Both the position numbers and the translations under genes were made by a program. The notes beneath the pieces were generated by a model that saw only the letters and a program-made list of their open reading frames with translations, ran no database searches and had not been told where the DNA came from. Below are positions 1 to 64,000 of a stretch of 64,000 nucleotides of DNA, piece after piece (the stretch's first letter is position 1; each line of letters opens with the position of its first letter). Source of the stretch: Eledone cirrhosa (lineage: Eukaryota); the NCBI GenBank assembly GCA_964016885.1, contig OZ024758.1, forward strand, positions 26,412,001-26,476,000, written 5' to 3'.

Positions 1-153
1 ATCATTTCATTTTACGTCCACTTTTCCCTGCTTGCAAGGGTGGGACAGGAACTGATTCTGGCTTGATTTCTACAGCTGGATGCCCTTCCTAACACCAACC
101 TCATTTACAGTGAGTGCTGGGTGCTTTTTTGCCGTGGCACCTCCACGTCCACT
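1..153 (-). mobile_element. SINE family S1 3' part (RTE-derived tail), truncated
   Basis: Reverse complement of the S1 tail GTTAGGAAGGGCATCCAGCTGTAGAAATCAAGCCAGAATCAGTTCC...GGACGTAAAATGAAATGAT seen in the full copies at 16630, 40663 and 56944. Confidence 0.85.
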
Positions 154-292
154 TTACAGTCTATATATGGGTGTATATATATATATATATATTTTAGAAA
201 CGATCGACTTTCGTCAAATCGGACCGAGGGAACAATGTTTCCGTTGGTCTTTTCAATTGCTAATACTATCTATCGGTCGCAAACTCCAGGTA

Positions 293-416
293 GAAGGAGC
301 AACGTGAAATAAAGTGTCTTGCTCAAGGACATAACGCATCGCCTGGTCCACGAATCAAACTCACAATCTTACGATTGCGAATCCAATTCTCTAACCACTC
401 AGCCACACACCTTCAC
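293..416 (-). mobile_element. tRNA-derived SINE head with CORE-like domain (older variant)
   Basis: Minus strand reads GTGTGGCTGAGTGGTTAGAG (A box)...GAGTTTGATTC (B-box-like)...GTCCTTGAGCAAGACACTTTATTTCACGTTGCTCC. Confidence 0.7.
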
Positions 417-418
417 TA

Positions 419-700
419 AATATATATATATATACACACATAAATATAAAATATATATATATATACACACATAAATATAAAATATATATATATATACACA
501 CATAAATATAAAATATATATATATATATACACACATAAATATAAAATATATATATATATATACACACATAAATATAAAATATATATATATATATACACAC
601 ATAAATATAAAATATATATATATATACACACATAAATATAAAATATATATATATATACACACATAAATATAAAATATATATATATATACACACATATATA
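419..700. repeat. AT-rich minisatellite, ~29-33 bp unit AAAT(AT)nACACACATAAATAT, ~9 copies
   Basis: Directly visible tandem repeat with variable (AT)n length; it accounts for the CIYIYI-type ORFs. Confidence 0.95.
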
Positions 701-1883
701 CAGTTGTCCCCTGGTATTCGTAGGGGTTACGTTCCTAAAGCCCTCATGAAGATTGAAAAGCTGCGAATATTGGACGTGGTACATAAAAAGGCCTATAAAC
801 GTCAAAATATAACATAAAATATTTTTTAAAAAGAGGGAGTATCTTATGTGAAGGGCCGTCCAATAGGCAGGCAAATACAGTATATTGTTATTAATTATTT
901 ATCGTTAAAAATATATATATTTGCCACAAAGATATTTACAATTGCATGAATATGCGGTGGTTTCCACAAACAATTATTATTTAGGTTCTCAGGAAAATCC
1001 CTCGAATAACCAGGACCGAGAATGTTGGAGGTACACTGTATTGTGTCATGGTTGCTGTAAATATAATAATAATAATAATGAAATATTGTGTACAGTGCTC
1101 AGGTGCACTACAACTCATCAAAAAGTGTATGTATAGTACATAGGGTAATGTACAAACATCAGGAAAATGAACAGTGCATGAGTCATGATACACACTTATA
1201 ATTGGTGTTCAGTAATGTTATATAGCATAAAGCATGTATATATATTTATATATAATGTATACAACGTCTGTAGTTAGTGTTTTGGGTTGTTGTTGTTTTT
1301 TAAATAATTCATTGTTACTGCTGTGAAAAAATATGTTCAATGTGTGTGTGTGTCATTATAGTGTTATACTCATTGAAGCATAGGGTGGGGCCATGAAAGA
1401 GTTATTTGTCTTGCTCTCTCTCCTACTCAGCAAGGGTTCCACCTCCAAGACCAGCCTACTGTTCTTTAAATTCATTGAAAGATTAATTAAAGATTATTAG
1501 TGGGTCATGAAGGAGGGAGGTAGGGATGTTTAGAGAGAAATACTATGAATAGGAGTTCAAAGGAGGGTGGAGAGTGAAAGCAGCTGAAATAAGAGAGCAT
1601 AACAATAGAACTGAGAATAATAATATAACAATATAACTCTCCAAATATAAAGATCTAGAGATAGAAATAACTCGAATGTGGAAATGAAAACAGAAACAAT
1701 ACCTATAATGATAGGTGCCCTAGAAATGATAAAAACGCAGTCAAATACATAGCCAAAACCCCAGGACTTACAAATATATACAGCATGCAAAAGATAACAC
1801 TGGGCCTGCATGCATTATATAGAGTACCCCAAGTCTTATAGACACACACATGTGTGTATATATATATATATATGTGTGTGTAA

Positions 1884-1927
<44 letters not shown>

Positions 1928-1929
<2 letters not shown>

Positions 1930-2220
1930 AGGCACATGGCAATTTGCAGACCGGGTGATGTGTTGTTTCCTTGAGCAAGACACTTTATTTCACATTGCTC
2001 CAGTTTACTCAGCTGCAAAGTGGTCATGGAGGTACCACAGCAAAAAAAAGCACCCAGCCCACACTGTAAAGTGGACGTGTAGGCGCCACGGAAAAAAAAA
2101 GCACCCAGTACTCACTGTAAATGAGGTTGGTGTTAGGAAGGGCATCCAGCTGTAGAAATCAAGCCAGAATAAGTTCCCGTCCCACCCTTGCAAGCAGGGA
2201 AAAGCAGACATAAAATGACA
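1928..2220 (+). mobile_element. SINE family S1, head partly deleted
   Basis: GGAGGCACATGGC head, CORE-like GTTTCCTTGAGCAAGACACTTTATTTCACATTGCTCCAG, RTE-type tail. Confidence 0.85.
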
Positions 2221-2589
2221 ATAAAATGACGATATATATATAAACGTGGTTGGTGTTAGGAAAGGCATCCAGCCGTAGAAAACCTGCCAGACAGTCCTAT
2301 ACGAGCGAGACACGGTCTCCCGACCAATCTTGCCTCAGGTGGGACAACTCCCGTCTAAACCCATGCTAGCGTGGAAGATAGACATTAAACGATGATGATG
2401 ATGATGATGATATATATACACAGCATACAAAAGACAGAATTACTAGGCACTGCACACATTATGAAAAGTACTATCAATACAATAAAAGCAACATCAGCAA
2501 CAACGACACTGCACATACGCAAGGCACACAGAGCTGTGCTCAGTAAAGCAGTAATGATGTGCGATAAAAATAATAATGGAAATAATAAT

Positions 2590-2772
2590 AATTGTTTCTA
2601 CGTTTGGCACAAGGGGCCAGCAATTACCCCAGTGCATTACTGGTACTTTATTTTATCGACCCCCATAAAGATGAAAGGCAAAGTTAACCTCGGCTGGATT
2701 TGAACTCAGAATGGAAAGGGCCGTAACTCTGTGCGTCAAAGCATGGCGTCCGACCCTCTACCATTACTGCCA
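2590..2772 (-). mobile_element. SINE family S2 (~190 bp)
   Basis: Reverse complement of TGGCAGTA..GGTAGAGGGTCGGACGCCATGC...GAGTTCAAATCC...CTTTGCCTTTCATC...GGGGTCGATAAAATAAAGTACCAG...GCCTTGTGCC..AGTAGAAACAATT. About 20 full or partial copies in the window (e.g. 4842, 7246, 10488, 11619, 15041, 18295, 24331, 27050-27480, 37510, 49675, 55435, 56571, 57553, 57929). Confidence 0.85.
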
Positions 2773-2815
2773 ATAATAATAATAATAAAATCTTGCTATC
2801 GGCCAATAAGAATCA

Positions 2816-2867
<52 letters not shown>

Positions 2868-5106
2868 GTGCGTAGTATTGTTCTCAGCAGGAGAGTGTGT
2901 AACATTTGGACATTTTTTTAATGGAATCTACGTAAAAGATAAACATTTAGAAGCTCTCTGCTGATTATCTGAGTATCTCAGGTGTGAGCTGATAAAAATA
3001 TTTCAAGACAGTAGGCATTTCTTTTTCTTTTTTATCTACCACTTTAAAAACATCTTGTATGGGGTGGGAGGCTAGACTATTGCAGCCAACCCCCATCTCC
3101 CACCAGACTTATCATCTCTTCTCCTCTTGATACCTATACTGTGTCTCCGTGTTCTATATTAACCACTATGTTTAATTCTTCTTCAGAAAGTATGAAACCC
3201 AGGAATCCCCCCCCCCCCTGCCCATGTTTTTCCTATTGTTATTGACTTCAAACAACATCAAACAGACTGATCTCAATGATATTTCGAGGGCCTGCAAAGT
3301 CTATGGGCACATACCCTACTTGTAGACCAAATCATGAATTCCCTTTTTTTTAATCCATGATATAAGTAGCTATAGCAGAAATTTGTAAATGGATCAAAGT
3401 TTTCTCTCTCTCTCTCTCTAACAGAGGAATAGTTAGTCGTTAACAATATGACAAAATTATTTAAAGACAAATTTTTATATTTTATAGCTCATCCTTGTTC
3501 CACTAATTGCTGCTGTTTACCACCCATCCCCAACCTCTGGGGGTCAACTCTGAAAAAGCAGACCTGTGATGAACGCTTTTCCAACTATGTCCTCCATATC
3601 ATCTTTTATTTAGACAAACTACATCTAGTATTTTGCCTTTCACCCATTCGAGGTTGATAAAAAAAAGTACCAAAACCGGCCGAAATTCTCTACCTTTTTC
3701 TGTTAAAACTGGCTGCAACTGGTCACTCATACTGATGTTAAGGTATTGTTCTCAAAATAAATACTTTCAAAATCTCATAGATTCGATATTATGTGAGATA
3801 ATTATGTGAGATAAAGCCTTTACCACGAAAATATAATAGTAAATATAAAGTAATGTAATAAAGGGTTAAGTACTGAGGTTGATTATTCCTCTATATATCT
3901 TTCTCATTTCCATTCTCTCACTCTCTATTCTTCCTTTCCTTCTCTGGAAGAAATCTGCTGTGTTCAGACCTAGAGAGGAGATGAGCTCCATTTGTGGGGT
4001 TTAAAAATGCTCTAGAAATTCTGTATGTCAATATGGCGCCCCAAAGACTTCCCCAGCAGTTACGGGTCCTTACATACATATCTAGTATTATATTATCCAT
4101 TCTTTTCTTCCATTTTTGTTCTTATGCTGAAGTGTGATCTGAAAGATTTAACTGCTGTTTCTAGCAGGTCAACCGAATACGTAAAGACTCCTTTGTATAT
4201 TGTGTAATTGACCCACTGGTTAATTGTATACACAGAATGTGGGTCAATTATATTCATTTTGAAAGAACCCCATTATTTATGGATTCTATTACAGTATAAA
4301 GGTTTTGTTACATAGCTTAATAAAAAAAATAATTTAGACTGTAACTTATATGCTTGTAATAGTAGTTTACAAAGTCTGGGTTTCATGATACAAGCTGCTG
4401 TACAATCACTCAACCATCTAAGAAATAGCAACCAAGTAACTATCAAATCACATCCTACTGTCTTTAAAAGTGAAGGACAGGCTGGATAATGTAATTCTAG
4501 ATACACTATGCTGGGAAAAAAGAAATATGGTCATAATTGGAATACCTTCAGTCATAGGTTCGCTCAGTTAGACCTGAGGGGTCTGGTTCATTTGAGGGGT
4601 CTCTCTCGAGCCCTGAAGCTCATCAGGCCGGTACTTATCCTGGTTTCCGTGGCAAGAAGTGACTGAATAGAAGACTGCCCCCTGGAAACGACACCAGTCC
4701 ATCACAGGGTTAAACCCCCAGCTATTGTTGGTACTCATTTTCAGCTGAGTATAGTGGAGCAACGTGAAATGAAGTGTTTTGCTCAAGATCTCAACACACA
4801 AGACTTGGTCTTGCTCTTAGGGAAAACGTATATTAAATGATAATTGTTTCTACTTTTCGCACAAGACCAGCAATTACCTCAGTTTGTTACTGGTACTTCA
4901 TTTTATCGACTCCGTAAGGATGAAAAGCTAAGTTAATCTCGGCAGGTTTTGAACTCAGATCATAAAGGGCTGTAACACTATGCTGCAAAGCTTGGTGTCC
5001 GACCCTCTACTGATTCTGCCAATCCACCACCCTAAATGATGACTTCACCATGATACCTAAAAAAAATTGATGCCTATCTCACTGTGAAAACATGTTTAAT
5101 GTTAAT

Positions 5107-6064
5107 TAAACCCTTTAGTATTCACATTACTCTATATATACTATTATATTTCCATGGTAAAGGCTTTACCTTACATAATTATCTCACATAACATTCACAT
5201 TACTCTATATATACTATTATATTTTCATGGTAAAGGCTTTATCTCACATAACATTCACATTACTCTATATATACTATTATATGTTAATGGTAAAGGCTTT
5301 ACCTCACATAATATCTCACATAACATTTACATTACTCTATATATACTATTATATTTTCATGGTAAAGGCTTTATCTCACATAACATTCACATTACTCTAT
5401 ATATACTATTATATTTTCATGGTAAAGGCTTTACCTCACATAATATCTCACATAACATTTACATTACTCTATATATACTATTACATTTTAATGGTAAAGG
5501 CTTTACCTCACATAATTATCTCATAACATTCACATTACTCTATATACACTATTATATTTTAATGGTAAAGGCTTTATCTCACATAACATTCACATTACTC
5601 TATATATACTATTATATGTTAATGGTAAAGGCTTTACCTCACATAACATTTACATTACTCTATATATACTATTATATTTTAATGGTAAAGGCTTTATCTC
5701 ACATAATATCTTACATAACATTTACATTACTCTATATATACTGTTATATTTTAATGGTAAAGGCTTTACCTCACATAACATTTACATTACTCTATATATA
5801 CTATTACATTTTAATGGTAAAGGCTTTACCTCACATAATTATCTCATAACATTCACATTACTCTATATATACTATTATATTTTCATGGTAAAGGCGTTAC
5901 TTCACATAATTATCTCACATAATATCGAATGTATGAGATTTTGAAAGTATTTATTTTGAGAACAATACCATAACATCAGTTTGAGTGACCAGTTACAGCC
6001 AGTTTCAACAGAAAGAGGTAGAGAATTCTGCCAGTTTTGGCCGGTTTGAACACTAAAGGGTTAA
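5107..6064. mobile_element. piggyBac-like MITE with internal tandem expansion
   Basis: Ends (T)AAACCCTTTAG...AAAGGG-TTAA. Unexpanded ~200-250 bp copies with TTAA-CCC...GGG-TTAA ends occur elsewhere. Here a ~60-75 bp sub-terminal block is repeated about 12 times. Confidence 0.8.
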
Positions 6065-6528
6065 ATGAATATGTGTAATACAAAATTTAGTAAAACTATT
6101 CCTCGGGGAGACATGCACCGACATTCAGAATCACTGCTCTAGATATTCCCACTCTCTGGATCTTTTAATAAAACAATTTATACATGCTGGGGAAACTTGA
6201 CATCCACAATAGTACATATTCTAGAAAACAGGTCTGCTGTGTTTACACTGAGTAAATAAATGTATTTATAGGGATGAACTGCAAATATTCTGTACTTTCA
6301 AAATTATAAATACATTCCCTATGTTCTTTTTAATATGTCAATTCTTTCTATAAATAGCCTTGTATATTATTTTGCAATATCATAGTTTAAATGATGAATA
6401 CAAATGCCAAATGTTCTGGGGAGAAGCTATTAATAGAATGGGTGATATCTTGCACACTACATTTGAACAAGTCTTTTTGCAAGTCAGTCAATCCAGTACG
6501 TTGAAGATCACATTAAAAAGCTTCAAGT

Positions 6529-6774
6529 TTAACCCTTTAGCATTTAAACCGGCCATATCCGGCCAGAATTCTCTCACCTCTTACTATTCAAACCAACCCT
6601 AACTGGCCACTCATACTGACATTAAGGTGTTGTTTTTAAAATAAATAACATCAAAATATTGTAGATTCAATATTTGAGATAATTATGAAAGCTTTTACCA
6701 CAAAAATACAATAGTATATATGTATAAAAATTTCATATTTCTAAAGAAACACGGTATGTTTACAAAAGGGTTAA
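6529..6774. mobile_element. piggyBac-like MITE (TTAA-CCCTTTAG...AAAGGG-TTAA)
   Basis: CCC/GGG termini flanked by TTAA are established piggyBac hallmarks. Further full or partial copies at ~3672-3869, 32472-32666, 33978-34407 (two in tandem), 37173-37380, 51368-51566, 52557-52784, 59191-59430, 61936-62050 and 63328-63540. Confidence 0.8.
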
Positions 6775-6799
6775 AACATGACAGCATGGAAAAATAGAT

Positions 6800-7220
6800 G
6801 TCATCATCATCATCATCATCATCATCATTATCATCATCGTTTAACGTCTATCTTCCACACTAGCATGGGTTTAGAACGTAATTGTCCCACTTGATTGTCC
6901 CACGTAATTGTCCCACAGGCAAGATTGGTCGTCTCACTCGTATAGGACTGTCTGGCAAGTTTTCTACAGCTGGATGCCCTTCCTAACACGAACCACGTTT
7001 ACAGTGTGGACTGGGAGGTTTTTACCGTGTTACCTACACGGCCACATTACAGCGTGGACTGTGTGTGTTTTTTTTTTTTTTTTTGTCGTGTCACCTACAC
7101 GACGACCTCATTTATTTAGGACTGGATGCTGTGGCACCAACATAACATTACAGAGATGGGGGTGGGGTGGGGGAGTTGGGGGTAGTGGGATGGGGGTGTA
7201 TATTTGATTAAGAGGTGCCA
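6800..7220 (-). mobile_element. RTE LINE 3' UTR fragment with (ATG)n tail
   Basis: Same sequence as the 3' UTR attached to the RTE ORF end at 20246-21125. Confidence 0.75.
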
Positions 7221-7245
7221 AAAATACACCCCCATGTAAAAACAA

Positions 7246-7438
7246 TAATTGTTTCTACGTTAGGCACAAGGCCAGCAATTACCCAGTGCATTACTGGTAC
7301 TTTATTTTATCGACCCCCGTAAGGATGAAAGGCAAAGTTAACCTCGGCGGGATTTGAACTCAGAATGGCAAGGGTCGTAACTCTATGCGTCAAAGCATGG
7401 CGTCCGAGCCTCTACCGATACTGCCAATCCACCGCCCT
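7246..7438 (-). mobile_element. SINE S2, full length, with target-site duplication
   Basis: Complete S2 flanked by AAAAACAATAAT (~7238 and ~7440). Confidence 0.9.
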
Positions 7439-7861
7439 CAAAAACAATAATGATGGTGAAGATGTCTAGTAAATTAACCGTTGTTAGAATTGTTACTTTA
7501 TCTAGAATTTATAGTTTGAATACATATGATATATATTATACTATTTATATTTAGATCATGAGCAAAATACTCTGAAGAATTGTAAAATATGAACATTTTA
7601 TCCAAAACAGTAAAAGAACAATTAAATAACACATCAGAAAAGCAATTAAAAGTCTTCTTATTAAAGACCAGAATACATATGTTTGTTGTTGAGTTAGTGT
7701 GAGTCCCACAACGCCAGAGAGGTCATTAGTATAGCACTGCAGATATTGTCTTCAATAGATGTCTAAGTGATGTCAATGAGAGTTAAGTGTTTTTGTCAAG
7801 AACTGCAACACAACACAGTGAAGGAATATAAATTGTTGATATTTTGGTCTGTACTTTTAAC

Positions 7862-10173
7862 AACCATTTTACACATCAACAACACCAGAGAACAAAACCA
7901 ATGGGAAAGCCAATGGTTGTTGGACCAGCTAGAAATATCAGTCAAATTTCCCTCAAAACACAACCTATTATCATCATCATTTAATCAACCATTTTACACA
8001 TCGACAACACCAGAGAACAAAACCAATGGGAAAGCCAATGGTTGTTGGACCAGCTAGAAATATCAGTCAAATTTCCCTCAAAACACAACCTAGTATCATC
8101 ATCATTTAATCAACCATTTTACACATCAACAACACCAGAGAACAAAACCAATGGGAAAACCAATGGTTGTTGGACCAGCTAGAAATATCAGTCAAATTTC
8201 CCTCAAAACACAACCTATTATCATCATTTAATCAACCATTTTACACATCAACAACACCAGAGAACAAAACCAATGGGAAAACCAATGGTTGTTGGACCAG
8301 CTAGAAATATCAGTCAAATTTCCCTCAAAACACAACCTATTATCATCATTTAATCAACCATTTTACACATCGACAACACCAGAGAACAAAACCAATGGGA
8401 AAACCAATGGTTGTTGAACCAGCTAGAAATATCAGTCAAATTTCCCTCAAAACACAACCTATTATCATCATTTAATCAACCATTTTACACATCGACAACA
8501 CCAGAGAACAAAACCAATGGGAAAACCAATGGTTGTTGAACCAGCTAGAAATATCAGTCAAATTTCCCTCAAAACACAACCTATTATCATCATTTAATCA
8601 ACCATTTTACACATCAACAACACCAGAGAACAAAACCAATGGGAAAACCAATGGTTGTTGAACCAGCTAGAAATATCAGTCAAATTTCCCTCAAAACACA
8701 ACCTATTATCATCATCATTTAATCAACCATTTTACACATCAACAACACCAGAGAACAAAACCAATGGTAAAACCAATGGTTGTTGGACCAGCTAGAAATA
8801 TCAGTCAAATTTCCCTCAAAACACAACCTATTATCATCATTTAATCAACCATTTTACACATCAACAACACCAGAGAACAAAACCAATGGGAAAGCCAATG
8901 GTTGTTGGACCAGCTAGAAATATCAGTCAAATTTCCCTCAAAACACAACCTAGTATCATCATCATTTAATCAACCATTTTACACATCAACAACACCAGAG
9001 AACAAAACCAATGGGAAAACCAATGGTTGTTGAACCAGCTAGAAATATCAGTCAAATTTCCCTCAAAACACAACCTAGTATCATCATCATTTAATCAACC
9101 ATTTTACACATCAACAACACCAGAGAACAAAACCAATGGGAAAACCAATGGTTGTTGAACCAGCTAGAAATATCAGTCAAATTTCCCTCAAAACACAACC
9201 TAGTATCATCATCATTTAATCAACCATTTTACACATCGACAACACCAGAGAACAAAACCAATGGGAAAACCAATGGTTGTTGAACCAGCTAGAAATATCA
9301 GTCAAATTTCCCTCAAAACACAACCTATTATCATCATTTAATCAACCATTTTACACATCGACAACACCAGAGAACAAAACCAATGGGAAAACCAATGGTT
9401 GTTGGACCAGCTAGAAATATCAGTCAAATTTCCCTCAAAACACAACCTATTATCATCATCATTTAATCAACCATTTTACACATCAACAACACCAGAGAAC
9501 AAAACCAATGGGAAAACCAATGGTTGTTGAACCAGCTAGAAATATCAGTCAAATTTCCCTCAAAACACAACCTATTATCATCATTTAATCAACCATTTTA
9601 CACATCGACAACACCAGAGAACAAAACCAATGGGAAAACCAATGGTTGTTGGACCAGCTAGAAATATCAGTCAAATTTCCCTCAAAACACAACCTATTAT
9701 CATCATCATTTAATCAACCATTTTACACATCAACAACACCAGAGAACAAAACCAATGGGAAAACCAATGGTTGTTGAACCAGCTAGAAATATCAGTCAAA
9801 TTTCCCTCAAAACACAACCTATTATCATCATTTAATCAACCATTTTACACATCGACAACACCAGAGAACAAAACCAATGGGAAAGCCAATGGTTGTTGGA
9901 CCAGCTAGAAATATCAGTCAAATTTCCCTCAAAACACAACCTATTATCATCATTTAATCAACCATTTTACACATCGACAACACCAGAGAACAAAACCAAT
10001 GGGAAAACCAATGGTTGTTGAACCAGCTAGAAATATCAGTCAAATTTCCCTCAAAACACAACCTAGTATCATCATCATTTAATCAACCATTTTACACATC
10101 AACAACACCAGAGAATAAATAAAGCCAATGAGAAAGCTTCTACATGGTTGTTGAATCAGCTAGAAATATCAGT
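7862..10173. repeat. Satellite, 122/125 bp unit, ~18-19 near-identical copies
   Basis: Unit starts at 7862, 7987, 8112, 8234 and so on; length varies with an (ATC)n count. Confidence 0.97.
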
Positions 10174-10487
10174 CATCAGTTCATGTCCAGAGCTACTAAC
10201 TTCTCAGATGAGCTGGGGGGTATCTTGCTTACATATGTTTCCGTGTTCTACCGAGTGCATTTTATCATGTCACCAGCACTAGGAAGGTTGTCAGGTTTTT
10301 GACAAAAACAGAAGAGTCCTACCAACCCCTTGTTTGATAAGTTTTCTATGGTTGGATTCTCTTCCTTATCACCAAACACTTTACAGAGTGTACTGGGTGT
10401 ATTAAGTATTTATCATGTAGACCACCAACACCTGAGAAGTTGTCATGACTTTGACACATCTTAAAAGAAAGGAAGGATACATTAGAT

Positions 10488-10675
10488 AATTGTTTCTACT
10501 TTAGGCACAAGGCCAGCAATTACCCAGTGCATTACTGGTACTTTATTTTATCGACCCCGTAAGGATGAAAGGCAAAGTCAACCTCGGCGGGATTTGAACT
10601 CAGATCGTAAAGGGACGTAACTATGCTGGAAAGCATGGCGTCCGACCCTCTACCGATACTGCCAATCCACCGCCC
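10488..10675 (-). mobile_element. SINE S2, full length, with 19-bp TSD
   Basis: GAAGGATACATTAGATAAT at 10472-10490 and 10678-10696. A box TGGCAGTATCGG and B box GAGTTCAAATCC on the minus strand. Confidence 0.92.
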
Positions 10676-12139
10676 ATGAAGGATACATTAGATAATATAG
10701 GGGCTACTCAAACCGGGCTGACATGATGCTAAAACAAAAACAACTTGATAATATCATCAGGTACAATACATTTTAAATATTTTTTATTACAATACTTCTC
10801 TAAAGCTCCTACATGAAACTTAGGTCAGCCAGACACAAAGCACATACCTGCTAGAATAGTTGCAATGCCAGCTCCCTCACCGCCATCATCATCATTTAAA
10901 GTCTGTCTTCTCCTGGTAGTAAGTGTTGAACAAGTTATTAACAGCAAGAGTCAGTGCTCCGGGGAGATTACTAATCCCCTGAAGTGAGTAACTCAAGTCA
11001 TTTTCATTTGATCCTGTGTTCTGTATTTGGTTACCAGTTAATCTAATCTATCTAAGAAATTAATGTTGCTGCCCGACTAAGTCATTTCATCTACCTCTGT
11101 TGTAGTGGTCATCAGAGTGTTCAATAATAGATGTACAGATCAGACATCAAGTCATAAATAAGTAACATGTCCAGACATCCACATTAAACTACATATGAAA
11201 GATAGGAAGGGACTCCGTCAGTTACAACGAGCATTCCAGTTAATCCGTGAAATTAACGTGCAACTGGCTGAGCATTGCACAGACATGCATACCCTTACAG
11301 TAGTTCTCAGGGAGATTCAGCATGACGCAGAATGTAACAAGGCTGACTCTTCGAATTCCAGGCACGACTCAATTTTGCTGCTAGCTGAATGGACTGGAGC
11401 AACGTAAAATAAAGTGTCTTGCTCAAGGGCACAACGTGCCGCCGGAATTCAAACTCACAAACTTGCCACTGAGAGCCAAATACCCTAACCACAAAGCCAC
11501 ACACCTTCCATCTTTATCCTTTTTAAACTACATATAACTAACAAATATATGGTGAGTGTGCAGTAGAATTCCAGTTTATACTGTGAATGAAGCATGAGAC
11601 ATCTAGGGTGATTATCTATTGGCAGTATCGGTAGAGGGTCGGACGCCATGCTTTCCAGCATAGTTACGTCCCTTTACGATCTGAGTTCAAATCCCGCCGA
11701 GGTTGACTTTGCCTTTCATCCTTACGGGGTCGATAAAATAAAGTACCAGTAATGCACTGGGTAATTACTGGCCTTGTGCCTAAAGTAGAAACAATTATCT
11801 ATTTAGTCATTTATCCGTTTGTGTGTGTTGATTGGAATAATATATCAATCAATAGCTTCAATACAATAACAATTGAACTCCACACTAATCAAAGCAAACA
11901 CTAAGATAGAAAAATAAAAAAAATTCTTTATTTATTATCACAATTTGAAGACAATAGCATTGGTAGTGACAGGGTTTCAATATGGCAGCCACTGGTTCAC
12001 TAGTCTTGACAGCAGCAATAACAAGGGAGCACCACCAGTATTTTAGTTTTTTACAGATATACATTGGCAAAAGATATATGCATTCATATATGTGTGTATA
12101 CGATATATCCATATATATATATATGTACAAAATGAAACC

Positions 12140-12858
12140 TACTACAGTCAGTAGGCACCTCTAACAAAATAAACACACCCCCGTCCCACCACTCCCACCC
12201 CATCCACACCACCCCCTTAAATGTAAAGTTATGTTGGTGCCACAGCATCCAGTCCGAAACAAATGAGGTCGTGTAGGTGTCACGACAAAAAAAACACACA
12301 GTCCACGCTGTAATGTGGCCGTGTAGGTAACACGGTAAAAACCTCCCAGTTCCACACTGTAAACGTGGTTGGTGTTAGGAAGGGCATCCAGCTGTAGAAA
12401 ACCCGCCAGACAGTCCACGCTGTAATGTGGCCGTGTAGGTAACACGGTAAAAACCTCCCAGTTCCACACTGTAAACGTGGTTGGTGTTAGGAAGGGCATC
12501 CAGCTGTAGAAAACCCGCCAGACAGTCCACGCTGTAATGTGGCCGTGTAGGCAACACGGTAAAAACCTCCCAGTTCCACACTGTAAACGTGGTTGGTGTT
12601 AGGAAGGGCATCCAGCTGTAGAAAACCCGCCAGACAGTCCACGCTGTAATGTGGCCGTGTAGGCAACACGGTAAAAACCTCCCAGTCCCACACTGTAAAC
12701 GTGGTTGGTGTTAGGAAGGGCATCCAGCCGTAGAAAACCCGCCAGACAGTCCTATGCGAGCAAGACAACCACTCTTGCCTCAAGTGGGAAAACTCCCGTC
12801 CAAACCCATGCAAGCGTGGAAGATGGACGTTAAACGATGATGATGATGATGATGATGA
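12140..12858 (+). mobile_element. RTE LINE 3' UTR with 4 x 112 bp internal tandem repeat
   Basis: Matches the 3' UTR at 20246-20864. Units start at 12299, 12411, 12523 and 12635. Ends in (GAT)n. Confidence 0.85.
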
Positions 12859-12958
12859 TATATATCTTCTCACTCCATTGAGTGCTTTGTGATTACCTCA
12901 AACAACTCGAATAGTACCTGCTGTATGGTAGCTACAACTTTGGTTTATACCTAATATA

Positions 12959-12991
<33 letters not shown>

Positions 12992-13632
12992 TGTATGTAT
13001 GTTATGTCAGGTCACCAGTTGGTGCTACTGGTAACATGTATCCCAGTACAACCTGTCCCATGGTCGGGTCGTTGGCGACTAAACTGGCAACCCCACCAAG
13101 GTTTCTTGGTGAGGAGGGTGACTTTGGACATCCTGCAGGACTAAAAACAAAACCTGTCAAAGGGCAAAGGAGCTCTTAAGAGTCAATGGCCATCCAAAAT
13201 CACCGGGAGAGATGACCCCTTAGCCTTTGTCAAGGCAGAATTCTAGGAGAAGGAAAACTCTGATATAACACCTGCAACCCTGATGGTATCCAATGATGTT
13301 GACTTGTTCTTCTTTTTGGTAAATATCATCTTGGTTAAGAGAGTGGGACTGGCTTTGTGCAGTGCCTTTGCTCACTATAAAAGCTTCATGGCACAGGCAT
13401 TGCTTTATATCTGGAGATCTCTCTGCACTTGTCGTCACATGGTACCATGGGCCCAGCACTGTGTGTCAATAATTGTCACAAGTGTAGTGTTTGTACCCGA
13501 GCTTTCAAGTCGCTGGCTGGACTAAAAAGTCACACTCGTTCAGCGCATCGGTAGGGGTTCTCCTACATGGATATAAAGTAGTGGCCGTACTCGAAAACGA
13601 GTTGACAGCCACCATGTATGTATGTATGTATG

Positions 13633-13674
<42 letters not shown>

Positions 13675-14003
13675 TATTCATGTATACATGTATGTATATA
13701 TGTATATACATACATACATGTATGCATGTATGCATATATGAACGTATACATACATATATGTATATATACATCCATACATACATGTATGTATACATGCATA
13801 TATATATATGTATACATGCATATATATATACATGCATACATATGTGTATGTATACATACATATATATGTATATAGCTGCGTTATTAATGGTCGCACCCAT
13901 GCATAGCCATAGATAATATAAGTAAAATGAAAGTATTAATTCAGATAAATCATTTTTATTTCTTGACCATCCTAAGATTCAATCAAATAAAGTAAGAGTG
14001 GGT

Positions 14004-14690
14004 CATCATCATCATCACCGTTTTACGTCCGTTCTTCCACGCTAGCATGGGTTAGACGGGTTGTCCTGTTGTGGGCAGTGTCTGGTCGGCTGACCATGCC
14101 TTGCTCATACAGGAACTGATTTGGCTTGATTTCTACAGCTGGATGCCCTTCCTAACACCAACCTCATTTACAGTGAGTGCTGGGTGCTTTTTCGTGGCGC
14201 CTACACGTCCACTTTACAGTGTGGGCTGGGTGCTTTTTCGTGGCACCTACACGTCCACTTTACAGTGTGGGCTGGGTGCTTTTTCGTGGCGCCTACACGT
14301 CCACTTTACAGTGTGGGCTGGGTGCTTTTTCGTGGCGCCTACACGTCCACTTTACAGTGTGGGCTGGGTGCTTTTTTGCCGTGGCACCTCCACGACCACC
14401 TTGCAGTGGGAGAGTGTGAGGGCATATTGTCTATATGCTTCAGCTTGTACCCATGGGAGGTCGGGTACTCTGTATTACTGCGTGACGCCAGAGGTCACGG
14501 TCGTGTGTCATTGCCTTTGAGAGGTGTAATTGGGTAAGGTCGGCTTTTATCACCTCATCCCAGGTCATCTTGGGTCTCCATCAACTTCTAGTGCTCTGCA
14601 CCTTTTTATGCAGCTGTCATCCTTCATACGCATCACATGTCCATACCAGCGCAACCGCCTCTCCTGCACACAGCATTTGATTCCTTTTTT
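14004..14690 (-). mobile_element. RTE LINE 3' fragment (second subfamily; tail shared with SINE S1)
   Basis: Minus strand encodes IKCCVQERRLRWYGHVMRMKDDSCIKRCRALEVDG (RTE C-terminus), followed by a 3' UTR containing ~5 x 46 bp repeats and the S1-type tail with (ATG)n. Confidence 0.85.
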
Positions 14691-14758
14691 GGGTATTAAA
14701 TATTTACTATGAACTAAGTATGAAGAAGAGGTAAGGCTTCCCACAAAATACCATATAT

Positions 14759-14946
14759 TAGGGGTTCCGCTAAACTGGGTTTGGCGGAACCCAAGGTTTC
14801 CACAAAGGGGTGTCTGGGGTTCGGTGAAAAAAAGTAGAGGAGTATATTCATATTATGACCATATAACAGTATTAAACTTTTTGGGTTACCCCAAAAGTTT
14901 CTGAACCAAAAAGGGTTCCGTGTTTGAAAAAGTTTGGGAAACCCTG
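14759..14946. mobile_element. hAT-like MITE
   Basis: TAGGGGTTCCGCTAAACT...AAGTTTGGGAAACCCTG imperfect termini with internal GGGTTCC/GGAACCC motifs. Confidence 0.55.
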
Positions 14947-16629
14947 CCATATATACTCAAATATAAGTTGACCCCCTATTTTACGTCTGAGAAATAGGCA
15001 ATAATCTAAACCCTGTGTATAAACCAAGGCAGCTAATCACAGCATAGTTACGTCCCTTTACGATCTGAGTTCAAATCCCGCTGAGGTTGACTTTGCCTTT
15101 CATCCTTACAGGGTCGATAAAATAAAGTACCAGTAATGCACTGGGTAATTGCTGGCCTTGTGCCTAACGTAGAAACAATTATGTTAAATCCCGCCGAGGT
15201 TAACTTTGCCTTTCATCCTTACGGGGTCGATAAAATAAAGTACCAGTAATGTACTGGGTAATTGCTGGCCTTATGCCTAAAGTAGAAACAATTATGTTAA
15301 AATGGTGTGGTTTTTAAATTCTTATGAGAATGTCTTTACAAAGTTTTAATATTTTGGTATTTAAAATGCTTTAAATGTTGCTAAGAATATAGTTTTTGTT
15401 TTACAATTTGATTATGTAATGATTTTTTTACCAATTTCCTTTCGATTTGAAACTTGTGTAATATTTTCCCCTAAATTGAAACTGGTGTAATATTCACCTT
15501 CAAAGCGAAAATATTTTAATACCTCATTCACATAAAAAATTTGGCTAAAATCTGTAAAATATTGGCCTCAAATATAAGCCGTCACCCCCTTTACCATCGA
15601 TATTTTTATCCGGTTGTATACAGTAAATATGCTTAATATGACAGTTAAAAACAAATTTTTTTTTCAAACCTAGAAGCTGATCATGCCAGAGCTTATCTCA
15701 GTTTAAGTGGTGTTAAACCACTAAGATTTAAATCTGGGATGACAGTTTGTCACAAGGTTAAACACCTCTGTCCCCTCCCCCAACGACACACCAGTTGCTG
15801 CTGGTGGTACTCACCCTCCCCCCTTTTCAGCTGGGTAGAATGGGGTAGCCTAAAATGAAATGCTTTGCTCACGAAAACACAAATCATCACTTGGTCTAGC
15901 GATTGAATCTATAACCTTACAAACATGAGACCAGCAACTTAACCATTAAGCCAATAAAAAATAGAGTGGAAAGATGAAATAATGAAATGAAATTTCAAGA
16001 GTCTCATAAAATATGATGAACAAAATATAATTAAAGTTTTTATTTCCTTACACTAGCTCAAAGGTCACATTTAATGGGAAAGCTTTTTCCTTTTCTGATC
16101 TGGTGGAGTTGTAGAGGTGTCTCTCGGACATTTTTAAACCTAGCAGAGCCCATCTCCTCTCTAGGTTTGAACACAATCGGTTTCTTCCAAAGAAGGGGAG
16201 AGAGAGCGGGGAGGAGAGTGATAGAGAAGAAATGAGAAAAAGTTATAGAGAAAGAATCGACTCCAGTACTAGACCGGTTTCTTTTTTTATTGACCTCGAA
16301 AGGATGAAAGGCAAAGTTGATCACAGCGGGATTTGAACTCAGAGACCCAGAACAAATACCACAAAGGATTCTAACCAAAGTTCTACCAACTCTACTAATT
16401 TGCTGTCCTAGAAGGAGAAGTTTAGTCAATCTAATCAACACACAGTACTTCAATGGTAACTACTTATGTTAGTGGCAATGGAAGGATGAAAAGCAAAGTC
16501 AATCAATTCAAGTAGGGTTTGATCTTAGAATATCAATTAAATACTATAGGGATTTTATTTGGTGTTCTACTGATTCTTCCATTCACCTTTCTTTACAAAT
16601 AAACTTATATAGTGGAGGCACTTATATAT

Positions 16630-17023
16630 GGAGGCACATGGCTTAGTGGTTAGAGCATTGGCCTTGCAATCGAAAGGTTGTGAGTTCAATTCTCAGACCG
16701 GGTGATGTGTTGTTTCCTTGAGCAAGAAACTTTATTTCACATTGCTCCAGTTTGCTCAACTGTAGAAATGAGATGATAGGGACTGGGGTCCCTATCATTC
16801 CACTGCAAAGTGGTCGTGGAGGTGCCACGGCAAAAAGCACCCAGCCCACACTGCAAAGTGGACGTGTAGGCGCCGCGGAAAAAAAGCACCCAGCCCACAC
16901 TGTAAATGAGGTTGGTGTTAGGAAGGGCATCCAGCTGTAGAAATCAAGCCAGAATCAGTTCCCGTCCCACCCTAGCAAGCAGGGAAAAGCGGACGTAAAA
17001 TGATGATGATGATGATGATGATG
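16630..17023 (+). mobile_element. SINE S1, full length (tRNA head + CORE-like domain + RTE-derived tail)
   Basis: A box TGGCTTAGTGG, B box GAGTTCAATTC, CORE-like block, tail and (ATG)n. Other copies at 21191-21543(-), 26395-26650, 29399-29708, 30194-30528(-), 40663-41046, 48769-49028(-), 56944-57280 and 63881-64000(-). Confidence 0.9.
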
Positions 17024-17024
17024 A

Positions 17025-17377
17025 CAGTGGAACCTTGGTTCATGAACTTAATTTGTTCGTGAAGGACATTCGTCACCCGAAATGTTTGTAAACCGAAACT
17101 ATTTTTCCCCATAGGAAATGTTGAGAGAGAGAGAGAGAAACACAGTGAGAGAAAGAGAGACTGTGTGTGAAAGACAGATAGATATTACCATAGTAACTAA
17201 CTACACAGCAAGTGACACTTTCCCACCGATACTCAGAGCTTGTCGTCAACCATTGTAACCAACTTGCGTATCCGTTACTCGAGATACCATTTATCATCCG
17301 AAATATTTTATGTTCGGAAAAATTGTTCCTCAACCGAATTATGAGATGAGAGGCGTCCATGAGCCAAGGTTCCACTG
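17025..17377. mobile_element. pogo/Tigger-like MITE
   Basis: TIRs CAGTGGAACCTTGGTTCATG / CATGAGCCAAGGTTCCACTG. TA on the right; the left flank is occupied by the SINE (ATG)n tail. Confidence 0.8.
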
Positions 17378-17741
17378 TATATCAAATAAGAATGAAATAA
17401 AAAAAACCTAAGGCAAACAATGGCTTCATTAGTTATTGTCTTAGGACACACTTTTGTTTTTTTTATTATTCTGAATATATTTACATAATTTAAATCTTTA
17501 TTGTAGTTTTGTTTGTGGTAGATGTTCTGATATTGTGTGCCTGTCCTATCTACTCCACCTTCCTTACTGAATTATAAATGACCTCTAAGAAACATGGTCA
17601 GCTGGTAGTTAAAAATATGAAAAGAAGCAATAAAAAAGAAATCAATCAAAATAAGGCAAAGGTGAAGAGGCATTCAGGCAAAAATGACACTAAGCTACCT
17701 TCTGACATGATATATGACCTATGTCTCCACCTCTTTCTTTA

Positions 17742-19035
17742 CACCACCTCCTCCACCATCATCACCAATACCACTACCATCACCACTACCACCATTATCA
17801 CCACAACCGCCACCATTATCACCACAACCCTTACCAACATCACCACCACCACTACCATCACCATTATCACCACAACCCTTACCGCCATCACCACCACCAC
17901 CACCACTACCACCACCATTATCACCACAACCCTTACCACCATCACCATCACCACAACCACCACCATTATCACAACCCTTACCACCATCACCACTGCCATC
18001 ACCACTACCTCCACCACCACCATCACCACAACCACTACCACCATCACCACCATTATTACCACAACCACTACCATCACCATCACCACAACCACTACCACCA
18101 TTATCACCACTACCACCACCACCACCACCACCATCACTACCACCATTATCACCACTACTACCACCACCGCCACCACCATCACCTTTACCACACCATCACA
18201 CACCTACACACACACATTTCAGTACAGCTAAAGTCACTTAATTCTTTCATTTTTTTTTCTTTACCTCCCCCTTGGTCCCTTCTTTAAGAGCTTCTGGCAG
18301 TATCGGTAGAGGTTCGGACGCCATGCTTTGACGCATAGAGTTACGGCCCTTGCCATTCTGAGTTCAAATCCCGCCGAGGTTAACTTTGCCTTTCATCCTT
18401 ACGGGGTCGATAAAATAAAGTACCAGTAATGTACTGGGTAATTTTCTGGCCTTGTGCCAATAGTAGAAACAATTATGTTTTTAGTATTGTTTTTGAAATT
18501 ATCTGTTCCCCTTTTCTCATCATCCATCACCACCACCACCACCACCAACATCACTACCACCACCACCACCATCATCATCACCACCACCAACACCATCACC
18601 ACCACCATCACCATCACTATCACCACCAACATCATCATCACCACCACCACCACCACCATCACCACCAACATCACTACCACCACCACCAACATCACTACCA
18701 TCACCACCACCACCACCAACATCATCATCATCATCATCATCACCACCACCACCACCACCACCACCACCACCACCCTCACCACCACCACCACCACCAACAA
18801 CAACAACACTATCAGCAACAGCACCACCAACACCACCACCACCCCCAACACCAACATCATTACCACCACCACCACCACCACCACCACCACCAACATCACT
18901 ACCTCCACCACCACCACCAGCAGCAGCAGCAGCAGCAGCAACAACAACAACAACAACAACAGCAGCAGCACCACAAACACTATCACCACCAAAACCAAAC
19001 AGCACCACCACCACCATCACCACAAACACCACCAC
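17742..19035. repeat. Two imperfect (ACC)n/(ATC)n trinucleotide arrays (17742-18190 and 18525-19035)
   Basis: Low-complexity trinucleotide tracts, open in several frames (poly-T/P/H). Confidence 0.95.
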
Positions 19036-19534
19036 CCATGCCCATTTTCTCCTCCCCCTCTCCTCCCCTGTTCTTCTCACAATGTTCTCCTCTCCCTTTC
19101 CCCCTTCCTTCACAGGTCTTTTCACTTCAAGATTTGCCCTCATTTCTTTTCCTTTCCACCCCCACCCCCATCCTCCCCCCATCCTATCTAGATCTTCCTC
19201 TTTCCTGCTTTCATTAAGCAATGTCTCCTCTTTATTATACACATAACACAACACAGCAATCAATTGTAATTCAGAATCATCTCACAACATTTTACAACTC
19301 TTAGCTGAAGATATAATCTCCAATGATTAAGGGCCAGTGAGTGGACAGGGTCCAGTCTAAGTGGACTGACTGCTAACAAAGAAACAAAGACAATATTACA
19401 TTCTCAAGTGTCCCATGTGATTGTGTGTCTGTGTGCATGCATGTATATGTGTGTGTGTGTGTGTGAATGAGTGTGAAAAAGAAAAAAGAAGAGAAAGATG
19501 GGAGGGGTAGGTGTATGTATATGTGCATATATAT

Positions 19535-19743
19535 ATAGGAAAATGTTAGACCCCGACGGCAGAGCTCAAGCCGTTTCGACAGCTATTTCTGGAGTAGTCT
19601 GGAGTAGTCCAGAAATAGCCGTCGAAACAGCTTGAGCTCTGCCGTCGGGGTCTAACATTTTCCTATTTCCCACTCTACTACCCTAAGTATTGAGTACTCT
19701 GGTGTGTTATGGTCCATTTGGTTCCTGACCACACCTCCTCCGT
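19535..19743 (+). mobile_element. (TA)n-embedded fold-back element, family C (putative Penelope-like pLTR derivative)
   Basis: Inverted arms 19535-19593 and 19608-19666, then a unique tail with TGAGTACT ending at (TA)n. Same architecture at 22236-22428, 39926-40120 and 31282-31418; degenerate at 22870-22990, 31600-31820 and 41337-41385. Confidence 0.7.
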
Positions 19744-19754
19744 TATATATATAT

Positions 19755-20043
19755 ATATATATGCGAGTCCCAGGTCCAATCCGGGGTAACCACAGTAAGT
19801 AAGGTACTCAATACATTAGTAGAGTGTATACAACAAAATTTAATATAGAAATGGCTTCTACAGGACTAGAATTGTTTCATTCGAAGGAAATCATCAGGAA
19901 AAGCTTTTCCTTCGAATGAAACAATTCTAGTCCTGTAGAAGCCATTTCTATATTAAATTTTGTTGTATACACTCTACTAATGTATTGAGTACCTTACTTA
20001 CTGTGGTTACCCCTGATTGGACCTAGGACTCGCATATATATAT
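19755..20043. mobile_element. (TA)n-embedded fold-back element, family B, with hammerhead-like core
   Basis: ~136-bp near-perfect inverted arms (19755-19890 / 19906-20043). Minus strand reads CTGATGA TTTCCTTCGAAT GAAA CAATTCTA. A single-orientation copy lies at 47117-47240. Confidence 0.7.
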
Positions 20044-20245
20044 AGTTAAATGAGATAACAAGGACGATTGGTTATTCCTTCATTACATTTATTGGTTGGT
20101 GACGCGCGTTTCGCCACTGATCAGCTCAAGGTTCGATCTGTATCGATCTGACTTGACTCTGTAATCCTAAACATCGAGTGCTCACCCCAGTGAACCTAGA
20201 GTAACTCCAAATTACACTCCCTATATATATATATATATATATATA

Positions 20246-21125
20246 TCATCATCATCATCATCATCATCAGGTTTAGCGTCCGTGTTCCACGCTTGCATGG
20301 GTTTGGACGGGGGTTTTCCCACTTGAGGCAAGAGTGGTTGTCTTGCTCGCATAGGACTGTCTGGCGGGTTTTCTACGGCTGGATGCCCTTCCTAACACCA
20401 ACCACGCTTACAGTGTGGACTGGGAGGTTTTTACCGTGTTGCCTACACGGCCACATTACAGCGTGGACTGTCTGGCGGGTTTTCTACAGTTGGATGCCCT
20501 TCCTAACACCAACCACATTTACAGTGTGGGGCTGGGAGGTTTTTACCGTGTTGCCTACACGGCCACATTACAGCGTGGACTGTCTGGCGGGTTTTCTACA
20601 GCTGGATGCCCTTCCTAACACCAACCACATTTACAGTGTGGGGCTGGGAGGTTTTTACCGTGTTGCCTACACGGCCACATTTACAGCGTGGACTGTGTGT
20701 TTTTTGTCGTGACACCTACACGATCTCATTTGTTTCGGCCTGGATGTTGTGGGACCAACATAACTTTACATTGAAAGGGGCGGTGTGGGTGGGGTGGAGG
20801 TGGTGGGACGGGGGTGTGTTTTGATAGAGGTGCCTACTGACTGTAGTAGGTTTTTACTTTGTATTTAGGTAAGGCGGGTCTTCTCTATTACTGAGTACCG
20901 CCAAAGGTCTCGGTCCAGTGACATTGTCTTGGAGAGGTGTAAGCGTGTGAGGTCGGAATTTATCAGCTCGTCCCATGTTTTTCTGGGTCTGCCTACTCCG
21001 TGGCTACCGTCTATCTTTATTGCCCTGCACTTTGTTATACAGCTGTCGTCTTTCATGCGCATCACGTGACCGTACCAACGTAGCCTTCTCTCGAGTAAAC
21101 AACATCTGATCCCTCTTATTTCTAA
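20246..21125 (-). mobile_element. RTE LINE 3' end (ORF C-terminus + 3' UTR)
   Basis: Encodes RRLRWYGHVMRMKDDSCITKCRAIKIDGSHGVGRPRKTWDELINSDL...DRDLWR (typical RTE end), then a 3' UTR with 3 x ~112 bp repeats and (ATG)n. Confidence 0.9.
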
Positions 21126-21546
21126 TTTTTAATTATATATATATATAAATAATTAACAAATATATTGTCTTCAAAAAACTCAGATTCATTTCATCATCAT
21201 CATCATCATCATCATTTCATTTTACGTCCGCTTTTCCCTGCTTGCAAGGGTGGGACGGGAACTGATTCTGGCTTGATTTCTACAGCTAGATGCCCTTCCT
21301 AACACCAACCTCATTTACAGTGAGTGCTGGGTGCTTTTTTGCCGTGGCACCTCCACGACCACTTTGCAGTGGAATGATATGGACTCCAGTCCCTATCATC
21401 TCATTTCTACAGCTGAGTAAACTGGAGCAATGTGAAATGAAGTGTCTTGCTCAAGGAAACAACACATCACCCGGTCTGAGAATTGAACTCACAACCTTTC
21501 GATTGCAAGGCCAATGCTCTAACCACTGAGCCATGTGCTTCCAGAT

Positions 21547-21578
<32 letters not shown>

Positions 21579-22426
21579 CATACATACTTACATACACACA
21601 TACATATATATATATAAACAGTATGATCAAACCCATATATTAGGTCTGAAAGTATAGTGCTGAAACTGCTATAGATCAGTCAATATATCAATATGATCAA
21701 CCCTCCAAAATTATCGTAAAACAATGAATGAGATATGTAAAATAACTTGCCTTTGTTATCATTGTTAAGTAATTGTTTCTACTTTTGGCACAAGGCCAGC
21801 AATTATCCCTTTATTTTATCGACCCCTGTAAGGATGAAAGGCAAAGTTAACAACATGTAACATATATATCTAAAGTCTAAAGTCTGTCTTAAGCCAGAGG
21901 GCTCATTTGGCCGGTGCTTATCTCGGTTTCATGGCGTGAAACGACTGAGAGTACAAGACTCTCCCTGGACAGGACACCAGTCCATCGCAGGGTTAAACCT
22001 CCAACTATTGCTGGTACTCATTTCCAGCTGAGTATACTGGAGCAACGTAAAATGAAGTGTTTTGCTCGGAGATTATATATCACAATAAGAAGAGCACTCA
22101 GACTATAGGGTGAGTTTGGTATGAAGTTACTTCCACAACATATTAGCAAACCATCTTCAAGGATACGTCTTTCATCCAACGGATTTTCAACTGGAGTTGT
22201 GGAACTAACTTCATATATTCATATATATATATATATGGGAGAAAGTATGACCCCGACGGCAGAGCTCAAGCTGTTTCAACGGCTATTTCTGGACAGAAAT
22301 AGCAGTCGAAACGGCTTGAGCTCTGCCATCGGGGCCATACTCTCTCCCATTACCCACTCTACTACCCTAAGTATTGAGTACTCTGGTGCGTTATGGTCCC
22401 TCTGGTTCCTTACCACAACTCCTCTG

Positions 22427-22462
<36 letters not shown>

Positions 22463-22648
22463 GTTTGTTGGTTCACCACTGGATAGAACTGGTCATTCCG
22501 TATGGTCAACCTTGATGTAATATTAGGGAGAGCACTCGACGTCATGCAACTGACCCGTCTTCGTTTGTGTTGGTGGTGGTGCGAGTACGGAGTTAATTAT
22601 TATAAAATAACAGGCGGCTGGACTGGTGTAATTCCTTAAAGGTTTATT

Positions 22649-22706
22649 ATACTATGAACATTTCAATGACTGGGTTCAGTATGAATCCGGTGACATCATC
22701 AGGTAT
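22649..22706 (-). ncRNA. Minimal type I hammerhead ribozyme motif
   Basis: Minus strand: ATAC CTGATGA TGTCACCGGATTCATACTGAACCCAGTCATT GAAA TGTTCA TA GTAT, then AATAAA. Stem I ATAC/GTAT, imperfect stem II, short stem III. Confidence 0.7.
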
Positions 22707-23208
22707 TCAAAATTTAACAAAGGAATATAATCCATGGAGCTGAAAAGGCAGAGAGACAAGAAGGCGGCCACACATTTAGCAGTTTCTAGTTCGGCCGGCC
22801 ACCCTCAATATAATATATATATCAGGATTTTGCCAGTTTTTATACTAGTAAGACCATTATTCAGTATTCCACACTTGGGATAGTAGACTGTAAATATATT
22901 AGAGAGTTGGACCCTACAGCTGAGCTCCTGCTTTCATCAGCAAATTCCAGATTCTGGAATAAGCAGTCAAAACAGCAAGAGCTCCATTGAGTTCTGGCTC
23001 TATATTATATATTATATATATATATATATATATTACTGAGATAGAAACTTCATCTTTATTAACAGACATATATTGTAAAAGTATTAGAAATATTTATTTT
23101 TAAATTGAAGTAATATAATTTATACAGTAAATTATATAAAATTCATTTATCTAAGGAATATATTTTCATATGTGCCAAAGATAATCTTGAATATATCTAA
23201 CTAAATAT

Positions 23209-23298
<90 letters not shown>

Positions 23299-23359
23299 TC
23301 ATACACACATGCTCACACACTCATACACATATATATATAGACACACACACACACATATA

Positions 23360-23393
<34 letters not shown>

Positions 23394-23999
23394 CAAATAA
23401 AAAGTATTGCAGAAAACTCAGTTGATTTTTACCATTAATAACATGAAAAGCATCTATCTTCAAAGGAATGAAGAATACATAATTTTTTTTTTCTATGAAT
23501 GATCAATGAAAATATTGTTTAATGTAGAGGAAAAAAATAGTCAAAACTCTTTATAGTGTGATTCTTGAAAGAGCAAGATAAAATCATGATTGTACAGAAA
23601 ACTGGGGAGAAATAATGGCTCAGGGAATCTTTTTATTTTTTTTATTTTTTGAATGTGTCTGAATGTATAAATGGTTATGAAATTTGCTTCACGGTGATGG
23701 CATCGAGACCACTGCACAGCGCCTTTGTCTCTCTCACAGTTTTGAGTTAACCCAATTCTTTTTATTTTTAAGTGAATATTGTGATTATATAACACTAATT
23801 TATATTTTTAATTAGCTAATAAAAAAAATTATAAACATAGATGATCAGACCTGTCAACTCTCCCCGTCCCACAGGGAGATCTCCCACCCACTTTAAAGTG
23901 TGAGAGCTGTCTTCTCTTGTAACAATGGGTACAGCTTACATTATGTAAAATCACCCCATTTTTGGGCACTTTTTTTCATGGTACTCCCTGTTTGGGTTT

Positions 24000-24181
24000 T
24001 TAGAGGTTGGCAGGTCTGGAAGTTTGGCTTCGTATTGAAATAGTCGAACAAAGTTTATCAGTGAAATTAGCTTTACAATAACTACCCAGAGGACCATTAG
24101 TTGGATTGTAACTGCAACCCAAAGAGCCAGCTTTGTCACACACAGTGTATGGTACTGATTCTTCTGAGAGGATTACATTAA
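24000..24181 (-). CDS. Possible terminal coding exon, Cys-rich peptide of unknown family
   Basis: Acceptor TTTTCTTATATATATATATCAG at 24182, then an open frame NVILSEESVPYTVCDKAGSLGCSYNPTNGPLGSYCKANFTDKLCSTISIRSQTSRPANL* in non-repetitive sequence. No homology recognised. Confidence 0.35.
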
Positions 24182-24239
24182 CTGATATATATATATAAGA
24201 AAACATTAGTTAATATTACCTGGATAATGTGCAGTTATA

Positions 24240-24927
24240 TCTTAACTATAATAAAGTAAGGAGTGTGGGACTGCGTCCAGAATATAATTTTTTATCCCGT
24301 TTGTAAAATAAGTTGGATTACTTTGAATAAATAATTGTTTCTACTTTTGGCACAAGGCCATCAATTATCAGTACATTACTGGTACTCTATTTTATCGACC
24401 CCGTAAGGATGAAAGGCAAAGTTAACCTCAGCGGGATTTGAACTCAGACCATAAAGGGCCGTAACTCTTTGCTGGAAAGCATGGCGTCTGACCCTCTACC
24501 GATACTGCTAATCCACCAATAAATAATGAATGAATATTACATAATTTATCTGCTAAATTTTGTGACCATTGATTAAATATATTTTATAGCTTATTTAAAG
24601 ATTCACTTCTTTAAAATTTTCAAATGTCAACACTTCCGGTTAGCGGCCGTTATATTATAACACTTATAAAAATATTGCATATATTTCCGTCGCTAATTTT
24701 TTCCTAATGCAGTTTATATATAATATCGTCTTTTTTTAATATATCATGGATTACGTTACTGATTACATAAGACAGTGTAACACAGTCTTTGTTCAATTTC
24801 TGTGTATATTGTCAATTACGATTTTATTTGATGTATCATTTCTACATGTAGTTATATTTGTGTATAATATTAATATACACACTACACATGCTAGTAGAAA
24901 ACCGCCCTAGGGTGGTTTTTCTGCTAG
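24240..24927 (+). mobile_element. Non-autonomous Helitron-like element, interrupted by SINE S2
   Basis: A|TCTTAACTATAATAAAG 5' end; sub-terminal hairpin AGAAAACCGCCCTAGGGTGGTTTTTCT; CTAG|T 3' end. Nested S2 at 24331-24518 with TSD AATAAATAAT. Homologous copy at 49046-49567(-). Confidence 0.8.
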
Positions 24928-25165
24928 TATATATAAAGGCACAAGAAAAGTGGGAAAGCAATGAATCTGTGCAACTGCCAAGAAAGACCTGGGCAGAGGT
25001 TCTGAGAGCAGACCTCAAATAGCCAAAACTGGCAGAGGGGTTTTAAGGAACTCAACAAGTGGAGAGATGTCATGCTGAGAAGGACCCATGCAAGCATAGA
25101 AAAGTGGACATAAAAACGATGATGATTGTATATAAATAAATGTGTGTGTGTGTGTATATATATAT

Positions 25166-25221
<56 letters not shown>

Positions 25222-25403
25222 CGTTTCTGAATTTGTTTAGCAAGATTCTTTATCTGAAAATATGTGTTGAAACCGATATTGTTATACTTTGGGAGGGTCA
25301 TGTTGCTTTCACTTCAATTTATTATAATAAATTTATAAATTTAGGAATTTATAAATTTCCGGTTGGTTGGTTGGTTCCACAACCAGATGATTGTTTATAT
25401 ATT

Positions 25404-25446
25404 GTCAAAGTTCTTTCGTCACACATTCTGTGACCTCTTCAGTGAC
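25404..25446 (-). ncRNA. Minimal type I hammerhead motif in the PLE pLTR (family A)
   Basis: Minus strand: GTCA CTGAAGA G GTCACA GAATG TGTGAC GAAA GAAC TT TGAC. Confidence 0.7.
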
Positions 25447-25643
25447 TGGGGATTCTTTTCTTTGTTTTTGTGCCTCTACTTTGTTCTGTCCTACGCCATC
25501 TTGTTTTTGTGTGTGTTGTGTGCTTAGTTTGCGCATGTGTTACATCCGGGTGTCTCTGTGTGTTTATATTAGTTTATTTATTTGTTTATATACATGTTAC
25601 TGGTTGGTTGTTTGTTCTATGTGCGTGTGTTTTCATTTTGTCC

Positions 25644-26244
25644 TTAATTGTAAGTTGTGATGTTGCTGTTCCATTCATGTTTTCTATTTAATTTTGGTTG
25701 GAGTTCATTTATGTTTATTGCCTCTGTGATTTGTCTAAACATTGCGTCTTTTCTGTGTGTAGATTCTATTTTTATTTCTATGTTCTCTAATTTACCCTTA
25801 TGTTCTATTTTAGCATGTTGGTAGAGTACAGATGATTCTTTACTATCTTGAAGGTCTCGCCAGTGTTCATTTATCCGTTCCCCTACACTACGAGCTGTCT
25901 CACCTATGTACACTATATTCTTATCTCTACATTATCCTTCAGTACATCTTATGCTATATACTACATTTCAAGTTTTACAGTTAATATGGGGGCTTAATTT
26001 ACAGATTATACATTTCTTATCTTTACAGGGAGGTCTTTGAAAAGGGTATGTATTGCTAATAAGTGTTTTTATGGAGGTACCTGGTCTTTCTACTATCTTA
26101 ATATTGAGTTTATGTTTATCTAGGGCCCTTCTAAATTTGTAAGCTAATTCACCTCTAGGGGTTGTATTGATGAACATTACACTCTGGTATTTATTGCTAT
26201 CATACCATGAGTTTATTCTATTAACCTTATTCCTAGTTCTTTCT
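25644..26244 (-). pseudogene. Penelope-like element C-terminal linker + GIY-YIG endonuclease, two in-frame stops
   Basis: One frame reads SWYDSNKYQSVMFINTTPRGELA...PFQRPPCKDKKCIICKLSPHINCKT*NVVYSIRCTEG*CRDKNIVYIGETARSVGERINEH...LYQHAKIEH...RQITEAINI...PKLN. It shows the VVY/YIG motifs, R-x2-EH, Cys/His residues between and after the motifs, and a Cys-rich linker. Confidence 0.9.
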
Positions 26245-27960
26245 ATAAGGTTAATAGAATAAACTCATGGTATGATAGCAATAAATACTAGAGTGTAATG
26301 TTCATCGATACAACTCCTAGAGGTGAATTAGCTTACAAATTTAGAAGGGCCCTAGATAAACATAAACTCAATATTAAGATAGTAGAAAGACCAGGTAGAA
26401 ATGAGATGATAGGACTAGGGTCCCTATCATTCCACTGCAAAGTGGTCGTGGAGGTGCCACGGCAAAAAAGCACCCAGCACTCACTGTAAAGTGGTCGTGG
26501 AGGTGCCACGGCAAAAAAGCACCCAGCACTCACTGTAAATGAGGTTGGTGTTAGGAAGGGCATCCAGCTGTAGAAATCAAGCCAGAATCAGTTCCCGTCC
26601 CACCCTTGCAAGCAGGGAAAAGTGGACGTAAAATGATGTTGATGATGGTGATTGTCTGACACCACTGACAGACACAAAAAAAAGATGCTATTCGACAAGA
26701 CTAAAACCAGTAATGGAAGTCTAAGAAATATAACAATACTGACAATCTGACAATACATTAGAAAATATTTATAGCTTGAACAGTATATGTCATCTTCAGG
26801 GATTATGTTATATTATGTTGTATCACACAATATCACACATTATCACCAGCTCCAGAAATCTATCAAAACTAGTTTGGCTTAAACCATCTTGTTGCCAATT
26901 TAAACATCTTCAATTTCTAGAGTCTTGAGAGTTATAACTCTTCTAAAAACAATTCAAGCATGAAAGTCAGTGATGTACATTAAGGATGTCTAGTGAAATA
27001 AAAAAAGAAAGAATGGGTGGACAGGGGAGTAGTTAAATATATAAATAATAATACTTTTGGAACAAGGCCAGCAATTATCCCAGTGCATTACTGGTACTTT
27101 ATTTTATCGACCCCGTAAGGATGAAAGGCAAAGTTAACCTTGGCGGGATTTGAACTCAGACTGTAAAGGGACGTAACTGTGCTGTAATAATAATTGTTTC
27201 TACCTTTGGCACAAGGCCAACAATTATCCCAGTGTATTACTGGTACTTTAATACACTGGGATAAGTGCTGGCCTTGTGCCAAAAGTAGAAACAATAATAA
27301 TACTAATAAATGTTTCTACTTTAGGCACAAGGCCAGCAATCACCCAGTACATTACTGGTACTTTATTTTATCGACCCCGTAAGGATGAAAGGCAAAGTCA
27401 ACCTCGGCGGGATTTGAACTCAGAATGACGAGGGCAATAATAATAATAATAATAATAATGGTTTATGATTTAGGCACAAGGCCAGAAATTTGAAGGGGAG
27501 GGGGGAAAGTCAATTATGATGGTGATGATGATGCTTGCTGATGGTGGTAGGGCTGATGGTGGCGGCGTGTTGATGATGGTAATGATGGTAGTGGTGGTGA
27601 CGATGTTGGTGGTGGTGGTGGTGGTGATGGTTATGGTGTGATGGTGGTGATGATGATGGTGCTGGGGGTGAAGGTGAAGGTGATGATGCTGGAGAAGATG
27701 ATGATGGTGGTTATAGTGGTGGTGGTGTTGGTGATAATGATGATGATGGTGGGGGGGGGGTGAAGAAAATGATGGTGGTAGTGATGATGATGATAATTTC
27801 TTACATAGACGGAAGCTAAGATATTGAGAGGAGGGGGGGGGGGGTGAACAATAAATTAACTCCAACTGGAACTTCTCTCTTTTTATTGGCCATAGAAGAA
27901 TAAAAAGTAGTTGATTGGGATGGAAACTCAGAAGATAAAGAGTTGTAACTAAACATAACA

Positions 27961-29160
27961 GTGGTGGTGGTGGTGGTGGTGGTGGTGGTGGTGGTGGTGG
28001 TGGTGGTAGTGGTGGTGGTGGTTGTAGTGGTGGTAGTGGTGGTTGTGGTGGTGGTGGTGGTGGTGGTGGTGGTGGTGGTGGTGGTGGTGGCGGTTGTGGT
28101 GGTGGTGGTGGTGGTAGTGGTGGTGGTGGTGGCGGTTGTGGTGGTGGTGGTGGTGGTAGTGGTGGTGGTGGTGGCGGTTGTGGTGGTGGTGGTGGTGGTG
28201 GTGGTGGTGGTGGTGGTGGTGGCGGTTGTGGTGGTGGTGGTGGTGGTGGCGGTTGTGGTAGTGGTGGTGGTGGTGGCGGTTGTGGTGGTGGTGGTGGTGG
28301 TGGTGGTGGTAGTGGTGGTGGTAGTAGTGGTGGTGGTGGTGGTGGTGGTTGTAGTGGTGGTGGTAGTAGTGGTGGTAGTGGTGGTGGTGGTGGTGGTGGT
28401 GGTGGTGGTGGTGGCGGCGGTTGTGGTGGTGGTGGTGGTGGTAGTGGTGGTGGTGGTGGCGGTTGTGGTGGTGGTGGTGGTGGTGGTGGTGGTGGTAGTG
28501 GTGGTGGTAGTAGTGGTGGTGGTGGTGGTGGTGGTTGTAGTGGTGGTGGTAGTAGTGGTGGTAGTGGTGGTGGTGGTGGTGGTGGTTGTAGTGGTGGTGG
28601 TGGTGGTGGTGGTGGTTGTAGTAGTGGTGGTGGTTGTAGTGGTGGTGGTGATGGTAGCAGTTGTGGTGGTGGTTGTATTGGTGGTGGTGGTGGTTGTAGT
28701 AGTGGTGGTGGTTGTAGTGGTGGTTGTAGTAGTGACGGTGGTAGTGGTGGTGGCAGTGGTGGTGGTGGTGGTAGTAGTGGTGGTGGTGGTAGTGGTAGTG
28801 GTGGTGGTAGTAGTGGTGGTGGTTGTAGTAGTGGTGGTGGTTGTAGTAGTGGTGGTGATGGTAGCAGTGGTGGTAGCGGTGGTGGTGGTAGTGGTGGTAT
28901 TGGTGGTGGTGGTGGTTGTAGTAGCGGTGGTGGTTGTAGTAGCGGTGGTGGTTGTAGTGGTGGTTGTAGTAGTGATGGTGGTAGTGGTGGTGGCAGTGGT
29001 GGTGGTGGTTGTAGTGGTGGTGGTGGTATTGGTGGTGGTGGTGGTAGTAGCAGTAGTTGTAATGGTATTGGTGACGGTGGTGGTAATAATAATAATAATA
29101 ATAATGATGGTGGTGGTGGTAGTGGTGGTGATGGTAGTTGTAGTGGTGGTGGTGGGGATG
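27961..29160. repeat. 1.2-kb imperfect (GGT)n array (related tract at 27520-27790)
   Basis: Trinucleotide tract with GTA/GTT/GCG variants; source of the 419-582 aa poly-V/T/P ORFs. Confidence 0.97.
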
Positions 29161-29352
29161 ATCTTAATGGGAATGGTAGCAATGTTGGTGGCGGTGGAGA
29201 TAGTACTAATAAAGACATAAGCAGTTGTGTTGTGTAGCTTATGAGTAGACACAGATGTTCCTGAAGTATTATGTTCTACTAAGTTTTAAATGGTCAGAAG
29301 ATATGGAAATGTGTTGAAGTAGGATAAAAAGAATATATAAATGAAACATACC

Positions 29353-29398
<46 letters not shown>

Positions 29399-29719
29399 AG
29401 AGGCACATGACTCAGTGGTTAGAGCATTGGCCTTGCAATCGAAAGACTGGGTGATGTGTTGTTTCCTTGAGCAAGACACTTTTTTTCACATTGCTCCAGT
29501 TTACTCAGCTGTAGAAATGAGATGATAGGGACTGGGGTCCATATCATTCCACTGCAAAGTGGTCATGGAGGTGCCATGGCAAAAAAGCACTCAGTGTAAA
29601 TGAGGTTGGTGTTAGGAAGAGCATCCGGCTGTAGAAATCAAGCCAGAATCAGTTCCCGTCCCACCCTTGCTAGCAAGGAAAAGCAGACATAAAATGAAAT
29701 GATGATGAGATATATATAT

Positions 29720-30043
29720 AGGGATTGTAAAGTCCAGTTACTGTAGGTTCCCCAGAATCAGTACTCGATGCGTAGTTTCCAGTAAGTATAGAGGTGTAGT
29801 ACTAAGCAGAATAATAACAATAATAATAAAAAGGACCATTTATTATGTCTTCATTACGTTTATTGAGTAGTGATACGCGTTTCGCTATTGATCAGCTCAA
29901 GGTTCGATCTGTATTGATCTAGCCTGACTCTGGAATCAAAAGCTTGTCGGACCTCTGTTGAGGTAATGACAGATTCTAATCAATAGTGAAACGCGCATCA
30001 CTACTTAATAAACGTAATGAAGACGTAACAAATCGTCCTTTTT
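29720..30043. mobile_element. (TA)n-embedded fold-back element, family G
   Basis: Inverted arms 29829-29890 / 29980-30043 containing GAAACGCG(T/C)ATCAC followed by AATAAA. Related copy at 20045-20222. Confidence 0.6.
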
Positions 30044-30551
30044 AATATATACTAGCATAATGGGATTTGCTCGAGGGTTCTTATAAATTTGATATATATT
30101 TATCCTTCTCGAACCTCGCCAAGTAAATACGTTTGTTTATATTTTGTTATTGTGTATGCAAAAATATCTGTACACGAATATATAATTATATATATCATCA
30201 TTCCATTTTATGTCCGCTTTTTCCCTGCTTGCAAGGGTGGGACGGGAACTGATGCTGGCTTGATTTCTACAGCTGGATGCCCTTCCTAACACCAACCTCA
30301 TTTACAGTGAGTACTGGGTGCTTTTTGCCGTGGCACCTCCACGACCACTTTGCAGTGGAATGATAGGGACCCCAGTCCCTATTATCTCATTTCTACAGCT
30401 GAGTAAACTGGAGCAATGTGAAATAAAGTGTCTTGCTCAAGGAAACAACACATCACCCGGTCTGAGAATTGAACTCACAACCTTTCGATTGCAAGGCCAA
30501 TGCTCTAACCACTAAGCCAAGTGCCTCCATATATATATATTTACATATATA

Positions 30552-30581
<30 letters not shown>

Positions 30582-30587
<6 letters not shown>

Positions 30588-30705
30588 TAACTGATTAAAG
30601 TTTAAGCAAAGAATCGCTGCTTTCACCCTTAATGGGATCTTCTGAAACTAAAATAATAAATCTGCGAACGCAGTAGTAAATATTTCGAAAAACGTTACAC
30701 ACTAT
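30582..30705 (-). mobile_element. (TA)n-embedded element, family D
   Basis: The same segment TTAAAATAAC.GATTAAAGTTTAAGCAAAGAATCGCTGCTTTCACCCTTAA.GGGATCTTCTGAAAC starts directly after (TA)n at 30582, 36716 and 40137. The 40137 copy is a fold-back. Confidence 0.7.
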
Positions 30706-30779
30706 ATATATATATATATATATATACACACTATATATATACATATACACACACTATATATACATATACACACACACAC

Positions 30780-31055
30780 CGCGTCATAATGACGTAATGC
30801 AGACAGCCAGGCATACAGAGATATTATAAGGGTGCAACATAATATCTATGTATCTATTTAAAAAGAGAAAGACTAAGAGAGAGAGAAAGAGATCGCTAAA
30901 TCGCCTAATGCGATTTGAAATTTTTTTTGCTTTGAACACTCACAGGACCATAAGTATTACATGTGTAAAGTTTGAAAACAATCGGTTGGGTGGTTCTCGA
31001 GTTTTAGTGATTGGACAGACAGACAAACAGACATTCTCTGGTTTAGTAATATAGA
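30780..31055 (-). mobile_element. Helitron-like 5' fragment
   Basis: Minus strand begins A|TCTATATTACTAAACCAGAGAATGTCTGTTTGTCTGTCTGTCC, the TC start plus (CTGT)n seen in non-autonomous Helitron-like repeats. Confidence 0.6.
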
Positions 31056-31224
31056 TATATATATATGTAAACGTGGTTGGTGTTAGGAAGGGCATCCAGC
31101 CGTAGAAAACCTGCCAGACAGTCCTATATGAGCGAGACGACCAATCTTGCCTCAAGTGGGACAATTCCCGTCTAAACCCATGCTAGCGTGGAAGATAGAC
31201 ATTAAACGATGATGATGATGATGA

Positions 31225-31284
<60 letters not shown>

Positions 31285-31504
31285 CGAAGGAAATGTGGTA
31301 AGGAACCAGATGGACCATAATGCACCAAAGTACTCAATACTTAGGGTAGTAGAGTGGAGTCCAGAATTAGCCGTCGAAACGGCTTGAGCTCACCCGTCGG
31401 GGTCCTACTTGTTCCTATATATATATATATATATATATATATAGGAACGAATTTAATAAACATTTATTGTACTGCCTCTCTGTTCTGTCCCTGTTCAATT
31501 TTTC

Positions 31505-31550
<46 letters not shown>

Positions 31551-32009
31551 CATCAGGATGAAATGTTTGAAACTTGTTAGACTCAACAGAGAACTTGATA
31601 CTTGGGGTATTGAGTGCAGTTCCTGACTATCGAACTAGTCGTTGAAATGGCAAGAACTCAGCCATCGGGTCCCGACTCATTAAATTATATATATCAGATA
31701 AGTGTGTGGTGAAATACCAGGTGGACCATAACCCACCAGAATACTCGATACTTGGGGTAGTAAAGCGGATAATATGAAAAGATTCAGGACCCCAACAGCT
31801 GAGCTCTGGCTGTTTCGACATCATCATCATCACCCAGTTTTTGATTATGCAGGACACAATTAATCCCTAAGTAGGGGGTGGGTCCTGCTTGACAGCGCTC
31901 CTTAGTGTCCCACTCCATGTGTTTCTGTCCACCGGTATCACCTTTTTTTTTTTTTTTTTAAACCCATCCCACCCCGTAACTGTCGGTCAGTTCCAAACTG
32001 ACAGTTACA

Positions 32010-33470
32010 GGGGTTAAAAAAAAAATCTATTAGTGAGATGAATAATGGAAAAGTTACTGGGATGCTGAAACCATCTGGGGAATAGGAGTCAAGCTAATCA
32101 CCCACATTGTCAATCAGGTAATAGATGATGGTGTTATACTGACTGACTGGCATAGCAGTATAATTATTGTTATAAGGGAAAAGATGATGCCCTAGAAAAG
32201 AATAACTAAAGCCATAAAACTGATGGATCAAGTTATGAAAGTGACAGATGGAACTTTAGCACAACTTATTGGGGGGGGGGGGGGGGGGAAAGAGTCAAAT
32301 TAGATGCGATAGGGCTTGGTTTTATGCCAGGAAGGTGCACCAAAGATGCCCCCCTTCTTAGTGTAACAATTACAAGAGAAGGTCCTAGCTATGTGTAAAC
32401 CACTATCAACCTTTCATTGATATGGAGAAGGCCTTTGACAGAATAACATGATCTGTTAGCTGGTGGTCCTTAAACCCTTTAACATTTACTATGGTATTTT
32501 CATGGTAAACCTTACATAATTATCTCACTTAATATCAAATCTATGAGATTTTCATATTATTTATTTTGAAAACAATACCTTAACATGAGCACCCGGTTAT
32601 GGCTGGTTTGAACAGAAAGCTGTGAGAGTATTCTGACCGGATATGGCCAGTTTAAATGCTAAAGGGTATTAATGTGGCTTGTGAAAGTTGTGTAAGATAT
32701 GTACAGAGAGCTGCCAATATTCTAAGAGTAGGAAATGAGGTTCGTGAGGAATTTAGTGTGCAGGTAGTTCAGCAGGGCTTCGTTGTTAGTTCATTCCTAT
32801 CTATTATAGTCCTCCAAGCCATAACAGATAAGTGAGAGTTGGTAGTAAGAACCTCAGTGAAATAAACTTTTTCCAATCTCAGGAAGGTACCATAGAATTA
32901 ATTGATAATTTCTTATACCTAGGTGACCTTAATTAGCAGTGAAGGTGCTTGGTTGTTCTGAAAGCCTGGGAGCTAGAATAAGAATAATGTGGGGGTATGT
33001 TCAGGAGCTACTACCCCTGTTGACAACAAAAGGTTTCTCTCTATGAAAGAAAGACTAGCCAGTCTTTCATGATACCAGCCCGTGAAGTGCAATGCTTGCA
33101 TGGAAGTGGAACATAGGCAATGCATGCAAAGGATATGCAAAGATTGGGAAGAAATGAAGCAAGCATGCATTGGTAGATGCATATATGAAAAAGCATGGAT
33201 GAGCTGAGAGAAAAACTATGTATAACAGGAATCATATGCAAGAGAGAAGATTGCACTGATATGGACATATGAAGCTTATGGTGAAGAAGAGAAAGAACAA
33301 GGAAGACTTAGACAGAAGTGGTATGAGCTGATCTCTAAATGCTAAACCTCACACAGGAGATGATGAAGGAACACAACATGGTTTTATGGTACCAGTACAA
33401 GGGAGATAGTAGTGGGAAAGACCTGTCCAATCCATGCAAGCATGGAAAAGCAAGCATAAAAGGATGGTGT
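32010..33470 (+). pseudogene. Heavily decayed RTE reverse transcriptase, interrupted by a piggyBac-like MITE
   Basis: Fragments in shifting frames: FMPGRCTKDA, QLQEK, IDMEKAFDR, QQGFVVSSFLSIIVLQAIT, FLYLGDL, ELLPLLTTK. RTE-type 3' end near 33430-33470. Confidence 0.75.
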
Positions 33471-35733
33471 TTAGTTCATTCAACAATCCCAACCCTCATT
33501 ACCAGACCTTGAACTTAGTAAAAACTAATCCATGTTTAGTTATTTAGTAATTTAATGCTCAACATTCTCAGATACACTTTTAAATTTTTCTGACAATATT
33601 TCAATTAATGGTCGTACTTTGTCTCAGAAGTAAATATAAATAAATACAAGTAAAACTAAAAAGTAAAAACTCCAGTAAAGATGTAATGACTAATATAGAA
33701 TTAGTTACAGAAGCAAAAAGTCTTGTAATCTATATGATGCTTTCTTGTTTGTTAGTATCAAATTTACTATGTCAATGACCTTGTAAAACTCTGTTACATT
33801 GTTATAGAGTTCACTAACTTTCCAGCACCAATGGCTCCCAACCAAGGACAGTTTATTCATTTTGCTAAACTAATAAAGGTCACATGATAATTCAGAGTAA
33901 GTTCCTAGAAATCTACCGATACCATAAAACCACGGCTTCAGGTGGATGGAACTCACCAGCCTGGGAAGGCAGTCCATTTAACCCTTTAGCATTTAAACCA
34001 GTCGTATCTGGACGGAATTCTTTCACCTCTTTCTGTTACAACTGGCTGTAACTGACTACTCATACTGATGTTAAGGTATTGATCTCAGAATAAATAATAT
34101 CAAAATCTCATAGTCTCAATATTATGTGAGGTAAAGCCTTTACAGTGAAAATAATATAGTAAATCTAGTGTAATGTAAATGTTAAAGGTTTAACCCTTTA
34201 CTGTTCAAACCAGCCAGAATTCTCTACCTTTTTTCTGTTGAAACTGACTGTAACTGGTCACACAAATTGATGTTAAGGTATTGTTCTCAAAATAAATACT
34301 TTCAAAATCTCATAGATTTGATATTATGTGAGATAATTATATGAGATAAAGCATTTACCATGAAAATATAATAGTATATATAGAGTAATGTGAATGCTAA
34401 AGGGTTAAAGGCAATCAGTTTACCTTTGGGTGTCTTATTCACAATTCCCTATATTTTTTTATGGTCTACCATAAGTTACTACATTTCAGTGAATACGTAA
34501 GGGTTAAGTTACTACATTTCAGTGAAAGCACAACTACTGCTGTTACCTGAAAAGCCATCTATAGATAGAGCAGCGCTTGGACATAAAGCTGGCCCGTATA
34601 GAATCTATCCTGCAGAAATGCCTTCCTAAAGGCAGAAACCTATACATACTGGCCAACTGCTGCACCCAAGACATAGAAAGGTACCTGCGTACTTATAGCA
34701 TATATCAGATTTCGGTACATGAAATGTCACATTAGCAGCACAATTCAGCATTTACCCATCCAAATCAAAGAATATCTTCATTAAAAAAACAACAGACAAA
34801 TGCAGGAATACAAATAAGAACATCAGTCATCATAAACCATATTTGACATCATTTCTATGGCTGGACACCTTATTAGCATCAACCACTTTACAGAGTGTAT
34901 TGAGTGCATTTTACTATTACACCAGTGCTAGAGAGGTTGTCTGGTCCTAAAGATTCTTTTCAACCATAAGTTGTCTCCATCTGACAACTTGCTCTACAGA
35001 GTATACTAGGTGTATTTTATCTTGAAACCAGAACTAGGGGGAGGGCTGTCTTGTTCTGTGTAGGACTGCAGTTATCTTATGTGTTTGTGTATGTGTTTTG
35101 TCCAGCTATAGAAAACTAGCCAAACAAAGGGTGGCGAGGACTCTGCTCTGCAAACTGCCCCAGTGTTGGTGTTTACACAATAAACACACCCTTGTACAAC
35201 TCTATAAAGTGGTTTGTGATAAGTGAGGGCATTTAGTCGTAGAAAACCTGCCAAATAACGAGTCCAGAAGATTCATCAGCTGTGACGAAGACATGACAGC
35301 CTCCCAAGTGATGTTGTTACAATAAAATGCACTCAGTTGTGCGTGGGATCGTATGTAAGCCGGAGTACTTAGTAGAGTGTGGGAATGTGAGATGCTGGCC
35401 CCTGGTCCACCGAATAGTCAATGACCCTCCTTTGTATACCAATCCTTGCTAACAGGGAAAGAGAACATTAAACGACAATATGCATATATATATATATATA
35501 TAGCTGAACAAAAATGAAAGACGAACAGACATATATGTATTCAAATCGTAAGGGACCAGATTCGCTAGGGTGAAAAGAATACTAACTACAGACAATAGGG
35601 TTTGCTGGACTCAATTTAAGAATAAATGAAGAAAAATAAATACAAACCAGAATTGTGGTAACTACCAATCACCCGGACAGTTTTGATAATACTGTTTCTA
35701 ACTCAATACATGCCTTTAATATATATATATGTA

Positions 35734-35772
<39 letters not shown>

Positions 35773-35775
<3 letters not shown>

Positions 35776-36050
35776 CGCCCCTTTCGATGTAAAGTTATAA
35801 ATGAGGTTGTGTAGGTGTCACGACAAAAAAACACACAGTCCACGCTGTAATGTGGCCGTGTAGGTAACACGGTAAAAACCTCCCAGTCCACACTGTAAAC
35901 GTGGTTGGTGTTAGGAAGGGCATCCAGCCGTAGAAAACCCGCCAGACAGTCCTATGCGAGCAAGACAACCAATCTTGCCTCAAGTGGGAAAATTCCCGTC
36001 CAAACCCATTCAAGCGTGGAAGATGGACGTTAAACGATGATGATGATGAT
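35773..36050 (+). mobile_element. RTE 3' UTR fragment (single 112-bp unit)
   Basis: Same sequence as 12140-12858 but with one internal unit. Confidence 0.8.
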
Positions 36051-36318
36051 ATATATATATCTCTATACCTCTCACTTATATATATATATATATATATATA
36101 TATTTCGTTTCTGAATTTGTTTAGCAAAATTCTTTATCTGAAATCGTGTGTTGAAACCGATATTGTTATACTTTGGGAGGGTCATGTTGCCAATAAGAAA
36201 CACACGCACCAGTTGCTTTCACTTCAATTTAATTTATTATATATTTATAAATTTACAAATTTATAAATTTCTGGTTGGTTGGTTGGTTCCACAACCAGAT
36301 AGTTGTTTATATATATAT

Positions 36319-36363
36319 AGTCATAGTTCTTTCGTCACACACTCTGTGACCTCTTCAGTGACT
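36319..36363 (-). ncRNA. Minimal type I hammerhead motif (family A)
   Basis: Inverted copy of 36496-36540. Confidence 0.75.
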
Positions 36364-36495
36364 GGGGATTTCTTTCTTCGTTTCTGTGCCTTTCTTTTCT
36401 TCTATCCTACGCCATTTTGTTTGTGAACCCACACACAAACAAAATGGCGTAGGATAGAAGAAAAGAAAGGCACAGAAACGAAGAAAGAAATCCCC

Positions 36496-36540
36496 AGTCA
36501 CTGAAGAGGTCACAGAGTGTGTGACGAAAGAACTATGACT
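36496..36540 (+). ncRNA. Minimal type I hammerhead motif (family A)
   Basis: AGTCA CTGAAGA G GTCACA GAGTG TGTGAC GAAA GAAC TA TGACT: 5-bp stem I, 6-bp stem II, vestigial stem III, CUA cleavage triplet. Confidence 0.75.
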
Positions 36541-36986
36541 ATATATATATAAACAACTATCTGGTTGTGGAACCAACCAACCAACCAGAAATTTATAAAT
36601 TTGTAAATTTATAAATATATAATAAATTAAATTGAAGTGAAAGCAACTGGTGCGTGTGTTTCTTATTGGCAACATGACCCTCCCAAAGTATAACAATATA
36701 TATATATATATATATTAAAATAACAGATTAAAGTTTAAGCAAAGAATCGCTGCTTTCACCCTTAACGGGATCTTCTGAAACTAACAAAGTCAATCTGTAA
36801 ACGCAGAAGTGGGTGGATATTTCAAAAAACGTTGCAACCGGAGGAAGACAGGAAGACGATACTTTGGTTCGTGGAAACGTTCCCTATGCAAATAAGTATT
36901 TGCTCTACGGTTCTTATATATTTGATATATATTTATCCTTATCGAGCCCTCTTTGGATTTTAGTCTTCAAATTTATTATTATTACT

Positions 36987-37046
<60 letters not shown>

Positions 37047-37719
37047 AACTTCTTGGCATATCTCAACCAAATATATTGGAGCACACTTACATGTGTTGTT
37101 GTTTAGCCCCAAGTCAACCCCAGCAGCAAACAATTGTCATGATCAAAAAGCCTGTCTTTTCAGATATTATCTAACCTTTAGCATTTAAACCGGCCGTATC
37201 CAGCCAGAATTCTCTCACCTTTTTCTGTTCAAACCGGCCACAACTGTCCACTCATATTGATGTGAAGGTATTGTTCTCAAAATCAAAATCTTGTAGATTC
37301 GATATTATGTGAGATAATAATGTGAGATTACACAAAAATACAATAGTATATATAGAGTAATGTAAATACTAAAGGGTTAATACACTTTTCTCTCTCCTAA
37401 AAGACGGTAGAGCGAAAGTTATGAGATTTGGCAGCTATTTCTAGCAGGTCGAGCAAGTACATAGTGGCTCCCTTGCTGGCTAGTATATAATATAATATAT
37501 ATATATATTAGGGTGGTGGATTGGCAGTATCGGTGGAGCGTCGGACAACATTCTTTATGGCACAGGGTTACGCCCCTTTACAATCTGAGTTCAAATTCAA
37601 CCAGTTAACTTTAACTTTGCCTTTCAACATCATCATGGGGTCGATAAAATAAAGGAGTCCCTTCCCAAAAATTGTTGGCCTTGTGCCTAAATGAGAAACC
37701 AATATCATATATACATATA

Positions 37720-37898
37720 TTCCGTTATAACGAATTTTTCAGTATAACGAATTTTTTTCAATCCCCGGGGTAATAACAAACAAACACTCGAGGTGGTATG
37801 CCGATCTCGTTATAAAGAATCTTCCGTTATAAAGAATCTTCCGCTACAACGAATATTTTTTAAAACACCGTGAATTTCGTTATAACGGAATTTCAGTG
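37720..37898. mobile_element. Tigger-like MITE remnant
   Basis: TTCCGTTATAACGAA...TTCGTTATAACGGAATTTCAGTG inverted ends with repeated CGTTATAA. Related fragment at 63150-63260. Confidence 0.6.
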
Positions 37899-38092
37899 CA
37901 TATATATGTGTGTATGTGTGTTGTGTGTGTGTGTGAACGGATTTTATTAATATTCTGTGCTTGTTGTTTTTATACAACATGCGTTAACGCCATGTGTTTA
38001 CATATGCATGTACGCACACATAATTATGTGGTGAATACTTGGAAATAAAAGATGTAAAAAAAATAAAAATATTGAAAGCAGCAACAACAAAT

Positions 38093-38125
<33 letters not shown>

Positions 38126-38606
38126 ACATAGTAAAAGGAGAGTCGAGGAGAATATATAAAAAAAAGGGGGGGGGGGGATGGTGAAAGAAAGATAAGATCA
38201 CAGTAAATGAATAACGAAAAATAAATGAACCTTAAAGAAGGAAAATGCAAAATAAAAACAGGAAGAAAGTACTAAAATGACAACAATAGCTTTTAATTTC
38301 ATGGGAGGGTGCCTGATCGGTAGAGGGTGGGTGAGAATGTAGCTTGTTAGGGATCTCTGAAAAAAAAAAAAATGGCTGGCTTTCACAGGAAGAAAACCCT
38401 CTCAAACGGCAAAGACTCTTCCGCCTGACTACTTCGGTGATTCGGAGTCCCACACTAACTTACATTGGATTGTTGTTGACTGCATGAATAAATATACATA
38501 CATATAAAGCTAGCAGAAAAGGCGAGGGCGAGGAGGTCAGCTGAACGAGTTGAGATAGAGAAAGTCAGAAGACGTGAGTGTGGGAGGAAGGGAGCAAACA
38601 CTGGCA

Positions 38607-39260
38607 CGTGTGTATGTGTGTGTGTGGCAATGTATGCATGTGTATGTGTGTGTGTGGTAATGTATGCATGTGTGTATGTGGCGGCAATGTATGCATGTGT
38701 ATGTGTGTATGTGACGGCAATGTATGCATGTGTATGTGTGTATGTGACGGCAATGTATGCATGTGTATGTGTGTATGTGACAATGTATGCATGTGGCAAT
38801 GTATGCATGTGTGTGTGTGTATGTGGCAATGTATGCGTGTGTATGTGACGGCAATGTATGCATGTGTATGTGGCAGTGTATGCATGTGTATGTGTGTATG
38901 TGGCAGTGTATGTGTGTATGTGGTAATGTGTGTATGTGGTAATGTATGCATGTGTATATGTGACGGCAATGTATGCATGTGTATGTGTGTATGTGACAAT
39001 GTATGCATGTGTATGTGTGTATGTGACAATGTATGCATGTGTATGTGTGTATGTGGTAATGTATGCATGTGTATGTGTGGGCAATGTATGCATGTGTATC
39101 TGTGTATGTGGCAATGTATGCATGTGTATGTGTGTATGTGACGGCAATGTATGCATGTGTATGTGTGTATGTGACGGCAATGTATGCATGTGTATGTGTG
39201 TATGTGGCAATGTATGCATGTGTATGTGTGTATGTGACAATGTATATATGTGTATGTGAG
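38607..39260. repeat. TG-rich minisatellite, ~28-33 bp unit AATGTATGCATGTGTATGTGTGTATGTG(AC)GGC
   Basis: Directly visible; source of the HTHIHM/CMCVC ORFs. Confidence 0.95.
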
Positions 39261-39407
39261 TGTGTCTGAGATGGAAACGAAAAGCTTCAACAAACACAAC
39301 ACAAGATTCATTGTTATTCTTGTTATGAACGGGGGGGGGGGGGGGAGATAGATTGGTGATATTGCACAAGAGGGGGATATATATATATATATATATGTGT
39401 GTGTATG

Positions 39408-39438
<31 letters not shown>

Positions 39439-39440
39439 TA

Positions 39441-39634
39441 TACAAGGGTCAGCAGAAAAGTTCATAGTCTGACCAAGATACTCTCATGGTATGACCAAAT
39501 GAGGTTTATTTTTTAACATAGTCCCCGGAAAGAAATAATGCAGTTATTAATAAAAAGTGTTGAAATTAATACATGCAAGATTTCATTGCTCTAACTTCGC
39601 TCCACCGTCAGCCTATGAACTTTCCAGCCCACCT

Positions 39635-39638
<4 letters not shown>
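39441..39638. mobile_element. mariner-like MITE
   Basis: TA-CAAGGGTCAGCAGAAAAGTTCATAGTCTGAC ... GTCAGCCTATGAACTTTCCAGCCCACCTTCG TIRs. Other copies at 44664-44760 (truncated at a SINE) and 52333-52538. Confidence 0.8.
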
Positions 39639-39686
<48 letters not shown>

Positions 39687-40345
39687 ACATACACAGGGTG
39701 TCCCCAAAAATGTATACACACTTTGATTAACTGTACTGTACAGACAATATTTATTAAAATGCCGTTGAAGTGTTTATGTTAGTTGTCCTCACTTTGGACT
39801 GTAGTTTATTAAAAGGGGGTAGCAGATAAGTTAGTTATTTAGTTAGATGGATTAGTTGAGCTAGTTAAGTAAACGCATCGAAGATATTTGTGTGTGTGTG
39901 TGTGTGTGTATGTATATATATATATATAGGAACGAGTAGGACCCCGACGGCTGAGCACAAGCCGTTTCGACGGCTAATTCTGGGTCCAGAATTAGCCGTC
40001 GAAACGGCTTGAGCTCAGCCGTCGGGGTCCTACTCGTTCCTATTACCCACTCTACTACCCTAAGTATTGAGTACTTTGGTGCGTTATGGTCCACCTGGTT
40101 CCTTACCACATTTCTTCCGTTATATATATATATATATTAAAATAAGAGATTAAAGTTTAAGCAAAGAATCGCTGCTTTCACCCTCAACGGGATCTTCTGA
40201 AACGTTAAGGGTGAAAGAAGCGGTTCCTTGCTTAAACTTTAATCTGTTATTTTAATAAATATTTGCTTCAGGGTTCTTATATACTTGATATATATTTATC
40301 CTTATCGAGCCCTCTTTGGATTTTAGTCTTCAAATTTATTATTAT

Positions 40346-40380
<35 letters not shown>

Positions 40381-40424
40381 CGAAACATAAGTCAATTGCA
40401 TGAACTCATAATCCTTTATTTACT

Positions 40425-40478
40425 GGTATATATATTTCGATGATAGCCATTGAATGGCTATGACCTCATCAGGCATTA
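40425..40478 (-). ncRNA. Hammerhead-like core, stem I not evident (family E)
   Basis: Minus strand: CTGATGA GGTC ATAGCCATT C AATGGCTAT CATC GAAA TATA TA, followed shortly by AATAAA. Confidence 0.5.
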
Positions 40479-42110
40479 GTTAGTTCTTAGATATGCCAGC
40501 TCTGTGTGTATAGTGTTGATGGTATCAGACCCTCGTGACACTATTATAACCCCGGAACTTATATCTTCGTTGAGTGCTCCCTATCCGCATACTGAAGTAC
40601 TGGATTATATATATAATCTCAATCAAATTTCTTAACATTTATACAAAATTCATGCAATATATGGAGGCACATGGCATGGCTTAGTGGTTAGAGCATTGGC
40701 CTTGCAATCGAAAGGTTGTGAGTTCAATTCTCAGGTCAAGTGATGTGTTGTTTCCTTGAGCAAGACAGTTTATTTCACATTACTCCGGTTTACTCAGCTG
40801 TAGAAATGAGATGATAGGGACTGGGGTCCCTATCATTCCACTGTCAAGTGGTCGTGGAGGTGCCACGGCAAAAAAGCACCCAGCTTGTAAAGTACCCACA
40901 AAAAAGCACCCAGCACACTGTAAATGAGGTTGGTGTTAGGAAGGGCACCCAGCTGTAGAAATCAAGCCAGAATCAGTTCCCGTCCCACCCTTGCAAGCAG
41001 GGAAAAAGCGGACGTAAAATGAAATGATGATGATGATGATGATGATATTCAAAAATATTTTCTCCAAACATCGTTATTTATGTAATGAATTCGATAAATT
41101 CTAGCTCAAACTATATCTCTATATTTATTTTATTGTTTTTTTATTTATTTATATATAATAAACTCCCCACAACCACCCATATATATATTCCGTTCGTTCG
41201 TTGTCCTCTCTTTGTTAATTTTCATAAGTTTATATTAATTGTTTTTACAAGAAATTTTTTACCAATCGTCTTGACCATTACCATCTTTCCATATAAAGCT
41301 CGGCTATTTATTTTCCACGCTAAAAATTCTAATTTAGTCCAGAAATAGCCGTCGAAGCGGCTTGAGCTCTGCAGTCGGGGTCAAACATGTTTACATTTTT
41401 GGGAACACTATGTATTTATGTATGTATGTATGTACGTATGTAGGTACGTATGTATGTATGTCTGTGTACACACACACACATATATATATAGAAGTGGTTA
41501 CACAACAGTTAGTTCACCATAGACAAAATTGTGTATGACACGAGGATATAGAGAGCGCTCACAGGGTAGGAAGCCAAACTCGCACGTGGTGAAGAATCTG
41601 CTAAAGGCCAAACTTCTACGTAGTGAAAAGAATCTGTTGACCGTTGCTGGAGACGTATATAGTGGTAGAGTACCCAGTCCATGGGACGAGTTAGGTAGAA
41701 GTGGTTACACAAATATATATATATATATATATATAGACCTGTAACTCTTGAAGGAATCGTAAGGGCGCCATATTGGCATTTCTTTGGACATTTTAAATCT
41801 TGGTGGAACCTATCTCTTCTCCAAGTCTGAGCACAGCCTATTTCTTTCAGAAGGAAGGATAGAAAGTAAGATATATATATATGATTTTACATTCATTTAA
41901 CTTATTAATTTATTGATATTTTTTATCTGAGTGTCCCGAATCTTCTGCTATCGATTATTTATCGTGCGGTTGATTTTAGACTTGTTCTATGTGTGACGGT
42001 ATTTTAACGATAGTTATAGCTCTGATTTATCTGAATTATTGAGCCCTCTGCCGCTCATTTCGAATTTTGTTTATCGTTAACTCGTGCGCCGATTTTTCGA
42101 TACTCGATCA

Positions 42111-42169
<59 letters not shown>

Positions 42170-42201
42170 AGATCAAAAGATGGTTAAAGGAGTTCCATGT
42201 A

Positions 42202-42268
42202 TTTTATTATGCGCATTTCAAAAACAAACATCATCATGCAATAATATTTGTGTTTTCATCAGATAAAA
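42202..42268 (-). ncRNA. Type I hammerhead ribozyme motif with palindromic stem III (family H)
   Basis: Minus strand: TTTTAT CTGATGA AAACACAAATATTATT GCAT GATGATGTTTGTTTTT GAAA TGCGCA TA ATAAAA. 6-bp stem I, long stem II, self-complementary TGCGCA stem III. Predicted cut between 42208 and 42207. Confidence 0.85.
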
Positions 42269-42452
42269 CAGGAGAACATGATATGAAGGCTAAAAAACAC
42301 TTGTGGATAGTGCAGTTTTAAAAATACATGGAACTCCTTTAACCATCTTTTGATCTTATATTATGTATACTCCAGTCCTACAAACTGTAGAGTGCTTCTT
42401 ATCCGATATCTGCATTGCTTTATTGCACTACAATAAAACTCACCTCCTACAT

Positions 42453-42483
<31 letters not shown>

Positions 42484-43047
42484 GAAGAATCGAGTATTAC
42501 ACTGGTACTTTTTTTATCGACCGCCAAAGGATGAAAGGCAAAATTGACCTGGGCGAAATTTGAACTGAGCCGAATGAATACAGCAAAGCATTCTATCTGA
42601 CGTTCTAACTCTGCCAATTCGCCATAAAACAACAGAAAGTCGGACAGAAAAATTTACAAACATTTATAAATAGCCTAATTTCATACACACACACACACAC
42701 GTGCAACTCTTGAAGGAGTCGTAGGGGCGCCATATTGATATTCGGTATTTCTTTGGGCATTTTGAAACTTAACGGAGCCCATTTCTTCTACAGGTCTGAA
42801 CACAGCCTATTTCTTCCAGAAGGAAGGAAAGAAAATAAGAGAGACAGATATCGGAAGAATCGACCCCAGTACTAGACTGGTACTTTTTTTATCGACCGCG
42901 AAAAGACAGCAGAGAGCTGAAATGAATACCGCAAAGCATTCTAGCCAATTCGCCATATATTATGTGTACATATATATATATATTCATTTAAAACAACAGA
43001 AGGCCGGACAGGAAAATTTACAAACATTTATAAACAGCCTAGCATAA

Positions 43048-43113
<66 letters not shown>

Positions 43114-43149
43114 TACAGGGTGTTCCAAAAAATATAAACTCTGTTTCTA

Positions 43150-43192
<43 letters not shown>

Positions 43193-43742
43193 ATGGAGAG
43201 AGTTAGAGATAAACAGATGCAGTACTAAAAATGACGGGGGTATGACAAGCCTCAAGGGTGCTGGTGTTTCTCTCTAATAATTCTAGCAGCGAAGCCAACA
43301 TACTGACTCCATTGCTACAGGTTGTAGCGGGGCTAAAGCGCTGGAATAACTAACTAAGCACCCTAAATCTTGGATTCTTAAAAATGTACGAAATTTTGTG
43401 AAAGCGATAAATATCACAACGGAAGCAGATATTAAAAGGTAAGTGTTAGTTACATTAACATTTGTTCACAGATTTATAAAATGTAAAAATGACAAAAGTT
43501 GTTATAATTATAACTAAAAATAATACGAACATGTGTATATGTATTATATAATGTTTTTACATGTCACAAAATAAAATTCGTTTCTCTAATTAAGAAATCT
43601 AAGCTAAATGTTTGAATGTGTGTACATATCTGCTAATAGTAAACATGTGTGGTACTGTCATAAGATATGTGTAAATTATTGCCCTCATCCATCCGTTTAA
43701 ATGTCAAATATATGCATGCGGTGTGGATAAACTACGCGCGTA

Positions 43743-43856
43743 CTGGCGGCTCGCCTAATAGAGGTAACTGGCGAATCTAGCGAGGGCGCTTGGCTGTTTC
43801 AGCGCATCAGCCTCGCCATCACCCGAGGCAACGTTGCCAGTGTGCTGGCTTGCCTA
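43743..43856 (+). mobile_element. CRE-clade non-LTR retrotransposon C-terminal fragment
   Basis: Translates as LAARLIEVTGESSEGAWLFQRISLAITRGNVASVLACL, matching the QR(I/L)SxAxxRGNA end of the restriction-like endonuclease in CRE elements. Confidence 0.7.
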
Positions 43857-44451
43857 AAAAAAAAATCATTAGAGAGGTTGCCCAGTACTCCTCGCAACGT
43901 TGCTGTCTTTTGCTCTGGTGTTGGCTCCGTTGTTCATCCCTTCCATTACATTTTCTTTAATATTGTAACATTAAAAGAATATATCTTTGTGAAAGAATCG
44001 CGAGTAATTTATAATGTTGTCTAAGCATTTGTAATGTTATTTATGTATATATTTAAAACATGTTATGTTATTCTACTGTAAATTTATTTATATGCTCTGT
44101 TTATATTTTCATTCTGAAAGAATTGCAAACGATTTATTTGTTATTGAGTTGCTTGGAACATAACATTTTTAAAAAAGGATTCTTAAATAAAATTATGAAG
44201 AACCAAACATGGCCGAGGGTGCAATGTTTTGGCCTATCTATTCAGGGGATTATATTAGGTCAAGAGTTCAAATCCACTCTTGGCATTTGTTTCTCAGGAA
44301 AATATTTTATTTTATGTACATTGACACAGTTATCTATCTAGCCATTTAAGAAATATGTACGTACTTATATTTAAGTAACACCCGTACTAAGAGTGGGAAA
44401 TGAAATTTCGTTTCATTTTTTCCGTTTATATATATATATATATATATATAA

Positions 44452-44585
44452 ATAATCTCGTTGTCACAAGGTGTGTATATATGTGTATATATATATATAA
44501 TCTCGTTGTCACAAGAGAGATATATATATATATATAATCTCGTTGTCACAAGAGATATATATCTATATAATCTCGTTGTCACAAG

Positions 44586-44634
<49 letters not shown>

Positions 44635-44656
44635 TAATCTCGTTGTCACAAGAGGG
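44452..44656. repeat. Five copies of ATAATCTCGTTGTCACAAG separated by variable microsatellite spacers
   Basis: Copies at 44452, 44497, 44534, 44567 and 44634. Confidence 0.9.
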
Positions 44657-45894
44657 ACATACATACAAGGGTCAGCAAGAAAGTTCATAGGCTGACCAAG
44701 ATACTCTCATGGAATAACAAAATGAGGTTTATTTTTCAACATAGTCCCCGGAAAGAAATAATTGTTTCTACTTTAGGCACAAGGCCAGCAAATTACCCAG
44801 TGCATTACTGGTACTTTATGCACTGGAATAATTGCTGGCCTTGTGCCAAAAAGAAGAAACAATTACTAGGACTGTCGTATCTTTGACACAGCTGAAGACT
44901 TTGTCTATATCCAAAGTGTGAATTAAGGGAGATTTCGCTGCTATTTCTAGCAGGTTGAACAACGAGACACTTTAACAGGTAGCTAATTATAGATCTTTGA
45001 TTCTGTATCGTCTGCTCAAATACAATAGAATTAACAGAAGCAAAAATAAAGTAGATAAGATTTACTAACAATTGCTATAACATTTAGTTACAACTATTAT
45101 TTACATTTTTCAATCAGTCAGAATATTTTTTTTTAAAAATCGAATATATAAAAATCTTTTTCTTCTCAAAATATTTGTACACTTTGGAGACTGTCACCAG
45201 TTGGTTACCAAATACTTTTTTTTTTTTAAAAAACTTGTTCTGCTACAAGAACTTATGAATATAAGATGTAAATAAAACTTTCTTATCTCATGTTGCTTCT
45301 GTAACCTGTTTTTGCAATCATTTATGTTGTACCCTTTCATTGTAGTATACACGAAAATGTATTTTGCCTATTATAGCACTGGACATGTCTTAAACATTAT
45401 TGAATACATATGTATTGAGTAAATAACTATTTTAGACTAAATAAAACATGGTATAAAAATATTGTAACTTCAGAGAGTTTTGAGCTCATAAAAGAAACTG
45501 TAAAGGAATATTTTTAGAACGGCAATGTTGCAGGTCCTTGCTATTGCTGCCATTAGGGAAAACACTCAAATAAATTATATAGTGTACTCCGGTATTCGCG
45601 GAATTTTCCTTAGAACCTAACTAATAATTATTCATGACAACCACCGCTTATTCGCGGAATCGTAAATATTTTTCGCGATTTTTTTTTTTTTTTTTTTTGT
45701 AACATTTTTTTAATGCTAAATTATTAACAATATACCGTATTGGACGCCCCTTCGTATACGACGCTCCTCTTCTTTTTTTAAATTACATATTACGTTATAT
45801 TTGGACGTTTATAGGCATTTTTATGGACCGCGTCCAATATTCGCGGGTGTTCACTCTTCGCGAGTGCTCTAGGAACATAACTTTGACACAACTG

Positions 45895-46130
45895 AACGCT
45901 GTCGCTTCACTCTTCTTTCTCTATTACTATTACAGTGACCTCTGCTCCTCGAAGCTGGGTGGGCCACCCGATGCGTTTCTTTCTTTTTCTTTTTTGTCCT
46001 CTGTGTTATAAGTCATATCATCAACCCCCACACTAACTACTTTACTCCGTCTTTTCTTTCTAGAATATTAATCCTCTGGCGTTCCTTCCCTGTTCATGAT
46101 TCTCCTTCAGCCATCAACTTGCAGCTGTTC
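45895..46130 (+). mobile_element. CR1/Jockey-group LINE ORF2 C-terminal remnant
   Basis: VASLFFLYYYYSDLCSSKL ... TNYFTPSFLSRILILWRSLPVHDSPSAINLQLF resembles the VASL..FY.YY...CS.EL / SF..RT..LWN.LP end of such LINEs. Confidence 0.6.
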
Positions 46131-46687
46131 CCTCCCCACCAAAATAAAACATCTACTGTATCAACCTAAGTGCTCTAGGAAGATCTGCAATAGGCACAAC
46201 CCTTTTTACCAGACAAAACTCGTGTGTGTGAACATATGCGCACGCAGACACACATAATGATGATGTATAATTTTGAATTCTTTCCCCAAAGAAAGATATC
46301 TTAATGACAAAGATTTCACATTAAAAAAACCGTATAAAATAAAGTTATACATTCTAATCTCTTATAAATCTGCTGTGATCACAACTGCCAAGAGATCATT
46401 ATTTGTCAATCCTAGGATTAAAACAAGTATCCAAAGTATATTGGGAAGTTTCTCTAAATACCAAGATTACTCAACATATATGTTAGCCTGTTACTTCCAA
46501 GTATATATTCAGCTGCCAGCTGCAAACTTACTTAACTCTTAATATCCCACTGTACAGAACAAAACCACAGCAAGACATTCTTTAAAAGTAGAAAACAGCA
46601 TTAAGACTGCGTGTTAAAACTTTCATACCACAAATTTTCACAAAGATCTGTTTTTAGATATTGTTCTGCTAAATCATTACAGTAGGC

Positions 46688-46855
46688 AGTGGAGACTTCT
46701 GGTGTCCTTGGCCCTAGGGTTACCTCCCCACTCAACACCATAGGCGCTGAGCTGGCCAGCCGCAGGTGTGAACCCCGCGAGTTGGAGTGGCTTTTCCAGC
46801 GCGTCTCCCTTACCGTCCTCCGTGGGAACGCCTTCTCCATCCTGTCTGCTGGGGC
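46688..46855 (+). mobile_element. CRE-clade non-LTR retrotransposon C-terminal fragment
   Basis: VETSGVLGPRVTSPLNTIGAELASRRCEPRELEWLFQRVSLTVLRGNAFSILSA; a GC-rich island in AT-rich context. Confidence 0.75.
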
Positions 46856-49045
46856 TGTGTGGGGGGCCCCATCACGTAACATTCCATATTTAGGTATCCA
46901 GATTAATGGTTTTTAATAACCTATCATAAATGTTAAGAGTTAATATCATAAGTAAATAATTACAGATAGATTTGCAACAATAATCAATAAAAGTTGAGGC
47001 TATGTTTGAACAAATTCAGCCAATGACCTCTGCCCATCCTTAAAATCTCCACCTTCTCCAACCACCAGAAAACATTCAAATACCACTGCGTTACAATGCA
47101 AGTTAGCTTTCTTGATCTGATGATTTCCTTCAAATGAAACAGTTCTAGAACTGTAAAGGTAGAAAGCCATTTCTCTATTAAATTTGTTGCATATACTCTA
47201 GTAATGTATTGAGTACCTTACTGTGGTTACCCCCGGGACGGACGGACACACATACAGGGTGTCTGCCCAAAATATATACACTTTAACTGTGTGTGTGCGT
47301 GTGTAATCTAAAGAAACTGGAGGTGGTCTGAGTTGGAGAAAAAAAAAAAAAAATTTTTTTTAAATAATCCATAGGAGTTCGTAGAATGAAAAGAGTAGAT
47401 TTTATATTTCAGTAAGTTGATTTACCCTGATGTGGGGTAAGTCAACAAATAAGTCATTTTTGTCTTTATATATTTGATTCCACCCCCACCCCCCAACACA
47501 CACACAAGCCAAATCTACACGGTTACTTTTCATATTTAGGTCAGCAAACAACTTCATTTGGTTTGTTTCTGCCTTTAATCCAACATTTTTAAAGAAACTT
47601 TTATTTTGCTTTTGTATACATGAAGGAACATTTATTTTAGATATTCTTTTCACATCTAAAGTGCTTTCCTTTTCAGTAATGTTTCCTTGCTATTAGGTGA
47701 AATTAATGCCATTGAATATACAATATATTTACTATATTCAAATGCCAATTACATTCAATTCATTTACTTTGGAGTAAGTCACCAAGAATCTCTGCCAGAA
47801 AAAATTAACTATGATATATAAGATAACAGATAAAAATTACATCAGACAGGGCATGTCTTTCTTCTTAAAGATAAACAAGAAAAAAGTATAATATAAAATA
47901 TATTAAAAATTATCGAGAAAAAAAGAAAGAAAATATAGAAGTTAGTTAAATCAGACAAATAAGCTATAAGATTAAATATATAAAGTATTCAAAAATATAT
48001 AGAGGAAGACCACGAAAAACATGGGTGGTGAGAGCAGATCGCTGAAATTCACGGAGGAGATGACGAAGGACCATGAAAAGTGGAGAGATGCTGTGCTGAA
48101 TAGGACCTGTCCCCACTCTTGCAAGCAGGGAAAAGCAGACGTAAAATGATGAGATATATATATATATATATATATAATATTCTCACACATACATATATAC
48201 ACTAGAGTGCGCACACAACTGCTGTTGCATCTTTTCATGTCAAAAACATTAACTTGGCTTTCCAAATAGAGAATGAAAATAAGTACTAGAGTGAAATGAA
48301 CACTGGGGTTGAAAAAAATCGACAATTAACCCTTAAAGGCATTGCCCCAGCATGGCCACTGAGAGCAGTCAATGAATATATATATATAAACTCACTGTAA
48401 ATGAGGTTGGTGTTAGGAAGGGCATCCAGCTGTAGAAATCAAGCCTAATCAGTTCCTGTATGAGCAAGGCATGGTCAGCCGAACGGACGCGAAATCGAGT
48501 ATGACTTAGTAGAATGTACCATGTTTTCGCTAAGGGTTTTAAGGTTCCCAGACAGCCTTGAGCAGGCACAGAACCCTCAATCCTTCCTCCCATGATCCAG
48601 CAGAACATCCTAAATGTGGAAGGAAAGACAGCTCCACCAGAAATGGGCTGATGCTTTCTTCATCTCACCTGAATGAAAGGTAAAAGTGAAACTCAGCAGG
48701 ATTTGAGCTCAGAACACAGATCTTCAATAAATATCCAATGCTGTAATGACTGTTAAATTGACTGCTTTCATCATCATCATCATCATTTTACGTTCACTTT
48801 TCCCTGCTTGCAAGGGTGGGACAGGAACTGGTTCTGGCTTGATTTCTACAGCTGGATGCCCTTCCTAACACCAACCTCATTTACAGTGTGGGCTGGGTGT
48901 TTTTATGCCATGGCACCTCCACAACCATTTTGCAGTGGAGTGATATGGACCCCCAGTCCCTACCATCTTATTTCTACAGCTGAGTAAACTGGAGCAATGT
49001 GAAATAAAGTGTCTTGCCCAAGGAAAAAACAATGCTTTATATATA

Positions 49046-49567
49046 CTAGCAGAAAAACTGCCCTCAGGCGGTTTTCTGCTAGTATATGTAGTGTGCATAT
49101 TGGTATTATACGCAAATATGTATGCATATAGATATATGTAAATTGACAATATCTTCTTCTTCGCCCACTTATTTCTGAGACGGTTGTGGAGCCAGAGTCC
49201 TTCTCAAACACTCCTTCCAGCAAGTCTGTCAGAAGCAAACATCTCTAACTGATCCAACTGGATCCCCAGAAAGTCAATCTCTCTATCTCTTTCTATATAT
49301 ATATATGGTAGTTGAAGTGGTGGTGGCGACGATATACCATACCGGAAGTGCAACTTTGAAAAGAACTCAATTTGAAATTATTTATTTTTACGAAATTATT
49401 TTTGTTTACGAAATTGAGTAGATAAATTATGTAATATTCATTCATTATTTATTAAAAGTAATCCAACTTATTTTACAAACGGGATTTAAAAAAAAAAATT
49501 AAAAAAATAAAAAAAAAATAAAAAAACCGTAAGCAGTCCCGCAGACCCTCCTTTACTATAGTTTAGA
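49046..49567 (-). mobile_element. Non-autonomous Helitron-like element
   Basis: A|TCTAAACTATAGTAAAG 5' end at 49567; hairpin and CTAG|T at 49046; internal homology to 24240-24927. Confidence 0.8.
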
Positions 49568-49860
49568 TGAAACTTTGTTTTATACGCTTTTTTTTGCTGT
49601 CTAATCTTTATCATTGAGATGTCTTTCTTTGGGGAGGGAATTCAACATTATACACCATCAATATATATATATAAGGCGGTGGATTGGCAGTATTGGTAGA
49701 GGGTCGGACACCATGCTTTGTAGCATAGAGTTACCTCCCTTTATGATCTGAGTTCAAATCCCGCCGAGGTTAACTTTACCTTTCATCCTTACGGGGTCGA
49801 TAAAATAAAGTACCAGTAATGCACTGGGTAATTTATGGCCTTGTGCCAAAAGTAGAAACA

Positions 49861-49920
<60 letters not shown>

Positions 49921-52900
49921 ATATGTATAAACACACTCACACTCACTGAGTCATAGACCAAGTCAGTAGTGAAGCGTGTCTACTGCCCTCCTAGACAAAT
50001 AGAGAGTCAAAAGGACTCTTCAGCTGTGTGTGAGAGAGGAGAGTGCAGGAATGTATGTATGTATGTAAGCAAGATGCTGGTATCCAGCCCATCTGAAAGG
50101 TCATCAAGTAACTTCAATTATGTACCGAGATCTATAATCTGTCTATTATTGCTAGCAGGGAAAATGGACATTAAATGATGACGATAATGATGATTTACAA
50201 ATAACTTTAATAACTTTCGGCCAGTATTGGCCCAGGCCATGTCTAACTTAATAACAGCACCCAGCTCATATACATAATATATATTTATATAATGGTTTAC
50301 TGGGGGAAAAAAAAAAAAAAATCTTAATACCCATCCCTCTCCAAATTTCATGTAAATATTTAGATATATATTATATATTATAAATCAAGTGTAAATGCTG
50401 CAGTTGTTAATATAAAATACATGGGTGAAATTAGCTCAATATCCTGTAGTGTTGTTTTTTTTTTGTTTTTTTTTTGTTTTTTAGATCTACATATTTAGAC
50501 AGAATGGCTAAATGTTGTTGGTTTCAGACTAATCAACTGTATTCATACAAAGTTATCTTGAAATGGAAATAACCTAAAATGCTTAGGGGCAGGCACTCCA
50601 AATATTTAACAAGCCACTTACAATCTAATTTGGAGCTCCACTATACAGTAAAGTATTTATTTTACAGTATAAATCAATTTTGAAAGAATTTTTACTCTGG
50701 AGTGCAAACTATATGACATTCAGTTTATAGAACAAAGCCATCGTGCTACTTTAGATTAAGTTGTCTAAGAGCAATAGATATTTATCAAATTTTTAGAATT
50801 CTTTCATTCTAAACTTATTTCTTTGTTCTATGTGGGGATGATGAGGAAGAAAGAAGTACTACAAAGGTTTTTAAAGGTAAAATACAAACATCAATTAAAT
50901 TTATCTCTTCTACAATTTCAAAATGATTACTTTCGAGGCATTTGGCACTTGTCACCTTTATTTTTCTATTACACTATGACTTTTTAAAGAAAATTTTATT
51001 TTTCACTCTACTATGCCTAAAGCATAAGTAAAACTGGAAGAAGAATTAAAATATAAATTAAGAAAGTGGTACAAGGTAATACAAAGTTGCAGTTTTCAGT
51101 TGTAATGCAATACTTTATGATAATACAATTTCAAGAGTAAGAACTTTATTTAACTCTTAATGTCCTCTACTGCATAAGACCACATTAGCAAAGATATTCT
51201 AGAAAAAAACACAAAAAAAAAACAAAAAAACATTAAAAATTGAAGTCTTTAGTTTACTGCAAATTTTCACAATCTTCCCACTAGTAAAGGCACTATAAAC
51301 ATTTGAATGAACAAACCTGTTTTTAGATAATTTCTACTAAATCATTACAGGATGCTAAGAGCTCCATTAACCCTATGTTCAAACCGGCCAAAACTGGCCA
51401 GAATTCTCTACCTCTTTCTGTTGAAACTGGTCACTCAAACTGATGTTAAGGTATTGCTTCCAAAATCTCATAGATTCGATATTATGTGAGACAATTATGT
51501 GAGGTAAAGCCTTTACCATGAAAATATAATAGTATATGTAGAGTAATGTGAATGCTAAAGGGTTAAAAAAAAAATCACATCTGATAATGATGCAATGGTC
51601 TTGATGTTTGAGAAAATAAAATTTAAGCAAATAATCTATCGATACCTCGAGCCCACATCACCCAATCTGACCGGGGCAACCAGGGAGGAGTTTTTCCAAC
51701 ATGAGTGAGGAGGCCCTGAATTTTAGATTTTGGAGTTTTGTACCATAAATCCAGAATAGTTTGGTATCAAACTTGGAATGCTCCCCAGAGCTTGGCCCCA
51801 CATGTGCCAATATAGCTAGAAATGGGAAGTGTGGAGGTCAACCAAGGAGGGGTTCTTCCAACAGGAGTGAGGACCTGGATTTTGGAGTTTTGTACCATAA
51901 ATCCAAAGCAGTTTGGCATCAAACTTGGAATGCTCAGCCAGAGCTGAACAGCTCAATTGTAAGTTGTACTAAGATGAAAGTTTACTTAGTATTTATTAAA
52001 TAAAATGTTTTAACTTTTTACTACCAGAAGAGGAAACAAAAACATGTCTCATATATAATTAACATCATATTAATATATTAAAGTAGTTTAGTGGAAATAC
52101 TAAACTGTAAATACAAACTTTATTAGCTTCCTTATTATTGCAGTTATTATCATGATGGACCCTGTGGCAAGGAGGTATAATATATTTATATTATATTGAG
52201 AGATTGAGAGCTATAAAAGTTGAGACTAGCTAGCAGGAAAATGCTGATTTTCTGTCAGAAACAATATACTTCTAACAAAAGAAAATATCCTGACTCAGTA
52301 TTAACTTCCATATTGTAACTCTGCTCTACCTTATGAGAGTCAGCAGAAAAGTTCATAGGCTGACCAAGATACTCTCATGGAATAACCAAACGAGGTTTAT
52401 TTTTCAATATAGTCCCTAGAAAGAAACAATCCGGTTATTAATAAGAGTTGAAATTAATGAGCTGAAATTAATGCAAGATTTCAGTTCTAGCATCATTCCT
52501 TCATAGTCAGGCTATGAACTTTTCAGCCGACCCACGTAAAACTCTATTGCCCCTGATTAACCCTTTAGCAATTAAACCAGCCGTATCGGGCCAGAATTCT
52601 CTCACTCCTTTCTGTTCAAACTGGCTGTAACTGGCTGCTCATACTGATATTAAGGTATTGTTCTCAAAATAAATAGCATCAAAATCTCATAGATTCGATA
52701 TTATGTAAGATAATTACGTAATAAAAAGCTTTTACCACAAAAATACAATAGTATATATAGAGTAATGTAAATGGTAAAGGGTTAAGATAAAAGAAAATTT
52801 ACTAATTAGACGGAACAATTAGACATCTTATGCAATAGTTAAGTATATGAGAAAATGTAGGTGGTTTTAGCATAAGCTGCTATATATGTATGAACAAACT

Positions 52901-53052
52901 TTACTTAAGATGATGATGATGTCTATTTGAAAGTATGTCAATTCATGTGTGGTTTAAGTCTATAAAAAAAATTGCATGCCATGTTGGTAATCAATGATAA
53001 GTGTGAGTATACCATGTTAGCGTGGAAAAATGTACGTAAAATGATGATGATA

Positions 53053-53087
<35 letters not shown>

Positions 53088-53090
<3 letters not shown>

Positions 53091-53307
53091 GGGTGTCCCC
53101 CAAAAATGTATACATAAAGGCTATGCATTTTAATAAATATTGTCTGTACAAGTAATCAGTGTGTATATATTCTTTAGGACACCGTGTGCACACACACACA
53201 TGCACGCACACACACGGTGTCCCCCAAAAATGTATACACAAAGGCTGTGCATTCTAATAAATATTGTCTGTACAAGTAATCAGTGTATACATTTTTGGGA
53301 CACCCTG
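53088..53307. mobile_element. Two tandem Tc1-like MITEs in (CA)/(TG) context
   Basis: CAGGGTGTCCCC(C)AAAAATGTATAC...GTATACATTTTTGGGACACCCTG TIRs. Single ends also at ~39694, 43096 and 47255. Confidence 0.7.
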
Positions 53308-53525
53308 TGTGTGTATATATATATATAAAATTGAATATTTGACAGTGTTTGTATTTATATACAATAGTGACAATAAGTATTGTTTGTGTATTGTTCATCA
53401 TAAGTGAATGTTCATATAAGGACTCCTTTATAATGAATGTATGCACACACAAGTGGATAAGTGTATACTTAAGCGTAATGTGCACTTATTAAACTTAGAA
53501 TATTTGCATAGAACTATGTACATCT

Positions 53526-54016
53526 GCTTCAGTGGCTATAAATGGTTGCTTCAGTGGCTATAAATGGTTGCTTCAGTGGCTACAAATGGTTGCTTCAGTG
53601 GCTATAAATGGTTGCTTCAGTGGCTACAAATGGTTGCTTCAGTGGCTACAAATGGTTGCTTCAGTGGCTATAAATGGTTGCTTCAGTGGCTACAAATGGT
53701 TGCTTCAGTGGCTATAAATGGTTGCTTCAGTGGCTATAAATGGTTGCTTCAGTGGCTATAAATGGTTGCTTCAGTGGCTATAAATGGTTGCTTCAGTGGC
53801 TATAAATGGTTGCTTCAGTGGCTATAAATGGTTGCTTCAGTGGCTATAAATGGTTGCTTCAGTGGCTATAAATGGTTGCTTCAGTGGCTACAAATGGTTG
53901 CTTCAGTGGCTATAAATGGTTGCTTCAGTGGCTATAAATGGTTGCTTCAGTGGCTATAAATGGTTGCTTCAGTGGCTATAAATGGTTGCTTCAGTGGCTA
54001 TAAATGGTTGCTTCAG
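53526..54016. repeat. 22-bp minisatellite GCTTCAGTGGCTAYAAATGGTT x 22.3
   Basis: Perfect array with a single variable T/C site. Confidence 0.98.
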
Positions 54017-54364
54017 ACAAAGATTTTGGATGTTTCAGGTGGTGTACAAGGATAATACAAGCATTTATTCAGGTACAAAACATGACTCATTACATATAAA
54101 TGCAGCAATTTGATATCTGGTTATCTTGTAATAGAGCATGTTAGTATTTATTGCAGAAAACTACATAAATATAGACAACAAGTGGGCATTTACTTGGTTA
54201 TTCAACCTGCTAGAAATAGAAAGCAAATCATACACTACTGTCTCACTTTATTAACTGATATAAAAAAAAAGTCTGGATTGCCATGGATGGAATGTATTTG
54301 ATCATAAGTCTGATAAACCTGACCTGGTATGGATCTAAACAACATAAGCCATTAATGGTAAACC

Positions 54365-54655
54365 AAGTCTTTTGAACATCATTTGGGTTCACCTGGACAC
54401 CTTCTCCTCCATCGCACACTTATTCCTGAGAGTGTCATGGGCGCAGGAGTCCTCAAACACTCCTTCCTGTGGGTCCTGCTAGAAGAAACCGCCTCTAACT
54501 AATTCAGCTAGATCTCCTAGCAAGACCAGCCAAACTCATGGATGTTATCCAATCATCTTGTTCGAGGTCTATCCCTGGGTCTCTTGCTGGTTGATTTTAC
54601 CCGTAAAATCTGTCCAACGATTCTTTCCTGAGACATTCTAACCACATGCCCATTG
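54365..54655 (-). mobile_element. RTE LINE 3' fragment (third subfamily)
   Basis: GHVVRMSQERIVGQILRVKSTSKRPRDRPRTR*LDNI on the minus strand. Related piece at 49150-49280. Confidence 0.75.
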
Positions 54656-55056
54656 GACTATATAGGAAGAAAATAATGGCAGAGGATGTGGTGACTCACT
54701 TTTCACATAAAAAAAGAGCTTAAGATATTCTAAATTTGAAAAAAATGTACACACCATTGATCTGGTCTTATGATAACAATAAGTAAAGAGTTTCATGACT
54801 GTATTTTTAATGACATATATCCTATTTCAATTAATCAATGAAGAATTTTGAAAGATTTATTAAAATCATTAATTATTTCATTACAAAGATGGTAACTAAA
54901 CATATGATTCTTATATTAAATCATATTGGAAGATTGTGAATTAAATAAAAGCACTTTAAAATGTGTGGTTTTGTGGGTTTTTTTTAAAATAGGGTCTTCA
55001 ATTGGCCAGAATACCCTGTTAGTTAACAATCTGTAGTTAACAGAGAAAAAGGTTAC

Positions 55057-55198
55057 ATCTATTCTCTGGTAACCTGTGGTACTAAAAAGCTCCCCCCTCT
55101 CTAATCCAGCTCTATGCAACAGCTCTAACCTGTTATAAATACCATCTGAAAGACATTCTTCTGTGAATGCCACAGAGAAGCTGATGAAGTAGAAAAAC
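55057..55198 (-). CDS. Possible internal exon of an unknown gene (3' boundary uncertain)
   Basis: Acceptor TTCTGTTGATTTTAATCTTCAG at 55199; frame FFYFISFSVAFTEECLSDGIYNR... is phase-compatible with the exon at 60925-61075. Several weak candidate donors (55143, 55130, 55057). Confidence 0.3.
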
Positions 55199-58100
55199 CT
55201 GAAGATTAAAATCAACAGAATATGGATATGAAGACTGGATTGATCCCAGGTGTCATAGGAGTGCTAGGACCCATGAAGAAGAGATTCAAGGTGTTCACCA
55301 ACTGTGTCAAGGCAATATCTACACAATCCAAACAATTACCCTACTTGCAACATACATACTATTTCCCTATAGAACCCCAGGAGCAGAATATGGAGACAGT
55401 TCTACAGGATGTAAAAATGAAAATACAGAAGAAATAATTGTTTCTACTTTATTAAGCACAAGGCCAGCAATTTTGGGGGAAGGGAAAGTTGATTAATCAA
55501 CCTCAGTGCATTACTGGTACTTTATTTCATCAACCCCGTAAGGATGAAAATTAACCTCAGCAGGATTTGAAATCAGAACATAAAGGGTCGTAACTATAAG
55601 CTGCAAAACATGCTTTTCCAACGCTCTGCCAATCCACTGCCCTTGACAATATCATTAATTATAATTAATGTTATTTCACCTTCTAATGAGCAGTGATTAT
55701 TGGTATATCAACTACTTCATCCGCATGTAATACAGCCCTCACACACCTATCTTACATTGCTTTATATACACAAAGATCATCTCTGCTAAATCGTCTAGCT
55801 AATCTACATGTCTATTTGCCACAAATAATCTTATAGAGTACACAACACAAACTAGTTGCCAATCAATTAATTTATCCTCTTATCAACTAAATCCTTCCTT
55901 ATAAGTATTATTTAGACAATTTGGCTACCAACACAACAATATCAACAACTTCTGTTCCTATCAAAATAAATAACTGGGCTGCAAATAAAAACCAGAAACA
56001 CATGATTTTTATTGTTTATTTGATGCCAGAATGAACATTAAGCTAGTTATATCTATATAAATAGACAATATTTCCTTATATACATGATTACCCATATTTT
56101 TATCCATCCCTCCTCCTTTAAATTGATTCTACCTCTTTCTCTCACTCTTGACGTTAAACAACGATGATGATGATGGTGATGATTGTGTGTGTGTGTGTGT
56201 GTGCATCATCATCATCATCATTTAACGTCTATTTTCCATGCTAGCATGGGCAGGATAGGCAGTCCCTTTGTGAGAGATCAGGTCAGAGGACTGTTTCACT
56301 CGCACAGGGCTGATTTGGGTTTGGTTTCTATGGATGGATGCCCTTCCTAACGTGTACGCGCGCACACACACACACACACACACAGTACCCGTCTCAAACA
56401 TTGAAGGCTTTATAAATATTTTATTTAATTCATTGATTACAACATTTTGTGTAAAGATGCTTGAATCAAGAAGTTTTTCTAGACCTTCTTCTGGCCATCA
56501 CCTTATTTGATTTAAATCAATTACAATAATTTTCTTACATATTTTCTTCTTCAACCATTATCAAATATATAAAGGCAAAGTTAACCTCGGTGGGATTTGA
56601 ACTCAGACCGTAAAGGAACGTAACTATGCTGGAAAGCAGTCGGATGCCATGCTTTCCAGCATAGTTACGTCCCTTTACGGTCTGAGTTCAAATCCCGCTG
56701 AGGTTAACTTTGCCTTTCATCCTTACGGGGTCGATAAAACAAAGTACCAGTAATGTACTGGGTAATTGATGGCCTTGTGCCAAAAGTAGAAACAATTATC
56801 AAATATATAGTCACTCAATTAAGAAGACTCTGTTCTATGTATCTGTCTAATTTTGAATTGCTATTGGAATTTATGCAATGATGTTGTTGATATCCTTCTT
56901 GTCTGAAGATAGATATATTGGTAAATATACTATACTATAATATGGAGGCACATGGCTTAGTGGTTAGAGCACTGGCCTTGCAATCGAAAGGTTGCGAGTT
57001 CAATTCTCAGGTTAAGTGATGTGTTGTTTCCTTCAGCAAGACACTTTATTTCACATTGCTCCAGTTTACTCAGTCCTATCATCTCATTTCTACAGCTAAG
57101 TTCCCTATCATTCCAATGCAAAGTGGTCGTGAAGGTGCCACGGCAAAAAAGCACCCAGCACTCACTGTAAATGAGGTTGGTGTTAGGAAGGGCATCCAGC
57201 TGTAGAAATCAAGCCAGAATCAGTTTCCGTCCCACCCTTGCAAGCAGGGAAAAAGTGGACGTGAAATGAAATGAAATGAATACATAAATAGATAAACAGA
57301 TAAAAATATAGACAAATAGTTAGAGATAGTCTATCTTACTATATCTGTTTGATTGGTCTAACAGATAGGTATATAGATGCTTTTATTATCCAAAAATAAG
57401 TGTGTAGCTATAAATAGTTGTTCTACCACAGACCATCTTATCAACACTGTGTGAGAGTAATAGGGAAGAAGATATTGATGTTCAAATTACCAGACAAATC
57501 CAACACAAAGTGATTGTTATATTTTTATAATTATGTTGTGTGTATGTGCTAGGGGAGTGGATTGGCAGTATCAGTAGGGCATCAGGCACCATACTTCATG
57601 GCATAGAGTTACAGCCTTTTACGTTCTGTGTTCAATTCCTGTGGAAGTTAGCTTTGCCCTTCATCCTTAAGGGGTTGATAAAATAAAGTACCAGTAACTG
57701 GGGTCAATTTAATCAACTTCCCCCTCCCCCAAAATTGCTGGCCTTGAGCCTAAATAAGAAACCTCTCTTAAACAAACAAGGACCAAAACCCCAACCCCAA
57801 CACTCCAAACCAAACAACACAAACACCTGCAACATCCACTCCTTCCACACCACCACAGACCAGAGACAACCACACAAAATCCCACTGAAAAACCCTCCAT
57901 TGCCTCCCCTCCCCCTGTATTATTAATGATAACTTTGCCTTTCATCCTTACGGGGTCGATAAAATAAAGTACCAGTATTGCACTGGGTAATTGCTGGCCT
58001 TGTGCCAAAAGTAGAAACAATTATAATTAATGATTTGGCAGTGTCGGTAGAGGGCCGGACGCCATGTTTTGACGCATAGAGTTACGGCCCTTGCCATTCT

Positions 58101-60924
58101 GAGTTCAAATCCCGCCGAGGTTAACTTTGCCTTTCAACCTTACGGGGGTCGATAAAATAAAGTACCAGTAATGCACTGGGATAATTGCTGGCCTTGTGCC
58201 AAAAGTAGAAATAATTATGTTCTGTGAGTGAGTGTAGCTCACATCTATCTCATATTCTACTTTTTCTAGATAGCATTCACCATACTTATAACATTATTTT
58301 TCATGTTTCTATTTATCTAAAATTTATGGCAAAGATTAAAAAAAGTGCTAAAAGACAAGCCCACTCTTACATGACATGTGAGCATAAACAAACTAATATA
58401 TATGCTGAAGAAAACCTTTTTGAAATCCCAAGGCATATTTCTAACTATCCAAATTTAGTCTTAATTCTAAACATCCTTTGAAATATATACATCAAATACA
58501 TTCATAAGCTCTCAATTTCTTTCAAAAACAAGCAGTGTTTGTGTTATTTGTGTGTTGTGTGTATGTATGTGTGTATGTGCACATGTTTTTATGTTGTGTG
58601 CACATATGTATGTTTGTATGTATGTCTTATTTTCCAAAGAAGAAATAACCCAAACTTCAAAGTCAATGCCATTTTTTTTTTTTTGTTTTTTTTTGTTTTT
58701 TTTTTCGAAATAAAATATTTATTCTGTTATATCTATTGACTATTCAGCTATTCATTCAGTGGATGTTTGGTTATTTCTATGATTATACAAAAAAAACCAC
58801 TTCCGTTATTGTGTGTGTCTATATGTATAAAATATACACACACACACATACATGTAAACTGTGTTCACTACACCAAATGTGTAAGTGCTTCCTTTGCTGT
58901 ATGTACAAATAGCTGATTACATATCTAACTATATGCATGCACATAAAATTACATACACGTGTGTCTGAGTGTGTGCATGTGTAAATATACACACATACAT
59001 GTAAACTATGTGTTCATCACATTATGTGTGAGTGCTTCTTTCACTCTATGTACAAATAGAAAATTACTATATGCATGCACATATAAAATTAGAGAGAGAG
59101 AGAGAGAGGGATCAAAGTGATGATTTTGGCAGATATGGTAACACAATTGTTAGTTTTATCCCTCTAAATTCAGAAGTGCTGTGACTTTGCTTAACCCTTT
59201 AGCATTCACATTACTCGATATATACTATTATATTTCCATGGTAAAGGCTTTATCTCACATAATTATCTCACATAATTATCTCACATAATATCGAATCTAT
59301 GAGATTTTGAAAGTATTCATTTTGAGAACAATACCTTAACATCAGTATGAGTGGCTAGTTACAGCCAGTTTCAACAGAAAGAGGTAGAGAATTCTGGCCG
59401 GTTTTGGCCGGTTTGAACATAAAAGGGTTAAATAAACTACAATTCTCTTTTACAAAGTTAGTATTAAAAAAAAAAAAACACGTTTCTAATAAAAGACACT
59501 GCCTGTAATTTTGAAAATAATCAAGAATTTGGAGGGAATTAATAATGTAACTAATTTGCTCATTACTTAGCTGGCATTTGGAGCATAACTTAACAAAGGT
59601 TCTTACATAAAATCATGATCGAATGGTTTTAGATAAATATAAGAGTTGTGCTGGTGACACTCAGTACAATCTGTAAGGTGGTCATGCTGGCGACATGACA
59701 AATGTCCACTTTACCCTGTAAGGTGGTTGTGCTAGTGACATGACAAAAACCATCCAGACCACCTTGTTAGATGTTCGTTTTAATGCCAATGATAAAAAGC
59801 ACCCAGTCCTCACTGTAATGTGATTACTGTAAAGGACATCCAGCCATAGAAACCAAGTCAAAATACAGATCTGTATCTCCTGATCTGACTCGTCTTATAA
59901 CACAACTTGTCAACCCATGGAAAATGGATGTTTAAACGATGTTGATGAACATTTTAAAATAAAGTTTTGTATCAAAAGGGGTTATGTCAAGTTAGCAAAA
60001 TAACATATTAGCATTTCAGGCATGACCATACTATTTTTAGACCTTTCTAGAATTACGTTATTTAATGATTGTTTTGGGGTTTTGTAAGATGATAGGGTGT
60101 GATTTGAAGAAGATTTAACTATTATTTTTAACAGACCTAGTGACTATAGAGAGACACCTTATTGGACTGTTTTTATTGCAAGTGTGAATAGAGCAGGAGG
60201 TTGTGCTGGGATAAATGAAATATCTGTGATTAAAAGAAGGTAAAGACCCCCTTCAGTCACAAATGACCATGGGATTGGCACCAAGAAAGTCCCTCTGCGG
60301 CACAAATGAGGGCAAGATTGTTTGTGGAAGACCAGCAGTTGCCCATGCAAACCAGTCTTCCCTCTCCACGCCACCAATGTTGTCGAAGGGAAAGGCAATG
60401 GCTGATACAGCTTGGCACCAGTGACATCGCAATTCATTTCTACAGCTGAGTAAACTGGAGCAACGTGAAATAAAGTGTCTTGCTCAAGGACACAACGCAT
60501 CACCTTGTCAAGAAGCAAACTCTTAACCTCCTGATTGCAAGCTCACATGTGTTGTGATTCGACCTTATAGGTGTGAGATGTAAAACATTTCATTTCCTTT
60601 CATTTTCAACCTAAAATTATAGTTGAAACCCAAACTGATACACAGTGGGAGTTGAACCAGATACCAGGTGTTTGCAAAACGAATTCATTAATCAAACCAT
60701 CATGCCTGCACTTATGAATGAAATAAATCAATGAATGGTTGATACCATAACATAAATACACTTTAGTATTTATCAAGACAAGTGTTTAGTTGTATCGCAT
60801 AACTTTTTCTATTTTTATTTTTCTTCTATTTCACCCTGTTTGTATACATTGTTATATGTACTATTAAAAATCCCAGCTTATGAACAAATTGTGTGTATAA
60901 CTAGGACACATTATTTCCACATAC

Positions 60925-61075
60925 ATATTGCTATTAAAGAAACTATTGGAAAGTCTGTGAACCAATTTAATGTAATGTTGTCTGATTAAAATAAAAGATT
61001 GTATTATGGTCTCTATGCTAAGTGAAGAACACTTAGTTGAACTTTTGGCCTCCCATGTAGCCATCTTCAGAGTAG
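60925..61075 (-). CDS. Possible exon with start codon, unknown gene
   Basis: Strong acceptor TTTTTTCTATTTTATCTTCAG (61076), ATG at 61064 in AAGATGG context, open frame MATWEAKSSTKCSS...FFNSN, donor GTATGT at 60924. Confidence 0.4.
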
Positions 61076-61139
61076 CTGAAGATAAAATAGAAAAAATATC
61101 TACCAATCAACCATTAGTGGATATCATTTATAATACTTT

Positions 61140-61306
61140 TAGAGGCAACAGTGAGAGTGGGGTTTTGGCAGTCAATATAGAGGCAACTGTGAGGGTGGGG
61201 TTTTGGCAGTCAATATAGAGGCAACTGTGAGGGTGGGGTTTTGGCAGTCAATATAGAGGCAACTGTGAGGGTGGGGTTTTGGCAGTCAATATAGAGGCAA
61301 CAGTGA
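61140..61306. repeat. 38-bp minisatellite x ~4.3
   Basis: TAGAGGCAACTGTGAGGGTGGGGTTTTGGCAGTCAATA with period 38. Confidence 0.95.
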
Positions 61307-62644
61307 AGGTAGGTAGGGTGTTGGCACAGTCAATATATCTACTCATTTAATGATCTACATTGAATTAAGAAATTGCTATTACCATTATTACAATCAAACC
61401 AAGCATTGTTAAAATGCCACGATTAAAGACTTCATTTTGTATCACTTCTTTCTTTGCACACCAATAGCTATCTCTTTATATCACAAAACTTTTGTGAAAA
61501 TTTTAAGAACCATTAACTTAATAAACACTGATAGATTGAATTGGATTGTTTGAAAAATCAATTTGAAGACTTAAAACATGTTACATATTCATTTTTTCCG
61601 CTCCTTTAGTCCGCTAGATGTTTATCTAGCAGTATTCAATTTACAAAACAAGTTTTTTTTTCTTTCCATAAAATCTAAAAGCAAACACTTTAAATGTTTT
61701 TCTAACACCTACAACATTAAATCTCTCTCTCCTCTCTCCACACACACACACTTTTCTTTCTATACTCAAGATGTTCTTAACTGACAAAATATAAAGACTA
61801 TAGGTACAATATGAACAGATCATGTTTCTCGTGTTTATTAGCAGATTTATCTTTAACCTTTTTGATATCAAACCGCCTGAAACCACTCTGGTTCTACAAT
61901 ACAAAACTGTTTAATTTAAAATGGTTGTATATATTTAACCCTTTAGCATTTAAACCAGCCGTAACTGGCCGCTAGATAATTATGTAAAATAAAGCCTTTA
62001 CTACAAAAATACAATAGTAGATATAGAGTAATGTAAATGCTAAGTGTTAAAACTCTTTCATCATAATTTTATGTGAACCTATATTTAGTTATGCCCCAAA
62101 CACCATCATGGTGATGAGAAAGTTAGTTAGATTATTTGAAAATATTATGGGAATGTCTTTCATTAGAAATATGGTAACAAAGGGGGTTAAAATTATACAG
62201 TCTTACCCCTCTCCCTTCTTGCTCACTTTCCTTCTCTGTCCCCTTTTGTGGCTTTTCGTGAGATGACATGAATGCTGAGCAAGTCTCTCTTAACATAAAG
62301 TTGAACAGGCATTGCAGTAAGCAATATGTTTACAAATAACGATACAAAAATTTGATAAGCAAAATAATAGAAAAATGCAAATGAAATAATAAAGGAAAAA
62401 CAGTAGAATTGCAAGAGGAAAATGAAGATTAGTGGAAAACAGCTTGAAAATATGATAAAAGCCTCTGTATTACAATACCATATTTTATAGATTCTACAGT
62501 GCTAAGTGTATCTGCTATAGTGACAACAGTGTGTGTGTGGGGAGGGGGTCTGTATGAGCAGGTGTGTCTCTGAATGCCTGTGTGTGCATATCTCTGTGTG
62601 TGTCTGTGCATATGTGTGTGTGTGTCTCTCTCTCGGTGTATGTC

Positions 62645-62677
<33 letters not shown>

Positions 62678-64000
62678 CTGTATGTGTGTGTATGCACATG
62701 CATCTCTAATGAAAGCAAGAATCCAGCTTTAGATAAATACATTAAGCAACAGAATATTTCAATGAAATGCAGTTGGTAGAATAGGATGAATGGATCTTGT
62801 TTTTGCAGAGTGACTTTAATGGCACTATAGATATATATGTCACTTGTGTAGACTTATAGATGTTTATTGCATACTGATCTCTAATGGTTTCTTTCAACTG
62901 TCTTAGTTTCCTATTTAGCGGCATGCATATGGTGTCCTATGATGTTGGTTTGTTCCTGATGATATCAAAGAAACTATACAGTAACAGGTCTTTTATTCAA
63001 CAATAGCCTTACTATGTAACACTTTCAGAATATGGTTAGGCTTCATATAGATCAGAGGTTCTCAAAGTGGGTGCTCTACCCACCCACTGCCTGGGGGGGG
63101 GGGGGTGTTGAGAAGGTATATGGGGGACGGTAGAGATGAAGTAATAGTATACAGCTAAAATTCCGTTATAACGAATACCATTATAACATTTTTCAGTATA
63201 ACATTTTTTTCAATCCCCGACACTTGATTTGTTTTGGTCGATCTCATTATAAAGAATGTTTTTTTTTATCTCCCAAGCTTAATGAATCCCAAACCACATT
63301 GTTTGATTTGTCCCTTTTTTTTTAAATTTAACCCTTTAGCATTTAAACTGGCCATATCCAGCCAGAATTCTCTCACCATTTTCTGTTCAAACCAGCTGTA
63401 ACTAGCTACTCATACTTATTTTAAGGTATTGTTCTCAAAATAAATATCAAAATCTCGTAGATTCAATATTATGTGAGATAAAGCCTTTACTGTGAAAATA
63501 TAATGGTAAATATAGGGTAATGTAAATGGTAAAGGGTTAAAGACTGTAAGTAATGTGTGGCCAGTGGAATAACAAAAAATACTCCAGTGTCCAGGAGTAA
63601 AAACACTTTTGGTTCCCACCTTAATTTAACACATAAGCCAGAGAAAGTTTTGTACCTCATGATTTGTGCACCTGGGAGCAACTGCCCCACCCCTCCAGAC
63701 CTCATTGCTATACCCACTATGTAGTAAAATATCCCTGTCAGGTTGTCTTTAATTATTTTACAAGGGAATTTATTTACATTGCATTTTTAAATGCAGACCC
63801 AGATCACACAAGAAAACATAGGATATATGCTTAGTACATACATATGTGGTATCTATCTATATGCAAGTGTCACTGCTGTAGATCATCATTTTACGTCTGC
63901 TTTTCCCTGCTTGCAAGGGTGGGACGGCAACTGATTCTGGCTTGATTTCTACAGCTGGATGCCCTTCCTAACACCAACCTCATTTACAGTGAGTGCTGGG

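What the first reader, a model, noticed from the sequence alone, without database searches (positions are those of the whole stretch)
42162..42453. Canonical hammerhead whose predicted cut site coincides with the start of the inverted duplicate
Seen: a complete minus-strand hammerhead (42202-42268) with a palindromic TGCGCA stem III. The 3' cleavage product would start ATAAAATACATGG. The plus-strand duplicate arm (42321-42364, a perfect 44-bp inverse of 42162-42205) starts AAAATACATGG, within ~2 nt of that site, and runs on through a tail to (TA)n at 42453. Inference: the forward copy was reverse-transcribed from a ribozyme-processed RNA, leaving a genomic footprint of in vivo cleavage. A palindromic stem III is the known signature of hammerheads that act as dimers.
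Basis: partly seen in the sequence, partly recalled or inferred. Interest (0 to 1): 0.8.

Follow-up and report, generated by a model that had tools for sequence, protein, structure and literature searches.

The report
Penelope-type two-armed ribozyme insertion
This is one copy of a many-copy repeat with a predicted self-cutting RNA motif, likely pasted into a TA repeat as two back-to-back arms by a Penelope-type jumping-gene enzyme; the other copies that could be seen start at scattered points, so the match to the cut site here is likely chance.

Summary
A type I hammerhead motif lies on the minus strand (predicted cut 42208|42207). A 44-bp exact inverse copy starts 2-4 nt after the cut; the junction has 2 nt of microhomology. 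The motif is not canonical: A-U at 10.1-11.1, a 16-bp stem II, no Rfam hit. The layout matches the published footprint of Penelope-like elements (PLEs): head-to-head 5'-truncated arms in (TA)n, with a tail on one side only. Contigs of a public run show two family-wide 3' ends (+51 and +134). They show no pile of 5' ends at the cut: 1 of 32 visible arm starts in 16 other junctions lies at +1..+5, and 11 lie upstream of the cut. That test cannot see right arms starting upstream of +3. Two other two-armed hammerhead insertions in the window also start upstream of their cuts. The in vivo cleavage footprint is therefore unsupported but not excluded (about 0.2). Whether the parent is a coding PLE or a non-coding retrozyme is open. 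One run shows A-to-I-like changes across the motif. Verdict: new member of a known kind, interest 0.3.

The parts
42116..42164 (.). Left (TA)n run, 49 nt; likely target, joined to the short 3' end of the left arm
42162..42322 (-). Left arm: 5'-truncated copy from -113/-115 to about +46/+51 relative to the predicted cut, no tail
   Evidence: family match through 42322
42196..42280 (-). Type I hammerhead motif with stem I (8 + 4 pairs, 6-nt bulge) and long stem II
   Evidence: activity untested
42209..42216 (-). 8-nt palindrome in place of stem III; predicted intermolecular duplex -10.5 kcal/mol, intramolecular pair probability 0.0
42207..42208 (-). Predicted cut between A17 (42208) and 42207, after an AUA triplet
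   Evidence: hammerhead numbering is recalled knowledge
42321..42322 (.). Head-to-head junction with 2-nt (AA) microhomology
42321..42364 (+). Right arm, part shared with the left arm (+3 to +46), 44 of 44 identical
42365..42452 (+). One-sided tail (about 84-88 nt) between the two family-wide 3' ends
   Evidence: (TA)n loose ends behind 42369 (32 contigs) and behind 42452 (11 contigs)
42453..42468 (.). Right (TA)n run, 16 nt, followed by (GA)n

Best explanation
This is a two-armed, head-to-head copy of a hammerhead-bearing repeat in a (TA)n run, likely written into both ends of a cut by a Penelope-type reverse transcriptase, and its right arm likely starts near the predicted ribozyme cut by chance truncation. 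Inferred steps: a PLE endonuclease cuts (TA)n; each DNA end primes at one of two fixed internal sites of the RNA (about +46/+51 and +134), which leaves the tail on one side only; both cDNAs stop early (here at -113/-115 and +3/+5); they are joined head to head through an AA microhomology. The left arm needs uncut RNA. The ribozyme is predicted to work only as a dimer and is not needed for this insertion. The parent is a non-coding retrozyme-like family (my odds 0.55) or the pseudo-LTR of a coding PLE (0.45).
For: Shown: layout. Two (TA)n-joined 3' ends shared by many contigs: 32 behind 42369 and 11 behind 42452. Right-arm starts in 16 other junctions spread from +3 to +110; in the 10 junctions with unequal arms they run from +26 to +110, with 0 of 10 at or below +10. 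11 of 32 visible arm starts lie upstream of the cut. No loose-end pile at 42203-42207 or before 42321 among the rows shown (12 of 85 rows, 19 of 116). No step in summed contig depth at the cut (the tool warns that depth is weak evidence). Two contigs of run X5 run from the tail through the cut to 42219. In the window, both arms of 36160-36699 start about 105 nt upstream of their cuts, and both arms of 19752-20044 start upstream of theirs. Known: inverted 5'-truncated copy, one-sided tail and (TA)n bias in PLEs (PMC8557442, passages); two internal RT start sites make the tail, HHR mutants do not affect insertion in vitro, and no RNA-seq reads begin or end at the cut (PMC11167929, parts 1-2 of 4).
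Against: 4 of 16 right arms start at +3..+10, against 1.1 expected if starts were uniform over +3..+114 (P=0.024, uncorrected). The positive control failed: one search reported no strand-change joints, so right-arm starts upstream of +3 are unseen and no full histogram exists. Joints rest on single contigs with 20-30 nt on the short side at 85% likeness. No RT or GIY-YIG coding sequence was linked to the family (0 of 99 ORFs). The tail (84-88 nt) is longer than the 30-40 bp in PMC8557442. No target-site duplication can be read in (TA)n.
Confidence: 0.7

Rival explanations
1. One reading: the right arm was copied from RNA already cut by the hammerhead. RT ran off at +1, 2-4 nt were trimmed, and the end was joined to a second cDNA made from an uncut RNA.
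For: Start at +3..+5. 4 of 16 other right arms start at +3..+10 (P=0.024). The double-hammerhead fold is predicted at -34.5 kcal/mol against -25.4 for two monomers. R2 gives a precedent for ribozyme-set 5' ends (PMC3774820, abstract).
Against: Only 1 of 32 visible arm starts at +1..+5. No loose-end pile at the cut in the rows shown. A hit within 5 nt is expected with probability 0.11-0.24 among 3 two-armed insertions and 0.33-0.60 among 10. The double hammerhead is not the lowest-energy dimer fold (-37.3). PAc uses unprocessed RNA in vitro (PMC11167929).
Confidence: 0.2
2. The inverted 44 bp arose at DNA level after insertion of a single arm, by fold-back or template switching in repair or replication. 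It is not a second priming event.
For: The arms are 44 of 44 identical, and there is microhomology at the junction.
Against: Both outer ends fall on the two family-wide (TA)n-joined 3' ends. The tail exists only on the right and the hammerhead only on the left, so neither arm can be a copy of the other. The same build recurs in unrelated families of the window.
Confidence: 0.06
3. A miniature inverted-repeat DNA transposon (MITE) with 44-bp terminal inverted repeats and a TA target; the hammerhead is a passenger.
For: Inverted repeats and TA flanks.
Against: The inner ends of the arms vary between copies, and the right repeat is followed by an 88-nt tail, so it is not terminal.
Confidence: 0.03

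Closest known systems
Insertions of endonuclease-bearing Penelope-like elements (PMC8557442, passages and one supplement search; PMC11167929, parts 1-2 of 4)
   Same: Head-to-head inverted 5'-truncated copy, one-sided tail from two fixed 3' ends, (TA)n target, type I hammerhead near the 3' end.
   Different: No RT or GIY-YIG ORF linked here; tail of 84-88 nt instead of 30-40 bp; clade unknown.
PLE hammerheads with a small palindromic helix III (PMC4209133, parts 1-2 of 4 and supplement passages; review PMC6765202, section 11 part 2)
   Same: Type I topology, complete core, palindromic helix III, predicted dimer.
   Different: A-U instead of G-C at 10.1-11.1; stem II of 16 bp instead of 6-8; 8-nt palindrome; activity untested.
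Metazoan non-LTR retrozymes (PMC7229834, passages; bioRxiv 10.64898/2026.07.22.740005, part 1 of 5 and passages)
   Same: Short non-coding stretch with a type I hammerhead, many dispersed copies, low GC.
   Different: No tandem unit at this locus, and no tail-to-start joint among the joints listed; circular RNA not testable.
R2 retrotransposon HDV-like ribozyme (PMC3774820, abstract)
   Different: A different ribozyme and element; here the visible 5' ends do not pile up at the cut.

Membership tests
Type I hammerhead ribozyme | Core CUGANGA, GAAA, NUH in order | tested here: met
   0 of 60 shuffles at this stringency
Type I hammerhead ribozyme | Stems I and II flank the core, open end in stem I | tested here: met
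   8 + 4 pairs and 15 of 16 pairs; stem I is weak in the predicted ensemble (0.12-0.36)
Canonical metazoan hammerhead | G10.1-C11.1 pair, 4-bp stem II, match to an Rfam hammerhead model | tested here: not met
   A-U pair, 16-bp stem II; no hammerhead hit
Dimer-acting hammerhead | Palindromic helix III that is unstable in the monomer and stable between two RNAs | tested here: met
   prediction only:
Type I hammerhead ribozyme | Self-cleavage after H17 | not testable with these tools
   needs a bench assay
EN+ Penelope-like element insertion | Inverted 5'-truncated copy, head to head | tested here: met
EN+ Penelope-like element insertion | One-sided tail from two fixed 3' ends | tested here: met
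   (32 and 11 contigs); longer than the published 30-40 bp
EN+ Penelope-like element insertion | AT-rich or (TA)n target | tested here: met
EN+ Penelope-like element (autonomous) | RT plus GIY-YIG ORF joined to this pseudo-LTR | tested here: inconclusive
   0 of 99 ORFs at 30-54 kb hit RT or GIY-YIG (99 of 302 listed); absence is expected for a truncated copy; no genome held
Non-LTR retrozyme | Tandem units, each with a type I hammerhead | tested here: not met
   single motif at this locus and in the window; elsewhere in the genome unknown
Non-LTR retrozyme | Circular RNA monomer | not testable with these tools
   only contigs were available for runs that hold the family
Ribozyme-defined 5' end (R2-like) | 5' junctions pile up at the cut | tested here: inconclusive
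   1 of 32 at +1..+5 and 6 of 32 at +1..+10, which leans against; upstream right-arm starts unseen

The most novel reading that the evidence does not exclude
The two arms come from two RNAs held together by the 8-nt palindrome as a double hammerhead inside one dimeric Penelope-type RT complex: one RNA cut, giving the arm that starts at +3..+5, and one uncut, giving the arm with the intact core. The locus would then be a fossil of in vivo dimer cleavage, and the palindrome would act as an RNA dimer link that delivers a template to each end of the DNA break.
Probability: 0.12. Interest if true: 0.65.

Novelty: new member of a known kind. Interest (0 to 1): 0.3.

Why it matters
The role of hammerheads in Penelope-like elements is open. 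PMC8557442 calls it unclear, and PMC11167929 found it dispensable for insertion in vitro. A true pile of 5' ends at the cut would be genomic evidence of in vivo cleavage; I found no report of that in the listings. This family leans the other way: many arms were copied from uncut RNA. It is a usable test family, because it has many copies and two fixed 3' ends, but this single locus proves nothing about cleavage.

Tried and rejected
No whole genome is held, so the genome-wide histogram was replaced by contigs of public runs. No RNA holder was listed. 20 of 24 listed runs hold part of the stretch, under 16 coded organisms, but I do not claim a wide species range: X5 gave 3 contigs at depth 2-5, X6 gave 35 contigs, and two raw Hi-C runs labelled as X6's organism gave 0 reads in 1,938 million letters each. 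One search was meant to show strand-change joints on the left arm alone; none was reported, although one search shows such contigs in X1, so that test failed. Dropped before the count of 16 junctions: one in-tail skip from X6 (42377 to 42428) and one go-back joint (42361 to 42339). The apparent cluster of arm ends near the cut was rejected as a detection effect, since fold-back junctions are visible only there. The dip in X4 depth at 42193-42204 was not used (contig depth). Pattern scans found nothing in metagenome contigs or viral contigs. Rfam matches are below gathering score and taken as chance. A 30-codon open frame in the tail lies in one of the ORFs scanned and has no Pfam hit. No earlier finding matched this sequence. 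PMC5785218 is not held, so it is known to me only through review PMC6765202. Supplements: PMC7229834's could not be read and 1 file of PMC4209133's was not searched; either could list this motif.

Full report
Numbering. +1 is the first base after the predicted cut (42207 on the minus strand, equivalent to 42319 on the right arm); A17 at 42208 is -1.

Observation. The minus strand holds a full hammerhead core, 8 contiguous stem I pairs plus 4 distal pairs, a stem II with 15 of 16 pairs, and an 8-nt palindrome in place of stem III. At this stringency the window has 1 such motif and 0 of 60 shuffles have any. 42162-42205 is the exact inverse of 42321-42364. (TA)n runs lie at 42116-42164 and 42453-42468. 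The motif is not canonical: 10.1-11.1 is A-U, whereas PMC4209133 (parts 1-2 of 4 read) calls G-C highly conserved, and no Rfam hammerhead model matched. Stem III has pair probability 0.0 in the monomer, and the palindrome duplex is -10.5 kcal/mol. A double-hammerhead fold scores -34.5, against -25.4 for two monomers and -37.3 for the best dimer fold. Dimer action is thus predicted, not shown.

The family. No genome is held and the window has no second copy. One search listed 24 runs, 20 holding part of the stretch. In X1, 3,482 of 16,285,364 contigs were laid; X2 and X4, coded as the same organism, gave 2,918 and 398 on the left arm. This shows many diverged copies in that organism; the tool gives no copy number. 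None of the 13 core positions varies at 1% or more in X1 or X2, which is not significant on its own since only 13 places are listed for each. Six of 7 stem changes seen in X1 keep a pair (42199, 42229, 42240, 42245, 42251, 42269; 42198 breaks one; read by hand). These are one-sided transitions and so weak support.

3' ends. Loose ends that read (TA)n pile up behind 42369 (32 contigs) and behind 42452 (11 contigs). A further 38 contigs end before 42175 in a variant that also runs into TA. The left arm of this locus ends at the first site and the right arm at the second. This matches the PLE tail, which PMC11167929 (parts 1-2 of 4) traces to two internal RT start sites. An inverted 5'-truncated copy, a one-sided tail and (TA)n bias are described in PMC8557442 (passages). 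The tail here is 84-88 nt, against 30-40 bp there.

Family contigs match through 42322 and go on with TCAACAT (37 contigs), so the junction has an AA microhomology and the right arm starts at +3 to +5. One search gives 16 other head-to-head junctions in X1: 14 from table 5 and 2 from table 5c, with one in-tail skip and one go-back joint dropped. Right arms start at +3, 7, 7, 10, 20, 23, 26, 42, 45, 55, 62, 78, 82, 95, 101 and 110; left arms start between +24 and -121. Of 32 arm starts, 1 is at +1..+5, 6 are at +1..+10 and 11 are upstream of the cut. In the 10 junctions with unequal arms, the class this locus belongs to, 0 right arms start at or below +10. All four are fold-back junctions, which this reference shows only near the cut, and the +3 case is at the reference edge. 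I tried to see right-arm starts upstream of the cut by laying contigs on the left arm alone. No strand-change joint was reported, not even those known, so that range is unseen. The joints are single contigs with 20-30 nt on the short side.

Other evidence on 5' ends. No loose-end pile at the cut appears in the 12 of 85 and 19 of 116 rows shown. Summed depth falls smoothly across the cut (2.10, 1.98, 1.91 and 1.76 million in successive bins; weak evidence). Two X5 contigs run from the tail through the cut to 42219. In the window, both arms of 36160-36699 start about 105 nt upstream of their cuts, and both arms of 19752-20044 start upstream of a less certain cut.

Mechanism. Shown: the layout, two fixed 3' ends, variable 5' ends, and an intact core in the left arm. 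Inferred: cutting of (TA)n by a PLE endonuclease, priming from both DNA ends at two internal RNA sites, early stops, and joining by microhomology. The left arm must come from uncut RNA. The right arm could come from cut RNA (0.2) or be an ordinary truncation (0.7). In vitro, PAc inserts unprocessed RNA and its HHR mutants insert normally (PMC11167929). R2 shows that ribozyme-set 5' ends exist (PMC3774820, abstract).

Parent. No RT or GIY-YIG hit was found in 99 ORFs of 55 aa or more at 30-54 kb (99 of the 302 listed). The family continues at least 16 nt beyond -115 in X1, X4 and X6 contigs, and that sequence is not the tail. No tail-to-start joint was listed. A coding PLE pseudo-LTR and a retrozyme unit longer than 270 nt both remain possible. 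I file it as working like a PLE-mobilised hammerhead repeat, not as a proven member of either family.

Expression hint. Run X4 has no kind on record and 88 million letters of contigs; I infer that it is RNA. Of 11 changes at 1% or more in X4 and below 0.1% in X1, 10 are T>C or A>G (P=2e-4 if such changes made up 35% of all), while the common family variants occur in both runs. Eight of the 10 lie at 42193-42209, including A17 (2.7%). This looks like A-to-I editing of fold-back transcripts, which read-through of two-armed copies would form (predicted hairpin). It is a different sample, so this is a lead only.

Context and novelty. The host looks like an AT-rich animal genome with tRNA-derived repeats. 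An earlier AI note calls it octopod; I did not test this. Earlier AI notes on other families of this genome reach the same PLE-footprint reading. They are not independent support, and my reading was set before I saw them. The listings showed no paper on this family or on PLE 5' junctions at a hammerhead cut. Supplement searches found no motif match; one file of PMC4209133 and the supplement of PMC7229834 were not seen, and PMC5785218 is not held. Verdict: real feature, new member of a known kind, cleavage footprint unsupported; interest 0.3.

Noticed in passing
window 42193-42283, run X4: 10 of 11 X4-specific changes are T>C or A>G, including the cut-site base A17; looks like A-to-I editing on both strands of fold-back RNA. 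The run's kind is not on record.
   Followed up: partly
window 42322 and beyond, run X1: 4 of 16 junctions have a left arm that starts at -118 to -121, and this locus starts at -113/-115. None of the 16 starts between -13 and -96. Could be a fixed RNA 5' end or an RT pause; unexplained.
   Followed up: partly
window 42213-42219, run X1: 4 of 16 left arms start 6-12 nt upstream of the cut, in the palindrome or GAAA, just before stem II; fits an RT stall on uncut RNA.
   Followed up: no
window 36160-36699 and 25407-25442: A second hammerhead family: a near-perfect 540-bp head-to-head pair with two intact cores, and a diverged third copy.
   Followed up: partly
window 19752-20044 and 47117-47290: A third family with a minimal hammerhead-like core; the two-armed copy joins just upstream of the core.
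   Followed up: partly
window 19535-19745, 22235-22428, 39926-40121: Three copies of a hairpin-shaped two-armed repeat with an 80-nt one-sided tail; the tail end resembles this element's tail end before (TA)n.
   Followed up: partly
window 40472 (-), 22702 (-), 11115 (-): Further hammerhead-like cores found by the loose motif search that failed the stricter stem test.
   Followed up: no
runs X1, X2, X4 at window 42224-42244: Loose ends show subfamilies with a different stem II, one apparently with a C next to GAAA as in the usual G-C closing pair.
   Followed up: no
window 21476-21533 and 30461-30520: tRNA-like heads at Rfam threshold, probably tRNA-derived SINEs.
   Followed up: no
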